From an uncultured Nitrososphaerales archaeon (GTDB lineage Archaea > Thermoproteota > Nitrososphaeria > Nitrososphaerales > Nitrososphaeraceae), in contig CAVQMO010000001.1 in the NCBI GenBank assembly GCA_963713605.1, positions 32,001 to 96,000 of the forward strand: 64,000 nucleotides of DNA, given 5' to 3'. The notes below the pieces were generated by a model, which was not told the origin of the DNA, did not search any database, and saw only the letters and a list, made by a program, of their open reading frames with translations. Positions 1-64,000 of the stretch are shown piece after piece. Made by a program: the position numbers and the translations under genes. Position 1 is the stretch's first letter; each line of letters begins with the position of its first letter.

Positions 1-327
1 AACACGATAGCCCAATTGAGATCTAAACACTTGCCTGCTAATAGCAAGATTAGGTGGTATGGAATTGATCCAAAAAACAGAAAGGTGGAGAATATCATTT
101 CGTCAGTAATAGAGCCATCCATTGTTAAAGAACAAGTTCTTAAAACAGCTGTGGAGGTAACCTGCATGTTACTACGAGTGGACGATGTCTTAATGGCTAA
201 ACCAAAAATGCAGGCTCATACACACGCTGATGGTGTAGAACATTCACATCCAGGAGGAGACAAGAGGCATGATCACTATTTCGATCGACTAGGAAAACAA
301 CAACGGCCCATGCATCACTATTATTGA
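1..327 (+). CDS. Thermosome (group II chaperonin) subunit, C-terminal part, with His-rich tail; starts before window
   Basis: Open from base 1. VIEPSIVKEQVLKTAVEVTCMLLRVDDVL matches the chaperonin C-terminal V.EP..VK...L..A.E....LLRIDD motif, followed by HTHADGVEHSHPGGDKRHDH...MHHYY. Confidence 0.88.
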   Translation, partial: NTIAQLRSKHLPANSKIRWYGIDPKNRKVENIISSVIEPSIVKEQVLKTAVEVTCMLLRVDDVLMAKPKMQAHTHADGVEHSHPGGDKRHDHYFDRLGKQQRPMHHYY

Positions 328-768
328 TTTGAAACTTTCGGCGGTTTTGTTTTTATTCTTGTTCCGTATTCTCGTGGAGCCGGACCAGTTTTTCAATTGA
401 TCCTGTCAAACAGTGGAACCAGTGAATTGCAAATGCATTCAACATAGGAAATATCACCAGTACTCCGATATCAGGCAAGACATACACGCGTTATTACACT
501 GTCTGATCTTAAGTCTATGACTACTTATGGTATCTAAAGTTCCTTCTTAATGCGGGTCTAAATAACTCGTCTTTCATAGCATCTAAGGGTCAAGTTTTCG
601 AGGCTGCTGTCCGGGTCTGTTTAACCAAGTAGTTAGGAATTGGATTAGGAAAATAAACCCCTTGCCGTCTACCAGCGATATAATCAATCAATCAATGAAT
701 GATACAATATTTCCTATGCCGCCATGTAAATTATTGATATGCCACATTACACTATACTCACGGGATGA

Positions 769-996
769 ATACATTCCACACATGGTACGGGCCCATCTTG
801 GTTTGATGCTCAATGTGTAAACACCGGGCCTACTCCGGTAGCACCTTCAACATTACGTCAAAATGTTGGTGGAGTCGCAGGCGGAGGTGAATTTACGGCG
901 CAAGCAGTTCTAACAACTCCCTATGTTACTCAATCAACAGATATTGCAAATACGAAGGCTATAGGACAAACTTTTAGTGGAATCGTTATGCAGTAA
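769..996 (+). pseudogene. Start-less ORF remnant (…HGTGPSWFDAQCVNTGPTPVAPSTLRQNVGGVAGGGEFTAQAVLTTPYV…IVMQ*)
   Basis: About 75 open codons with extracellular-protein-like composition, ending at TAA 994-996; no usable upstream start. Confidence 0.35.
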
Positions 997-1201
997 AATT
1001 TGTTATTTTTACGGTGTGATGTATTGTACTAGCAACTACGATCTAAGAAATCGTAAGTGTGATTGATACTAATAAAATAGTGCTAGTAACTATTAATTGT
1101 CAGAGACTCGCTATCCATACCCCACTCCCCGGGTCTATAAGTTACTGCTAATTTTATTAACAAAGAGTCAAGAATGTTTAACATACACTGTCGTGATTCG
1201 C

Positions 1202-1369
1202 ATGACTAGCCGACTAAAAGAAGTCACTATGGAAGAGATCCCAGATATCACTAGCGATATGATTAAGAAACTTAACAAATTGAATATTAATTCAATCTAT
1301 CAATTAGCTGTTCAGAATCCGCACAAAATACATTACAAAATAGCAGCTAGTATCAGTCGGAAACAATAA
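1202..1369 (+). pseudogene. Fragment resembling RadA/Rad51 N-terminal helix-hairpin-helix domain
   Basis: MEEIPDITSDMIKKLNKLNINSIYQLAVQNP resembles the RadA N-terminus (L.DIPGVG.....KL...G..S...LA..SP); ends before any ATPase domain. Confidence 0.5.
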
Positions 1370-1439
1370 CTACTACGGTAGTAACAGGTAACAGATCAAA
1401 AAGCTTTGTAGCGCGGATTGCCAATAGAATATATTGCAA

Positions 1440-2110
1440 GTGGTATTAAACAAGCAAGAAAAAGAGCAGCTGGGGTCAAGCTATATCAAGAAGGTAAGCC
1501 GATTCGAGAGATTGCACAGCAAGGACATTTATCATTTGGAACTATAGGCAAGATCATTAGACGGATAAATAGTCTAGAAGGTGAAATTATGCCGAATGAT
1601 CTAAGCGGTAAAAGCAAAGTAACTCAAGCCTTATCCCTGTTCTTGCAAGGTAAGCGCCCCGTCGACGTTGCTATAGAATTAGATCTTTCGTCCAATGAAG
1701 TGGAGAATATATTACAAGAGTTTTGGGCTTTAAACCAGCTTCACGAGTTAGCATTTGCATATAGCGAGATCAACACCTTTCTGCCAGCATTTCTAAGGTT
1801 ATTTCATTTGTTGAAGGATCGTAAGATGCTGAATGAAAAGTATCTCTTAGAATTTCTAAAATATGCAGGCCAAGTTATACCCGAATTAACTTATAGATTA
1901 CAACAACTTGCAAACGAAGTCATAGATTTGGAATCAAAGAAAAAACTATCTATAGATGCGCTAACACAACTTGAGGATACGCTAAGCTGGTATCATAGAA
2001 ATACTGAGCTCAATAAACAAATCTTATCAGACTTGGAAAAAAAGATAAATCAAAAGCAAGTTGCATTAAATGAAAAACCAACAAAATCAATAAATTGGCC
2101 GGAATTGTAG
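1440..2110 (+). CDS. HTH + coiled-coil hypothetical protein, frameshifted near 1472
   Basis: GTG 1440 gives VLNKQEKEQL, which joins VKLYQEGKPIREIAQQGHLSFGTIGKIIRR (HTH) after a 1-nt shift. A second HTH (GKRPVDVAIELDLS) and a C-terminal coiled coil follow. Confidence 0.6.
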
Positions 2111-2205
2111 AACTATCTTCTATAAAGATACACTTACTTTAGCTTATAACGTCTCATCAACTTTGATCAGAAGCGAATATGAAGTATGTGTGGCTTAACA
2201 AATGT

Positions 2206-2337
2206 ATGCGAAAAATATTTGCAATAATAACAGCATTGATCGTGGGTGGAATAAGTCTTGCATCGACATATGGTATTCAGGCAGTTGATGCAACAAGGGA
2301 ACTAGAAATTCCCCTTTCGAACCAGAGTCCACTGTGA
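2206..2337 (+). CDS. Small secreted peptide (43 aa), mostly signal peptide
   Basis: MRKIFAIITALIVGGISLASTYGIQAVDA|TRELEIPLSNQSPL*: basic N-region, hydrophobic core, V-D-A cleavage-like site. Below the ORF-track cutoff. Confidence 0.55.
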   Translation: MRKIFAIITALIVGGISLASTYGIQAVDATRELEIPLSNQSPL

Positions 2338-2444
2338 TAATCATACTCGTGGTTTATATCAGATTTCGGGTAGATAGCAGTTGAATACTGAATGTGATAG
2401 ATAACAAGGTTTTTGAATAAGATCTTTGAAGATATTCTAGTAAA

Positions 2445-3620
2445 CTATGTCAAATATAGTACAGCTAAATAGGCATCAGAAAAAAAGCGCTTGTAATCGA
2501 ACTTTACAATTAAGTTAAGACAAGGCGTCAATAGCAGAAATAATTCACATATGGTTTTCAGACATTGTTGACATAATTCAACTGGAGTATTCCCATTTAT
2601 ACTGACAGTTAGGGAACTGGCAATGGGTAGAGAATTCGTGGGCGAGGATGTGGATATAGAGGGTGACGATTCTGTAGGCGAAGACATTGAGTCACTTGCT
2701 TCATCAACTCCTTTTAATTCTGATTGTACATTTTCTCCATTCTGAAGAGAGCCCCGTATTTGATTTCGGCCTGTTGTTCTGGGATCTCCGGGATTAGTAT
2801 CTAAGACAAAGAAACCATGTCTGAAAAATGTATCTTTGTTCTTGTCGGAGACTGAAGCGACGTACCATACTATAGGATCTCCACCCTTGGTCAAGACACA
2901 GTTTTTACAGAGTTCGATGTCCGGCATCCCCGGAGTTAACTTACCGGTGCCCGCCGCACGTGCTGTTGCGATCTGTTCAGGTGGATTTAATAGGGTAAAT
3001 ATGTCATCCGGATCTTCTTCGCCGGGGTTATCTTTGACTATTGCTATCGCAATTGTTTGGCCTGGAACTAAGTTTGGAGTTCCCGGCGAAACTCCGGATA
3101 GGGGTTCACCCGTTGACGGCTCAACCATGGGATCTATCCTTACAGGAATCTTTGATTCTCCCCACCTCCAGTGCATATGAACACAATCGAACTCAGAAAA
3201 ATATTTGCAGCCAGGTATGAAAATTCCTTGGTTAGAATGGGCTGTGTGAATATTGTCATAGTCGCGTGGCTGACCATCTTTTACTGCTAAAAAAGCTACT
3301 TCATTTATTATCATAGGTTGATCTCCTATATTATTAATCAAACTTGAACCAAAAGTATCAGCATCCCTGATTCTGGCTAATCCAGTATCAGAACCATAGT
3401 CCAGTTTATAAAAGGCAGCGAATCTTTTTAGATTCGGATTGGGTGAATTTGGATCATACCAATCATAGCTTACCTTGGGAACGAACCTGTAACATTCGAT
3501 GGAATTGGGTTCACAGTTATCCACTTCCTTGGACACAATAACGATATCATATGCTATACTCAGGCTGCTAGTATCTCCATCATCCGTCTTGAAATCTACT
3601 CCGGAAAGTAGAGCTCGTCA
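2445..3620 (-). pseudogene. Truncated large extracellular/surface protein
   Basis: 363-aa ORF whose frame stays open upstream of the GTG to an in-frame stop near 3618. A Ser/Thr linker is followed by the first strands of an Ig/cadherin-like repeat (NSLPIASSLTVSINGNTPVEL), then unrelated sequence. Confidence 0.5.
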
Positions 3621-4001
3621 ACTATTTTTTTTAGAGTAGTCTGGCACAACTGTCATAACCTTATTACGAATTCTGTAGTTCTACTCGTCCTGTATGAATG
3701 TACCTCTTCCGGTGCTGCACTTGGTGTACTCCCTGTACCAAGGACTCCGAAACCACCCTTAAAGAGAGTATATGGATATTATGTATAATGCACGAGAGTA
3801 TATGTATACTACCAATATTAGGATATCATAAAGCGGGGTTGAATCATGTAGATTACGAATTTATGCTGTTTTATAATAATGATTATTATTCATGTAACAA
3901 GTCTTGTTCAATAAAATAGGATTTGTACCAGTTATCCCATTAATGGCTTTCTTCGCTAGGAGCCTGCGAAAATGAATGCTTGAGTTTGAGACGTCAGTCG
4001 G

Positions 4002-4256
4002 TTAAAGAGGTTTCATCACGTCTATTAGCCTAGCATTAGTTATGATGCCATCTTGTTCTCTAATTGTAAGATCGACCACGTATTGAAGGTTATTTAACAT
4101 AAAAGTTGTCTGTGCGTCCCATTCCTCTCTTTTTTGTTCATTAGGGAGTGAGAATAATGATCTTAGTTTTAAATTTGTAATGTCTTTTCCATACAGTGTC
4201 TCAATTGCTCCTACTGCTCGAGATTGTACATCACTTTCATTTCTAACCGCATTCAT
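4002..4256 (-). CDS. Small hypothetical protein (possible PepSY-like fold)
   Basis: ATG start, 84 aa, helix then beta strands ending in Y.V.L.I...DG.I; upstream TATA-like TTTTATA. Confidence 0.65.
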   Translation of the reverse strand: MNAVRNESDVQSRAVGAIETLYGKDITNLKLRSLFSLPNEQKREEWDAQTTFMLNNLQYVVDLTIREQDGIITNARLIDVMKPL

Positions 4257-4624
4257 TGCGTATTCCTATAAGGAGAGTAACTATAAAAAAGTATTGATTT
4301 ATCATTCATTTTATAATGTTTAGCCATCAGTATAGTATTATACAATGCGTAGATTACGTTAGTATATCATTTGACAAATCTCTTTATATCTTCAATTTAC
4401 GAAAATCTAATTATTAGAGAATTATGGTCATCATAGTTCCAAAAAGGTCGGTTTAGCTTAAAATCAATGAATTCAATGTATAAAACTTAGATGCAATTGA
4501 CGAGACCAGTATCATGTCCTGCTCGTGCCGTTAATTTCCATTATCTATGAATATCTGATTCTAAATCTAGGAACGTATGGCTTGTGTATAGTCGATGAAG
4601 CGATTCGTAAACTACTTAGAAATA

Positions 4625-4652
4625 CTTAAAAACATTATACGTGTCCTAATAT
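4625..4652 (+). promoter_or_regulatory. TATA-like box (CTTAAAAA) plus downstream GTGTCCTAATAT motif
   Basis: TATA-like element about 40 nt before ATG 4667; the motif recurs at the same spacing upstream of glnA. Confidence 0.5.
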
Positions 4653-4666
4653 TTAGCGAATAAAAG

Positions 4667-5791
4667 ATGGGAATGGAATTCTATGGGGATTCGTACAAAG
4701 GTAATGATGAGCCAATTTTTGTTGGTATACCAACTTTTCTGAAGCTACCTTGGCTTAGATCCCGTCAGGAATTAGAAAAAATAAAACCAGATGTAGCTAT
4801 AATAGGAGAGCCATTCGATTTTGGAACAACGATACGTCCTGGCGCGAGATACGGGCCACGCGCAATCCGTGCAGCCTCAACCGTGCCATCTCCTCCCTAT
4901 GAACATTTCAACATTGAAACGGGAGTGGATCCTTTTGGTGTATTTAAAACTGTAGACTATGGTGACGTTGTAGTGTCTCCTGGCGATGTCATTGAATCAC
5001 ACAGAAGAATGACAGACAAGGTCAAAGAGGTTCTGGATATCGACGGGATTCCTGTAATGTTAGGTGGAGATCACTCAATTACTTTCGCTAACGTGAGAGC
5101 ATTTGCGAAAAAGTACAAAAACATTGGTATGATTCATATTGACACTCATGCTGATTGCGCCCCTCAAGGGCTTTGCGGATTCAAATATGATCATGGGGCG
5201 CATATAAGAAGAATTATGGAGCTGGGGTGTCTAAAAGGCAAAAATTATACACTTATTGGCCCAAGAGGATACTGGCCTGGACCTTATCTCTATAAGTGGA
5301 TGGCTGACCAGGATTTCCAGTGGTTTACAATGCTGGATGTAGAAGAAATGGGAATAGATGCAATTGCTAAGGAAGCAGCCGATAGGGCAAATGATGATGT
5401 CGATGCGGTCTATATAAGCTGGGATATCGATACGTTTGACCCCGCTTATGCGCCAGGTACTGGAGAACCAGAACCTAATGGCCTTACTTCAAGAGAGGGA
5501 ATGAGATTGATGCGATTATTGTCTACTTCTTTTGATCCAGACAAGTTTGCATTTGATTTGGTAGAAGTGGCACCCAACTATGATGTAAGTGATGTCAACT
5601 CCTACAACGGAGGAATCACTTCCGGCTTGGCAAATCGACTAATTGTCGAACTTTTGGCTGGACTTTCACTCACGAAGAAAGGGGAAAAGGAAGGAAATCC
5701 TGTAAGACCAAAGTTCTATCGCGGGAAGGGACATACTTATGACTTTGGTAACGGTCCTAAAGCAGTGCCCCCAAAAAGAAACAATCGATGA
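4667..5791 (+). CDS. Ureohydrolase (agmatinase/guanidinobutyrase/guanidine-hydrolase superfamily), substrate uncertain
   Basis: RPGARYGPRAIR, GGDHS, DTHAD, DIDTFDPAYAPGTG.PEP and VEVAP.YD; all binuclear metal ligands present. Confidence 0.93.
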   Translation: MGMEFYGDSYKGNDEPIFVGIPTFLKLPWLRSRQELEKIKPDVAIIGEPFDFGTTIRPGARYGPRAIRAASTVPSPPYEHFNIETGVDPFGVFKTVDYGDVVVSPGDVIESHRRMTDKVKEVLDIDGIPVMLGGDHSITFANVRAFAKKYKNIGMIHIDTHADCAPQGLCGFKYDHGAHIRRIMELGCLKGKNYTLIGPRGYWPGPYLYKWMADQDFQWFTMLDVEEMGIDAIAKEAADRANDDVDAVYISWDIDTFDPAYAPGTGEPEPNGLTSREGMRLMRLLSTSFDPDKFAFDLVEVAPNYDVSDVNSYNGGITSGLANRLIVELLAGLSLTKKGEKEGNPVRPKFYRGKGHTYDFGNGPKAVPPKRNNR

Positions 5792-6171
5792 TAGATATTA
5801 AAGTCTTAGTGCGTGGGGAAATTGATACTCCTTCATTCGTAAGGATATTCCAATATCCTGATAAGGAAGAGGAATCGATATTTTTCAATTCCGTAGCGTC
5901 GATCAAGAAAAAGATTGAAAGGGGGCTCAAGATCAATGCCAACGAAACACTTGCCATTTTTTGTGCGTATGTTATCGAACAAATGAGAAAGCACAAATCT
6001 CAGGACGAAATCGAAAATGCTGCAAAAGGCATTATTTCAAGTGACCAAGCGTTGATCGGTGTTCCAGAAACTTTGAGAGAAATGAGCTTTGACGTAATTA
6101 TTGATGATTTTCCAGAACAGCGAATAAAATTCCTCGAACCTATGAAGATTAGTAATTATATGATGACTTGA
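5788..6171 (+). CDS. Urease gamma subunit (UreA)-like protein, stand-alone
   Basis: KKKIERGLKINANETLAIFCAYVIEQMRKHKS...IISSDQALIGVPETL aligns by eye with UreA RRLARGLKLNYPE.VALI...IME.AR.GK....L...QVM.GVPEM. ATGA overlap with the upstream gene. Confidence 0.8.
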   Translation: MIDIKVLVRGEIDTPSFVRIFQYPDKEEESIFFNSVASIKKKIERGLKINANETLAIFCAYVIEQMRKHKSQDEIENAAKGIISSDQALIGVPETLREMSFDVIIDDFPEQRIKFLEPMKISNYMMT

Positions 6172-6397
6172 ACAAATTATAGGCACGACTCCACAAGTCA
6201 TAACCCATCGGTTGAAAAACCAATTCTTCATAAGACTAGAAAGAATACTTACGATAAACCAATTGCCGAGTATAACGGACATGCTTACTTGATCTTAGTA
6301 TTATCAAAGGCCAGGATCGTACGGCAATACAAAGTATCACATTGAATACCTGCAAGTCATATATAGCTTAAACTGCAAATTTCTTATCGCTCAAACT

Positions 6398-7504
6398 ATG
6401 GAATCTATTGTATTCGCGGATGGTAGCTATCAATCTTTGATGTGGATTGCTTTTGGGTTATTCGTAGGGATAGCCTTAGCCTTAGACTTAGGGATGATTG
6501 AGGGTATAAGGCGAAGAATATCTTCAAACGATAAGAACTCCATAGACAACAATGTACAGCTTCTAAGTCAGCAGGAAAGGAGCAAGAAAACATTCGAACA
6601 TGCACTGCGTTGGACTATAATCTGGATTTCGCTAGCTGGCGTATTTGCAGGTCTAATTTTCGTTAGTATGGGATATGACAAATCACTTTTGTTCCTAACA
6701 GGATACGCTATTGAAAAATCATTAAGTGTAGATAACATGTTTGTATTTGTGCTAATATTTTCATCACTTGGTATTCCATACATTTATCAGCACAAGGTAT
6801 TGATGCTTGGAATACTGAGCGCAATTGGACTGAGAATAGCCCTCATTCTCGCAGGAATTTCTCTGCTTGAATCATTTCATTGGATGATATACATTTTTGG
6901 TGGGCTATTAGTATTCACCGCAATACGAATGATAGTAGAAAAAAAGGAAAAGAAAATAGAAATTGAAAAGAACATTGCAGTAAGAATTTTGAAAAAGTTT
7001 ATTCCTATCGAGTTAAAAGGTGATACCGGCGACAAATTTCTTCATCGAGCCTCTGATGGCATAATGTATGCAACCCCAATGCTAATTGCGCTAGTGATTA
7101 TCGAGATGACAGATTTGGTGTTCGCCCTTGATTCTATTCCTGCAATCCTTGCGATCACTACAGACTCATTTCTAGTAATAACCTCTAATATATTTGCCAT
7201 ATTGGGTTTGCGGAGCCTGTACTTCCTTCTCGCGGGGATGATAGACAAATTTTACTATCTTAAGCCAGGATTGGCAGCAATACTGCTCTTCATAGGGGTC
7301 AAGATGTTAATATCCGAGTTTTACGAGATACCCGTACCTACTTCCATAGCTGTTATTTTTGGAATTCTCGGATTAGCAATTATGCTCTCGTTTGTTAGAA
7401 TCAAATATGTTTCGGTTAAGGAAGGCAGAAACAAACCAGACGGAGATGTTTCACTCGACAAGAACGATTTTGATGAGAATCGGACAAACAAGTTCTCGGA
7501 TTAG
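6398..7504 (+). CDS. TerC/Alx-family metal homeostasis membrane protein
   Basis: GYAIEKSLSVDNMFVF, QHKVL..GIL.A..LR, IEMTDLVFALDSIPAILAIT and TSNIFAILGLRSLYF signature motifs. Confidence 0.93.
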   Translation: MESIVFADGSYQSLMWIAFGLFVGIALALDLGMIEGIRRRISSNDKNSIDNNVQLLSQQERSKKTFEHALRWTIIWISLAGVFAGLIFVSMGYDKSLLFLTGYAIEKSLSVDNMFVFVLIFSSLGIPYIYQHKVLMLGILSAIGLRIALILAGISLLESFHWMIYIFGGLLVFTAIRMIVEKKEKKIEIEKNIAVRILKKFIPIELKGDTGDKFLHRASDGIMYATPMLIALVIIEMTDLVFALDSIPAILAITTDSFLVITSNIFAILGLRSLYFLLAGMIDKFYYLKPGLAAILLFIGVKMLISEFYEIPVPTSIAVIFGILGLAIMLSFVRIKYVSVKEGRNKPDGDVSLDKNDFDENRTNKFSD

Positions 7505-7591
7505 CCTCGGATTGGCAATCAGTAATCGTATGAGACTTCAAGTATACGAGTAATCAATAATCTCAGTTATATATATATCCACCAACATCTT

Positions 7592-8992
7592 TCACTTACC
7601 TGTTATTTTATTAAGTATTGATAATCCAATTTTTGCAGCGAAGTGATCCTTGATGTTATTTCCAAAGGTAACATTCTGCTCTCCCTTTTTTGCAACAAAA
7701 CCTATCACCGTTGCTCTAAAGTTATGTCTTCGCAATTCATCGAGGATTATATTTGAAATATCTTTAGTTGCGATAATGGTGTGACATCCATTTATCGCAG
7801 CAGTTGGGTTCATGACAAGAGCTTCATTTGAGAGTATCCTTGCAATTTCCTCAAACATCATTGGAATGTCATTGACCACAAGATGACAATTACTTATACG
7901 GGCAAGCTTCCATAGGCCAAGAATACCGTCACTACCTAATGGATGAACGGCTATTATGTTCTCGTTATCCTGCAGGGGGGTCCCAAATACAGGACAATAT
8001 TTTGAGATTATTTTTCCAAGTGAAAAATGTGGTTCACAGAGATTCTTCATACATTCATCTTTTGCAGATACCAGCTCTTGATTGTTGATGCCTTTGTTTT
8101 CTAAAGTTGCAATAATCTTCTCATCTATATGTGCTAGCGTATAAAGACTTAATGCCATCAATGAACCGAGAGGATTAGTGACAATAATCTGCATGGTCTC
8201 TTTAATCTGCTCATAATAAGTAGGTAGTTCTTTGAAGGTGTTAGCAATCCCTGTTGCCCCAAAGAACAGCTTTCCTATTTTAAGAGAACTATAATCATCC
8301 ATCTTGAGATTGTATCTAGATGTAAATGCGTCAAGGTTTTTTCTGATGGTATCAAGTGAAGATTCTTGAGGGGAATCATATATGGGATAGAGGTCAAACC
8401 CTGATGTGCATCCAAGCAAATTCAAATGATCGATGCACCGTGTCATAGGAATGTCTGTATGAAGCTCAGAATCGGGCTCTAGTGTAGGATCAATTACGTG
8501 AGCAGTAGCATTATCGGCAACCGTAAAACCTACCTTATCCCCTCTGTGCAAACCTATGTAGTCCAGCAATGCAAATTGTGCATCTCTATGCTCTGTGACT
8601 GCAGACGTGCTCCTATTAATCGAAACTTTACATCGGAAATTTTTGAAGAAATTATTGAGAATCTCCGTAAAGAATGTAGAATCGTCCTCTATCTCCTTAT
8701 GTATCCGGAACAACGCAAGGGAGTGTTTAAGATCTACCTCGTTTTCAACCGCAGGTTCACGGATGGAAAAGACCCTTCTTGTAAGATCAGGTGTTTTCCC
8801 ATCTGCATAAGGGAATGCGTCGAACCAATTTGTATCCAACTTTATAGAGCTACGTTTCATTTCTTTTACCGCTTGATCAAGTTTCCAACTATCAACTTCA
8901 TTAGAACCAGTAGTAATCCACCTCAAAGGGTCGAACCCCAATTGTCGATATTCTTCTATCCGCCGCCAAAAATCTTCAGTCAACACTGACAT
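7592..8992 (-). CDS. SelD-like (PurM/AIR synthase fold) protein, archaeal SelD-related family
   Basis: N-terminus YRQLGFDPL..., ADNATAHVIDP, LFFGATGI, IIVTNPLG and G.DGI.GL resemble archaeal SelD-like proteins; the catalytic Cys/Lys motif is replaced. Confidence 0.65.
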   Translation of the reverse strand: MSVLTEDFWRRIEEYRQLGFDPLRWITTGSNEVDSWKLDQAVKEMKRSSIKLDTNWFDAFPYADGKTPDLTRRVFSIREPAVENEVDLKHSLALFRIHKEIEDDSTFFTEILNNFFKNFRCKVSINRSTSAVTEHRDAQFALLDYIGLHRGDKVGFTVADNATAHVIDPTLEPDSELHTDIPMTRCIDHLNLLGCTSGFDLYPIYDSPQESSLDTIRKNLDAFTSRYNLKMDDYSSLKIGKLFFGATGIANTFKELPTYYEQIKETMQIIVTNPLGSLMALSLYTLAHIDEKIIATLENKGINNQELVSAKDECMKNLCEPHFSLGKIISKYCPVFGTPLQDNENIIAVHPLGSDGILGLWKLARISNCHLVVNDIPMMFEEIARILSNEALVMNPTAAINGCHTIIATKDISNIILDELRRHNFRATVIGFVAKKGEQNVTFGNNIKDHFAAKIGLSILNKITGK

Positions 8993-9312
8993 CCTCCTGC
9001 ATCTCTACCAAATGCATACATATACCACCAGATATTTAAAAAACACTATTTAGTAAAGAAATCCTTTGATATTCATGAATGCATATCAACAAAAATTAGC
9101 AGGAATTTCGATTGATGAATAGAATCATAATGACAAAACCATGCGCCAACACAAGTTTTGATCTCCTATTCATAAAATTGATACCCGATCTTATCATTAT
9201 GCAGGTATCATTGAGAGCAGGCTACGTCAATTTGAAAGTAGGCATTAAATACTAATATACATGGTTTACCTCCGAGAAGTTATCACAAAGGCCAAAAGAG
9301 TTTGTATCTAGA

Positions 9313-10017
9313 TTGATGGACGCCAATGTTGGAAACAGTGATTCAAAGGAGAAGCTTCTGGAGATTAATACAAGAGTAACTATGTGTCAGATGTGCCCGA
9401 GGTTATCGGAGCATATAAAATTAATTTCATCAAACATACCAAAACGGTTCGGAAATGATCTTTACTGGGCAAGACCAGTTCCCAGCTTTGGAGATGCGAA
9501 TGCAAGGTTACTAATAATCGGACTAGCACCGGCAGCCCATGGTGGAAATAGAACAGGACGCATGTTTACAGGTGATAGCTCGGGAGACTGGGTCGCCAAG
9601 GCATTGTTCCAAACGGGGTTTGCCAGCTCTTCTGTCAGTCAGTGCACGAATGACGGATTTGCACTAAAGGATGCATATATTACTGCAGTAGTACGCTGTG
9701 CACCCCCTTACAATCGGCCCAATTCGTCTGAAATAGCAAACTGTGCTCACTATCTGAGGTCTGAATTGGATTCACTTAATAAAACAGTCAAGGTCATCGT
9801 CACTCTCGGGCATATTGCGTTTCAAACATATTGCAAGCTTATCGGCATCACTGCAATAGAGTTTCACCACGGGGGTAAGTTCAATATCAAAGGCAGCAAG
9901 GTTCTTTTATCGTCATATCATCCAAGTAGGCAGAATACTAATACTGGAAGATTAACCTGGAGAATGTGGATACGAATCTTTGAAACTGCTAAGATGATTC
10001 TAGATTCTCAGGATTAG
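9313..10017 (+). CDS. udgB: Uracil-DNA glycosylase family 5 (UdgB type, 4Fe-4S)
   Basis: CxxCPRL, GLAPAAHGGNRTGRMFTGDSSG, VRCAPP.N.P and YHPSRQNTNTG. Confidence 0.92.
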   Translation: MMDANVGNSDSKEKLLEINTRVTMCQMCPRLSEHIKLISSNIPKRFGNDLYWARPVPSFGDANARLLIIGLAPAAHGGNRTGRMFTGDSSGDWVAKALFQTGFASSSVSQCTNDGFALKDAYITAVVRCAPPYNRPNSSEIANCAHYLRSELDSLNKTVKVIVTLGHIAFQTYCKLIGITAIEFHHGGKFNIKGSKVLLSSYHPSRQNTNTGRLTWRMWIRIFETAKMILDSQD

Positions 10018-10266
10018 TAACCAATGAAGTCCCGATAAAATTTATAAAGTGACATATTTCAAGTTGACCATGTCTTCTTTTCAAGTCTATGTTAGGCGAT
10101 TATTATCTCGTAGCTACATCCGCAAATCTTGGCGATTTGTGTAGCCAATCCAGGCACTACTGAAATAATTTATTATGTTTATATTTAGATTTCTCGAGCA
10201 GCTCTATATGCACATTTCAAACAGCAAATAGTTCACTCATAATCCCAAACAGTCATTTTGACTAGC

Positions 10267-11736
10267 TTATGCACTCAACTTCTCCAAAGATAGATTTAAC
10301 GTATTCCTTCCTAGCAATAAAACTACTATGGCTGCAACAAAACTAAATGAAGAGAGCCCAACCATCAAATTGAAAAATCCGAAAATTACAAGCATGATAA
10401 AGACAAAAGGACCAATTGTGGCAATTAGCCTACCAGTACCTTCAACAATTCCAGAGCCTGTGGAGCGAATCTCGGTAGGAAAATATTCTGCTGTGTAGGT
10501 TAAGAGATTCGAAATCATCCATGCGTTAGCCCCAAATGCTATGAAACTGGAGATAACCAATCCAACGTAATCATGAATGAATATACCTCGTAGGATAAAT
10601 GCCAACCCCATCATAATGCATGAAAATGCGATTTGATACTTTCTTTCAATTCTGTCTGCAACAATAAGAGAACATATGCCTCCAGCCACAAACCCCGAAC
10701 TTGCGATCATGTTCACAGATATGGATTCTGTGATATCATATCCTTGGTTAGTATATTCAACAACCAATAGAAGTGAAGCGTAAATCGGTATAAGCGCAAG
10801 AGACCAAATGGCTGACAGTATGAAAATCCTGCCAAAAACGAGTCTCCTATTAGTAACAAATTTCTTAAATAGAAGACTTAGATTCTTAGTTGCCCCACGA
10901 CTCGAGCTGTTTAGTCCTTTTTTGTCATCCTGTCCAATTTCCTTTGTGACATCTGAGACCTTATTTGACGTATTTTCCGTTTCAGAGTGATTTACAACTC
11001 CATGACGTGTAATCGGATCTAAACCAAGCTTGATAAGTAGTCTATTCGCTTCCTTTGTTTTACCCTTAGATATAAGCCATCGAAGGGACTCTGGCATACC
11101 CATTCTTAGAATTAGTGCAATCAGGGCTGGTACTACTGCTATCGCCAGAATTATTCGCCAACTCTCTATCTGGACTACATTGCCGATTTCGCTTTCGAAC
11201 AGTGCAAAAGAAATGGGCCCCGATAGAGCAATACCTGTCCACCCGAAAAAAACTATCAGTGAAGTGTATCTACCTCTCTTTGACTTTGGTGATATTTCTC
11301 CGATGTATGTCGTTACAATTGCAATCTCTGAGCCAATTCCAATGCCTGTAATCAATCTAAATATGACCATCTGAGTCATATTTTGTGCTGACGCCGACAG
11401 GATGGAACCTGCTGCCAAGATCAGAACTGAAATTATGAGCGCGGGTTTTCTTCCATAGAGATCCGCATAGATTGTAATGAGGACTGCACCTATAACATAT
11501 CCCAAAACTGTTAAAGATGCGCCGAGAGCGATCTCTGAATCTTGAACATTCCAGCTCTGCTTCAACATTGGGGATATGTATGCATAATTTGAAAAATCAT
11601 AATAAGTAAAAAAGCTAGCCAGACTTAAGGCCAATAAGACGCCAGTACTAATAGGTAATTTGTGTAGAGAATCTATTCTTGTTCCTAATTGAGATATCAG
11701 GAATTCAGTGTCATCTGAATCAGATGATGGCGGCAT
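10267..11736 (-). CDS. MFS transporter (sugar porter / aromatic acid:H+ symporter-like)
   Basis: ADLYGRKP motif A, RLITGIGIG.E, YIGEISP...RG, PES.RWL and EYFPTEIRSTG; about 12 TM segments. Confidence 0.9.
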   Translation of the reverse strand: MPPSSDSDDTEFLISQLGTRIDSLHKLPISTGVLLALSLASFFTYYDFSNYAYISPMLKQSWNVQDSEIALGASLTVLGYVIGAVLITIYADLYGRKPALIISVLILAAGSILSASAQNMTQMVIFRLITGIGIGSEIAIVTTYIGEISPKSKRGRYTSLIVFFGWTGIALSGPISFALFESEIGNVVQIESWRIILAIAVVPALIALILRMGMPESLRWLISKGKTKEANRLLIKLGLDPITRHGVVNHSETENTSNKVSDVTKEIGQDDKKGLNSSSRGATKNLSLLFKKFVTNRRLVFGRIFILSAIWSLALIPIYASLLLVVEYTNQGYDITESISVNMIASSGFVAGGICSLIVADRIERKYQIAFSCIMMGLAFILRGIFIHDYVGLVISSFIAFGANAWMISNLLTYTAEYFPTEIRSTGSGIVEGTGRLIATIGPFVFIMLVIFGFFNLMVGLSSFSFVAAIVVLLLGRNTLNLSLEKLSA

Positions 11737-12868
11737 ATTCCACTCATATAAAATGCATTGATATAAATACCTTGAAAATCATTTTGTTCCAATTGAGACA
11801 ATTGTCTGTCAAAATTTGGCGATCCGCTAAAATAAATTCCTGAACTTCAAAGTAATACGACATGCAATTGACATAACACGATGACTATTGCAATCATGTA
11901 GTTATTAATCTCCTATTTTATCTAAACTCTGATAGTCCACTTCTCAGCATTTGATATGGAATACTAACTAATTATCGGCCTCAGGGACCCATACGTAAAT
12001 ATGGCTGTCAGTCACTATTTTATGTGAAGCACTTTCACGTTAATTTTAAACCTATGGTTACCAATTCTTAGAAAACTATACACCATAAGATACATTACAG
12101 ATAGATAATCACGAGCTACTGTAGTATCATAATATGCTTTAAATTGAGAATCTGCGCCGGTTTCTCTAATCGATCTGCGCTGTAATGGACATTGATACAA
12201 GTTAGCTTTCCGAGATAGAATATGAGACTAACTGATGAGAAGGCTAGTATTATTATTTTAACGGTAGAAACAGAATGTTAAAATTTTAGGTAGAGTTATG
12301 TAACCATACCTTTATATCACCAGACGGATATCGACGCACATTTAGTCGATTTGTAACTACTTTATTATTATTAGTCTGTGATCTATGACTATTTTCTCTG
12401 CTATTCGGATCTATTAACACTTACGACACCTACCAGGCGGTGAACTTCATTACTCTAACGGTTTTACTCTGAGTAGCAATAAGTATGTGATAATGTATTT
12501 GCGACCTTCTGGATAAGACATTAAAGTGGATATATCTAGCTTCTGATAGGCAAATTTCCTTTTAAGCAGGAATATATCTGCCTTTTTGCCACAATTGTGT
12601 GAGTACTTACCTTCCATCTCTATTCTCAATACTCATGCATACCTTGCAAATCGTGGTTTGTGCTTAGTTCAAAATATTCGTCAAGTTGCAAATCGGCAAT
12701 CAAGTATAATCTCTACATTTTAATTTTTTATATCTCCATTAATAATATATCTATGATCTGCTTTCATGCCAACAAAATTGATGAACTTTTAGCTAAAAAC
12801 ATGAAAATTATCTAATGCGCGATGTTTATATCTTGCGAATGAATACTAATGACTGCACATTTTAGAAA

Positions 12869-14049
12869 TTGGACGACAGTAATACCGGAGCTTCTGATGA
12901 CGGTCTAAGCGATAGTGCTATGAATGGTTCATCTCAAGGTCGGGATAAAGGGTTGAACCTCGAAGGCAAGAAATTAAACGACTTGGAAGTATCAAAGAGA
13001 AATCGTAAGTTTTCCGAACATAGCAGCCTTGTGAGCGAAGGAATCATTGCAGGACAAAGAATTGCAAAAATATCCGTTGTTACTCTCATCAGCATTGGAA
13101 TTGTAGAAATTCTTACGGGATACTATAGTGGTAGTGTAGTAGCAACAGCAGACGGTATAGATTCTATGTCTGATGCTGCTATTTCATTTATTGTTCTATT
13201 AGGTCTGCGTATTGCTCACAAACCTGCTGACAAGAAATTTCATTTTGGATACCATAAGGTGGAAAGCTTGCCGCATTGATGGCTGCTATAGGAATGGTAG
13301 CCATAGGTATTGTAATATTTTACAATTCATATCAAGCTATTTTGCACCCACATGAAATAAGGCAACCAATTCTGACGATGGTTGTTTTGGCTGCAGCTGG
13401 TGCAATCTCATTACATAGGGCTTTTCAGATGAGGAATATTGCAAACAAGTACAATTTGTTATCATTGAGAACTGATGCTAAGAATTCGATAAAAGATGGT
13501 TCAGCATCAATAATTGGATTTCTGAGCGTTTTGATAGCTTCCCAGTTTGGATTTTTGCAAATGGATGCCATAGGCGGGATGATAATTGCAGGCTACATTT
13601 TTTCGGTATCTTACATCTCATTAAAAAAGTCATCCTTGATACTTGTAGATTCGTGGCAGAACCCCAAACTCACTGAACTTATTAAGCAACACATCGAACA
13701 AAAGGAGTTTAGAATTAGCCAAGGCCCGGAACTATTACAAACTAAAGTCAAGGTTCGCTCGGTGTTGCTTAGACCAGCCGGAATGGTCTCCCAAGCTGAA
13801 GTGCATATTGAAGTAGATGGTGATAAGCCGCTAAAAGACGTGGAATTGATATGTCTTCAGGTTGAAATGGAGATCCGTTCAAAATTTCCAGATCTAGAAA
13901 GAATTTCGATAATTCCGCATTCATCGATCGCTAAGCCAATGACAACACAATCTACTTCATTCAGGAGATGGATTTCGGTACCTGATATATTGCATCAGCA
14001 TCGGCAACAACAACAACAACAAAAGCACAAGCACGAGCATGGGAAGTAA
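12869..14049 (+). CDS. Cation diffusion facilitator (FieF-like) transporter, split by 1-nt deletion near 13269
   Basis: ADGIDSMSD, KPADKKFHFGYHKVES, then LRTDAKNSIKD and a C-terminal dimerisation domain in the next frame; restoring one T gives VESFAALMAA. Confidence 0.88.
14005..14022 (+). repeat. (CAA)6 microsatellite encoding poly-Gln in the CDF tail
   Basis: caacaacaacaacaacaa read directly. Confidence 0.9.
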
Positions 14050-14235
14050 ACGCCTAAATGCATTGCGAGGATTATCTAATCCTACTTTTTTCAGATAGGT
14101 GTTTATTACTGGTTAAAATTAGCTGACCTGTTAGCGGAAGGAATAAGTGCTTAAATTATTTGGACAATATTTTGCTCCGAACCAAATTCTTATGTGCAAG
14201 TGAACAGTTTTTAAGGATGTAAAAAGATAACTCAG

Positions 14236-14622
14236 TTGATGACAAACTCAATCATCAAAGTGTTAATTCCTGTATTGACTGCAATGACAATCTTTACAAC
14301 TGCTGAGGTATTAGCACAAAAACAACAGAACACTGTCAACTTAGCGACATCACAAGTTGAATTAATAGCAGGTCCTACTAATAATGTAGAACTGGAAGGA
14401 CAAGTTGTAAACAATTCGACTGCGGCTGTAAATGATGTAAAAGTAAATGTGCAGTTCTACGATCCAAATGGACAACTTTTACTTGAGACCAGTAGGTTCA
14501 TCACTCAGCCGTCCCAGACACTCCAACCAGGTGAGTCAGTGCCGTTTACCATTTTGGAGACACTTGGTCGTGATCAAGTTGACAAACACGTGGTAATCGC
14601 AGAAGCGGACGCAGCTACATAA
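14236..14622 (+). CDS. Secreted FxLYD-domain protein
   Basis: Signal peptide; GQVVNNS....DVKVNVQFYDPNGQLL...LQPGESVPF. Confidence 0.8.
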   Translation: MMTNSIIKVLIPVLTAMTIFTTAEVLAQKQQNTVNLATSQVELIAGPTNNVELEGQVVNNSTAAVNDVKVNVQFYDPNGQLLLETSRFITQPSQTLQPGESVPFTILETLGRDQVDKHVVIAEADAAT

Positions 14623-15082
14623 AACATTCTACTAGCAAGTGACTCAATGCTTCAACGATATATTTTTTCATCGTAAATATTCTGTAACTAACTAATCCTG
14701 TATTTGGAATTAGTCAGTATATTTTAATCTGCATTAGAAGTTCAGGATATATACCGGCGACTTGTAAATTAGAATAAATCTTAAAATTGCTCTGAACCCA
14801 GCCTACCCTTGGGTTGAGTTCACCATTAGTACTGCGCATAATAACTCTACAAGGTCCTCGTCCTTATTAGTCATCTCACAGATTGATTCTAGTACGGATA
14901 CAATGAAATGCTATGGACAAAATTCCGAGAAACTTGAGGTTCACTCCCCGGTTCAATGTATACTACTAAACGATGATTCTGACCAAATTAGCCCAATCAT
15001 AGTATGAACTTGCTTACGGTATTGACTCGCTTACTCAGACTGAGGTAATAAACGTCATTCTAGTAATAGCTATTTTTTGATT

Positions 15083-15493
15083 TCATCTTCCGGATATGCC
15101 TCCGGTATAGTCCCCTGATACTTTCACGATACCTTCTTCAGATTCACTAATCACCTTCAGTAATTCCAAAGTCAGTCTCATGTTTGCCACATAGTGAGTA
15201 CCATTTTCATAAACTGACGGCAGAAGCCCTGTCTCTTTAAATATTAAATTTTTCATTTTTTCAGGGTCTGTGCTCTTCGTAGTGGATATTTCGACCATAT
15301 AAAACGGAGGAGACGACTTCGATGTCTCAATAGACTTTCGTACTTCCTCTTCTTCGCGGATGAGAAGATCGTGTATTAGTGCAGGACTTATTTTTGGGAG
15401 ATGTAACTGATACAGAGTTTGTAAGCCTTGAAAAACCATTCTTATTTCCTGCAATTCATCAGAAGGCATGAATATCCACCTACTAGTAGCCAT
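15083..15493 (-). CDS. Hypothetical protein
   Basis: 136-aa ORF with ATG start and protein-like composition; no recognised motif. Confidence 0.65.
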   Translation of the reverse strand: MATSRWIFMPSDELQEIRMVFQGLQTLYQLHLPKISPALIHDLLIREEEEVRKSIETSKSSPPFYMVEISTTKSTDPEKMKNLIFKETGLLPSVYENGTHYVANMRLTLELLKVISESEEGIVKVSGDYTGGISGR

Positions 15494-15833
15494 AATATAA
15501 AGGTAAATTTCTATCGAAACTGCATGAATGTACTAGTCCTAGAGTAGGAAACGATAAGTTTAGTTCTTGCTGGGAGTAGTCTTTGCGTTGATCATAAAAA
15601 GTTAAGGATAACTTGTGTCAAATTTGAATAATATCAATTCGTCTATCGAGAGTTCCAAAATGTCATTTTTGATGTATTGATACGAACAATTCAGGCAGGA
15701 ATTTTGATGGAGAGCGATGTGTACAAACCTGGATGGCATCACTAATGCTTTTCATTATGGAAGATATTCTCAGTATCTTGCTGGCAACAAAGAGTTCATT
15801 CAATGACTTCAAGTCGTTCCGAACAATGAGTGA

Positions 15834-16785
15834 TTATCTCAAAGGTAGCATACACATTAACGCCTTCTGTACGTGTAGCCTATTTTCAGCTTGGTCCCAC
15901 ACTACAGATGACTTACCGTCAATTACTTCGGAAGTGACTTCTCGACCTCTGGAGGCCGGCAGGCAATGCATAAAAATGCAATCTTTCTTTGCAGACCTTA
16001 ACAGATCAGAATTTACCTGGTACCTAGGTAAAAATATCTCTTCCCTTCGTTTTCTTTCCTCATCCTTTCCAATGGATATGAATGTATCTGTTGCTAATAC
16101 GTCAGCATCTCGAACCGCTTCTAAAGGGTCATCTGTGATCGATATTTCTGTAGAATTATTGGAAGCTTCTTGTCTTGCTACATTTAGTACATCGTCATTA
16201 GGTTCGAAACCCGGAGGACAAGCAATCGAAAGATTTATGCCTATTTTCGAACACCCTAGTACTAAATCATTGCAAACATTATTACCGTCTCCTATCCATG
16301 CAATTTTCAATCCATTAAATGTATTTTTCTGCTCTTGAATCGTGAGGAGATCGGCCAAAATTTGGCAAGGATGAAAAGTATCCGAAAGCCCGTTTATCAC
16401 GGGAACAGAGGAATGAGCTGCAAGTTTCTCAATATCCGAATGCGCATATACTCGCGCCATAATCAAGTCAACGTAAAGCGATAGCGTTCGAGCTGTATCT
16501 TCGATTGATTCTCCTCTCAGCTAGTTGAAGGTCATTTGAACTCAGATAGATAGCGGTCCCACCTAGCTGTACGATTCCCGTTTCAAAACTTAGTCTGGTC
16601 CTAGTAGAAGGTTTCTGAAAAATCATGGCAAGCGTTATCCCTTTCAGTAATTGGGACGATTTTCCATTCTTCAAGTCCCTCTTGAGATCCTTCGACAAAT
16701 CTAAAATTGATAAGATTTCCTCTTTACCTAGGTCTTTCAAACTCAAGAAATCTTTCTTATTTAAGGAGGTCTTCAATGTCTTCAT
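15834..16785 (-). CDS. argF: Ornithine carbamoyltransferase, +1 frameshift near 16518
   Basis: FQKPSTRTRLSFE, INGLSDTFHPCQILADL and FMHCLP; removing 1 nt restores QLARGESIEDTAR. Confidence 0.95.
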
Positions 16786-18385
16786 CTGTTAGATAGACTA
16801 TTTCTTCTTCTTTGCCTTCCTTCTGACCTTTGATTTTTTTCTCATTGTCCTCGACTAAATCCTTAGTTTTGGACTTCCCTTCAGACTCAATGGCTGGGGC
16901 GAGGTCCTTTTCATGAGAACTCTTCATGGTACGATTATCCATTGTAGAGTACTTTTCTGAATCTTGTGTCTTCTGTTTATTTTTCTTTCCAAACAGACCT
17001 CTAAAAAAGCCTCCCGGTTCTTTTTTCTCCGATGTAGACTCGGGTTTCTTGTCAGATGTGACACTAATGAACTTGGGTTGCTGTTCTTGATAACCTTGCT
17101 GCCTGCTTTTGCTCTTGTTGTTGCGGGGGTACTTGCTCATGTTGTTGTTCTGAATGCTGTGGTTGTTTTAAAGGTCCTTCTTGCTGATCCGGCTGCTCTG
17201 TATAGTAAGCCTTTCAGAGGCGACTCTATCTAGTGATTCATATTTATTTGAACTAAAATCACCTGAATCTGGAGGCAATTGTGGGGGAGTTCCGTCTATT
17301 TTTTGACTTGGACTTTCAGAAGTATCTTCATTGCCTACAGTTCTCAAAGTTACCTCCTTATCCGGTAGTTCTATATCCATTTCTACTCTTTCATTCCTTT
17401 TCGAGTCTTGTTTGGTTATATCATGTTGAATGTTATTGTTAGAAAGGATCTCCATTTCACTAACTAAAGGGGAATTACCAAAGATTGAATCGAGAAATTT
17501 CTCAGAACTAAAAGGTGTGATGTCGTCATACCCTTGTCCCATTCCTAAAAGCACGATTGGCTTTGATGTGGTATGCACAATCGATATGGCTGAACCTCCT
17601 TTGGCATCTGCATCCGTTTTTGTTAGTATTGCACCATCGAATTTGGTATACTCAAAAAACTCACGTGCCTGGTTAATGGTATCATTTCCTGCCAATGAAT
17701 CACCAATAAATAATTTGATATCTGGCTTTACAACCCTAACTATCTTGTTAATTTCATCCATCAGATTCTTAGCAGTCTGCATTCTGCCTGCAGTATCAAT
17801 TAATACCGTATCTACCCGGTGTTTAGTGGCATAATCCACAGCGTCACGTCCAACCGCAGATGGATCAGCTCCGTATCGCTGCGAGATGACTTTGATAGAC
17901 AAATTTTCTCCGTGCTGCGATAGCTGTTCAATTGCACCTGCCCTATGGGTATCTGCAGCTGCAAGTACAGTCGAGATTCCATTCTTCTTAAACAGACGAG
18001 CAATTTTTGCGATAGTCGTTGTTTTACCAGTACCATTAATTCCAAGTAAAAGTATAACAAAAGGTCCTTTTCCTGCTTCCTTTTTAGATCTGATTTGTTG
18101 GATAAGATTCATATTTCCAGATTTGTTAAACATGTCCGCTATCCGAATTCTGAGCTTGAGCCTGATCACTTCTTCTGCCCTTTGTCCTTTTTCAAGTCCT
18201 AGACCAAGTAATTCGGTTCGCAGGCTTCCAACAAGATCGTCTACTACCTCTGGGGCAACATCACTTTCAAGAAGAGAAAGTTCAAGTTCAGATAATTGAT
18301 TACTTAAATCTCTTTCAGAAATTTCCTTATGAGACGATAAGTTTCTCGCTGCGTCGGAAAATGCCCTTTTGAGCTGTTCAAACAT
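16757..18385 (-). CDS. ftsY: SRP receptor FtsY with long low-complexity C-terminal extension, interrupted near 17168
   Basis: GINGTGKTTTIAK, DTHRAGA, DTAGR and TKTDADAKGG. The downstream ORF 16757-17140 is in the same frame and continues the tail. Confidence 0.92.
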
Positions 18386-18410
18386 TTGCGTCTCTGTAAC
18401 CTTAACGCGA

Positions 18411-18893
18411 CTACTTATTATTACTACTGGGTTTACCCAAGTTGCTCCTGCCAGAGGTAGCTCTCTGCACCATTTCGTTGACTTGAACTTGGATTTGCTC
18501 CATCCGAAGAGATACCTGTTGTTTTTGTCCCATTAACTGTTTCAAAGCAATCTCGAACTCCTTCAACCTAGACTCTACGTAGTTGATTGTATCCTCTCTA
18601 CTCTTTTCCACTGCCACTCCTGCACCAATATTGATAAGCAATTTCCTAACAGGGGGTATTGATACTTTCATATGAACCCCAACACCGACAGGGACATACG
18701 ATTCAACTTCCGTTTCAGATTGAACCTCTTGCACTGCACTAGATGCTAATTTGGCTTCTTCTAGAAGTCTATTGACAGCTGCCTCACGAGCAATGATCTC
18801 ATTCAAATGAGCTTCAAGCACCCGTGCTTGCTGCATCATTTCATTAATCCTTTGTTCGAGGGCAGCTTGTTCGCCACTGATTCCGCTGCTCAT
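18411..18893 (-). CDS. pfdA: Prefoldin alpha subunit
   Basis: Coiled coil - VPVGVGV...LLINIGAGVAVEKS - coiled coil; sits upstream of ftsY as in many archaea. Confidence 0.93.
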   Translation of the reverse strand: MSSGISGEQAALEQRINEMMQQARVLEAHLNEIIAREAAVNRLLEEAKLASSAVQEVQSETEVESYVPVGVGVHMKVSIPPVRKLLINIGAGVAVEKSREDTINYVESRLKEFEIALKQLMGQKQQVSLRMEQIQVQVNEMVQRATSGRSNLGKPSSNNK

Positions 18894-19458
18894 TCAACCT
18901 TTAATCCTCGGGCTTTCTTATATTTGTGACTAGAAGTTTTAGTAAAATATTTCCCACTACAGACTAAAATAATATGTCAGATTCTTCGAACGCTTGATTG
19001 AATCTATTATTACGCTGCTAAAATGAGTTCTGATCTGATTTTGTCATAAAAGCCAAGTAAATTCCAGCAAGCATCATGGTGGTCACATCCTCGCAGCTGA
19101 AAATCAACAGGTACTCGTCGTTACCAGATATTAGTAAACGAATTTACTCAAGACAATACCTCAACGCAATAATATCCATACTAAAATACAATTCTGCTTC
19201 TAAACAAAAAATGAAAAAAAGAAAGATTTTTACTGAAAACGCATCGAATTGGAAAAAACAAAGGACAAGTTGATAGATACAACTCGACCACAGGCTCAGA
19301 GTAACTATTTCGTCATCTATCTCCCCAATTGTTGAATATTAGTCCCTTCCAGAATATAGTCCTCTAGTCGATGATACGATCCAGATTCTGATGATTTATG
19401 TGCCAGTATGGCTTATTCCAGTGCTAGCCAATGTAATCTGATCAACTAAGATCTTCCA

Positions 19459-20481
19459 TCATACCTTTGAGATCTTTAGCATGTTCTTCATTTCAACCTT
19501 CATTCCATATCTCTTTTCATTCATCTTCATGTGAGTATAGATTCTCAACAAGTCGCGAGAATTCCTTAACATGCTGAATCTGCCTGAGATTTTCATTTTG
19601 ATGAATTTATGAACCAAGGCGTATATATCAAACTTCCTTAATACTGCATTTCTGTATTGTTTCAAATTATTTAGATGTTCTACAAATAACTGTGCACACC
19701 AAGTAGATGGGACGATACCTTCACCCAACAATGCATAGACAGTACCAATCGATTCACCTACTCCGATTGTTTTTCTGCCGTCCGAAAACGGTTCACATAG
19801 AGAAGGGGGACTTATTCTGACTGGTCTGCCTACCTTGTGAATGATTTCGCATTTATGCGTGTTTAAAAAATCATCGAGGAATCCCATCGTGTACTTTCGT
19901 CCGAAATCACCAGCTCCTATGTGGGCATATCCATTACCGAGAGGAAAATACCAAAAATAACCTGACATACTCGAAAATGCCTTCAAGTAAAAGTCATCAT
20001 ATGGATTTTTATTCCGATCATATTTCACTTTGTATTGTACGCACGGAATCCAAGTCTCATTGGTAATTTTAGGCAAATAATTCCTGTGAAATCCTGTAGC
20101 ATCTACAATAAGATCAAAATCAGATTCTAAATTCTCCTTCTTTGGCACCTTTCCAAATTCTATGTCGGTACCACGTATCATATCTTTAATGAGCTGCAAT
20201 TTATCATAAGCAACCATGCCTCTTAACTTAACGTCAATACTATCATCTATCAATTCGACCTTCATATTTTTACCTTTGTGGAGAACGTACACGCTGAAAT
20301 CCAAACCGCATTCTTTTACTAAACCATCCATTACGTTCTCGCACGTCGCCCAAGCACACACCGCATCATGCTTTGACTCTGGCATTCTTTCAAAGCCCTT
20401 TACTGTGTTGTCCCCATCTTGACTGAGTTTGTTCATGATGTATGCACCAGCGACACCAATCCCAACTACAGCAATTTTCAT
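19459..20481 (-). CDS. FAD-dependent oxidoreductase, geranylgeranyl-reductase family
   Basis: KIAVVGIGVAG Rossmann motif, IVDATG, GYFWYFP and VGESIG.V..L.GEGI. Confidence 0.85.
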   Translation of the reverse strand: MKIAVVGIGVAGAYIMNKLSQDGDNTVKGFERMPESKHDAVCAWATCENVMDGLVKECGLDFSVYVLHKGKNMKVELIDDSIDVKLRGMVAYDKLQLIKDMIRGTDIEFGKVPKKENLESDFDLIVDATGFHRNYLPKITNETWIPCVQYKVKYDRNKNPYDDFYLKAFSSMSGYFWYFPLGNGYAHIGAGDFGRKYTMGFLDDFLNTHKCEIIHKVGRPVRISPPSLCEPFSDGRKTIGVGESIGTVYALLGEGIVPSTWCAQLFVEHLNNLKQYRNAVLRKFDIYALVHKFIKMKISGRFSMLRNSRDLLRIYTHMKMNEKRYGMKVEMKNMLKISKV

Positions 20482-20758
20482 TCTTAATGCATGATTCACA
20501 AGGGACTAATAAAAGGATTGACTAGATCCCCCTAAAAACATATTTTCTAAAAAGAATGGGGATAAGAAATAGAATAAAAAAATTGTAACAATTAATGACA
20601 TATTACAAATAATAGAAGGTGAATACATTTGATACGAAAGGTAGTGTCATTAACATCGGAAGAAAATACAGTAATTGGATCCTCCATACTACCTATTTAA
20701 TATAATGACTTCAGAAAGCTCGAGCCAATATCATCAGAAATCAACAAATCAACGAGGG

Positions 20759-22033
20759 CTAATATGCTTTAAAATTCTTGCCCAAGCTCTGTGAGCCAAT
20801 TTTGAGTGCCAGCACCTCATTCGTGCCTTCATAGATAATAGTCGCACGGGTATCCAAGAAGTGCCTTGTAACCCTAGATTTTTTGGTGTATCCAGCGGAG
20901 CCGAATATTTGAACTGAACGATTAGCGGCATCAAACGCACAATTGCTAGCATAGAACTTGGATATAGCAGAAATTCTGTCTGCCTCGTTTCTTAATCGAA
21001 CGTACTTCTTATTGGATTTATTCAATTTTAATTGCCAGTCCGTATTATCTTTCTTAAATGACTCGACATAATCTTGCAAATGCTGTCTAGTGACAGCCGC
21101 ACGATAAACAAGCCATCTAGAGCTCTCTAGACTTACAACCATCTTTGCAAGATGATCTTGAATTAGTTGTTTTTTACCTAGGAGGTCTCCGTGCTGAGTT
21201 CTGTGTTTGGAATAACGGATTGACTCTACCAAGCAATCTTTAATGACGCCTATGGCTCCTGCTGCGACGCTCAGGCGACCATCTATGAGTGCGCTGTATG
21301 CTATGCTTAGACCCTGCCCTTTCAGGCCTAAGAGGTTCTCCTTGGGAATAATGCAATTTCTAAAAAGAAGTTCAGCGTTCTCTACTGTGAGGAGACCCAT
21401 TTTATTTTTGATCTCTTTTCGCCTTATACCCTGACAGTCTTTATCTATTATAAATGCAGAAATTCTTCCGTCTCCACGTCCATCTTTACTGTTCCGTTCC
21501 TTAGCATATGTAGTCAACAGGTCTGCAAACGTTCCATTACCAACCCAATGCTTCCTTCCATTTAGGACATAGTGGTCGCTTTTTTCTTCAAATCCCATTT
21601 CCATAGAAGTTGGATCGCTTCCAGCAGTAGGTTCAGTAAGGGCGAATGCCATTATGCTTTTCCCTCTTGTGGTATGCGGAAGGTATTCTTTTTTCTGTGC
21701 CTCGTTAGCCCACCCTTGAAGGACCAGCTGACCAATTGAAGTGTGAGCTGATAGGAATGTTCTAACAGAACTTCCTTCTTCTCCTATCCTTTCCAGTGCA
21801 AGACAGTAGGTGAGAAAGTCGTACCCCAGACCCCCATATTTTGTAGAAATTGGACAGCCTAGCATTCCAATATTTTTGAAAACTGGTACAATCCTATCAT
21901 TGATTCTTTCTTTAAGGTAACACTCTTCTTCATATTCCCGCAATAATTTGGATGCGTTATCGACTCTTGATAAGAAATTTCTCTGTCTCCTTGAAATACT
22001 GAAATTCATTTCCGAAAGATCATGATAACGCAT
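20759..22033 (-). CDS. Acyl-CoA dehydrogenase family protein
   Basis: FALTEPTAGSD, LNGRKHWVGNG, GRLSVAA, QIFGSAGY and IYEGTNEV. Confidence 0.93.
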   Translation of the reverse strand: MRYHDLSEMNFSISRRQRNFLSRVDNASKLLREYEEECYLKERINDRIVPVFKNIGMLGCPISTKYGGLGYDFLTYCLALERIGEEGSSVRTFLSAHTSIGQLVLQGWANEAQKKEYLPHTTRGKSIMAFALTEPTAGSDPTSMEMGFEEKSDHYVLNGRKHWVGNGTFADLLTTYAKERNSKDGRGDGRISAFIIDKDCQGIRRKEIKNKMGLLTVENAELLFRNCIIPKENLLGLKGQGLSIAYSALIDGRLSVAAGAIGVIKDCLVESIRYSKHRTQHGDLLGKKQLIQDHLAKMVVSLESSRWLVYRAAVTRQHLQDYVESFKKDNTDWQLKLNKSNKKYVRLRNEADRISAISKFYASNCAFDAANRSVQIFGSAGYTKKSRVTRHFLDTRATIIYEGTNEVLALKIGSQSLGKNFKAY

Positions 22034-22317
22034 ATCTGAACAATTATCGTAGCTGATATTAAAGCCGATTGTAACTTATGGCTACTTAACTATGTTGAGT
22101 AACTTCTATCAATAGTATTTGAAAATTTTTCTCATATACCGACCATCTCAGTTCTAATTGTTACTGTTACTGTGAGATAGGAGTATAATGTTCACATCAA
22201 TCTGCGCTTGAGAGTTAACTTGATGAGTAGAACAAGAAATCTAATTCTTAGCAAAGAATTAGCAGTCTATTGTTAACTAAAGAATTCCAGTTTATTGTGA
22301 TCAGCCATATTAATAGT

Positions 22318-23502
22318 TTATACAAAGTGAATTAGGCTCGAGGCCCTTTCATGCAGTATGTTTGCAAATTGTCGCATATCTATTTTATTAAATGGGCTGA
22401 TCTTTCTTAGAGTGTCTATTTCTTGCCCTTCTTCTAACATAGTTCGATTGCGCAATTCTTCTACGATTTTTTCCCTTAATCTCGGAGGACAGATCTTGCT
22501 ATGATAAATACAACCAAGAGACCCGAAGAACATTTCTTTAATGTGGTCATCTCCTTTCTCTTCATGAAAATGAGGATTGCGTGTTTCTACCTGACAAATT
22601 TCTATCCCCTTGTCCATTGCCTCTTGGTTTTCTGTGGGTAGAATTCCGCCAAATTCTTCCAGGACATTGACTATTTCATAAGGTTCTACTGAAAAGCCAG
22701 ATGAATAAGTAAGCAATTCGGCAAGCTTCATCGACATGCAATGTTCACCCGAATTCCCGGTACGCATAACTTCGGTCTCGAAGCCTGTATAATAAGAAAC
22801 TAGAGAGTTAAGATACTGATTAGTTATCTCAGAGACTCTCCCCCACTTGGAAAAGTACAGACCACTCTCTGAAACTTTAGGTTTGTATATCCATGAAATC
22901 CTAACCATCGTGTACGGGCTATTTGACATGGCAAGTCCTGATGCGAAGATCTTAACATATTCATTTACTGCGCCAGGAACATAATTATCTGCATCGATAA
23001 AACCAACGTAATCCTTTCCAGCCATCTTAGCAAGGAGCATCCCGGTGACCATGCCTTCAGCTTTTCCATTTCTAACTATGTCATCTGGTCCAAAGATGCT
23101 GTTATACCCTACCTCTTTAAGCGCATCTGAGAGCCCAGGATCTTTCTGGTGCAAAATTAACGCGTTCTTACCAACGAAACGGTTAAACTGCTCCAACGCC
23201 TCTTTTTCCAATTTGTACCTATCGACAGGTTGCCTGGGACTGTTGGAAACAATGATCGTAAGACAATCGTGCGGAATGCCACTTAACACACCCTCAAGAA
23301 GTTTTAATCGTTCGCCCTTAATTGGGATTACAATGGCCATTTTTTTCTCTATTTCAGAGATTTCTTCATTTCCAATGCTTCGAATAGTCTCTGAAGTGGG
23401 CCTTCCGTTACTAAAGCCAGAGTCTAACTCATATACACGCTGCACACCGTGTAAGCTTATTGCCCCAAATCTCTCAGTATACCTGGGATGATCAAGTTTC
23501 AT
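22318..23502 (-). CDS. mpgS: Mannosyl-3-phosphoglycerate synthase
   Basis: ERFGA......QRVYELDSG, GVLSGIPHDC, RNGKAEGM, GFIDADNYVPGAVNEY and ETRNPHFHEEKG. Confidence 0.95.
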   Translation of the reverse strand: MKLDHPRYTERFGAISLHGVQRVYELDSGFSNGRPTSETIRSIGNEEISEIEKKMAIVIPIKGERLKLLEGVLSGIPHDCLTIIVSNSPRQPVDRYKLEKEALEQFNRFVGKNALILHQKDPGLSDALKEVGYNSIFGPDDIVRNGKAEGMVTGMLLAKMAGKDYVGFIDADNYVPGAVNEYVKIFASGLAMSNSPYTMVRISWIYKPKVSESGLYFSKWGRVSEITNQYLNSLVSYYTGFETEVMRTGNSGEHCMSMKLAELLTYSSGFSVEPYEIVNVLEEFGGILPTENQEAMDKGIEICQVETRNPHFHEEKGDDHIKEMFFGSLGCIYHSKICPPRLREKIVEELRNRTMLEEGQEIDTLRKISPFNKIDMRQFANILHERASSLIHFV

Positions 23503-23757
23503 TTTGAGAAAGGAAATGTTTTTATCGCTTATAACTATTGGGAGCTATGTAATCATTCAAAATGTCTAGCAGACTTACCAGATTGGGCTAATGTCATACT
23601 CTTCAGTAATAAATTTCCTGTAGTTTTAGCTGCAACTTAAAATACTGCCTCTTCCTGTTGTGTCATCTGTTTTCTAGAGCAAGACCCTTTAGACGAGAGC
23701 ATAAAACTGCACGACTAAGCAAAAAATTATGCATTAATCCTAAAAGAATAAAACTTG

Positions 23758-25960
23758 TCATTCTTTATCTATGAATTCGTCTGGATTTGGTGGGTCTGGA
23801 TTTAGACCCTTTCTTTTTCGTATGTCTGCGACTAGACTTTTTAAAATGGATTGGGGGACTGGCTGCCAGGATTTAAAATAGGTACTCCACAAAGCTTTTC
23901 CGGCGGTACCACCACGCATAACCTCAGAAAGGTCGAACGTTTCAGATGCAGGAACTTCGCCTTGGATAATTGTGATAAGTCCCTTCTGATCCACGTTAAT
24001 CAATTTGCCTCTCTTACTCGAGAGAATTCCTGCTACTGTACCAATCTGTTCCTGAGGACATTTTACCTCAATGCCAAGAATCGGTTCGAGTAAGGTGGGA
24101 TCTGCTATCAGCATTGAGCCAAGCATGGACCTACGTGTTGCCGGCATTAACTGAGCTAACCCTCTATGTGCAGGATCCTCGTGAGGAACAAAGTGATGTA
24201 ACACAAATTTGACTCCTCTCACGGTCTCATGTGCAATTGGTCCAGAATGTGTCACATCGTCAAACCCTGACCTAATGGAATCCATGGATTCTTGAATAAA
24301 TTGAACACCTTTTGTCTCATCAATAAGCATGTTTCCAGTTACGTCTAGAGCAGCGACGCTACGTGCCTCATCTGCACTCCATCCTTTTTCACGAAGGAGC
24401 CGAGCCATTTCCTTCTTGTCCATATCTTCTTTAATTTGCCCGGTCCTTATCATATCAATAATATCCTCATTTAGTGGCTCCACTCGCATGAAGATTTTGT
24501 TATGCTTATTAGGAGATTTGCTCATGATAGGGCTTGTTTTATATCTGCTGGTTTCACGATAGTTGATTAATGGCTGAGTCGTAGTTATTTCCAAACCTGC
24601 TTCCTGCAAAAGAGAGGTAGCAATTTCCAGATGAAGAACCCCCATGCCTGCCATCAGCGTTTCACCTGACTCCTCATTGATTTTTACAATCAGATTAGGA
24701 TCTTCAACTGTGATCTTCCTTAGGGCTTCAACTAATTTAGGCAGATCTCTTGGATGCTTAGGTTCGACTGCTATCGTTACAACTGGCTCTGAAACATATT
24801 TAATTGATTCAAAAGGCTGGAATTGACTTCACTGAAGAAATTGTTTCACCTGCGACAGCATAATCCAATCCAAGTAGTGCTGGAATATTTCCTGCAGGCA
24901 ACATGTTTACTAGTTCGCGGGTATTTCCCATATAGATATTCACGGATTGAATTTTTCCTGGCCGCTTTGCATCGATCAGATATGCTTCATCTCCATCTTT
25001 CACGGTACCTGAGAAAAGTCGTCCTGTTGCTATTCTACCTGCCTGAGGATCAACATTAATCGTTGTCACCATCATTACTACTGGACCTTTGTCATCACAG
25101 GAAATGAGAGATTTACCGAGTTCGGAATTCAAATCGCCAGGCCAAATTTTGGGAATTCGATACCGTTGAGCAACGTGAGGAGGTGGATGGTGTTCAACTA
25201 CCATCCCGAGAACGGCTTCATGCAGTGGTGCCCTCTCTGCCAGGTTCTTGATTGCTGAAGGATCATCAGAGGTATATGCATCGTAGACATCCTTAAAACT
25301 GACTCCTTTTTTCTGTGCAACTTTGAAATTAAATCCCCATCTATCCTTGGCTGAGCCAAAAGCAACGCTATTTCCTTGGATACCGACCTTCCATTTTTCT
25401 TTGATCTCAGGCTCTGCGTAAATATCAATCAAATGATTGAAGTCGGCGATGATATTAGATAACCACCTTTGCATTGCTGCGGCATCCAATCTCAATTCCT
25501 TTACCAGTCTGTCAATCTTGTTTATGTACAGGACGGGTCTTACCCTCTCTTCTAAAGCCTGCCTCGTCACTGTCTCGGTCTGTGTCATTATCCCTTCGAC
25601 GGAGTCTGAAACCACAACCGCACCGTCAATCGCCCGCAGCGCACGGGTAACCCTTCCAGTAAAATCTATGTGCCCGGGTGTATCAATCATGTTAATCACG
25701 TACTCTTTCCCCTCTTTTTCGTAGTACAAAGTAACATTAGCCCCTCTAATTGTCATCTGCCTATTCTGCTCAAGCTTCATTGAATCTAATGCAAGAGCCT
25801 GCCCTGCAATTGACGGCGAGATAATTCCTGATGCCGCCAAGAGGCTATCACTCATAGTAGTTTTGCCATGATCAACATGAGCAATGACCCCAAAATTGCG
25901 AATCTGCTCTTTATTTCCTATAATTCTAAGGATATCCTGGGTCGATTTGAATTTAGGCAT
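23758..25960 (-). CDS. fusA: Translation elongation factor EF-2, +1 frameshift in a T4 run at 24811-24814
   Basis: AHVDHGKTT, DTPGHIDF, NKID, GMGVLHLE and diphthamide loop HEDPAHRG; removing one T restores AFESIKYVSEPVV. Confidence 0.97.
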
Positions 25961-26450
25961 CTATTCAGTCAGAAAATTTTGCTGGAGGTCTATTAAACGT
26001 TCCTTTGTCCTAAGTTCCCCGCATTCTATAGATACTGAATGCTTGTTCTGTAGAGGGAAATCAGGTCAACGCTGATTTGTGTCCGCGTCAATTGGGTACC
26101 GATTGGGAATGTGGTCAATGAAAGTACGGTAAACAAAGCTTCCTTGAGAGCTACTCGTGATTCATCACGACCAAAGTTCTCCCAAATGTCGCCTGACAGC
26201 ACCTCATTTTCGGAACAGTCAAATATTCCATTGCCCTTGCCCGCATGCTGCCAACATATTCATCCAATTTTTGCAAAAATAAAAAGGAGCGATATGGGCC
26301 GTAAATTTTTGGTAGTCAAGTAGGGTAAACTTAAACCAAGAATTCAGCCTTTCTGAAAATTAGTAACATTGAGTACTAATTGGCTTCACACTAACTTGCG
26401 AACACAAAATTATAAGTAAGGGGGAAGGGGCACCAGTAGATATATTCCGC

Positions 26451-27689
26451 ATGAACGGCGAAAATATCCCTACCAGTAGGCGTCCCACAATAGAGGATAT
26501 ATCCACAGCAAGAAGTTCACTTGACATGAGTATAAGAAAAACTCCATTACACAAATCTGATACGTTTTCAAGGATGGTGGGCACGGATATATTCCTCAAG
26601 CTGGAGTGTTTACAAAAGACAGGATCGTTTAAGGTTAGAGGTGCTTTTACCAAGTTAAATTCTCTGTCTGACAAGGAGCGATCCAATGGAGTAATTGCAG
26701 CTTCAGCAGGGAATCATGCCCAAGGCCTTGCCTACGCTTCTTCCAAAGAAAATATTCATTGTACTATTGTAATGCCTAGAAATGCCTCCCCTGCTAAAGT
26801 CGCCGCAACTAGGTCTTATGGAGCTAGGGTGATCCTTTCAGGTGAGAATTATGATGCGTCGTGGGATGAAACGGTTCGTATCGCAAAGGAGCAAAGGCTT
26901 ACAATTGTTCACGCATTTAACGATGGCCAGGTAGTATGCGGGCAAGGAACAATCGGCTTGGAGCTACTTGAGGATTTGAATGATTTTGATAGGATCTACT
27001 TGCCCATTGGGGGGGGTGGATTGGCAGCCGGAGTAGCTATCGCAGTAAAAGCAAAGAGGCCCAATGTTAAGATTATTGGAGTTGAATCGGAAGCATTTCC
27101 TTCAATAAAGGAATCTATTGCCAAAGGTAAATTGCAGACCATAAACTCAGGCTATACTATAGCAGATGGCATCTCAGTGAAATCACCGGGGGAGTTGACA
27201 TACGAAATAATAAGGGACTTGGTTGATGATATTGTGCTAATAGATGATACCTCTATCGTCAAGACCATGTTCCTGTTAATGGAACGAGCAAAGCTGGTAG
27301 TTGAACCTGCTGGAGCAGCTAGCCTAGCGTACCTTGTGTCCAACGGTTACGCCAAAAAGGATGAAAAGGTAATCGCCCTCTTATCTGGCGGAAATGTTGA
27401 CATGTACCTATTGGGACAGGTTGTAGCGAAGGGTCTAATGTATATGGGCAGAATGCTTAAAATATTTATTCAATTGCCAGACAAACCAGGAGCATTGAAG
27501 AATGTGGTTGACTGCATAGCTGGCTTGAGTGTGAATATTGTCGAAGTTGAACACGATCGACTAAGCTCTAACATTCCTGCGGGAACAGCAGGTGTCTATT
27601 TGAGCCTAGAGGTTGAAGATATCTCTCATGAGGAACGTCTCATAGACCGGCTTAAGAACCAAGGTATTAAGTTCAAAGTACTTAGATGA
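26451..27689 (+). CDS. ilvA: Threonine ammonia-lyase with C-terminal ACT domain
   Basis: KLECLQKTGSFKVRGA, SAGNHAQG, PIGGGGL, SGGNVD and LPDKPGAL (ACT). Confidence 0.93.
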   Translation: MNGENIPTSRRPTIEDISTARSSLDMSIRKTPLHKSDTFSRMVGTDIFLKLECLQKTGSFKVRGAFTKLNSLSDKERSNGVIAASAGNHAQGLAYASSKENIHCTIVMPRNASPAKVAATRSYGARVILSGENYDASWDETVRIAKEQRLTIVHAFNDGQVVCGQGTIGLELLEDLNDFDRIYLPIGGGGLAAGVAIAVKAKRPNVKIIGVESEAFPSIKESIAKGKLQTINSGYTIADGISVKSPGELTYEIIRDLVDDIVLIDDTSIVKTMFLLMERAKLVVEPAGAASLAYLVSNGYAKKDEKVIALLSGGNVDMYLLGQVVAKGLMYMGRMLKIFIQLPDKPGALKNVVDCIAGLSVNIVEVEHDRLSSNIPAGTAGVYLSLEVEDISHEERLIDRLKNQGIKFKVLR

Positions 27690-28079
27690 AGGGATAAGAC
27701 TTGTTTTATAAGAGAGTTTTATTAGAGGGCTTTTATTTGACTCTTACCTCTTCAGAATTCGGTGAGAAGTGATTTGAGGACTCATTCTCAATGGGCTATA
27801 ACTTCAGCCGTATGCTAATCAATTTGTGTAGTTCACAATTGAGGTCGCTTGTTTTACATGTCATTTAATCATTTTCTAGCCCTTTGTCATACTGGTATGT
27901 TTTCTATAAGAATCCTAACTAACAGCCTGTTCTCATTCTTAGGATCAGGTTGGGTATCTGTAGAAACTTTTGCAAGAATCCATACCTTGGACAATCAAAT
28001 GATTTGGCTCAATACAATATATTAGATTAATATTCCAAACGTCCTAACAGGAAGATTCTTTCTGCCTATAGCAATATCA

Positions 28080-29546
28080 TCATACATCTGCATACATCGA
28101 AAATTCGTGTGGATGAGGTCTCACAGCTACCTCATTGTATTCATTAATTTCTTGTTCTAAGATCGTATCAATTGTATCATCGCTAAGTATTGGCTTCAGG
28201 AATTCTCTGTCACTACGTAATTCTTCGCAAGCATCACGTAAACTAGTTGGCAGTTGTCTTATGCCGAGTTCAGTTCTTCTTTTAGGGGTCATTTTAAAAA
28301 TATCCTCATCTATTGGGTCTCCTATTGAGCTACGCTTGTTGATACCATCAAATCCAGCGGCCATTATTGCTGAAAAAGCCAGGTATGGATTACAAGAAGG
28401 ATCGGGTGCTCTAAATTCAAGTCGCTTAAGGGCCGAGAACCTTTCACCCCTGTAGTGGGCAGGGACCCTAATAATGGCCGATCTATTTCCGGTACTCCAT
28501 GAGATATATACAGGGGCTTCATACCCTGGAACCAAACGACGGTATGAATTTGTAGTTGGAGCAACTATGGCAGCGAGCGCAGATGCATGATCTAATACTC
28601 CACCTCCAAAATTCCTTGCAAGCTCAGATACTTCTGCATAATTATCATTTGCATCAAAAAAGAGATTTTTGTTATCTTTCCACAGGCTTACATTAACATG
28701 CATCCCCGACCCATTATCCAACGCAATAGGCTTTGGCATCATTGTAGCAATCATGCCATGTTTCTTGGCTACATTTTTCACAATATATTTATAACTTTGT
28801 ACCGAATCTGCGGAATTAACCAGAGTATCGTATCGAATATCGATTTCACACTGACCGGCCGTTGCTACCTCGTGGTGGTGGGCATCACAGACAATCCCAA
28901 AGTTGTTGCTTAGCACATCTACACATTCATTTCGATACTCCATGAGACTATCTCCTGGGGCACTGGGAAGGTAGCCTTCTTTCAAACGAAGAGCGTAACC
29001 AGCGCCTTCTGCTGACCAAGGTGATTCCCTGGAAGTAATTTTATAGCTCTGGCCATGATACGGAGTCATGGTATTTACCTCAAGTTTGTCGAACACAAAA
29101 AACTCAACTTCGGGGCCCCAGTAAGAGTATTCATAGCCTTGCTTGCGAACATATTTCTCTGCCTTATCTGCAATTCCTCTGGGATCTCTGACAAATGCAT
29201 CCCTTCTAGAATCTCCTTTAATAACATCGCAAATCAATCGGGCAGTCTGATCCTTTTCGAGCCATGGGATAGTAGCGTATGTAGAGGCGTCAGGCATTAT
29301 TATTAAATCGGATTCCTGTATTTCTGTGAATCCACGTATCGATGATCCATCGACTTTCGGGAGCCCAATTTCGAAATCTTCAACGCGAAACATATTTGCA
29401 GCCACAGTAGTATGATGAAACCGTCCTGTTAAACCAGTAAACTGTAGATCAATGAATTTGATTTTATCAACCCTCAATCTACGCATCACTTCGCTTGGAG
29501 TAAATGACAAAGGTTCTATTCTACCGTCAGTAACTTTATACGGCAA
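28080..29546 (-). CDS. glnA: Glutamine synthetase type I
   Basis: DGSSIRGF, HHHEVATAGQCEI, MPKP...DNGSGMH, SYRRLVPGYEAP, NRSA.IRVP and EFRAPDP..NPYL; TTG start. Confidence 0.97.
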   Translation of the reverse strand: MPYKVTDGRIEPLSFTPSEVMRRLRVDKIKFIDLQFTGLTGRFHHTTVAANMFRVEDFEIGLPKVDGSSIRGFTEIQESDLIIMPDASTYATIPWLEKDQTARLICDVIKGDSRRDAFVRDPRGIADKAEKYVRKQGYEYSYWGPEVEFFVFDKLEVNTMTPYHGQSYKITSRESPWSAEGAGYALRLKEGYLPSAPGDSLMEYRNECVDVLSNNFGIVCDAHHHEVATAGQCEIDIRYDTLVNSADSVQSYKYIVKNVAKKHGMIATMMPKPIALDNGSGMHVNVSLWKDNKNLFFDANDNYAEVSELARNFGGGVLDHASALAAIVAPTTNSYRRLVPGYEAPVYISWSTGNRSAIIRVPAHYRGERFSALKRLEFRAPDPSCNPYLAFSAIMAAGFDGINKRSSIGDPIDEDIFKMTPKRRTELGIRQLPTSLRDACEELRSDREFLKPILSDDTIDTILEQEINEYNEVAVRPHPHEFSMYADV

Positions 29547-29553
29547 TGGAATA

Positions 29554-29585
29554 TCCTATGTTAGGACACAGATCCCATAATTAAG
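29554..29585 (-). promoter_or_regulatory. glnA TATA-like box with downstream GTGTCCTAACAT motif / TCCTA-N3-TAGGA palindrome
   Basis: Minus strand reads CTTAATTATGGGATCT GTGTCCTAACATAGGA, then TTG; the palindrome is at 29554-29566. Confidence 0.5.
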
Positions 29586-29744
29586 CTTTCAAGGCATAGT
29601 CTGACCCATAAAATATGTCGAATATATTATAAACGTGATGTATTAAGTCAACCGTGTTTTCAAAATGTATAAAGTAAAAGGTAATGGTTCATTTGAAAGA
29701 TACTTCATAACAATTTTATTCTTTCAGATCAATTGCAATCACTG

Positions 29745-31115
29745 ATGCCTATCCTACCCTTAGATAGTGGTCGCTATGGAAGCAAAGAAATTCGAGAAAT
29801 ATTTGATGACAATTGCAAATTAGACTACCAGTTGAAATTTGAAGCTGAAGTTGCTATGGCACAAGGCGAATTAGGAGTGATCCCAGAAAATGCCTCCAAG
29901 GAAATTGCAGATGTCGCGAATTCTAGTAGAATAAGTTTGAAACGAATAAAAGAGTTGGAGTCGATTAGTGAACACGATACCGCTGCATTCGTAGAATCCG
30001 TCGCGGAAGAATGTTCAGAGGTGGCTAAGCCATGGGTACATTATGGCTTAACGAGTAGCGATATAGTCGATACAAGTACTTCTTTGCAATTAAGGGACTC
30101 GTTGAAGATTATCGAAAACAAATTACTTAGGTTAGCAAGGGTCCTATCGGATCGTGCTTTGCAATTCAAAGATTTGCCAGCAGTTGGTAGGACTCATGGT
30201 CAGCATGCCAGTATAATTGCTTTCGGTCTTAAGTTCGCAGTCTGGGCATCAGAAATTGTCCGGCACTTGGAAAGAATTGACGAGGGGAAAAAGCGCTTTC
30301 TGGTTTGCAAGACGCTGGGAGTAGTTGGAACAGGATCTGTGATGGGCAAACGTGCGTTAGAAGTGCAGAGATTAGTCGCTGACAGATTGGGCCTATTTCC
30401 GGTCGATTCTGCCACACAAGTAGTCTCTCGGGAACGATATGCAGAAGCCCAGTTTTTCCTCGCTCTTATAGGAACAACTTTGGACAGGATGGCAGTTGAA
30501 ATTAGAAATTTGCAGAGAACAGAAATTGGAGAAGTTTCTGAACCCTTCAAAAGAGGTCAGATGGGAAGTAGCGCGGTTCCAGTTAAACGCAATCCCATCA
30601 AAAGCGAGAGGATTTCATCTCTCTCCAGACTCTTGCGAGCGCTGGTAGGTGTTGCGATGGAAAACGTATCTCTTTGGCACGAACGTGATTTGTCAAACTC
30701 GGCCAACGAAAGATTTACCATTCCTATGACAGTTATTCTATTGGATGAAATGTTAAATTTGATGACAAATGTCATCAGCAATTTGGAGATTCACAACGAA
30801 AGAATTATTTCGAATTTGAAAATTACAGATGGCCAAATCTACGCTGAATTCGTGTTGGATCTGCTGATAAAGAAGGGTATTCCTCGATTTGACGCTTATC
30901 GAGGCATCCAAAGAGTTGCTTTCTCAGCAATCGAAAATAAACAGTCATTTCTCGACGCTATTCGAAATGATTCAGAATTGGGAAAACGTTTGATGTCAGA
31001 AGATTTAATCGACATTTTTGAACCAGGCAAACATCTTTCAGCATCGACAACAATAATTGAAAATATAGCAAAAATGGTCTATGATGCACAGCTCAAATAT
31101 GCTCAGCCAGCTTAA
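29745..31115 (+). CDS. purB: Adenylosuccinate lyase
   Basis: HYGLTSSD, GRTHGQHA, GSSAVPVKRNPI and LWHERDLSNS. Confidence 0.96.
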   Translation: MPILPLDSGRYGSKEIREIFDDNCKLDYQLKFEAEVAMAQGELGVIPENASKEIADVANSSRISLKRIKELESISEHDTAAFVESVAEECSEVAKPWVHYGLTSSDIVDTSTSLQLRDSLKIIENKLLRLARVLSDRALQFKDLPAVGRTHGQHASIIAFGLKFAVWASEIVRHLERIDEGKKRFLVCKTLGVVGTGSVMGKRALEVQRLVADRLGLFPVDSATQVVSRERYAEAQFFLALIGTTLDRMAVEIRNLQRTEIGEVSEPFKRGQMGSSAVPVKRNPIKSERISSLSRLLRALVGVAMENVSLWHERDLSNSANERFTIPMTVILLDEMLNLMTNVISNLEIHNERIISNLKITDGQIYAEFVLDLLIKKGIPRFDAYRGIQRVAFSAIENKQSFLDAIRNDSELGKRLMSEDLIDIFEPGKHLSASTTIIENIAKMVYDAQLKYAQPA

Positions 31116-31144
31116 TATAGACTCCGCATCAATTGGTCGAAAGC

Positions 31145-31924
31145 CTAAAGACATTCTCGTTGATTACGATGATTGTGCTTAGTAAAATATTTGTGAATCA
31201 AAGAACCATATTGTAATGCCTTTTTGGGTTTCATAGCAGCTTCCTGTGGTATACCCATATCTAATGCAAGCCTACGTATGATATGTTTCCTAAGCATATC
31301 GTTTTCGCTCTTTATTTTCTCCCCGATTGGAATTGTGTTGGCAAATTCGATGAACTTCTCTGACAGAAATGGTTTTTTAATAGTTACTCCGTGATAAGAG
31401 GCTACTATTGCAATTTCCTCCATTAGTAACAGTTCATTTAGAATCATTCCGTGCATAAGTTCCATAATGCCAGATTTACCATATTTATACACAAATCGAT
31501 ATTGATTGTAGCCACAGAAAAGTTCGTCTATTCCATTCGCAGTCAGTACTATATTGAAACCATTTTCTTTAGCCAGACGAGCTACATATAAATAGGCAAT
31601 GCAGTTTTCCAAATGTGACACAATTCCGCAATTGATTCTCTGTTTTACCCTATTGAGGATTTCATAAAATTCATCCTCTTGGATAATATGTTTCTTGTAA
31701 GGGATCAGCAGCTGGGAAGCAATAGTCTCGGAAAAAATCATATCATGTGAGCCCGCAAATCCCACCGTCAATAAAGTCACTGACCTATTCAAATCTCTAC
31801 ACATCTTTGCAAGCACTGAACTATCAAGTCCGCCAGAGAAGGCTACTGCTACGGATTTCTCCTCTCCTAAAGAAGCTTTTAGTTCATCCTGCATTACTTT
31901 GTATAGTTGGGTAAACAGTTTCAA
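31145..31924 (-). CDS. Asparagine synthase C-terminal-domain protein (no glutaminase domain)
   Basis: AFSGGLDSS PP-loop, NGIDELFCGY, PFL and KPKKALQYGS. Confidence 0.85.
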   Translation of the reverse strand: MKLFTQLYKVMQDELKASLGEEKSVAVAFSGGLDSSVLAKMCRDLNRSVTLLTVGFAGSHDMIFSETIASQLLIPYKKHIIQEDEFYEILNRVKQRINCGIVSHLENCIAYLYVARLAKENGFNIVLTANGIDELFCGYNQYRFVYKYGKSGIMELMHGMILNELLLMEEIAIVASYHGVTIKKPFLSEKFIEFANTIPIGEKIKSENDMLRKHIIRRLALDMGIPQEAAMKPKKALQYGSLIHKYFTKHNHRNQRECL

Positions 31925-32057
31925 GATCGTAAATGAGGGCTTAGGTTATTTTACTAAGTTGATTTCATACTTGTATTCTAAATTTCTTAGCTTTATCAAA
32001 CTTTCTTGCCGCCGGGATGAAAGAGAACGATTAGATTAGAGATCATGAAAGGCGATA

Positions 32058-32366
32058 CTAGTAGCTTATCTTAAATTCCTGAAATTCCCCTGAGTATGTA
32101 TCATAGCTCAGTTCAATCTTATCTACGTGTGCATTTGGGGGCCCCACCTTAAACCAACTAATTGCAACTTCAACAGAATTTTTGTCACCCTCGAGTATCG
32201 CCGCTACACTACCATCCTCTACGTTGTGTACCCGACCTGTAACTCCATATTCATTGCAAATGCGTTGAGCATTCTGTCTGAAATATACTCCCTGTACCTT
32301 ACCTTTAACAACGATATTTGCTCTGATCTTAATTTGGCTATTCTTGTTCCGGTTCAAGTCGTTCAT
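32058..32366 (-). CDS. acyP: Acylphosphatase
   Basis: VKGKVQGVYFR, G.V.N..DGSV and GPPNAHV. Confidence 0.93.
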   Translation of the reverse strand: MNDLNRNKNSQIKIRANIVVKGKVQGVYFRQNAQRICNEYGVTGRVHNVEDGSVAAILEGDKNSVEVAISWFKVGPPNAHVDKIELSYDTYSGEFQEFKISY

Positions 32367-32433
32367 TGTACTGATGCATAATCATTGACAAGTACACCGG
32401 TGCACATTTCATCCCAGTTGTTATGACACCACA

Positions 32434-33784
32434 TTAGATCAAGCTTCCACCCTCGTCGATAAACAATTGTTCATAGGACGTTCCTCTTCTAATTAGCTTG
32501 TATTCGCCGTTCATGGTCTTCATGATAATGGAAGGTTTCGTTTGGCAATGGAAAGGCATATTGAAGACAACAGAATAAGCACCTACGTTGTAAAATGAAA
32601 CATACCTACCAATTCTTGCACCAGTAAGATCTGATGACTTAGATTGAGGAAATACATCATATGTATCGCATAATCGACCTGCTAAATGAATGCCCTTACC
32701 ATTAGTGTTACGGTCTTGTTCATTGGTATAGCCAAGCGTTAATACTGTTTCTTGTGGGTATTCTTGCTTTAGAAGAGCTGCGTCTAATAAAAGATGGTAC
32801 CCTGTATCAACTATGACTATTTTTTGTTCATTATACTCCTTTGTGTTTACTATCTTTGATACCAGAATCGATGATTCTGCAACAAGATATCTCCCGCTTT
32901 CAATCAAAAGATCCAATGGTCCATGTGATTCGACCAATCTGTTGAGCCTAGGTACGTAACTGTCTGCCATTTGCGAAGGAGTTGGCACGGACTCGTTATA
33001 ATATACTGGGGTACCTCCACCTATGTCTAACGTATTTACGGTAAATTTCGGAAACTCCTTTTTCATCTTTGTCATAAAGCTGTGCATCTTATCAATAGCG
33101 TGGATAAAACATGAGAAATCTGTGATTTGAGATCCGAGATGGAAATGAAATCCCTCAAAATGCAACAAATCATTATCCATAAGATGCTTGACCATTTTTG
33201 TAGCACTGTCAATGGTGCCGCCATTAAAAGGAACACCAAATTTCCCGTTTCTATATGAGGCACGTATCCCTGCTTTCACACCGACCTCTGGATTAACTCT
33301 GATCATTGTCAGAGGTTTGACAGCGAGCTTCTGCTGCTGCTTTGGCTAAATTAGTCATACCATTAAAAGAACTAACTACTACCTTTCTTATCCCCGATTG
33401 CAACACTACAGAGTATTCCTGAAATTCTTCGGTAATGCTAGTGTATACTATGTTTTCAGGGGGTGCCATGCATCTTCTCAGAAAGTGAAGTTCTCCTAAC
33501 GAAGTAATATCAAAAGTGATTCCATCCTTAATGAACGAGGTTAGAACAGCGGGAGTGAAATTTGCCTTTACTGAATATGCAAGCTTCACAGGTCCTTTGA
33601 ACTTAGAGTAGGCGTCTCGAAGATCATGCACCTTCTTATGCAGCGTACTTTCATCGATAATGTACAAAGGAGTGCCATATCGTACGGCGAGCTTCTCGAT
33701 TTCGACTGGTTCTGCAAAATGATTGAGGCGATGTGTTGATAGATTTAGTTTTTTTGTTAATTGAAGTTGCGAATTTTCCATCAA
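32434..33784 (-). CDS. Group IV PLP-dependent decarboxylase (Orn/Lys/Arg/DAP family), +1 frameshift near 33325
   Basis: YGTPLY, YSVKAN (PLP Lys), KFG, HFHLGSQ, DIGGG, ESGRYLVA, GRLCDTYD and GAY. Confidence 0.9.
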
Positions 33785-34125
33785 TTTTTTTTTGTTAGTT
33801 AACGGTAAATCATATAACTTAAAAACATTGCTCCATCCAGTCCAGGACGGATCGGGGGATTAACGTTCTACTATTACAAAATGTATCACCCAGACAATAG
33901 GAATGCATTTTCTTCAACCCCCTCTGATTATGATAGGCTGTACATAGACCGCTCTTGGTGTTCCTTCATGTAAGCCAGAAGGAAAATTGATACAAGTTGC
34001 ATTACCGTGCCGACCATCGACGTACCGTTTCCTAACATAATGTAATAAGTGAAATTAATGGTACCCTACGCCCGTTTGAATTCAATAGGCTGATTTTGAT
34101 ATATTTACCATAGTGAGTATCGGTA

Positions 34126-36299
<2,174 letters not shown>

Positions 36300-36452
36300 G
36301 ATGATACCTAGAACTTTACTCATCTTTATACCTTATTAGCTTTCGCTTTCGTTTTTGCTCTTCAAATAATATGTGTAAGTAGCCTCTAAGATACCTAGTG
36401 TTAGCATAAACTTAAAATCACCTATTTAGAATCCTTGATTTGATTATCCAAG

Positions 36453-37185
36453 TTGGGGAAGAGAACCTTAGTCCGAAGAAGAGGAAGAGGAGGAAAACAA
36501 TTTAGAGCGATTATAGTAGGCAAGCTGAGCACCTGCAAAGTATCCCTATTATAGTTTGGATGAAAATCATTCTGGAGTAATTGTTGATCTGGTTCGTGAG
36601 AGGGGAAGGGATGCCCCATTAGCCAAAGTGCGTTTTGAGAATGGTATTAATTCCTATATTCCTGCTTCTGATGGATCGAAAGTCGGAGATAATATTGAAA
36701 TGGGACGAGGCGCTAGTGCAACGGCGAGAAACATACTTCCACTAGAATCAATCCCAGATGGAACCACAATATGCAATATTGAAAAGAATGTTGGCGATGG
36801 AGGAAAGTTGATCAAATCTGCTGGTTCTTCAGCCATAGTGTTTTCTCATGGCATGGAAGGCGTTACTATCAAATTTCCCTCAGGCAAGTTTTCTATGCTA
36901 AACCGTAGATGCAGAGCCATGATAGGAGCAATCTCAGGGGGAGGAAGGAGAGAGAAACCATTTTTGAAAGCAGGCAACAAAGAAAGGTTTATGCATTCAC
37001 GTGGAAAGCTTTATCCTAAGGTTAGGGGAATAGCTCAAGCAGCTGTGTATCACCCACATGGAGGTGGCAGACATCAGCACATTGGACGTCAATCTTCAGT
37101 AGGTAGAACAACCCCTCCTGGGAGAAAGGTTGGAAACATTTCTCCAAGGAAGACTGGGAGAGGAAGGGTCAAGGAGCGCAGGTAA
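36453..37185 (+). CDS. rpl2: 50S ribosomal protein uL2, +1 frameshift near 36527
   Basis: TTG 36453 MGKRTLVRRRGRGG; the next frame gives GRDAPLA, NIE...GDGGKL and PKVRG.A.....HPHGGG. Confidence 0.96.
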
Positions 37186-37401
37186 TTTTATTTTTTATAT
37201 AGGCGGAACAATTTCTGCTCTCTGATGTATACAGAAGTATAATCAAGAACTTGCTTGCTTCGAAAACCCCTTTATTGGTAAGAGCGGCTGAGACATCTCG
37301 CTTATTGAGCGTCTAAAGTAGAGTGCTGATCTGTCCTTCGTCTTGATCTGTTAGCAAACGAATGGCCATGCCGACTAAATTCATATTCTAGCCAGACTAT
37401 A

Positions 37402-37977
37402 ATGAAACTTGTCATGACGAGATACAGGATGTTACTCATTATCTTTGCATCATTCATTATCATTGGAGGAACTGTTATAGGCTGTCACCCACCCTCTGAA
37501 GAAATCAAAGCTCAACATCACAGTGCACCACCTCCAGCAGCAGCGATTGGAGACAGAAAGTTGGTATTAGATATGCAAACAGTACCGGTAAATATTATTC
37601 AAGGTGACGATTTACTAATGACGATTGGATTCCTAGATGAAGGAAAAAATGCAAATATTCAACATGTGACATTTAGAATGGATATTTCTAAGGATGGAAA
37701 ACACATATTCTCTGACTTCTTTCACGATCATAACGGTGAAGTCAGATTGATGTTCAAAGATAAAGGAGGAAGTTTATCAAGTCACACTATCGGGGGAAAC
37801 CAAGACGTGCTTACAAACGCATGGATAGCTGATCCAGGGTCCCCTATAACGATTAGGGGCCCTGTATTCAATCAAAGTGGTACATATAATGTAGATTTGG
37901 AGTTAACTACGATAGACAATGACAAGACAGACTTAGTAGAGCCATTAGACTACCCCTTCGATGTTAATGTTTCATAG
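37402..37977 (+). CDS. Secreted/membrane-anchored hypothetical protein (thaumarchaeal beta-rich domain)
   Basis: N-terminal hydrophobic segment; NIQHVTF..ISKDG..IFSDFFHDHNG and GPVF...GTY. Confidence 0.7.
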   Translation: MKLVMTRYRMLLIIFASFIIIGGTVIGCHPPSEEIKAQHHSAPPPAAAIGDRKLVLDMQTVPVNIIQGDDLLMTIGFLDEGKNANIQHVTFRMDISKDGKHIFSDFFHDHNGEVRLMFKDKGGSLSSHTIGGNQDVLTNAWIADPGSPITIRGPVFNQSGTYNVDLELTTIDNDKTDLVEPLDYPFDVNVS

Positions 37978-38238
37978 AGGTGAGAACTTTTTGAGTCACA
38001 ATTTTTTCAATAATCAAACGATGAATCGTTGGAATGAGATTCTTTCCATGGTCCAACACGTAACCCACACCAAATTTCTTGCATTTCCACCATGGGTATA
38101 TACAGATATTGCCAGCTATTTTTTCACTATGTTTAGAGCCGCAAATCTTTTTTTCGCACTCCCTCTTAGTCACCGTTCCGAACGTTGCCAGCCTATGTTG
38201 ATTGAATCTCAAATCTCAACCTTAATATCTGAGAAAAT

Positions 38239-38664
38239 TTGAATATTATATTGGATCTTTCCTTTTTACCTATTGAATTAAGATCTTCGATCATAAGGAA
38301 TATCAAAACAGCGTTAAGATCTCAAAACAATCTAGTTGGCATTCCTGAAACCAAGTCAAATTCAATGACTTTAGACAGCTATGAAAATAGAGTAGTTGGT
38401 TTCACAGACGAAACTGATCGGCTTTATACTGTTCAGTGGGTCAATGGTTCATTAAAGGATTTCAAACTTTTTGTAGAAAATATACTACGAAGCAATCATG
38501 ATGGGTACATAATGGCAGAAGATACCGACGCGATTAATACCTTAACAATACTAAAACAAGGCGATGTCGAACAGTTTGGAATGCACATGTGTAGTCATTG
38601 TGGGACATTCTTTAAAAGTATAGAGGAAAGAACAGTACATGAAAGGATCCATTATTTCATGTAG
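38239..38664 (+). CDS. Hypothetical protein with C-terminal C2H2 zinc finger
   Basis: CSHCGTFFKSIEERTVHERIH = C-x2-C-x3-F-x8-H-x3-H. Confidence 0.75.
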   Translation: MNIILDLSFLPIELRSSIIRNIKTALRSQNNLVGIPETKSNSMTLDSYENRVVGFTDETDRLYTVQWVNGSLKDFKLFVENILRSNHDGYIMAEDTDAINTLTILKQGDVEQFGMHMCSHCGTFFKSIEERTVHERIHYFM

Positions 38665-38958
38665 CATAGATTAATATCCTGACCAAACCTCATCCACTTA
38701 ATGCACAGTACGCAGCTTACACCTCATTCGAACATCAGGATCCACGTTGCAAGAGCAACAGGGGTCTCTCCTTTACCAAAGCTAAGGAACTACACAAAGC
38801 TTCAATGCTCAGCTAGTAGATGCAAAAATTTGGTTACTACATTCAGTTCATTCAAAAAAAAGCCAGACCATGTAAAAAAAGTTATTAGAGATCGGGGTTA
38901 AAGCCACTTTGCATGGAACATCGATCTTTTAATTCTCAAAGTTACTGTTAGAAGAAAG

Positions 38959-39198
38959 TTGACACCATTGTCTTATTTCAAAAACTATAAAGTATTTACA
39001 ATTCTTGTGTACGTTAGAACATTGCATACTAGTATAATTAGGAATATTGGTATTGGTAACGCATCCGAAAAGACTATTTCTAGCATCAAAAAAAATATTG
39101 AGAAGGCCAGATCCCATCTTAATTATCATGTCACTGAAGAAGGAAAAGTAATTAGTCTTGATAAAAAATGTGAGTATTGCCAGGTTTATATGCAGTGA
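38959..39198 (+). CDS. Small hypothetical protein with terminal CxxC
   Basis: ORF ending ...LDKKCEYCQVYMQ; start uncertain. Confidence 0.35.
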   Translation: MTPLSYFKNYKVFTILVYVRTLHTSIIRNIGIGNASEKTISSIKKNIEKARSHLNYHVTEEGKVISLDKKCEYCQVYMQ

Positions 39199-39818
39199 TC
39201 GAATTCGCTAATTCGATCGACCCATCATTGATATATACCTTTAATGTTTAATATTGCGCTTTTACTCGTTATGTTTTCTCGACAACATATTCCAAGCTTA
39301 AGGAGAAAGCACGTGTGTTACTAGGAAGTGATGTTTTGGTTGCGCTGCAAAATGGAGGGGGCCCTCAGGATAGGTCCCACTAGTTTTCCGATATAGAGTG
39401 ATATTCAATTCATTTCAATGATATATGGAAGTCATTAATGGTTGTAAATGCATTGGACGATTCATTATCGTGATCTATGCTTTTTGAATGAATCAAAAAT
39501 GTGGGTCACTGTTATCAACTCAAATGAGCAAAAAGATTTAGAGCAAACACTTGTGATCCTCTGGTACAGTATACCTACACGGTTGTTCTCATCAATACCT
39601 CTGATTGAAGTGTGATCCTTGCTTTGTACCCTGTTATGAAAAATTACATATAATAGCAAATGATCAAAAAGGATTTGTAGTTGACATAAAATCAGATGTG
39701 GGAGCTATAGGATTGACAGCAACTCCAATCGACAATCTTCTCATACTTTTAGGAAAATTAAGAGGCAAGAAAAAAGAAATAGGGGACGATTTGTTACATT
39801 TCTCAATATATTAATAGG

Positions 39819-40478
39819 CTAGTAAATTGAGCTTTCAGTCCTTGATTCCTGACCCTGAGTCGGGAGGTCGGGAAATTTGTCCCTGGTATTTTCTTCAACA
39901 ACAGCAGTAGCCTCTTCAATAATTTTTACAGCTTCATCATCTAGGCTAAGTGTGCCACTAGCTATTTCAGGAGAAGGTATCTGACCTGTGCCAGACATTA
40001 TATTGCCTAATAGATCAGAAATTTGACCGAAAGATTGATCTGCATGAGGCATCATCGAGGAAAGTCCACCTTGGATCCCCTTTATGACAGACATCGCTGG
40101 ACTAAGTGTGATCACGACATCGCCTAGTTCAGTCATGGTGTTAAGCCGTAATTGTATCTGTTCTAATGCCAACTTAGCTGAATTGACCATCTTGTTCATC
40201 CTTCTGATCTGAGATAGCTCATTTGATAATAGTTTTGCATAGCGGCTATCATGATTCTGCATTGCAGTTACTATCCTACCGAAAATGAGTTTATCTTTTT
40301 CCTGCATTTTGCTAGATATCGTTTCTAACTTTGTAACCTGCATCTGCAATTTGCTTCTAGCTTCCTCTATACGCGGCTTCAGTGGAACTTGTGGTTTTAC
40401 ACCTTCAAGTATTTTGTTTCTAACGGATTCACCCACGCTATCTCCCTGCTGTTTATTCCATTTATTGCGAAACGACAT
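39819..40478 (-). CDS. Snf7/ESCRT-III family protein (CdvB paralogue)
   Basis: PLKPRIEEA..KL..Q..KLE, ELSQIRRM, LEQIQLRLNTMTELGDVV.TLSPA and terminal KFPDLP. Confidence 0.92.
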   Translation of the reverse strand: MSFRNKWNKQQGDSVGESVRNKILEGVKPQVPLKPRIEEARSKLQMQVTKLETISSKMQEKDKLIFGRIVTAMQNHDSRYAKLLSNELSQIRRMNKMVNSAKLALEQIQLRLNTMTELGDVVITLSPAMSVIKGIQGGLSSMMPHADQSFGQISDLLGNIMSGTGQIPSPEIASGTLSLDDEAVKIIEEATAVVEENTRDKFPDLPTQGQESRTESSIY

Positions 40479-41023
40479 GATAGGTACTGCTACAGTTTTG
40501 ATTTTGATTATTCTTAATACATATTAAAAAAAATTGTTAATGAGCTTTAACTAATTAATCTTGATCCCTGCTATTCCAGAGGTCCAATCGGCCAAAAAAA
40601 CCGACCCCCATTACTAAATAGCAACGATATCCCATAGTAAAGGTCAACCAATGGCTACATTGAATAGTCCACATGAAATAGACTTAGGTAGAGGAAGATT
40701 GCATGTGAAAAGATAAATAAACCGACATTTAAAGAGCAGTTGAGATGGGTATGTTGAGAAGACGAATTTTCGCTAAAAAGCACACTCAAGCTCGCTATCC
40801 GACTATAATTCAGTATACGGCTAATGATAACACCCGATTTGTGAATGGCTCAGTTGGTTATACTACTAGATTAGTTAGAGCTCGATATTTAGTTAGCCAT
40901 TCAATTCAATGACCAAGAACATGAAAGACAACTACGGCATTTGGTGTTTTGTCAGGTTTAGGAAGAGAAGTATTTACATATCCAAGTTTTTACTTCCCGA
41001 CTAAGGAAGGCGAACTTTACAAA

Positions 41024-41224
41024 ATGCCCGAACATAGGAAACCTCGGATGTCCTCATTCACAAGACTAGGAATAGCCTTACTTGTTGTTGGAGCAATCAT
41101 AGTAGGCATAGGAACCTATTATGATCGTGGTGCCATTTCACTGTATGGCCTATTCTTTGTAATCGCTGGTTTCTTTTTGTATTTCGCTTCATCTATTATT
41201 ACCTATAAGAAGACTAGGAAATGA
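41024..41224 (+). CDS. Small two-TM membrane protein
   Basis: ATG 41024, two hydrophobic helices, basic tail. Confidence 0.65.
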   Translation: MPEHRKPRMSSFTRLGIALLVVGAIIVGIGTYYDRGAISLYGLFFVIAGFFLYFASSIITYKKTRK

Positions 41225-41234
41225 AAAACAAGTA

Positions 41235-44200
41235 TCAGACTAGATACACAGCCGGCTTGAATGGTCGAGAGGATTTAGCTTTGGATTGTGGATCTTTTTT
41301 CTTTGCTTTCTCGTCATCTTCACCAGACACTGAAATTTCTATCTTCGAGTCACCCAATTCAGATGAAATCAGCGAGGCAGCGTCTTCAATTGCTCCGAGC
41401 TCGTCCAGATTTTTGATACTTAACCTAAGTGAGCGCCGCTCCACTGGAGTTGAAAGAACATCCTCCATAATTTTCTTTATCAACTTTACATCTGACCGAG
41501 CGTGAGAAATTTCTGAATCTTCGCCTAGTGCTCTCATGACATCACTCAGGCTCGAATTACGGTTGGCGATTATTAGTTCTAGTATTCTTTGATATACCTT
41601 CCACTTCCACTTTGCCGCAGTGTATATATTGACATTAGTAGGTTTCATTTTAGTAACCTTCAAAATATTTTGTATGTCTTGTATCAGATTCTTGATCAAG
41701 TCTTCCGATTCTTCAGCAGTGGGATCAATGTATTCCTCCATTGCTCTCGGCCAATCCAAATCCTCTTTTATTCTAGTAGCCTCGTCAGTGATGCTATTCC
41801 AAACTTCGCCAGCCAAAAAAGGAGCAAACGGTGCAATCATTTTGATTCTAGTCTCTAGAAACGTTGATAGTATTATATTTACTGATAACTCGGGTCTTCC
41901 CTTAGATTTGATTCGCTTGTTATACCACTGTAAATCTTGCTCCATCGAGTACAATATTGTGTGCAATACCTCTCTCACTCGTAGCCGATCCATCAATTCC
42001 GTAGTGTCTCTTATCCTTCTCTGTATCATATTCAAAATCCACTTGTCTTCAGACTCAGTAGTCCTTTGACTATGATATAGCTGTTTTAGCGACTTTTGGC
42101 TATTGTTAGAGCTGGAAAGGTGTATCCCCATTTGATAAATATCATCCAACCGAGATCTAATCCCCCGCAGAGCCTCGAATGAAAAATCTGCGTCTTGAAG
42201 AAGTTCAGCTGAACTCAACAAAGCAACCCGAATTGTGTCCGCACTATGATCTCTTATGGCTTGTCGTAGGGGAATAATATTTCCGAATGATTTAGACATT
42301 TTCTTACCGTCCATAAGCACCGAACCATTTACTACAATTTGCCTAGGCCAATTGGCTCTATCAAATATAGCTACGTGATTAAAGACAAAGAAGGTGAGAT
42401 GATTAGGGACCAAATCCCTTCCAGAATGCCGTGTGTCAACGGGATAAAAGTACTTAAATTCTGCTCTCATATTTAATATAAGTTCCTCAGATAGTTTAGT
42501 CTCTGCGGAAATTTTTTTCGGAGAGCCTTCTCCTAAAAATACATAGTCAAAAAGGGACTCAGTTAGATTTTGTGCAGTAATGTTGTTATCATCATCAAAA
42601 TGAATATACCTTGAAAGAATGTAGTATGCAGTGTATATGACCGAATCGGATAGGCTTTCGATAATCCAGTCTTGATCCCAAGGCAATCGTGTCCCAAGAC
42701 CAGACTTCCTCGCACAGGCTCTCTCCTTCAACCAGTCTACTACATAATTGAATTCAGATCTTATTTCATCTGGAACGATATCCATTCTATTTATGCATTC
42801 GTGGGCTAAGTCTTTCCATTGAGCATCACTATAATTGAGAAACCATTGATCGCTTAATACCTTTACAACACATTCCTCCCCACACCTACATTTAACTGGT
42901 TTTTTGATAAATTCATAAAGGATTTCTCCAATTCCGTTCTGCAGTAATTCAGATCTTATAAGATCTTTTGCCTCCGAGACTGTCATACCAGCATACTTCC
43001 CAGCATTTCCTTTTAGCCTCCCCTTGTAGAATTCATGCGAGTATAAATCCGCAGTAGCTTTTTCCAAAAGAGGATCATGCTGATCCTTCACACCTAGCCT
43101 TTCAATTATGATCTGAGAGGGAACCAAGTTGTCACCTTCATAGCCTTCAGATTCGATAATTGTTATTGGCTTGACTATCTCGTGGTTATGCATTTCTTTA
43201 GATGAATTACCATTTGTGAAATCTAGCAAGGCTTGGTAGTCGTATGGAGCGTGTGCTGGGACAGACATGACCAATCCACTGCCATCTTTAGGATCCACGA
43301 AGGACGCAGGATATACAGGAAGGCTGTTCTGCGTTATAGGATTACTCACATACTGCCCTATTAGTTTCATCCCATCTATTTCGTGGCTAATGTCCACATT
43401 ATGACCTTGATGCTTTAATTTCATTGCTGCATCACGACTGATAATCCACATTGGTTCGTTACCTTCCCCTACACGCGCGACTACATACCTTACATGAGGG
43501 TTAACCCATAGATTGGTAACACCATAAACCGTTTCAGGCCTTAGTGTAGCCACTGGTAGAACATATGTGTCACCTAAACGGAACTTGATTAGCATATATT
43601 CAATGAAATTGGGTTCTATGTCTCCTAATGTATCATGCTGGCTAACGGGATTCTGGTCTCTAGGACACCATCCTACTGGATGAGACCCTTGGATTATGAG
43701 GCCCTTTTTCTTGAGAAGGTTAAATTGCCATGATATGAATATAGAAAACGCTTCATCGATAGTAGTGAATTCCCTTCTCCAATCTATCGAGAATCCCATT
43801 TCCTTCATCCCTTCTTTTATTTCCTGGTGGAAAAATCTTGCTATATTAACTGGTTCATTGAATGATTTTATTACCTCAGAGGGAACACCATACACATTGC
43901 GAAAAGTATTATATAAATCCGTATCCCCTGATACCAATCTACGAGACATTGCTAGTATGGGGGTGCCTGTATAGTGAAAGCCCATTGGAAATAAAACATT
44001 GTATCCTCTCATCCTCTTGTAACGAGCGTGAACGTCAGCAAGTGTGTATGTTCTCCCATGACCTATATGCTGTGGGGAATTTGGATATGGATATGCAACT
44101 GTTACTAAATATTTTTGCTTTGTAGAATCAGGATTCGATTCGAATGGCCTCTGTTCATCCCAAATCTGCCTCCACTTTTTCTCCGTTAAATTCCAGTCTG

Positions 44201-44243
44201 GACTAGGAGCATGCTTTTGTGGACGTAAGTACGAATCAGACAT
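41235..44243 (-). CDS. leuS: Leucine--tRNA ligase (archaeal type)
   Basis: YPYPNSPQHIGH, ATLRPET, VMSVPAHAPYD, SGRDLVPNHL and KMSKS. Confidence 0.97.
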   Translation of the reverse strand: MSDSYLRPQKHAPSPDWNLTEKKWRQIWDEQRPFESNPDSTKQKYLVTVAYPYPNSPQHIGHGRTYTLADVHARYKRMRGYNVLFPMGFHYTGTPILAMSRRLVSGDTDLYNTFRNVYGVPSEVIKSFNEPVNIARFFHQEIKEGMKEMGFSIDWRREFTTIDEAFSIFISWQFNLLKKKGLIIQGSHPVGWCPRDQNPVSQHDTLGDIEPNFIEYMLIKFRLGDTYVLPVATLRPETVYGVTNLWVNPHVRYVVARVGEGNEPMWIISRDAAMKLKHQGHNVDISHEIDGMKLIGQYVSNPITQNSLPVYPASFVDPKDGSGLVMSVPAHAPYDYQALLDFTNGNSSKEMHNHEIVKPITIIESEGYEGDNLVPSQIIIERLGVKDQHDPLLEKATADLYSHEFYKGRLKGNAGKYAGMTVSEAKDLIRSELLQNGIGEILYEFIKKPVKCRCGEECVVKVLSDQWFLNYSDAQWKDLAHECINRMDIVPDEIRSEFNYVVDWLKERACARKSGLGTRLPWDQDWIIESLSDSVIYTAYYILSRYIHFDDDNNITAQNLTESLFDYVFLGEGSPKKISAETKLSEELILNMRAEFKYFYPVDTRHSGRDLVPNHLTFFVFNHVAIFDRANWPRQIVVNGSVLMDGKKMSKSFGNIIPLRQAIRDHSADTIRVALLSSAELLQDADFSFEALRGIRSRLDDIYQMGIHLSSSNNSQKSLKQLYHSQRTTESEDKWILNMIQRRIRDTTELMDRLRVREVLHTILYSMEQDLQWYNKRIKSKGRPELSVNIILSTFLETRIKMIAPFAPFLAGEVWNSITDEATRIKEDLDWPRAMEEYIDPTAEESEDLIKNLIQDIQNILKVTKMKPTNVNIYTAAKWKWKVYQRILELIIANRNSSLSDVMRALGEDSEISHARSDVKLIKKIMEDVLSTPVERRSLRLSIKNLDELGAIEDAASLISSELGDSKIEISVSGEDDEKAKKKDPQSKAKSSRPFKPAVYLV

Positions 44244-44249
44244 AGCATT

Positions 44250-46981
44250 TCATCGCCCAATGGTTTGAGAAACCATCTCTTCTAATGATGATATTGTTTC
44301 TCGTATTTTTTGCCTCAACTTCCCGCCTCCTTGACCAAATGCCGCGTTTCCTCCACCTGATCCCCCGAGTGTCTGTGAAAGCCGCTGGGCTAAATCGCCT
44401 GCCTTAACCCTTTTCCTTGCAACTTCTCCTGCAAACGTAATAACACGTACACCTTGACCTTTACCGATAAGTGCGACGAAAATCAGGTATGGATCATTCT
44501 GAATCACCGTCTCACCTAATGAAATATAGTACTCTTCCCCTAGCTCCTCATCGTAACGTACTAAATAATTTGATTCCATCAGACGAAATCACTTTTGAAT
44601 TTTTGAAAATGGAATTCATAACAGAGGGTAGAGTTTTTCTTACGACAGCTTTAAGTTTCCTTTTGGTCTCATCTGCTTCGTCAACAGATTTACGCAATGA
44701 TTCTACAACCTTCTCCTTACTTGCTCCTAGGACGCGCGAGATGGTATTAAGCTGGTTATCTTGTTTTTCCACATAGTCTATAGCAGCCTCACCTGCTACG
44801 AATTCTAGTCTTACAACACCATCCTGAATTCTTTCAGTCCTAAAAATCTTTATCAGGCCGATTTCACCGGTACGACTAACATGAGTTCCTCCACAGGCTT
44901 CTATATCCCAATCCTTAATATTTACAATTCTGACTGTACCGGATGGGACCACACCTCCCTGATAAATTCTAAAGGAGTAATTTCTTTCCGCATCGATACG
45001 ATCGAATGTGTTTATTAGTACCGGGCTATCCTGCCTCACAACCTTGTTTGCAGCTCTTTCTATCCCTTCGATCTCCTCTCGGGTAAGTGATGAATGGTGG
45101 GTGATATCCAGTCTTGCGTAGTCCTCGTCCTTGGACGCTGAATTTTGCCATACCCAGGGTCCAAGTATGCTTCTTGCAGATGCATTTACAATATGCGTAG
45201 CAGTATGATGTTTAGTGATTAGGTCTCTTCTTCTTGGATTAATGCGGACCCTGATCTTCATTCCGGGCAAGAGGCCCTTTGAAGAACTTACTTTATGAAT
45301 TACAATTTCATTTTGTTTTATTACGTCTAATACTTTAATACCTTCAATATCGCCACTATCAGGCTCCTGACCTCCACCTCGAGGATAAAATACAGTCTGA
45401 TCAAGTATAACATAATTGTTTTCAATAATGGCCAAGATTTTGGCATCAGACTCGGTCATCAAATCATGTTCATAATATAGTAATCTAGTTGGTTGCAGCT
45501 CTTCGATGCCAGTAATTGGTCCCAGACTATGCGAAGGACGGTGAGATTCATGCAGTTCAGATAACTGTACATAAAAGGCTTGAGGAATACTTTCAATTAC
45601 TCCTGACTCTATAAGGAATTCAGGCGTGATGCCATCTGATTCGTACAGTCTTATAAGATCATCAACCGAAAGGCTTCGTTTCTTGCCTTTTATTGACGAG
45701 GTAATGGAATTCATTCTTTCCTTCGACCCTAGATATCTATTAGACTCAATCTGCAAAATTGTTCTAACATCTTTTACATGTTCTTCTAATTCCGGGTACA
45801 TCCTTCTCAGATATCCGATGTGAGTGTCAGCGATTTCAGCCAAATCAAATTTCCAACCCATTCTCTCCAGTATTGCCAATGCTCTTCTAAGAATCACTCT
45901 TAGATTATAGCCGCCTCCCACGTTAGATGGAATTGAACCATCGCTAATGGCAAAGAGTAAAGTCCTAGTATGATCAGCGACAGTATACATTGCTTCAAAC
46001 GGATTAACGATCTTGCTCAAATCTTCAAATGAGACTTTCATTTCCTTCGCAAATGTGGTCTTGAGAGCTCTTAATATCCACCTCTGTTCTCTCGAGTGCA
46101 TTTGAGACAAACCTAAAGTAACTTCCTAGTATTTCTTTATCGAGCATCGTTCCAGTTTTACTCATCATCTCATTAATGACTGGACCGAATGTACAGTCGT
46201 AACTAGTCGGTGTGCCCATTGTAATCCATGAGAAACGTTCCAATCCTGCCCCCATATCTATAATTCGGTGTTTCATTGTTCGGTATTCATTTTCGTCTCC
46301 TTCGAATTCAGTGAACACCGCGTTACCCAGTTCAAGCCCATTAACAAAATATTCTAGTGAACACCCAAAGGCTCCTGCTCCCATCCAGACGTCTTCTACG
46401 AAGGTGATGGCCTTAGGATCAATTCCCAATATTTTTGTCAACAATTGGTAATCTAAATCCAAGCAACGATCTTTCCAATATCCTCCTTCCGCATCTGCAT
46501 TGCAGGTTTGACCTATCATGCAAAAGGTTGTGTAATGGCGACCACTGAGGCCCACATTTTCGATGTCGTTGAAACGAACGCACATCTGTGGTACTACTAG
46601 TGGATTGGCAGGAAGTTCAAAAAACACCTTGTTTTGAACTACTCTCTGAAAATCAACGATGGAGGCTATTGTATAATAAAGGTCATCGCGCCATCTGCAG
46701 ACAACAGGGTACCTGCTTACTACAGTGTGTTTGTTTGACCCAAAGAATGCTTCGACTTCCTTCCACGTATCAATATAGTCTAGACGTTTGCTTGTTGGAG
46801 GATTTCCAAGAAACCCATAAGCCTCGTGATCGGGGCAAACTGCCCTATCTACAAGAGACCAAAAAAATTTACCACAAAGATTACATTTGTGCCGTTGAAA
46901 TCCAACTTTATCGAATAGTGCTACTTTATAGTATCTGTCTGGATTAGCGGAAAACAGAGAAGAAAGTTCCTTTTTGCCCAA
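44250..46981 (-). CDS. alaS: Alanine--tRNA ligase, frameshifts near 46065 and 44555
   Basis: YPVVCRWRDD, IDMGAGLER, ADHTRT, editing HHTATH and EACGGTH, and C-Ala GGSGGG...FGQGGG across three frames. Confidence 0.96.
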
Positions 46982-47814
46982 TACTTTGTATGCCTTGTTA
47001 AATACAGTAATAACGGTTTCGATCTTTCTTGACATATAGGTTGATACACAGGACAATTTGATTCTAAGAATGGTATTACCCCATGCGGGAAATTGAGTTC
47101 AATACTATTTTAATCTAGAACAGGTTATCTCGCTGATTTTAAATACAGTCCATTCAAATCGGAAGTGAGAGATTCTCCCTGGTTTTACTCGAGTGGTAAT
47201 AATTCTAAACTAATGTTCAGCCAAATCTGGATAATTTCATCAAAACTATAGATTCAGTAGTTCATCGTTAACGGATTTTTTGGCTGCAAGTTCGTAAGTG
47301 GTCTGCAAGTTAGTAATGGTGTACAGTGAGAAACAATAGACTAACCCCCTATTGATAACGAGTAAATATGGGTCAGCTTTTGTGGTTCAATATATGTATA
47401 TTTCAAATATTTAGCATCCAAATTAGCTACCTTCCAAAATCCCCGTAGAATATCTGCTGTGGTTAGGTCACTAGTATACAAGTTTGGTTGCAACCCCCAA
47501 CAAACGGGATCAGAGAACAGAAATTGTAGATCCTATTTATGCAGTATCAATTAGACAAAAACAGAGTCAGATATAATTCTGGTACAGAGTCAGAATTCAT
47601 AAACCTCATGTAATAAACTTGCTATTAGGGCTTTGTATTCTTAAATACTCTTGGTACCGTTCATGTATTCAGGATTCTCAAATAACCTAGAAAAACTATT
47701 TAATTGCATTCTGTTCCTTAGTGACTACCCTGAAGGACGAAGCTGAACTGGACCTTACCTGTTAAACCAATTATAGCAAGGTTCAAATCCATTTATTGTT
47801 TAACTGATGTGGTT

Positions 47815-48307
47815 ATGGCTAGGAAGATGGTAGTTTTGTTACCTGCCATTTTAGCCGCCTTTATTATTGGAGTATTAGGTCTCCTATTGGTCCCTTCCGA
47901 GGTTAAGAACAGAGATCTCAGTTTTCCTACGGGCACAATAAAAATTGACAATGATACTATCAAAGTAGAGGTAGCGAAATCACCTGAAGAGAGACAAAGA
48001 TGGTTGATGTTTAGAGCGGATCCGATTCCTCTGGACTCGGGAATGCTATTAGTTTATGGAAAGCCAGATCTTTACGCACTATGGCTTATAAACATTCAAT
48101 ATAATCTTGATTTGATCTGGTTTGATGAGAATGGGCATGTGGTATATACAAAAGAAAATGCACAAATCTGCAACAACCCATTTGATGCTTCAAAATGTAC
48201 TTACAAGAATACCTCGCTCGCTAAGTATGTGATAGCTCGCCTCATCAGGATTCGTAGCAAATCATAATATTTCATCGAGCTCAACAATGGAGATAGTTTC
48301 AATTTGA
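47815..48307 (+). CDS. DUF192-family membrane-anchored protein, +1 frameshift near 48238
   Basis: TM helix; VEVAKSPEER...LMFR...GML....LWL.N....LDLIW.D..G.V; corrected end AKYVIAASSGFV...VSI*. Confidence 0.85.
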
Positions 48308-48892
48308 TACAACACTATTTTGATTGCTTTACATTATTATCAATTTGTGACTTAATCTAACTCATCTATAGATCTTTATTTTGTCAGATTTTAATAGATA
48401 GGTCATTATGATCTTGTAGAAGAGATCACTTAGATAGACACTCGAATAACATAGTACCCTTTACTGCGTCACTATAAACATTGAATGCATTCCTTACTCC
48501 TTTCTAGGTAATTGTGGCTCGTAATTCAGCCAGTTGATTTGGTAGATTGTTTATTTGGGGATACCATTCTAAAGGGAGTATCCGCATACTTCAGTAATGG
48601 GAACCGAATTGCAAGACATTCCAAAAACAAAATATGGTACTGCACAGTAACCATACTCGGCTTAAGTGTGTTCTTTAATGAATTCGCAAAAAAAGTGTTG
48701 GATTCCCCTAATAATTCCTATGTTGTACAAGCATCAATCCATCAGGACATTAAACGAATCGCGTCGGGTCACCCTCGCATACCAAAGCTCTGGCATTAAC
48801 GAACTTGTGATGACGACGGGTCGAGATAAGTGAAAACTAAGGGACAAAAACAGTTTATATGTGAAAGCGCTAATAATTTGTGGATATTTTAT

Positions 48893-49715
48893 ATGAAAAG
48901 TCTTCAAGATAAAGACATTAGGTATCTAGATAAGAAGAGAGTAATTTATAGAAGTAGGACTGAATCGACTCTCGCAAAATTGCTATCATTTTTGGATCAT
49001 GAATTTGATTATGACGTAGTTTTCCCAGGAATGTCTAATGGTAAACCATTAACGGTAGATTTCAAAATTGGAAAGAAGTATATTGAGGTAGTTGATTCCG
49101 AGACTGATCTCCAGAAATTCAAGGCTATAAAACAGAAAAATCCCGACGCTAACATCATTGCTATAGGCTCATCAAGATATCTTGCAAAGGTAGACGAACT
49201 AGAATCAGTCTTCGTGTACGATTCACATGAGAATGAAACTAGCTCTATTTTTATCGAAGATCCATCACTAGCATTTGATTATGCACATATTCTTCCCTTA
49301 GTCGAAAGGTGCTCTATACTGCATGGACATACATCAAACGTCATGGTAGAGATAATAGGGACGACCAAGAATAACCTTGTGATAGATTTTGGAGATGCTA
49401 AACGGATCATCAAACAAACCTTGAATTTGATGGATCACAAGTTCTTCATTAGCAAAAAATATGTTGTAAAAGAGGACGAGAAGCACTATTTTGTTTCCTT
49501 CAAAGGTCTACATGGGGATTTCAACCTACAAGTACCTAAGGCTACGACATTTATGTTGTCAGGTGAGGCAACAGTCGAAAATCTTTCAACCGAAATAATA
49601 AGGCTCGCTTGCTCCAAAGATGCCACCCAATGTCGATGCGTTGGGAGTTTATATTTACGAAGGAACCAACAAAGGTGCCCACATTATATGCGGAATAGAT
49701 AGAAGATCTTACTAG
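48893..49715 (+). CDS. queD: QueD/6-pyruvoyl-tetrahydropterin synthase domain fused to an N-terminal PD-(D/E)XK-like domain, +1 frameshift near 49606
   Basis: FDYAH.LP, CSILHGH (Cx3HGH), VIDFG, MDHK, TVENL; the corrected end gives YIYEG.NKGA. Confidence 0.8.
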
Positions 49716-49978
49716 GGCATCAAGACTCAGAAGCAGATGACGGTCATAATTTCTGACATTCTGATCACTTAGATGGTTTGAATAACGCGTGTTTGGAGAA
49801 CGTCCTCCTAGGGTCGAATCCCTGTACTGCATAATGTATCGCTTCCAGAATTTAGTTCCGTGTAAATGCCATGATCTCTGCTGAATACACTGTGTTTGGA
49901 GCAGCGAATCTCACATTGTCATTATCGAGTGGAGAACAAATGCATTTATAACTATCCTTCTGGGTTTTTACCTCTAGT

Positions 49979-52096
49979 ATGGCAGATGAGGGAACCCAAC
50001 GGGTATTTCTGTCGCCTTCTTCCATAGCAGTAATTGGTGCGTCAGAAAGACCCGGTGTAGGAAGGGCAATATTTTCTAATATACAGAAAGGATATAAGGG
50101 AAAGATCTACCCTGTTACTCCTTCCAATCCTACCGTTTTCGATTTGAAAGCCTACAAGAGTGTACTGGACATTCCCGACGATATCGATCTTGCGGTCATC
50201 GCGACTCCTAACAAAACTGTGCCTTCGGTTATTGAGGAAGTCGGAAAGAAAAGAATAAAGGGAGCAATAATAGTAACCGCGGGGTTTAAGGAGGTTGACA
50301 GCGATGGTGCAAACCTTGAGAAAGAAGTTGGGGAGATAGGTGCGAAATACGGAACAAGAATCATCGGTCCAAATTGTTTGGGGATAATGAGTCTTTCACC
50401 AGAAAACATGATGAATGCCACTTTTCTCAAAATAACGCCTAAGCATGGAGGGATTGCCTTGGTATCGCAAAGCGGTGCAATTTGTGCTGCCACGGTAGAA
50501 GATGCTATTGCACAAGGAATAGGATTTTCAAAAGTTGTTAGTATGGGAAACAAAGTTGATATGGACGAAAATGATGTCTTGGAACTGTTAGCCGATGACG
50601 TAGAAACACGGGTAATAGTGATGTATCTGGAAGATATTCACGATGCAAGGAGATTCATGAAGATAGCCAAGAAGACAACAAAGGAATACAAGAAGCCTAT
50701 CATTGTCCTTAAGTCAGGAAGAACGCCTGAAGGAGCAAAAGCGGCAATGTCACACACAGGGGCTCTAATGGGATCAGATGAAGCTTACGATGCGCTTTTT
50801 GATCAGTCAGGAGTTATTCGTGTAGATACGATGCAAAGCCTATTCGAATTGGCCACGGCATTTTCAAAACAATTAGTTCCAGCTAAGGATTCAGGAATTG
50901 CTATCGTGTCAAACGCAGGAGGACCAGCCATAATCTCCACCGATATATGTGCTAAATTTCGGTTGAAAATGGCAGACTTATCTGATTCCAGAGATGTAAT
51001 TTCAAAGGTTATTCCCCACCATGGATCGGCTAGAAATCCGGTTGACATAGTTGGAGACGCGGATTACAAGAGATTCGAGAAGGTATTGGTTGAATTGCTG
51101 TCTAATAGTAACGTTGGAGCAATAGTAACAATGTGTACCCCATCTGCGACTTTAGACTATACGGAACTTGCAAGGACTATTGTGAATACTTCGAAAGGAA
51201 CAAAGAGAACAATGCTTGCAGCCCTAATGGGTTTAGCGGAGGGTGAGGAAAACAAGAAAGTACTATCTGAAGGAGATATCCCGCATTTCATGTACGCTGA
51301 ACCAGCTATACAAACACTTGCCGCAATGTATAAGTTCAGAGAGTGGCTCTCAAGAGAAGAAGAACCACCAAAGAACTTTCAAGTAGATGTTGACAAAGTA
51401 ACAAAAATTTTCGATCACGTTCGGAGCGAAGGACGTCCCAACCTATTGGAAGAAGAGGGGTACGAGGTTCTTCAGGCCTATGGTTTTCAGATACCAAAGA
51501 GCTTCTTGGCAAAAAGCGAAGATGAATGCGCTGAGGCAGCGCGAAGCATCGGATATCCTTTGGTTATGAAGATAGTCTCTCCCCAGATCATTCATAAATC
51601 GGATGCAGGAGGAGTCAAAATTGGCCTTTCCACTGAGCAGGAAGTTAGGAAAGGTTACAATGATATCATCGGAAACATACGAAAATACGATAAGGACGCC
51701 TTAATCAAAGGGATTTTAGTTCAGGAAATGGTAAGATCCGGTAAAGAAACTATTATCGGTGCCAAACGTGATCCCTTGTTCGGTCCGTTATTGATGTTTG
51801 GTCTAGGAGGCATTTATGTGGAAGTTCTTAAAGACGTAACGTTTCGAATAGCCCCTGTGACTGAAAAAGACATTGCTGAGATGATCGAGTCTATAAAGTC
51901 AATTAAATTATTGAAGGGAGCGAGAGGCGAGAAACCCTCCGACTTGAAAGCTTTAGCAGAAAATCTTCAAAGATTATCACAGCTGGTAACTGATTTTCCA
52001 GAAATAGAAGAGTTTGATATGAATCCACTTCTAGTGTTCGAAGAAGGAGGTGGAACAAGGGCAGTAGACGTAAGAATTGGATTAACTAAATCATAG
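49979..52096 (+). CDS. ADP-forming acyl-CoA ligase, most likely 4-hydroxybutyrate--CoA ligase of the thaumarchaeal HP/HB cycle
   Basis: CoA-binding N domain, GPNCLG, SQSGAICAA.VEDA.AQGIGFS, AAMSHTGALMGSDE, MCTPS.TL and ATP-grasp HKSDAGGV; by recall closely resembles N. maritimus Nmar_0206. Confidence 0.85.
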   Translation: MADEGTQRVFLSPSSIAVIGASERPGVGRAIFSNIQKGYKGKIYPVTPSNPTVFDLKAYKSVLDIPDDIDLAVIATPNKTVPSVIEEVGKKRIKGAIIVTAGFKEVDSDGANLEKEVGEIGAKYGTRIIGPNCLGIMSLSPENMMNATFLKITPKHGGIALVSQSGAICAATVEDAIAQGIGFSKVVSMGNKVDMDENDVLELLADDVETRVIVMYLEDIHDARRFMKIAKKTTKEYKKPIIVLKSGRTPEGAKAAMSHTGALMGSDEAYDALFDQSGVIRVDTMQSLFELATAFSKQLVPAKDSGIAIVSNAGGPAIISTDICAKFRLKMADLSDSRDVISKVIPHHGSARNPVDIVGDADYKRFEKVLVELLSNSNVGAIVTMCTPSATLDYTELARTIVNTSKGTKRTMLAALMGLAEGEENKKVLSEGDIPHFMYAEPAIQTLAAMYKFREWLSREEEPPKNFQVDVDKVTKIFDHVRSEGRPNLLEEEGYEVLQAYGFQIPKSFLAKSEDECAEAARSIGYPLVMKIVSPQIIHKSDAGGVKIGLSTEQEVRKGYNDIIGNIRKYDKDALIKGILVQEMVRSGKETIIGAKRDPLFGPLLMFGLGGIYVEVLKDVTFRIAPVTEKDIAEMIESIKSIKLLKGARGEKPSDLKALAENLQRLSQLVTDFPEIEEFDMNPLLVFEEGGGTRAVDVRIGLTKS

Positions 52097-52357
52097 TTCG
52101 ATCGGATATCGATAAAGTCAATACCAGCCTAGTTTTATCTTTATTCTAAGATAAAGGTAGAGCAACGATCTGACAATTAGATATGCTCTATTCCCAGTTA
52201 GCCTTCTGATCCTCATTATTCGATATCTGATGAATGACATCCCGGTGCTTTTGATCCCTATTATATCTAATTTTCAATATAATCATATCGCTGAAGCTGG
52301 CCTGGTTGTAATGCATGTCAACCACATACAAATTGAGGGCAGATCCGCATGACGAAA

Positions 52358-52410
52358 TTGACGACGAGATTGACGACAAACTTGACGAGGGTTCACGACG
52401 GTTTCGACGA
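52358..52410 (+). repeat. Phased heptamer direct repeats T(T/C)(G/C)ACGA x5
   Basis: TTGACGA at 52358, 52370 and 52382; TTCACGA at 52392; TCGACGA at 52404. Confidence 0.8.
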
Positions 52411-52453
52411 ATACTCATATATAAGAAATAGTACTAGAAATGTACTAGAAGAA

Positions 52454-54158
52454 TTGAAAGTGGGATTACCTCATTATACAAAAATGGAGATAATATCTAG
52501 ATGGACAGAGAGACAGGATTGCTGCTGATTTGGAACTAGGAGCGGGGACAGTTTCAGCCGTAGTCTCGGATTGGAAGATAGAGATAGGCATCCCTAATGC
52601 TGATGCACTAAGGCAGTTTTAGACTGAGCTACGACGGCTGGGAGCTACCCCATCGCAATGCGTTTCAGATTGTAGAATTCTCAGTGTGCTAATAAAGATA
52701 CGGATAGATGAGGAAAGTCTAGAATCGTTTGCTTCTCAGATATATCAAAGATGCCTGAGTAAAAACATCACACCTGAGGTGCTTGTTGAATGCTCACTAG
52801 AGATACTTTCTACAGCTGAAAAGATTCCAATTTCGCGGATTCCACAATTCGTTCAGAGGATGATCGTGGAAAAGCAAGACTTAGAACAGGAGCTTAGAAT
52901 ATTGAGAAGGGAGCAGGCAAACGCCAAGAAAGAACGAGAAGAAGCGCTGAAGAACAGCCAGATTACCACTCGTAACATCAACGAGTTTATCGGATTGAAG
53001 GATATGTTATCTAAATCTGGGTTAACATTTGACAATCTCTCCGAAATAAACAAGTTGGCAAGGGTACTTTATAACGTTAAAGATTGTTCTTACGATCCCA
53101 GGACGGTCACGATCAAATTATCTACTATTAATAACCTTCAGGAAAGAAAACTAAAGCTACAGGAAAAAGTAGCAATTGAAGAACAAAAATTAAACAGGAT
53201 TATTAAAGAGCGAGTGGAGAGCGAGAAAATACTATCCCGCTGCCGGATACGTCTTGAATTGTATGATCAGCTTGAGAGTATGGAATGCGGTCTGAAGGAG
53301 CTAACTCTGCTAAAGAATATTATTCTCGAAATTTCAAACAATAATAGTATAAATCCACATTTCGCATTTAAGAAATTTTGTAGTGATCTCAAAGATCAAT
53401 ATGATGCTAAGCTTGGCCTCCAGAAGAAGATTGATGAGATGAACACATCATTGATTCATGCCAGACAGGAGCTTCACCCAATTTCGTTAGAGTACTCGAA
53501 ACTTAGGGATCTCAATAATAAACTCGAAGAATTGAATTACGGTGTTTCACAAGGTGATATTGTATGTTGGAACAATATTGTCAAGGGATATACAAAAGAT
53601 TTGTCCAGTATGAATGAGGATTTGATTCAATACGGAGGCCTAGTGAATGCGAAGACACATCTTGATTCAAAAGTGAAGTCTTTAAGTTTGGAAAGTGTAG
53701 AGCTATCAGCTAAAGTTCAAGTGTTGAGAGAGGAAGGTAAAAAATTTCATTAAGCATTGGATTTGATATGTCTCACGGAAGAAAAATAGTTCAGACTTTT
53801 TTTGAAGGATTTGGAGGCAAAAATTAGTGAATCGAATAAGACCACAGATAAGTCTCTCCAAATAATGAAGCATCAATCGTTTTCCATTGCTGAACAGGTG
53901 GCAAAAAGCCTGCAAACTATCGACACCAATACAAAACAACAGATGGATCTCTTTCAGAAGATTGGAGCGGCTGCAGAATTCTCACCACTCATAAAAGCCG
54001 CAAGAGGACAGTATGTTGATTTAGATGAATTGAAAGGATCTGTAATTAGGGCTATGGGCATTATGCATTCCAGATTGAATAATACGCTAAATGGCGGAAC
54101 AATGGACACACTCCATAAAGCGATTGAGAACCTAGAATCAGATTTACTCGTCGCGTGA
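52454..54158 (+). pseudogene. HTH + long coiled-coil protein, degraded
   Basis: RDRIAADLELGAGTVSAVVSDW (HTH) lies upstream of the ORF; frameshift near 52510, in-frame TAG 52620-52622, further stops near 53751. Confidence 0.7.
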
Positions 54159-54891
54159 AGGCTCAACCACCGATATGCCCGTGACATGGTCGGATAGCGA
54201 CAAAAGTATTGAGCAACAATTGGGGGACCGATAAGAAATCATGACAATGATATAGCTTTAGCGACATTTACTCAAATGGTATTGCTAAATAGTTATTTTC
54301 TTTTCAAACTACATTCTGGAAATCTAAATAAAGGTTTTAGCAATGTATATCATAAACAAAATATAAGGAGAATCAAAGGAACTTATTTTTTTAATAATAG
54401 CACACGTGAAAATTAAAGTTTCCTAATGGCCCCAGAGGCAACCGCTCTTCATTCAAAGGATCAGCTAGTTGATACATCATATGGTATTAATGACTACCAG
54501 GATAATTTAGAGTGTTCAACAGGCTGAGACAATGAAAAATACTTCCAAATGTACTGATTCAATCGTTCATCATTTGATCACACTATGCATTTTTAATCAC
54601 AATTATGATAGTAAGCATGCCATCCTCCGTAACAGAAATATTTGGTTTGAGGCAAACCCTTTCAAATAAAATTGATAACTAAAATGAACGTGTTAATGCC
54701 ATACTAATGTCGAAGAACTACCCAAGTATTTGTTTCTGAAACAACCTATGTAATACGTTACCACTATAGCCTATTTAAGGGGAGAATTTTATAGTTCATA
54801 GTTAGCGGCATGAACATGACCCATCAAGGACTTATGAAATCTTGAATCTATCTTGAAATAGTATATATGGGCTACTAGTTGCCTGACCATT

Positions 54892-55833
54892 ATGAGCAGT
54901 GCATGGAGAGTTCTTATCTGTGACTCAATTGATAGGATAGGGGTCGAGATATTAACCAAGGCTGGAATGATTGTTGATTACCAGCCAGAAATAACATTCG
55001 AAAAACTCGTTTCCTTGGTTAACGGATATGACGTTTTAGTTGTTAGGAGCAGGACCAATGTTTCCAAAGACGTAATTGAAAATGGAAATTCTCTTAAGGT
55101 CATAGCACGGGTAGGTGTCGGATTGGACAACGTTGATACCAACTATGCGAAAAGTAAGAACATTGAAGTCATAAATGCTCAAGAAGCAGCAACAAAGGCG
55201 GTATCAGAATTGGTGATTGGGTTCATGATATCATTGGCTCGCCTCATTCCATATGCCCATTCTGAAACGTCAAAAGGAAATTGGATAAAAAAGTCTCTGA
55301 TGGGAACAGAACTGAGTGGAAAGTATCTGGGCATCGTCGGAGTAGGGAATATAGGCAGAAATGTAGGGCGCGTTGCTAGAGCATTGCGAATGAACATCAT
55401 AGGCTACGACATTTACCCTATTAGCAGAGAATACATCAACGAAGTTGGCATGATTAACGCTGATCTAAATACACTGGTTGAAAGTTCTGATTTCATAACC
55501 ATCCATGTTCCGCTGTCGTCCGACACATACCATCTTTTTGATAATGAGCTTCTTTCTAGAATGAAAGAGTCAAGCTACATTATAAATACTTCAAGAGGAG
55601 GGATCGTGGATGAAAGTGCCCTATATGACCTTTTGAAAGATCAAAAAATTGCGGGAGCTGGACTGGACGTCTTTGAGGTCGAGCCACCTACTAGTAAAAA
55701 ATTCTTAGAATTGCCCAACGTATTATGCACTCCTCATATTGGTGCACAAACCAAAGAAGCACAAGAATTGGCAGCCAGAGTGATTGCTGAAAAACTCATA
55801 CACAAATTTCAAGAGGCGTCCGTTGGACAATAA
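54892..55833 (+). CDS. serA: D-3-phosphoglycerate dehydrogenase / D-2-hydroxyacid dehydrogenase (short type)
   Basis: VVRSRT, RVGVGLDNVD, GIVGVGNIG, INTSRGGIVDE, LDVFEVEPP and TPHIGAQT.EAQ. Confidence 0.85.
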   Translation: MSSAWRVLICDSIDRIGVEILTKAGMIVDYQPEITFEKLVSLVNGYDVLVVRSRTNVSKDVIENGNSLKVIARVGVGLDNVDTNYAKSKNIEVINAQEAATKAVSELVIGFMISLARLIPYAHSETSKGNWIKKSLMGTELSGKYLGIVGVGNIGRNVGRVARALRMNIIGYDIYPISREYINEVGMINADLNTLVESSDFITIHVPLSSDTYHLFDNELLSRMKESSYIINTSRGGIVDESALYDLLKDQKIAGAGLDVFEVEPPTSKKFLELPNVLCTPHIGAQTKEAQELAARVIAEKLIHKFQEASVGQ

Positions 55834-55896
55834 TAAAATGAAATGGGACTAGAATTGTGTTGCAGAGTTTGGTTGTTGCATCAAAAGGTAATGAAA

Positions 55897-56301
55897 CTAC
55901 GTCCTAAATTTTCGTATAATAGACATTGCATTATCCGCCAATTTTATTGTGAATGCTCCTGCGTCGTCCGTAGTAATATGAGATAAATCCTCTAGAAATT
56001 TGGCCTTGTCTTTACCTCTTTCATATACTCCTGCTGATTCCTTAATGCAAAGGGGGAATTTTTGCATCTTAAACCCATTTGATTTAAGATAACTGACAAA
56101 GCTTCTATACGCATTAATGTCATACCAATCGATTCCTCTCTCGTCACAAAACATAATCCATACATCAATAGTGTTTTGAAAAAGTGCTTTTGAACGAAGA
56201 AGATCCAGCGCCAATGATAGATTACGAATAAAAGTAAAGACCTTTCGGCTTATTGAATTTATTGGTATGTTATCCTCGACTTTATGCCTTGAATAGTTCA
56301 T
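55897..56301 (-). CDS. Hypothetical protein (true start may be internal)
   Basis: ORF with ordered alpha/beta composition from LDLLRSKALFQNTIDVW onward. Confidence 0.65.
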   Translation of the reverse strand: MNYSRHKVEDNIPINSISRKVFTFIRNLSLALDLLRSKALFQNTIDVWIMFCDERGIDWYDINAYRSFVSYLKSNGFKMQKFPLCIKESAGVYERGKDKAKFLEDLSHITTDDAGAFTIKLADNAMSIIRKFRT

Positions 56302-56612
56302 CGATTTAGCGAATACTGCGGTTTATACCGCTGAAATAGCGAATTAGTGGACCTAGGTCATAAAAAATGACGATTTTCGTAAATTCTTATGAAGTAAGGT
56401 AATGATGTGATGGTGCGTACTGTTATTGATGATACAGCACGATATACTTGGTATAGTTAATGCGTAAGGGTGGCGCCAGCATAGATCATGTTATACCATT
56501 ATCAGCCAGTTATGCTACAGAACACAAGGTCTAGACCTCCTCAATCCTGCGGATTTGAATTTGAATTTGATCCACGTAGAATAACCGTTGTATAGAATGC
56601 AAGTATTATACA

Positions 56613-57182
56613 TTAAATGTAGGTATGCGTCATTGACGCACCTTGAATCGTTCCTCTATTCCTCCAAATACCATTGGGATGAATTATCAAAATCCTTCGT
56701 GGAGTCCATATCGTCCTTGATTGTACTTTGATTGTTTGCGCTTCTTCTTTTTGTTGTCTTGGATACTTTTCACTGTTTGTCAGTGGGGGGTTTATTGCTT
56801 TTGTAACCATATTCTTTATATTATAATCATCTATCAATGTATCAACTAATTTAGAGAACTCTTCCCCTGGTAGTTTCACACCTGCAGGACTTGACATCTG
56901 GATAGATTCTATTGCCTTGAGCTTCCACTGGGTAGCGAAATCTTTGTTATTGTTAACAATACCAGTAGATGCTATAGAAGATGGAGCAGCAGTTGTAGGC
57001 GTGGGAGAAGGTGAAGGTGAAGACCTATCTGAGACAGGAATATTGGCATGGTAACCACTTGAATCACCTCTGCTAATTTTTTCTTGTAATTGCGCAAACG
57101 CATCGGCTATAATCGTCATTTCTTTATTATGGATATCAGAGATGATTGCAGGATATACACTAGATGATACGATTAGAAACAT
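56613..57182 (-). CDS. Hypothetical secreted protein, possibly fragmentary
   Basis: Signal-like start ending in AFAQ; Ser/Pro/Thr linker; C-terminus looks out of frame. Confidence 0.45.
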   Translation of the reverse strand: MFLIVSSSVYPAIISDIHNKEMTIIADAFAQLQEKISRGDSSGYHANIPVSDRSSPSPSPTPTTAAPSSIASTGIVNNNKDFATQWKLKAIESIQMSSPAGVKLPGEEFSKLVDTLIDDYNIKNMVTKAINPPLTNSEKYPRQQKEEAQTIKVQSRTIWTPRRILIIHPNGIWRNRGTIQGASMTHTYI

Positions 57183-57990
57183 TGGTCGTACACCTTAACT
57201 TCCCAATCCTAAATAGATGGAACAACTTTGTTTTCCATAACACAGAAAAGAAACCGATATTATCTACATTCGGTTACTTTGGAATACCCATTTTATGTTG
57301 GAATTCCTACATAAGATTCGATGTGTTTTTTCTAACTTAGAGTTAGTCTTAATCTGACATGCTTTATTGCAACTATACGTTCCTGCTACGTGTAATCGGT
57401 CAAGCGTAAGTTAGTGGTAAACTAAAACTGAACGTAGCACCACCCCCATTTGTGTCATCCATTTCAGTGTTATTTTATAATGATTACTAATGATCAAAAA
57501 TCTCACAGATTAATTAGTTCTGCAGTTAATTCTTATATCAATTTTGGAAGGTCGGTAGCCCTGCTGTTGCTGGGACTTAGGGGGGGTTAGATTCCAGGTA
57601 AAGCGGCTTATTACCAGTATCGGAGATACACTACCTAAAAATTGATTCAGTTCATAGAACCATGTTGTAATAGGCTTTACCGGTAGATAAACGATTCATT
57701 AAATAGCTTGTAAACTGTCTCAACTCTTTTCTCTTGATTTGGCACTCTCTGCCCAATTTCGTATAAAGTTAAATCTTGATAAATATTCTTCCTTCTAATG
57801 TTATTATGTGAGCTATTTCATAACCAATTGCTCAGATTAAGTAACCCGGCAATCTTTCTATATGCGCTAAAGTTGGATATATCGCAAACCTCTCAAAATC
57901 ACTTTTACCTGGATAGACAATGCTATAATATAACACTCTAGTTAGTGCCAATGCAGACTTTATACTTTGAGGGGAGATCTAATTCTCTAA

Positions 57991-58277
57991 CTAGTTACTC
58001 CATTACATGATCTTAGCGCCGCAGTAATTTCGTTTGCAGATTGGTATTCACCTATTATTACCTGTGATAACACGTCGTTCTTACATACGTACATATGCTT
58101 CTGAAAAGTGACCTGAGGTGTATCCCGTATATGCGAACCCGACTCCTATCAGTATTGACAATCCTGCGACGACGACGATCGTATGCATCAATGTCGTATG
58201 GTTGGTTGTTAAGGGTGTATCTGTAGGTATTTCTTCCTTCTTACTTCTGGTTTTTTTACATACATCAGTCTACTCAT
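57991..58277 (-). pseudogene. Frameshifted small membrane protein
   Basis: …TIVVVAGLSILIGVGFAYTGYTSG… TM segment, continued in another frame (KNDVLSQVIIGEYQSANEITAALRSC). Confidence 0.4.
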
Positions 58278-58954
58278 AATGTCAAATACAGGAACGATAC
58301 TCAATAAGTTTTGTATATTCTGTGTATGATTAATAGAAAATCCTCCTTGTTTGAATAGAAGATTATGATTTATAATAACCCTTTATTCATATCAATGCTT
58401 CCCCGAATCTTGTGAACAAATGAATTTACGATACTTATATCAAGTATAATCGCAGATTTTGTAGCTGCGACATCCAATGCATTTTTGGATCCTTCGTGTC
58501 GTAATAAACTGCGTCTAATGCTTCTTTAATATAATGGGCAATTTGTGGATCCAATGTTGATGGTTGACTGCAGTCTTTCTAGATCGAATTCCGTCACTTA
58601 CTTCAAAGATTCGCTTTCTATTATTTGCTGCCTGTTGCTCCCTTTTATAATCGATAATTGTCTTTAATCCATTGTTATTAATAGCAACGATGGGTCAGTC
58701 GTTTGCGTATTATTTAACCGTAGTATAAGTTGGGATTAATTGAATTTAACTGTAGCTGGAATAAATTCCGCGACATACATCAAAATGAAGACGCAACCAG
58801 TCTTGCTAGAAACAATCAACACCAATTTGAGAAACGAAATCGCTTCATTCTACTATCGTTTAGTTTTTTCCGGTTTCAAGATCATGGCATTCACTTAACC
58901 ATCACAAACTTAGAGATTCAACAAATATATTCTAGAATTTTATACCTCTACGCG

Positions 58955-59353
58955 ATGAATGACGCTGATGAAGAGAAATTAAGAGAAAACAGAAAGTTAT
59001 GTAGGCAATTTTTGGAGCTATCACCCAAAATTAGATATGTCGGATTAATGAACAATTTTGGAAGAACTATTTCAGGACAGCTTAGAAAGGGAGTTATACC
59101 ATTGTTTTCTCCTGATGAAGCTAGAGATGAGAACTTTCTGGAAGCCACTAGGAATCTGCTAAGAAAGAAATTTGAAAAGGCCATAGGTAAGACAAGATTC
59201 ACAATTACTGAAAATGAAAAGGTCAAAATAGTATCGATACCAATAACTAGAGGATTTTTCTATATTACCTTGGAAAAAGACACAGAGAATGAAGAAATCC
59301 TAAAGATAATTGAATCTATTAAAACGCATGAAGATCCCATCTTGAGCAATTGA
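58955..59353 (+). CDS. Roadblock/profilin-like thaumarchaeal protein (DUF6659-like)
   Basis: CRQFLELSPKIRYVGLMNNFGR...G.LRKG..PL and F...IG..RF.....EKVK. Confidence 0.75.
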   Translation: MNDADEEKLRENRKLCRQFLELSPKIRYVGLMNNFGRTISGQLRKGVIPLFSPDEARDENFLEATRNLLRKKFEKAIGKTRFTITENEKVKIVSIPITRGFFYITLEKDTENEEILKIIESIKTHEDPILSN

Positions 59354-59385
59354 GAATAAACTAACGATATGCATTGCAGCCTTGT

Positions 59386-59844
59386 CTATTTCGAAAAAGC
59401 GACAAGCTTTCCTCTCATTTCTCTATCTTTAGAAACGGATCTATGCATGGGATCAACCAACACGACCTCAAACCACTGATGCATTCCGTCCTTATGCAAG
59501 TAATAAGATCCCACTACTTCTAAATTTGGAAACTTCTCACCCACTCTTCTTTCTGCGACTTTTCGCATACTAGTCCCTTGTTTTATACGTACAACCCCTA
59601 AGTGTTTGGGTCTTCTCCCTGCCACGGGTCTTTGTTTTCTCATTCCGCCTCTGCCCACTCTTGCACGCACCACAACTATGCCTTGTTTAGCCTTATAACC
59701 AATCTTTCGAGCACGATCTAGTCTACTCGGTCTTGGAATCCTATGAATTGAAGGTTCTTTCCTCCAATTAATTGCCTTTCCCTTTAGTTCATCTGAATTT
59801 GATTTCCACATTTTAAGCCAGGTGTCAGCAATGTATTGTCGCAT
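59386..59844 (-). CDS. rpl15e: 50S ribosomal protein eL15
   Basis: WRKEPSI.RI.RP.RLDRARKIGYKAKQG.VVVR.RV, AERRV..KFPNLEV and WFEVVLVDP. Confidence 0.96.
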   Translation of the reverse strand: MRQYIADTWLKMWKSNSDELKGKAINWRKEPSIHRIPRPSRLDRARKIGYKAKQGIVVVRARVGRGGMRKQRPVAGRRPKHLGVVRIKQGTSMRKVAERRVGEKFPNLEVVGSYYLHKDGMHQWFEVVLVDPMHRSVSKDREMRGKLVAFSK

Positions 59845-60609
59845 AAGGTGTGGGTAAGAAGAAAAACCCCTAATAATTGTATTGGATGGTTGAAAGAGGT
59901 CAGCCTTGATACGTACATGTTCATTAAACCAAGTATCAAAAAGTGAATCCTCATACTTTGCAGCTTCTGCATTATGCGGCGGCTTAAGTTCTTTTCCAAG
60001 TTTTCCACCTAAGGTACATATTCCGATATTCCTTCGTTTTATAGGACGTTCAATAAACTCAGTCTCTATTACATGAGTTTGCTTCTGTTATTTTGTTCTC
60101 GAATACTACTCTCAATTCATCTCGATTTTTCGATAATAGATCAAACTTTCATGGATCTAATGGACCTTACATAATTAGTATATCATAGATAATTCCAAAT
60201 TACACAGATTAACTTCTAGTGATTGAAGCCTATTCTGCAGTTATCGACAAGAAGGCAAACTTATTGAGGGAGCAAGTCTACGAAGAATTGACAGCAGGTG
60301 ATACTGCTGTGATAAGATTCCTAACTCGTGAATAAAATACTGAATCAGACAATCTCATTTGGGTATCTCTATATACAGGCGACTGAAGCATCTACATCTA
60401 ACAAATTCAAAAGCCTTGCGTAAATATTAATTCACGTACATAGTAGTAACATTACGTAATTGTTGATTCATCAGAGTCTCCTACTAATGAGTAATCCATA
60501 AATGGTTAATAATGTACTAGCATATTAAATGACAACGATTTATGGCAGTTAAATAATTAAGTATTTATTATTACAACATAAAGAGATAGCTGGAAGAATG
60601 TGGAAGAAT

Positions 60610-61209
60610 TTATGAGGAAGAAAGATTGCCTCTTTTAGATTCGTATTCTTTTATGGCTCCTTCCAATTCAAGAGTTAGCCCTATTTCATCTAAACCTTGC
60701 ATTAACATCCTTTTGTGAAAGCCATTAATGAGAAAACTAAATGACCGATCACGACAATCTACTTTTTGTTTATTTAAATCAACTATGATGTCCTCATCTT
60801 CAGAATTTTTAAATAGAAATTCTACCTCTTGGTGTTCGAGCTGGATAGGTAAGAGTGCATTCTTGAAGCAGTTATTATAGAAGATATCTGCGAATGAAGG
60901 AGCAATGAGGACAATAACCCCAAAATCTCTTAATGCCCATACCGCATGTTCGCGGGAGCTCCCGCTGCCAAAATTATCCCGAGTAAGAAGGATTCGTCTT
61001 CCCGCGTATCTCTTGTCGTTTAGAACAAAGTCAGTTGAAAGCGTTCCATTGTCTTGATATCGCCAATTGTAAAAAAGAAATTCGCCATAGCCCTCCTTCT
61101 TTACCATCTTAAGAAACTGCTTTGGAATGATCTGGTCAGTATCAACGTTTATGATATCCAACGGGATTGCCTTATCGCGTATGAAATTGAAGGGTTTCAT
61201 TTTACCCAA
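60610..61209 (-). CDS. leuD: 3-isopropylmalate dehydratase small subunit
   Basis: NVDTDQIIPKQFLK, NFGSGSSREHAVWAL, SFADIFYNN and GLDEIGLTL. Confidence 0.96.
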   Translation of the reverse strand: MGKMKPFNFIRDKAIPLDIINVDTDQIIPKQFLKMVKKEGYGEFLFYNWRYQDNGTLSTDFVLNDKRYAGRRILLTRDNFGSGSSREHAVWALRDFGVIVLIAPSFADIFYNNCFKNALLPIQLEHQEVEFLFKNSEDEDIIVDLNKQKVDCRDRSFSFLINGFHKRMLMQGLDEIGLTLELEGAIKEYESKRGNLSSS

Positions 61210-61221
61210 GTTCCAATCGAT

Positions 61222-62667
61222 CTAAAACCAATCTCTCACATCAACAAATTTTCCTTCCACTGCTGCAGCCGCGGCCATGATTGGGCTAACTAAATGAGTC
61301 CTTCCGCCAAATCCTTGTCGTCCTTCAAAGTTGCGATTAGATGTACTTGCACATCTCTGCTTAGGAGCAAGTATATCGGGATTCATTCCTAGGCACATGC
61401 TACATCCAGATTCGCGCCATTCGAAGCCAGCCTTCTTAAAAATTATATCGATACCTTTCTCTTCAGCAGCCCTTTTCACAGATTGAGAACCAGGAACCAC
61501 CATTGCATTGACCCTTGACGAGACAGTCCTTCCCTCAATCATTCTAGACGCATCTATTAAATCTTCCAACCTAGCATTCGTGCAAGATCCAATAAACACA
61601 CGATCTATGTTTATCTCGGTTATAGGCACGCCAGGCTCTAGACCCATGTACTCCAATGCCCTCTTGGCTGATTTTTCTTGCTCGATATTTCCATCAGCAA
61701 ATTCTTCTGGGTACGGGATATTTTCTGTGACATCTACAACCATCGAAGGATTTGTCCCCCAACTGACCTGAGGGGCTAGTTTCGAAAGATCCATGCTGAT
61801 GGATTTGTCGAAACAAGTTTCAGAATCCGTAATTAGAGAAGATTGCCAATACTCAATTAGCTTATCTAACTTTTCTCCGGAGGGCGCAAATGGACGTCCT
61901 CTAATGTAATCGAAGGTAACATCATCTGGAGCCATCAAACCAGCCCTTGCTCCACCCTCAATAGACATGTTACAGATTGTCATTCTTTGCTCCATTGAAA
62001 GAGTGGAAATTCCTTCACCACTGTACTCAATCACCGAACCTATCCCGCCAGATATGCCCATATTTCTAATTGTTGCAAGAATAATATCTTTAGCAGATAA
62101 TCCTCGACGGTCGTTAATTGTTCCAACGAATTTGATGTTGAGGCTCTTGGGCTTTTGCATCCAGAGACATTGTGTAGCAAGTACGTGTTCGACATCACTT
62201 GTTCCTATACCCATCGCTAACGCTCCAAATGCACCGTGAGTGGATGTATGGCTATCTCCACAAACAATTGTCATTCCTGGCAGAGTAAGGCCCAGTTCCG
62301 GACCGATGACATGGACTATGCCCTGTTGCGGGCTGAGCATATCAAAGAGCGTGATGTCAAACTCTTTACAGTTGTCACTCAATGCATGCATTTGTACTGT
62401 GGAGTCACCATCGATTAATGGAATAGAACGGTTAGTTGTTGGAACATTGTGATCCATCGTTGCGAACGTCAGCTCTGGGCGTCTGACCGTTCGTCCACGT
62501 TGCTTCAAGCCAGCAAAAGCTTGAGGGGATGTGACCTCGTGTATGAGATGACAATCTATGTAAAGTAGAGATGGATTACCGTACGCTGTGTCCATTCCTT
62601 GATAAACTACATGATTATCCCAAATCTTATCAAACAGCGTCCTTTCCATCACTACAGCAATGACCAT
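61222..62667 (-). CDS. leuC: 3-isopropylmalate dehydratase large subunit
   Basis: HEVTSPQAF, CGDSHTSTHGAFG, IGSCTNAR, GCSMCLGMN and STSNRNFEGRQG. Confidence 0.97.
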   Translation of the reverse strand: MVIAVVMERTLFDKIWDNHVVYQGMDTAYGNPSLLYIDCHLIHEVTSPQAFAGLKQRGRTVRRPELTFATMDHNVPTTNRSIPLIDGDSTVQMHALSDNCKEFDITLFDMLSPQQGIVHVIGPELGLTLPGMTIVCGDSHTSTHGAFGALAMGIGTSDVEHVLATQCLWMQKPKSLNIKFVGTINDRRGLSAKDIILATIRNMGISGGIGSVIEYSGEGISTLSMEQRMTICNMSIEGGARAGLMAPDDVTFDYIRGRPFAPSGEKLDKLIEYWQSSLITDSETCFDKSISMDLSKLAPQVSWGTNPSMVVDVTENIPYPEEFADGNIEQEKSAKRALEYMGLEPGVPITEINIDRVFIGSCTNARLEDLIDASRMIEGRTVSSRVNAMVVPGSQSVKRAAEEKGIDIIFKKAGFEWRESGCSMCLGMNPDILAPKQRCASTSNRNFEGRQGFGGRTHLVSPIMAAAAAVEGKFVDVRDWF

Positions 62668-62842
62668 TTACTCGAATATAATTATTAGGAGTACAATCTG
62701 AAATTATAGCGATAACGTACGTGTTGAATTTTGACGTCTGATATCGGAAACGGTTAGGCCATCGACTTAGAACCAATCCGGCTTTTCAGAAGATAATAGA
62801 TTGGACAATACTTAAATTTAGTACCCGTTTCATACCTGTAGG

Positions 62843-63502
62843 ATGGATCTACAGAATAGCGGATACTCGAAGTATGTTCTAGAGCATATGAAGAAAGGTA
62901 CTACTACATGTGCCTTAACCTGTAGTGATGGAGTAGTTCTTGCTGCTGACACAAGGGCAAGTGCAGGATTCTTCATAGCAGATAGACATGTCATGAAAAT
63001 TCAGAAGGTCGATAGGCATCTAGGCATGACAATAGCAGGGGGTGTAGCAGACGCTCAAAATCTTGTCGACATCATGAGGTATAATGCCAATATATTTAGA
63101 CTTTCGAACAGAAAATTGATGCCAGTCAAGTCTGCCGCTAGGCTGTGCTCTAACGTGCTCTTCAATCAAAGATATTTCCCTTATTACGTGCAGATCATAA
63201 TGGCTGGCTATGACTCCGAGGAAGTAGCCAAGATTTATAACATTGATCTATTTGGGTCAATGACTACTGAAAACTTTATCTCTACTGGAAGTGGTTCCCC
63301 CGTTGCATACGGATACTTAGAATCTGAATTCCGAAATGACTTGAATGTAGACGATGGCTACAAATTAGCTATCCGTGCAATTGCTGGAGCCATCCGAAGA
63401 AATGCGGGCACGGGCGACGGTATTAACGTTGTTATTATAGATAAGGACGGATTTAGAGAACTCCCCAAGGAGAAGAAGGAGGCAGTGAAAGTAGCTAATT
63501 AA
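62843..63502 (+). CDS. psmB: Proteasome beta subunit
   Basis: Propeptide then KGTTT; AADTRASAG, TIAGGVADAQ, GSGSPVAYG.LE and TGDGI. Confidence 0.96.
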   Translation: MDLQNSGYSKYVLEHMKKGTTTCALTCSDGVVLAADTRASAGFFIADRHVMKIQKVDRHLGMTIAGGVADAQNLVDIMRYNANIFRLSNRKLMPVKSAARLCSNVLFNQRYFPYYVQIIMAGYDSEEVAKIYNIDLFGSMTTENFISTGSGSPVAYGYLESEFRNDLNVDDGYKLAIRAIAGAIRRNAGTGDGINVVIIDKDGFRELPKEKKEAVKVAN

Positions 63503-63565
63503 GTATGGCAACGTTAAGAAAAATGTACTCATAACGGATAATAATTTCTGGGAACTCGCTCCGTT

Positions 63566-63580
63566 GGGGCGGAATTTTTG
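63566..63580 (+). terminator. GC-rich hairpin between convergent genes
   Basis: CGCTCC-GTT-GGGGCG followed by GAATTTTT. Confidence 0.3.
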
Positions 63581-63760
63581 CCAATTCTGGGTGGTCCAGG
63601 TGTGAGCTCCATCATGAGACTTGGCTATGGTTCTTGCCTCATTACAACAATTATTACTACAACACTATGAAATTATTTTTTCCCTATTTTGTGCTTCGTG
63701 CAATATAAAACAGGATCCAAATTATTGCACAAGTCAGGTTTTAGTTGCAACTCCAATAAA

Positions 63761-64000
63761 CTATCTACTGTCATCCTCATATTCAAGAATTGTTATATTG
63801 CCATGATTTAGTGGATTGCGATTCAGAGTGTTTCTAACAGCCTTGTTCGCGTAGATTACAATTTCTTCAAAACGGTTCGAGTTCACAAATGCTTTCAAAG
63901 ACTTGATAGTTTGGTCATACGAATACTCCATCGCTTCGTCATCAGAATTAGCCCGTTTCGACAGATTGTGAGCAGCGGGATATATATCACATAATTCAAC
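63761..64000 (-). CDS. C-terminal end of a gene starting beyond the window, possibly archaeosine tRNA-guanine transglycosylase
   Basis: Open from 64000 to TAG 63761: VELCDIYPAAHNL...EYEDDSR*. ELxDIYP resembles the arcTGT C-terminal P.EL...YP motif. Confidence 0.5.
   Translation of the reverse strand, partial: VELCDIYPAAHNLSKRANSDDEAMEYSYDQTIKSLKAFVNSNRFEEIVIYANKAVRNTLNRNPLNHGNITILEYEDDSR

Follow-up and report, generated by a model that had tools for sequence, protein, structure and literature searches.

A translationally coupled gene pair encoding a candidate guanidino-compound ureohydrolase and a urease gamma paralogue in ureolytic ammonia-oxidizing archaea

Two adjacent genes in the genome of an uncultured Nitrososphaerales archaeon are best explained as a coupled operon encoding a urea-releasing, probably nickel-dependent hydrolase of guanidino compounds together with an accessory protein derived from UreA, under the control of a palindromic element. 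We hold this reading, taken as a whole and drawn from sequence comparison, with modest confidence. The genes lie in a 64,000-nucleotide stretch of DNA, hereafter called the window.

Gene coupling and conservation of the pair

The upstream gene (4667..5791, forward strand; ATG start, 374 aa) encodes an arginase-fold ureohydrolase of the guanidinobutyrase / guanidinase / proclavaminate amidinohydrolase subgroup. The downstream gene (5788..6171, forward strand; ATG start, 127 aa) encodes a UreA (urease gamma) paralogue with an N-terminal beta-hairpin and a short C-terminal extension. As the first-pass annotation had claimed, the two reading frames share ATGA at 5788..5791 (forward strand), a start/stop overlap that is a sign of translational coupling. 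Of 29 related loci, 25 have a 4-base overlap (ATGA or TTGA) and four have gaps, of 3, 3, 6 and 22 bases. Because the overlap recurs in this way, the arrangement is not due to chance.

Conservation of the pair, another of the initial proposals, was borne out by a neighbourhood survey: the hydrolase gene immediately preceded the UreA-like gene in 29/29 loci from two archaeal families. A second scan found the UreA-like gene adjoining the hydrolase gene in 78/78 assessable loci. Among 81 genomes that have the hydrolase, the UreA-like gene was adjacent to it in 74 and missing beside it in 7; at none of the loci covered by these three counts was it found without a hydrolase neighbour. Several complete single-contig genomes are among those with the pair. 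No fused form of the gene products was detected among 112 candidate homologues screened for longer length, which is weak evidence. A 1:1 complex prediction from the hydrolase and UreA-like alignments, run without controls, gave a score of 0.00 and a mark of 0.32, which speaks neither for nor against contact. In literature outside subscription journals and supplements, we found no description of the UreA-like partner or of the pair. The two genes are best explained as one translationally coupled operon, part of the set of genes with which ureolytic ammonia-oxidizing archaea use urea.

Orthologues of the hydrolase occur in haloarchaea, in modules of an SSS transporter, a regulator and the hydrolase; one module lies beside ureBCAGDEF and one beside genes for formamidase, a thermosome and Usp. 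The proteins of Natronorubrum bangense (WP_136350976.1) and Haloarcula marismortui pNG700 (WP_007188496.1), named "agmatinase family protein", have the SPPY insertion, GTGEPEP and YDVSD.NSYNGGITSG in common with the window hydrolase, and the adjoining SSS transporter is 35-39% identical to that of the archaeal ammonia oxidizers. The nearest full-length representative of the haloarchaeal group in a library of 1.84 billion proteins (P0119) is 54% identical to the window hydrolase. The haloarchaeal orthologue differs in its tail, which is acidic, in the PhoU/AbrB-type regulator that adjoins it and in the absence of a UreA-like gene (3/3 loci). Because the haloarchaeal modules lack it, the UreA-like partner is an addition specific to the ammonia oxidizers. 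The hydrolase evidently works without this partner, since it is missing in 3/3 haloarchaeal loci and beside the hydrolase in 7/81 genomes; by its distribution, the partner is not obligatory and is dispensable in some lineages.

The ureohydrolase and its relatives

The Pfam Arginase profile (PF00491) matched residues 42-330 of the hydrolase with an E value of 2.7e-79 (267 bits vs. a cut-off of 22), over profile positions 2-279 of 280. All six metal ligands (H136, D159, H161, D163, D253 and D255) were present, and all were invariant in 27 aligned orthologues. We take GGDH, DxHxD and SxDxD to be the motifs of the binuclear metal site. These sequence features make the first product an arginase-fold ureohydrolase whose binuclear metal site is complete. 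An AlphaFold2 model of the hydrolase, built on an alignment of 27 near-identical rows, had a mean pLDDT of 42.6, too low to be of use.

Among solved relatives, E values were 8.8e-51 for 3nio, 8.2e-49 for 7esr and 1.4e-47 for 9fek. The nearest structures (guanidinobutyrase, two guanidinases, proclavaminate amidinohydrolase and guanidinopropionase) scored 152-176 bits, vs. 101-125 bits for agmatinases. Databases name the hydrolase cluster agmatinase or agmatinase family protein, and guanidinobutyrase for some members. The agmatinase label is weak because neither NCBIfam agmatinase cut-off was reached (TIGR01230, 156.1 vs. 174.3; NF002564, 204.3 vs. 302).

The first-pass annotation had described an insertion, DVNSYNGG, and a basic C-terminal extension beyond the normal fold. 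The extension was confirmed: 44 residues (331-374) follow the Pfam domain and are conserved in 27/27 aligned orthologues. Compared with proclavaminate amidinohydrolase (1gq6), DVNSYNGG is indeed an insertion, of 7 residues; however, loops of comparable length are present in guanidinobutyrase (3nio), both guanidinases (7esr and 9fek) and guanidinopropionase (3nip), and it was discarded as a special feature. SPPY (residues 74-77) is a clade-specific 4-residue insertion. The tail is His-rich in 3/3 genomes of family f5, and the basic form is retained also where the UreA-like partner is missing.

T55, within FGTTIRPG, falls opposite the second T of the 7esr motif SGTTYRPG and is invariant in the 27 orthologues; with a chain-to-native offset of 2, which we infer, it would correspond to Thr97 of the Synechocystis enzyme. 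E267 (in PGTGEPEP), invariant in 27/27, aligns with the W of PGTGWPEP, i.e., the Trp305 position. The available text of a study on guanidine use by nitrifiers names Trp305 as one of a pair of residues credited with determining guanidine specificity (PMC11410670). The guanidinase signature is half present in the hydrolase: Thr is retained, and Trp305 is replaced by Glu267.

The best-scoring solved relative was the guanidinobutyrase GbuA of Pseudomonas aeruginosa (3nio; 176 bits, aligned over residues 11-313). GbuA and GpuA (3nip) of this species have the fold, the metal motifs and a loop of similar length after the YD motif in common with the window hydrolase, which differs from them in its SPPY insertion, in Glu for Thr in GTG(T/E)PE, in a conserved tail ~40 aa longer and in having a UreA-like partner gene. 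The guanidinases GdmH (Sll1077; 7esr, 7oi1) and that of Nitrospira inopinata (9fek) belong to the same subgroup (166-170 bits) and keep the Thr97 equivalent, and nickel-related neighbour genes are common to guanidinases and window-type hydrolases. The nickel-loading chaperones of GdmH are presumably HypA/HypB-like. In the accessible part of PMC11410670, GdmH is served by nickel-loading chaperones, and the urea product of the guanidinase feeds urease in a nitrifier, a logic that would be common to the window hydrolase. Unlike GdmH, the latter has Glu at the Trp305 equivalent, a UreA paralogue as accessory gene and no riboswitch. Metformin hydrolase (8snf, 8ryi; 117-122 bits) is described, in the part of the literature available, as a heteromeric Ni-dependent ureohydrolase relying on a further subunit without catalytic activity; that subunit is a second arginase-fold protein, whereas the partner gene of the window hydrolase encodes a UreA fold.

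The hydrolase was 81-95% identical across families; in the comparison with the urease subunits its identity was 81-93%, vs. 66-69% for UreC, 59-70% for UreA and 56-62% for UreB. Identity at four-fold degenerate sites of the hydrolase gene was only 19-40%, i.e., saturated. Taken together, these values point to extreme purifying selection on the hydrolase and to a stronger constraint than on urease. Recent gene transfer was rejected as the cause of the 94% cross-family identity on the basis of the same four-fold sites.

The UreA-like partner, the urease link and upstream elements

The proposed UreA homology of the second product was upheld by a Pfam match above cut-off (Urease_gamma, PF00547; residues 25-106, E 4.5e-11, 43.4 bits vs. 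23.9) and by a predicted gamma fold; the structure library gave 4fur_A with an E value of 1.7e-8. The protein scored far below the UreA equivalog models NF009712 (41.8 vs. 123) and TIGR00193 (37.6 vs. 82.3). An AlphaFold2 model had a pLDDT of 92, with extension strands at residues 2-9 and 17-23. The top 17 Foldseek matches to this model were all urease gamma chains or ureases containing a gamma domain, and target-normalised TM scores were 0.78-0.83 against stand-alone gamma chains (0.79-0.83 for UreA, e.g., 2kau_A and 4fur_A). The UreA-like protein has the motifs LKLN..E and GVPE in common with canonical UreA, is 23-28% identical to archaeal UreA, and is encoded after a ureohydrolase gene, whereas canonical UreA is encoded before ureB. 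The N-terminal extension, put at about 20 aa in the first-pass annotation, measured 19 residues relative to five canonical archaeal UreA proteins, with ~8 extra residues at the C-terminus.

Paralogue-specific invariant residues fall in the added hairpin (residues 1-23), where G10, E11 and D13 are invariant; family f5 has no such hairpin, and its hydrolase also has a different tail. The UreA-like protein is 124-140 aa long across 29 loci and 36-49% identical between relatives, and is thus fast-evolving beside the nearly frozen hydrolase. All three nearest clusters in the ESM Atlas were archaeal; few of their members have records, and among these Nitrososphaerota was the most frequent phylum. 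On the basis of alignment and model, the second product is a non-catalytic UreA-fold protein, evidently a duplicate of urease gamma that gained an N-terminal beta-hairpin.

No ureB or ureC gene follows the UreA-like gene in the window, as first noted; the next gene (6398..7504, forward strand) encodes a TerC/Alx-family metal-homeostasis membrane protein (TIGR03718, 343.8 bits vs. a cut-off of 246.4; PF03741). The canonical ureA-ureB-ureC genes lie ~600 kb away on the same contig (G000:C1:635474 onward). The description of the UreA-like gene as an orphan therefore holds for the window's genome and not elsewhere, where the pair lies 2-18 kb from ureABC. The pair was inside urease islands in 5/5 wider loci annotated, and in one family hydrolase, UreA-like, NicO and ureABC genes follow in this order on the same strand. 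Its urease-island neighbours in other genomes are a NicO nickel permease, an SSS transporter, Usp and a thermosome paralogue. The window opens with a context that recurs in urease islands elsewhere: positions 1..327 (forward strand) are the 3' end of a gene for a thermosome paralogue (Cpn60/TCP-1) whose tail is His-rich. The reading frame that runs into it (L139:17795-18325) matches positions 357-490 of the Cpn60_TCP1 profile, and the gene is split in the assembly, since the preceding reading frame matches positions 1-346. Thermosome paralogues also adjoin the pair or ureA in loci L037 and L041 and in Haloarcula pNG700.

The expected co-occurrence with urease was clear. In a survey of 301 genomes from the class, 81 turned out to have the hydrolase and 125 to have ureC. 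Of the hydrolase genomes 80/81 had ureC, and the hydrolase occurred in 1/176 ureC-negative genomes; 45/125 ureC genomes lacked it. Some arginase-fold gene, commonly an open frame of ~290-320 aa, was present in 294/301 genomes. The distribution of the hydrolase is not the housekeeping one expected of a polyamine enzyme. Canonical ureA is also kept in the window's genome and in each of the five genomes with wider loci annotated.

A NicO-like His-rich permease gene directly follows the hydrolase gene in 7/7 partner-less loci and lies ≤2.5 kb downstream in 23/80 loci; in locus L037 a protein with a NikR C-terminal nickel-binding domain adjoins NicO. No PF03824 match was found in the window's own genome, which is 87% complete. 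The nickel permease may serve urease alone; by analogy with bacterial guanidinase and metformin hydrolase, the hydrolase is probably nickel-loaded as well. The TerC/Alx family is linked to manganese, and the usual ureohydrolases are Mn-dependent. The TerC/Alx neighbour would fit such enzymes and counts against the nickel reading; among 94 loci searched, it follows the pair in the 7 closest relatives only, as a lineage-specific neighbour.

A conserved palindrome, ACGTAGATTAC, lies upstream of the putative promoter of the pair; ACGTAGATTACGT is a sequence form of this element. The window has a distal copy, GCGTAGATTACGT (4347..4359, no strand assigned), and a degenerate proximal copy with 3 mismatches, TTCGTAAACTACTTAG (4604..4619, forward strand). 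The latter is directly upstream of a TATA-like box, AAATACTTAAAAA (4620..4632, forward strand), the putative archaeal promoter; TTAG-N-AAT(A/T)TTTAA was present at the matching place in most of 28 upstream regions. With one mismatch allowed, ACGTAGATTAC kept a fixed position, 55-62 bases ahead of the ATG, in 55/105 assessable loci, and a second, upstream copy in 51/105. CGTARNYTACKT had only 9 matches in the window's own genome, 2 of them upstream of the hydrolase gene. At the haloarchaeal loci, ACGTAGATTAC was not detected within 300 bases upstream at ≤2 mismatches. A search of positions 3500-7000 against Rfam at the E-value threshold gave 0 matches, and no guanidine riboswitch. Sequencing runs matching the stretch comprised 14 DNA runs, mostly soil or plant metagenomes, holding 0.36-0.70 of sampled words, and 6 RNA runs holding 0.08-0.13; such small shares are no evidence of habitat.

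Proposed function and its alternatives

We propose that the hydrolase would cleave a guanidino (amidino) compound, rather than agmatine in a housekeeping role, and release urea inside the cell, where urease would turn it into ammonia for assimilation and ammonia oxidation. The enzyme would probably carry nickel. The UreA-like protein would be an accessory partner made in step with it, most likely binding through the acidic GExD hairpin and the basic tail of the hydrolase, and would help in assembly, metal loading or docking to urease in those lineages that have it. A dedicated transcription factor recognising the palindrome would turn the operon on, in some genomes together with the neighbouring SSS transporter; a candidate for this regulator is the ParB-like HTH protein encoded nearby in locus L037.

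The hydrolase could instead be an ordinary agmatinase (SpeB) that makes putrescine and lies near urease for urea recycling, the UreA-like protein being a decaying or neutral duplicate. The database names agree with this, the best NCBIfam models are agmatinase models, and agmatine could engage Glu267 of the pocket through its amine; the available part of a soil study also reports an expressed gene of this kind, labelled agmatinase SpeB, beside an SSS urea transporter (PMC11131427). However, the hydrolase falls below both model cut-offs and is found in a single ureC-negative genome, although nearly all genomes of the class have some arginase-fold gene, and the constant length, invariant residues and confident model of the UreA-like protein argue against decay. 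We consider such an agmatinase unlikely. It is rather doubtful that the UreA-like protein acts on urease, as an alternative gamma subunit, assembly factor or regulator, and is merely co-regulated with the hydrolase. It does keep the best-conserved UreA motifs (LKLN..E and GVPE) and the whole gamma fold, is confined to urease-bearing genomes and, in family f5, is encoded two genes before ureA; but it always adjoins the hydrolase gene, the start/stop overlap points to a fixed stoichiometry with the hydrolase, canonical ureA is retained, and in the window's genome the pair is far from ureABC.

If the hydrolase were a second, independently evolved archaeal guanidinase that cleaves free guanidine, ammonia oxidizers could draw on guanidine directly. 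The bit scores of solved guanidinases are near that of the best match, the Thr97 equivalent is retained, nickel is hinted at by the NicO neighbours and the His-rich tail in family f5, and a negative Glu267 at the pocket mouth would attract guanidinium. Against this stand the Glu at the Trp305 specificity position in every orthologue aligned and the lack of a riboswitch match. The accessible text of Palatinszky et al. 2024 also reports that none of the known guanidine-degradation genes was found in ammonia-oxidizing archaea, in a survey that covered known clades only (PMC11410670). On balance, we regard a guanidinase as improbable. A more elaborate version of the accessory role, to which we likewise assign a low probability, makes the UreA paralogue an adaptor borrowed from urease: its gamma-fold face would dock a nickel guanidino hydrolase onto urease or its nickel-insertion machinery, in a two-enzyme assembly converting an abundant guanidino compound (possibly guanidine) to ammonia in the cell. 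If true, the adaptor would reveal an unrecognised energy and nitrogen substrate, against the current view that no such pathways exist in these archaea.

Ammonia-oxidizing archaea account for much of soil and ocean nitrification. To our knowledge, few of their substrates beyond ammonia have been identified: urea, and cyanate in one case. The pair described here is confined to ureolytic ammonia-oxidizing archaea and has so far been passed over as "agmatinase" and "urease subunit gamma". The proposed operon of a guanidino hydrolase and a UreA-derived accessory protein, if true, accounts for a urea-forming enzyme within a urea-consuming gene island. Pairing an unrelated hydrolase with a structural subunit recruited from urease would amount to a new heteromeric ureohydrolase design, and the conserved operator offers a handle on the regulation of organic-nitrogen use in these archaea. 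If the urea comes from a guanidino compound, archaeal nitrification would have an additional substrate.

Conservation of the hydrolase-UreA-like gene pair

The hydrolase ORF (4667..5791, + strand; 374 aa, Pfam Arginase match) and the ORF of its UreA-like partner (5788..6171, + strand; 127 aa, Pfam Urease_gamma match) have ATGA at 5788-5791 in common, and the overlap described in the first-pass annotation was thus borne out by the ORF coordinates. When 301 genomes of the class Nitrososphaeria were searched with the UreA-like protein, full-length paralogues at 31-49% identity were found in its own family and a sister family, distinct from weaker cross-matches to canonical ureA. The hydrolase lay directly upstream of the partner in all 29 fetched loci (identity 81-95% for the hydrolase and 36-49% for the partner), and the 4-base start/stop overlap was retained in 25 of the 29. 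One locus (L027, genome G283) belongs to an unpublished genome; dropping it alters no count in kind. A scan of species-representative genomes revealed 302 hydrolase relatives, the best 80 of which all belonged to records whose labels name ammonia-oxidizing archaea or their relatives (Nitrososphaeraceae, Nitrososphaerales, Nitrosopumilaceae, Nitrosopumilales, Nitrososphaera, Nitrosotalea, Nitrosotenuis, Thaumarchaeota, Thermoproteota). Among these 80, the partner directly followed the hydrolase in 78/78 assessable loci; the other two loci stop at the hydrolase. The pair is real, and more general than could be seen from the window.

Genome G187 carries two copies of the pair (G187:C1:125998-127484; G187:C18:2-1146). 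Interrupted hydrolases had an in-frame TAG (locus L035, 389-1501), a TAA (G286:C49:4241-5356) or a split frame (L122, 2492-3616), and a split UreA-like gene (downstream ORFs) occurred in L071 and L128. All interrupted copies are in metagenome-assembled or draft (multi-contig) genomes and reflect either sequencing error or decay.

The TerC/Alx gene downstream of the pair is common only to the 7 closest relatives among 94 loci searched. Immediately before the window, the gene for an SSS transporter and that for a thermosome paralogue are each split across two ORFs (L139, 14749-18328); window 1..327 is the His-rich end of the split thermosome gene. These split genes are either pseudogenes or assembly indel errors. 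The module also has thermosome paralogues nearby in Haloarcula and in other ammonia oxidizers. By eye, two ORFs at window 12869-14049 (136 and 257 aa; 4-base overlap), which have multi-pass membrane stretches and an end rich in His, resemble a single cation-efflux-type protein broken into two. A 466-aa protein at 7592-8992 (- strand) matched NCBIfam NF038049, "SelD-related putative sulfur metabolism protein" (256 bits; cut-off 250), with no Pfam match. A 363-aa ORF at 2445-3536 (- strand), rich in Ser/Pro/Thr in its C-terminal part, had no Pfam or NCBIfam match.

Family, fold and constraint of the two proteins

The hydrolase matched Pfam Arginase (E 2.7e-79, residues 42-330) and scored under both NCBIfam agmatinase cut-offs (204.3 vs 302; 156.1 vs 174.3). 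All six ligands of its binuclear metal site, as assigned by motif (H136, D159, H161, D163, D253, D255), were invariant across 27 orthologues. Among solved chains, scores were 176 bits for guanidinobutyrase (3nio), 170 and 166 bits for guanidinases (7esr, 9fek), 154 bits for proclavaminate amidinohydrolase (1gq6) and 152 bits for guanidinopropionase (3nip); several agmatinases scored 101-125 bits and several arginases ≤92 bits. The insertion claimed for the hydrolase (DVNSYNGG) exists only relative to 1gq6; closer relatives carry equally long loops. SPPY at residues 74-77 is a 4-residue insertion particular to the hydrolase's clade. The basic C-terminal extension was confirmed as 44 conserved, basic residues past the Pfam domain. 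Thr97 and Trp305 are reported to determine guanidine specificity in the Synechocystis enzyme (PMC11410670); Thr97 is retained in the hydrolase as T55, whereas the Trp305 position is Glu (E267, invariant).

Archaeal agmatinases are treated as polyamine enzymes in three papers (PMC10753782, PMC6790972, PMC8573960). Some arginase-fold gene is present in 294/301 class genomes, with open frames of ~290-320 aa in many, which makes another paralogue a likelier polyamine agmatinase than the hydrolase; the window's genome has four arginase-fold genes.

Between the window's genome and three others, identity was 81-93% for the hydrolase, 66-69% for UreC, 59-70% for UreA and 56-62% for UreB; for the UreA-like protein it was 39-41% (two genomes). 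Over the first 300 hydrolase codons, amino-acid identity was 84-96%, and four-fold degenerate sites were only 19-40% identical, i.e. saturated, which rules out recent transfer and indicates long-term purifying selection. Our guess is that many oligomer interfaces or several partners constrain the hydrolase more than urease.

The proposed UreA homology of the partner held in Pfam (PF00547, Urease_gamma, 43.4 bits, cut-off 23.9, residues 25-106), with scores far under the NCBIfam urease-gamma equivalog cut-offs (41.8 vs 123; 37.6 vs 82.3). By sequence, it matched the solved gamma chains 4fur_A (E 1.7e-8) and 1a5k_A (E 1.3e-7). With 29 orthologues as input, AlphaFold2 gave a confident model of the partner (pLDDT 92, pTM 0.86), for which the top 17 Foldseek rows were urease gamma chains or ureases containing a gamma domain (TM 0.78-0.83 for stand-alone gamma chains, normalised to target). 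The N-terminal extension noted earlier comprises 19 extra residues, modelled as a β-hairpin (strands 2-9 and 17-23), and within it lie G10, E11 and D13, which are invariant and specific to the paralogue. The three nearest ESM Atlas clusters were all archaeal; few of their members carry a record, and in those Nitrososphaerota was the most frequent phylum. A literature search, which did not cover supplements, found no description of this protein.

Loci lacking the partner

Hydrolase orthologues were found in 81/301 class genomes; each full-length match had an identity of 76% or more, and the interval from E 1e-60 to E 1e-172 contained no match. By coordinates and profile search, the partner adjoins the hydrolase in 74 of the 81 (two only partly readable). 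In the remaining 7, the hydrolase retains the basic tail and is directly followed by a NicO-like permease that has a His-rich loop. The UreA-like partner is probably an accessory. NicO-like genes lie ≤2.5 kb downstream in 23/80 loci; no NicO match was found in the window's genome (87% complete). In one family (f5), the partner measures 108 aa when counted from the frame's first Met and has no hairpin; a longer, His-rich hydrolase tail of the type HIHSHKHGHHAHNH replaces the usual one. Such His-rich tails are a typical feature of proteins that handle nickel. The f5 loci with this tail are L045 (1-1320), L046 (4024-5364) and L047 (1840-3144); the short UreA-like gene between hydrolase and NicO-ureABC is absent in L047.

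Among 1.84 billion representatives, the nearest full-length hydrolase relative was 54% identical (next, ≤44%) and stands for haloalkaliphilic archaea (Natronorubrum, Natrarchaeobius). It has SPPY, GTGEPEP and the YDVSD.NSYNGG loop in common with the hydrolase. The gene is on five haloarchaeal plasmids, annotated "agmatinase family protein", and three contexts were examined. In Natronorubrum bangense, ureB-ureC-ureA-ureG-ureD-ureE-ureF (opposite strand) and a PhoU-like regulator precede the hydrolase, which is followed by an MFS transporter (opposite strand); the order is formamidase, thermosome, Usp, APC permease, SSS, PhoU-like regulator, hydrolase in Haloarcula marismortui and SSS, AbrB-type regulator, hydrolase in Halalkalicoccus jeotgali. 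Hydrolase-adjacent SSS proteins were 35-39% identical between the two phyla, compared with only 25% for a second SSS in G244. No UreA-like gene followed the hydrolase in any of the three loci. Because the SSS neighbour is common to both phyla and the haloarchaeal loci lack the UreA-like gene, the association of hydrolase and SSS with urea-type nitrogen genes is older than the partner, which is a later addition in ammonia oxidizers.

Upstream element and link to urea metabolism

Regions upstream of the hydrolase have in common ACGTAGATTAC, one half of a palindrome, ACGTAGATTACGT. In 55/105 assessable loci this half lies 55-62 bases ahead of the ATG and immediately precedes a TTAG-N-AATATTTAA box; 51/105 have a second copy farther upstream. 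In two archaeal families, the spacing between ACGTAGATTAC(GT) and the start of the hydrolase is constant. In the window, the distal copy (4347-4359) is near-perfect and the proximal copy (4604-4619) degenerate. Element sites were 4347-4359 and 4604-4632 (including the box) in the window, 253-263 and 326-336 in L010, and 13088-13207 and 13974-14027 in L037. L037 and L044 have additional copies between the SSS gene and the ParB-like gene; the exact 11-mer was not found before ureABC in L038. The element probably serves as the operator of a dedicated regulator.

The pair and ureABC are 600 kb apart in the window's genome. Across five wider loci, the pair's neighbours were SSS transporters, Usp, a UT urea transporter, a TPR or ParB-like protein, a thermosome paralogue, NicO, ureABC and ureEFG, and a NikR C-terminal-domain protein adjoins NicO in one of them. 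In f5, the hydrolase, UreA-like, NicO, ureA, ureB and ureC genes follow in this order on a single strand. Comparison of the two genome tables showed ureC, present in 125/301 class genomes, in 80 of the 81 hydrolase genomes; only 1/176 ureC-negative genomes had the hydrolase. In that one genome, G238 (96% complete), a canonical ureA lies at a distance of 6 kb from the pair.

In two studies, no known guanidine-degradation genes were reported in ammonia-oxidizing archaea (Palatinszky et al. 2024, PMC11410670), nor any by blastp in floodplain nitrifiers (PMC12625717); a third describes an expressed "agmatinase (SpeB)" clustered with an SSS transporter in one soil clade (PMC11131427). We infer the chemistry and metal of the pair and the role of the partner; that the pair is functionally tied to urea metabolism is well supported.
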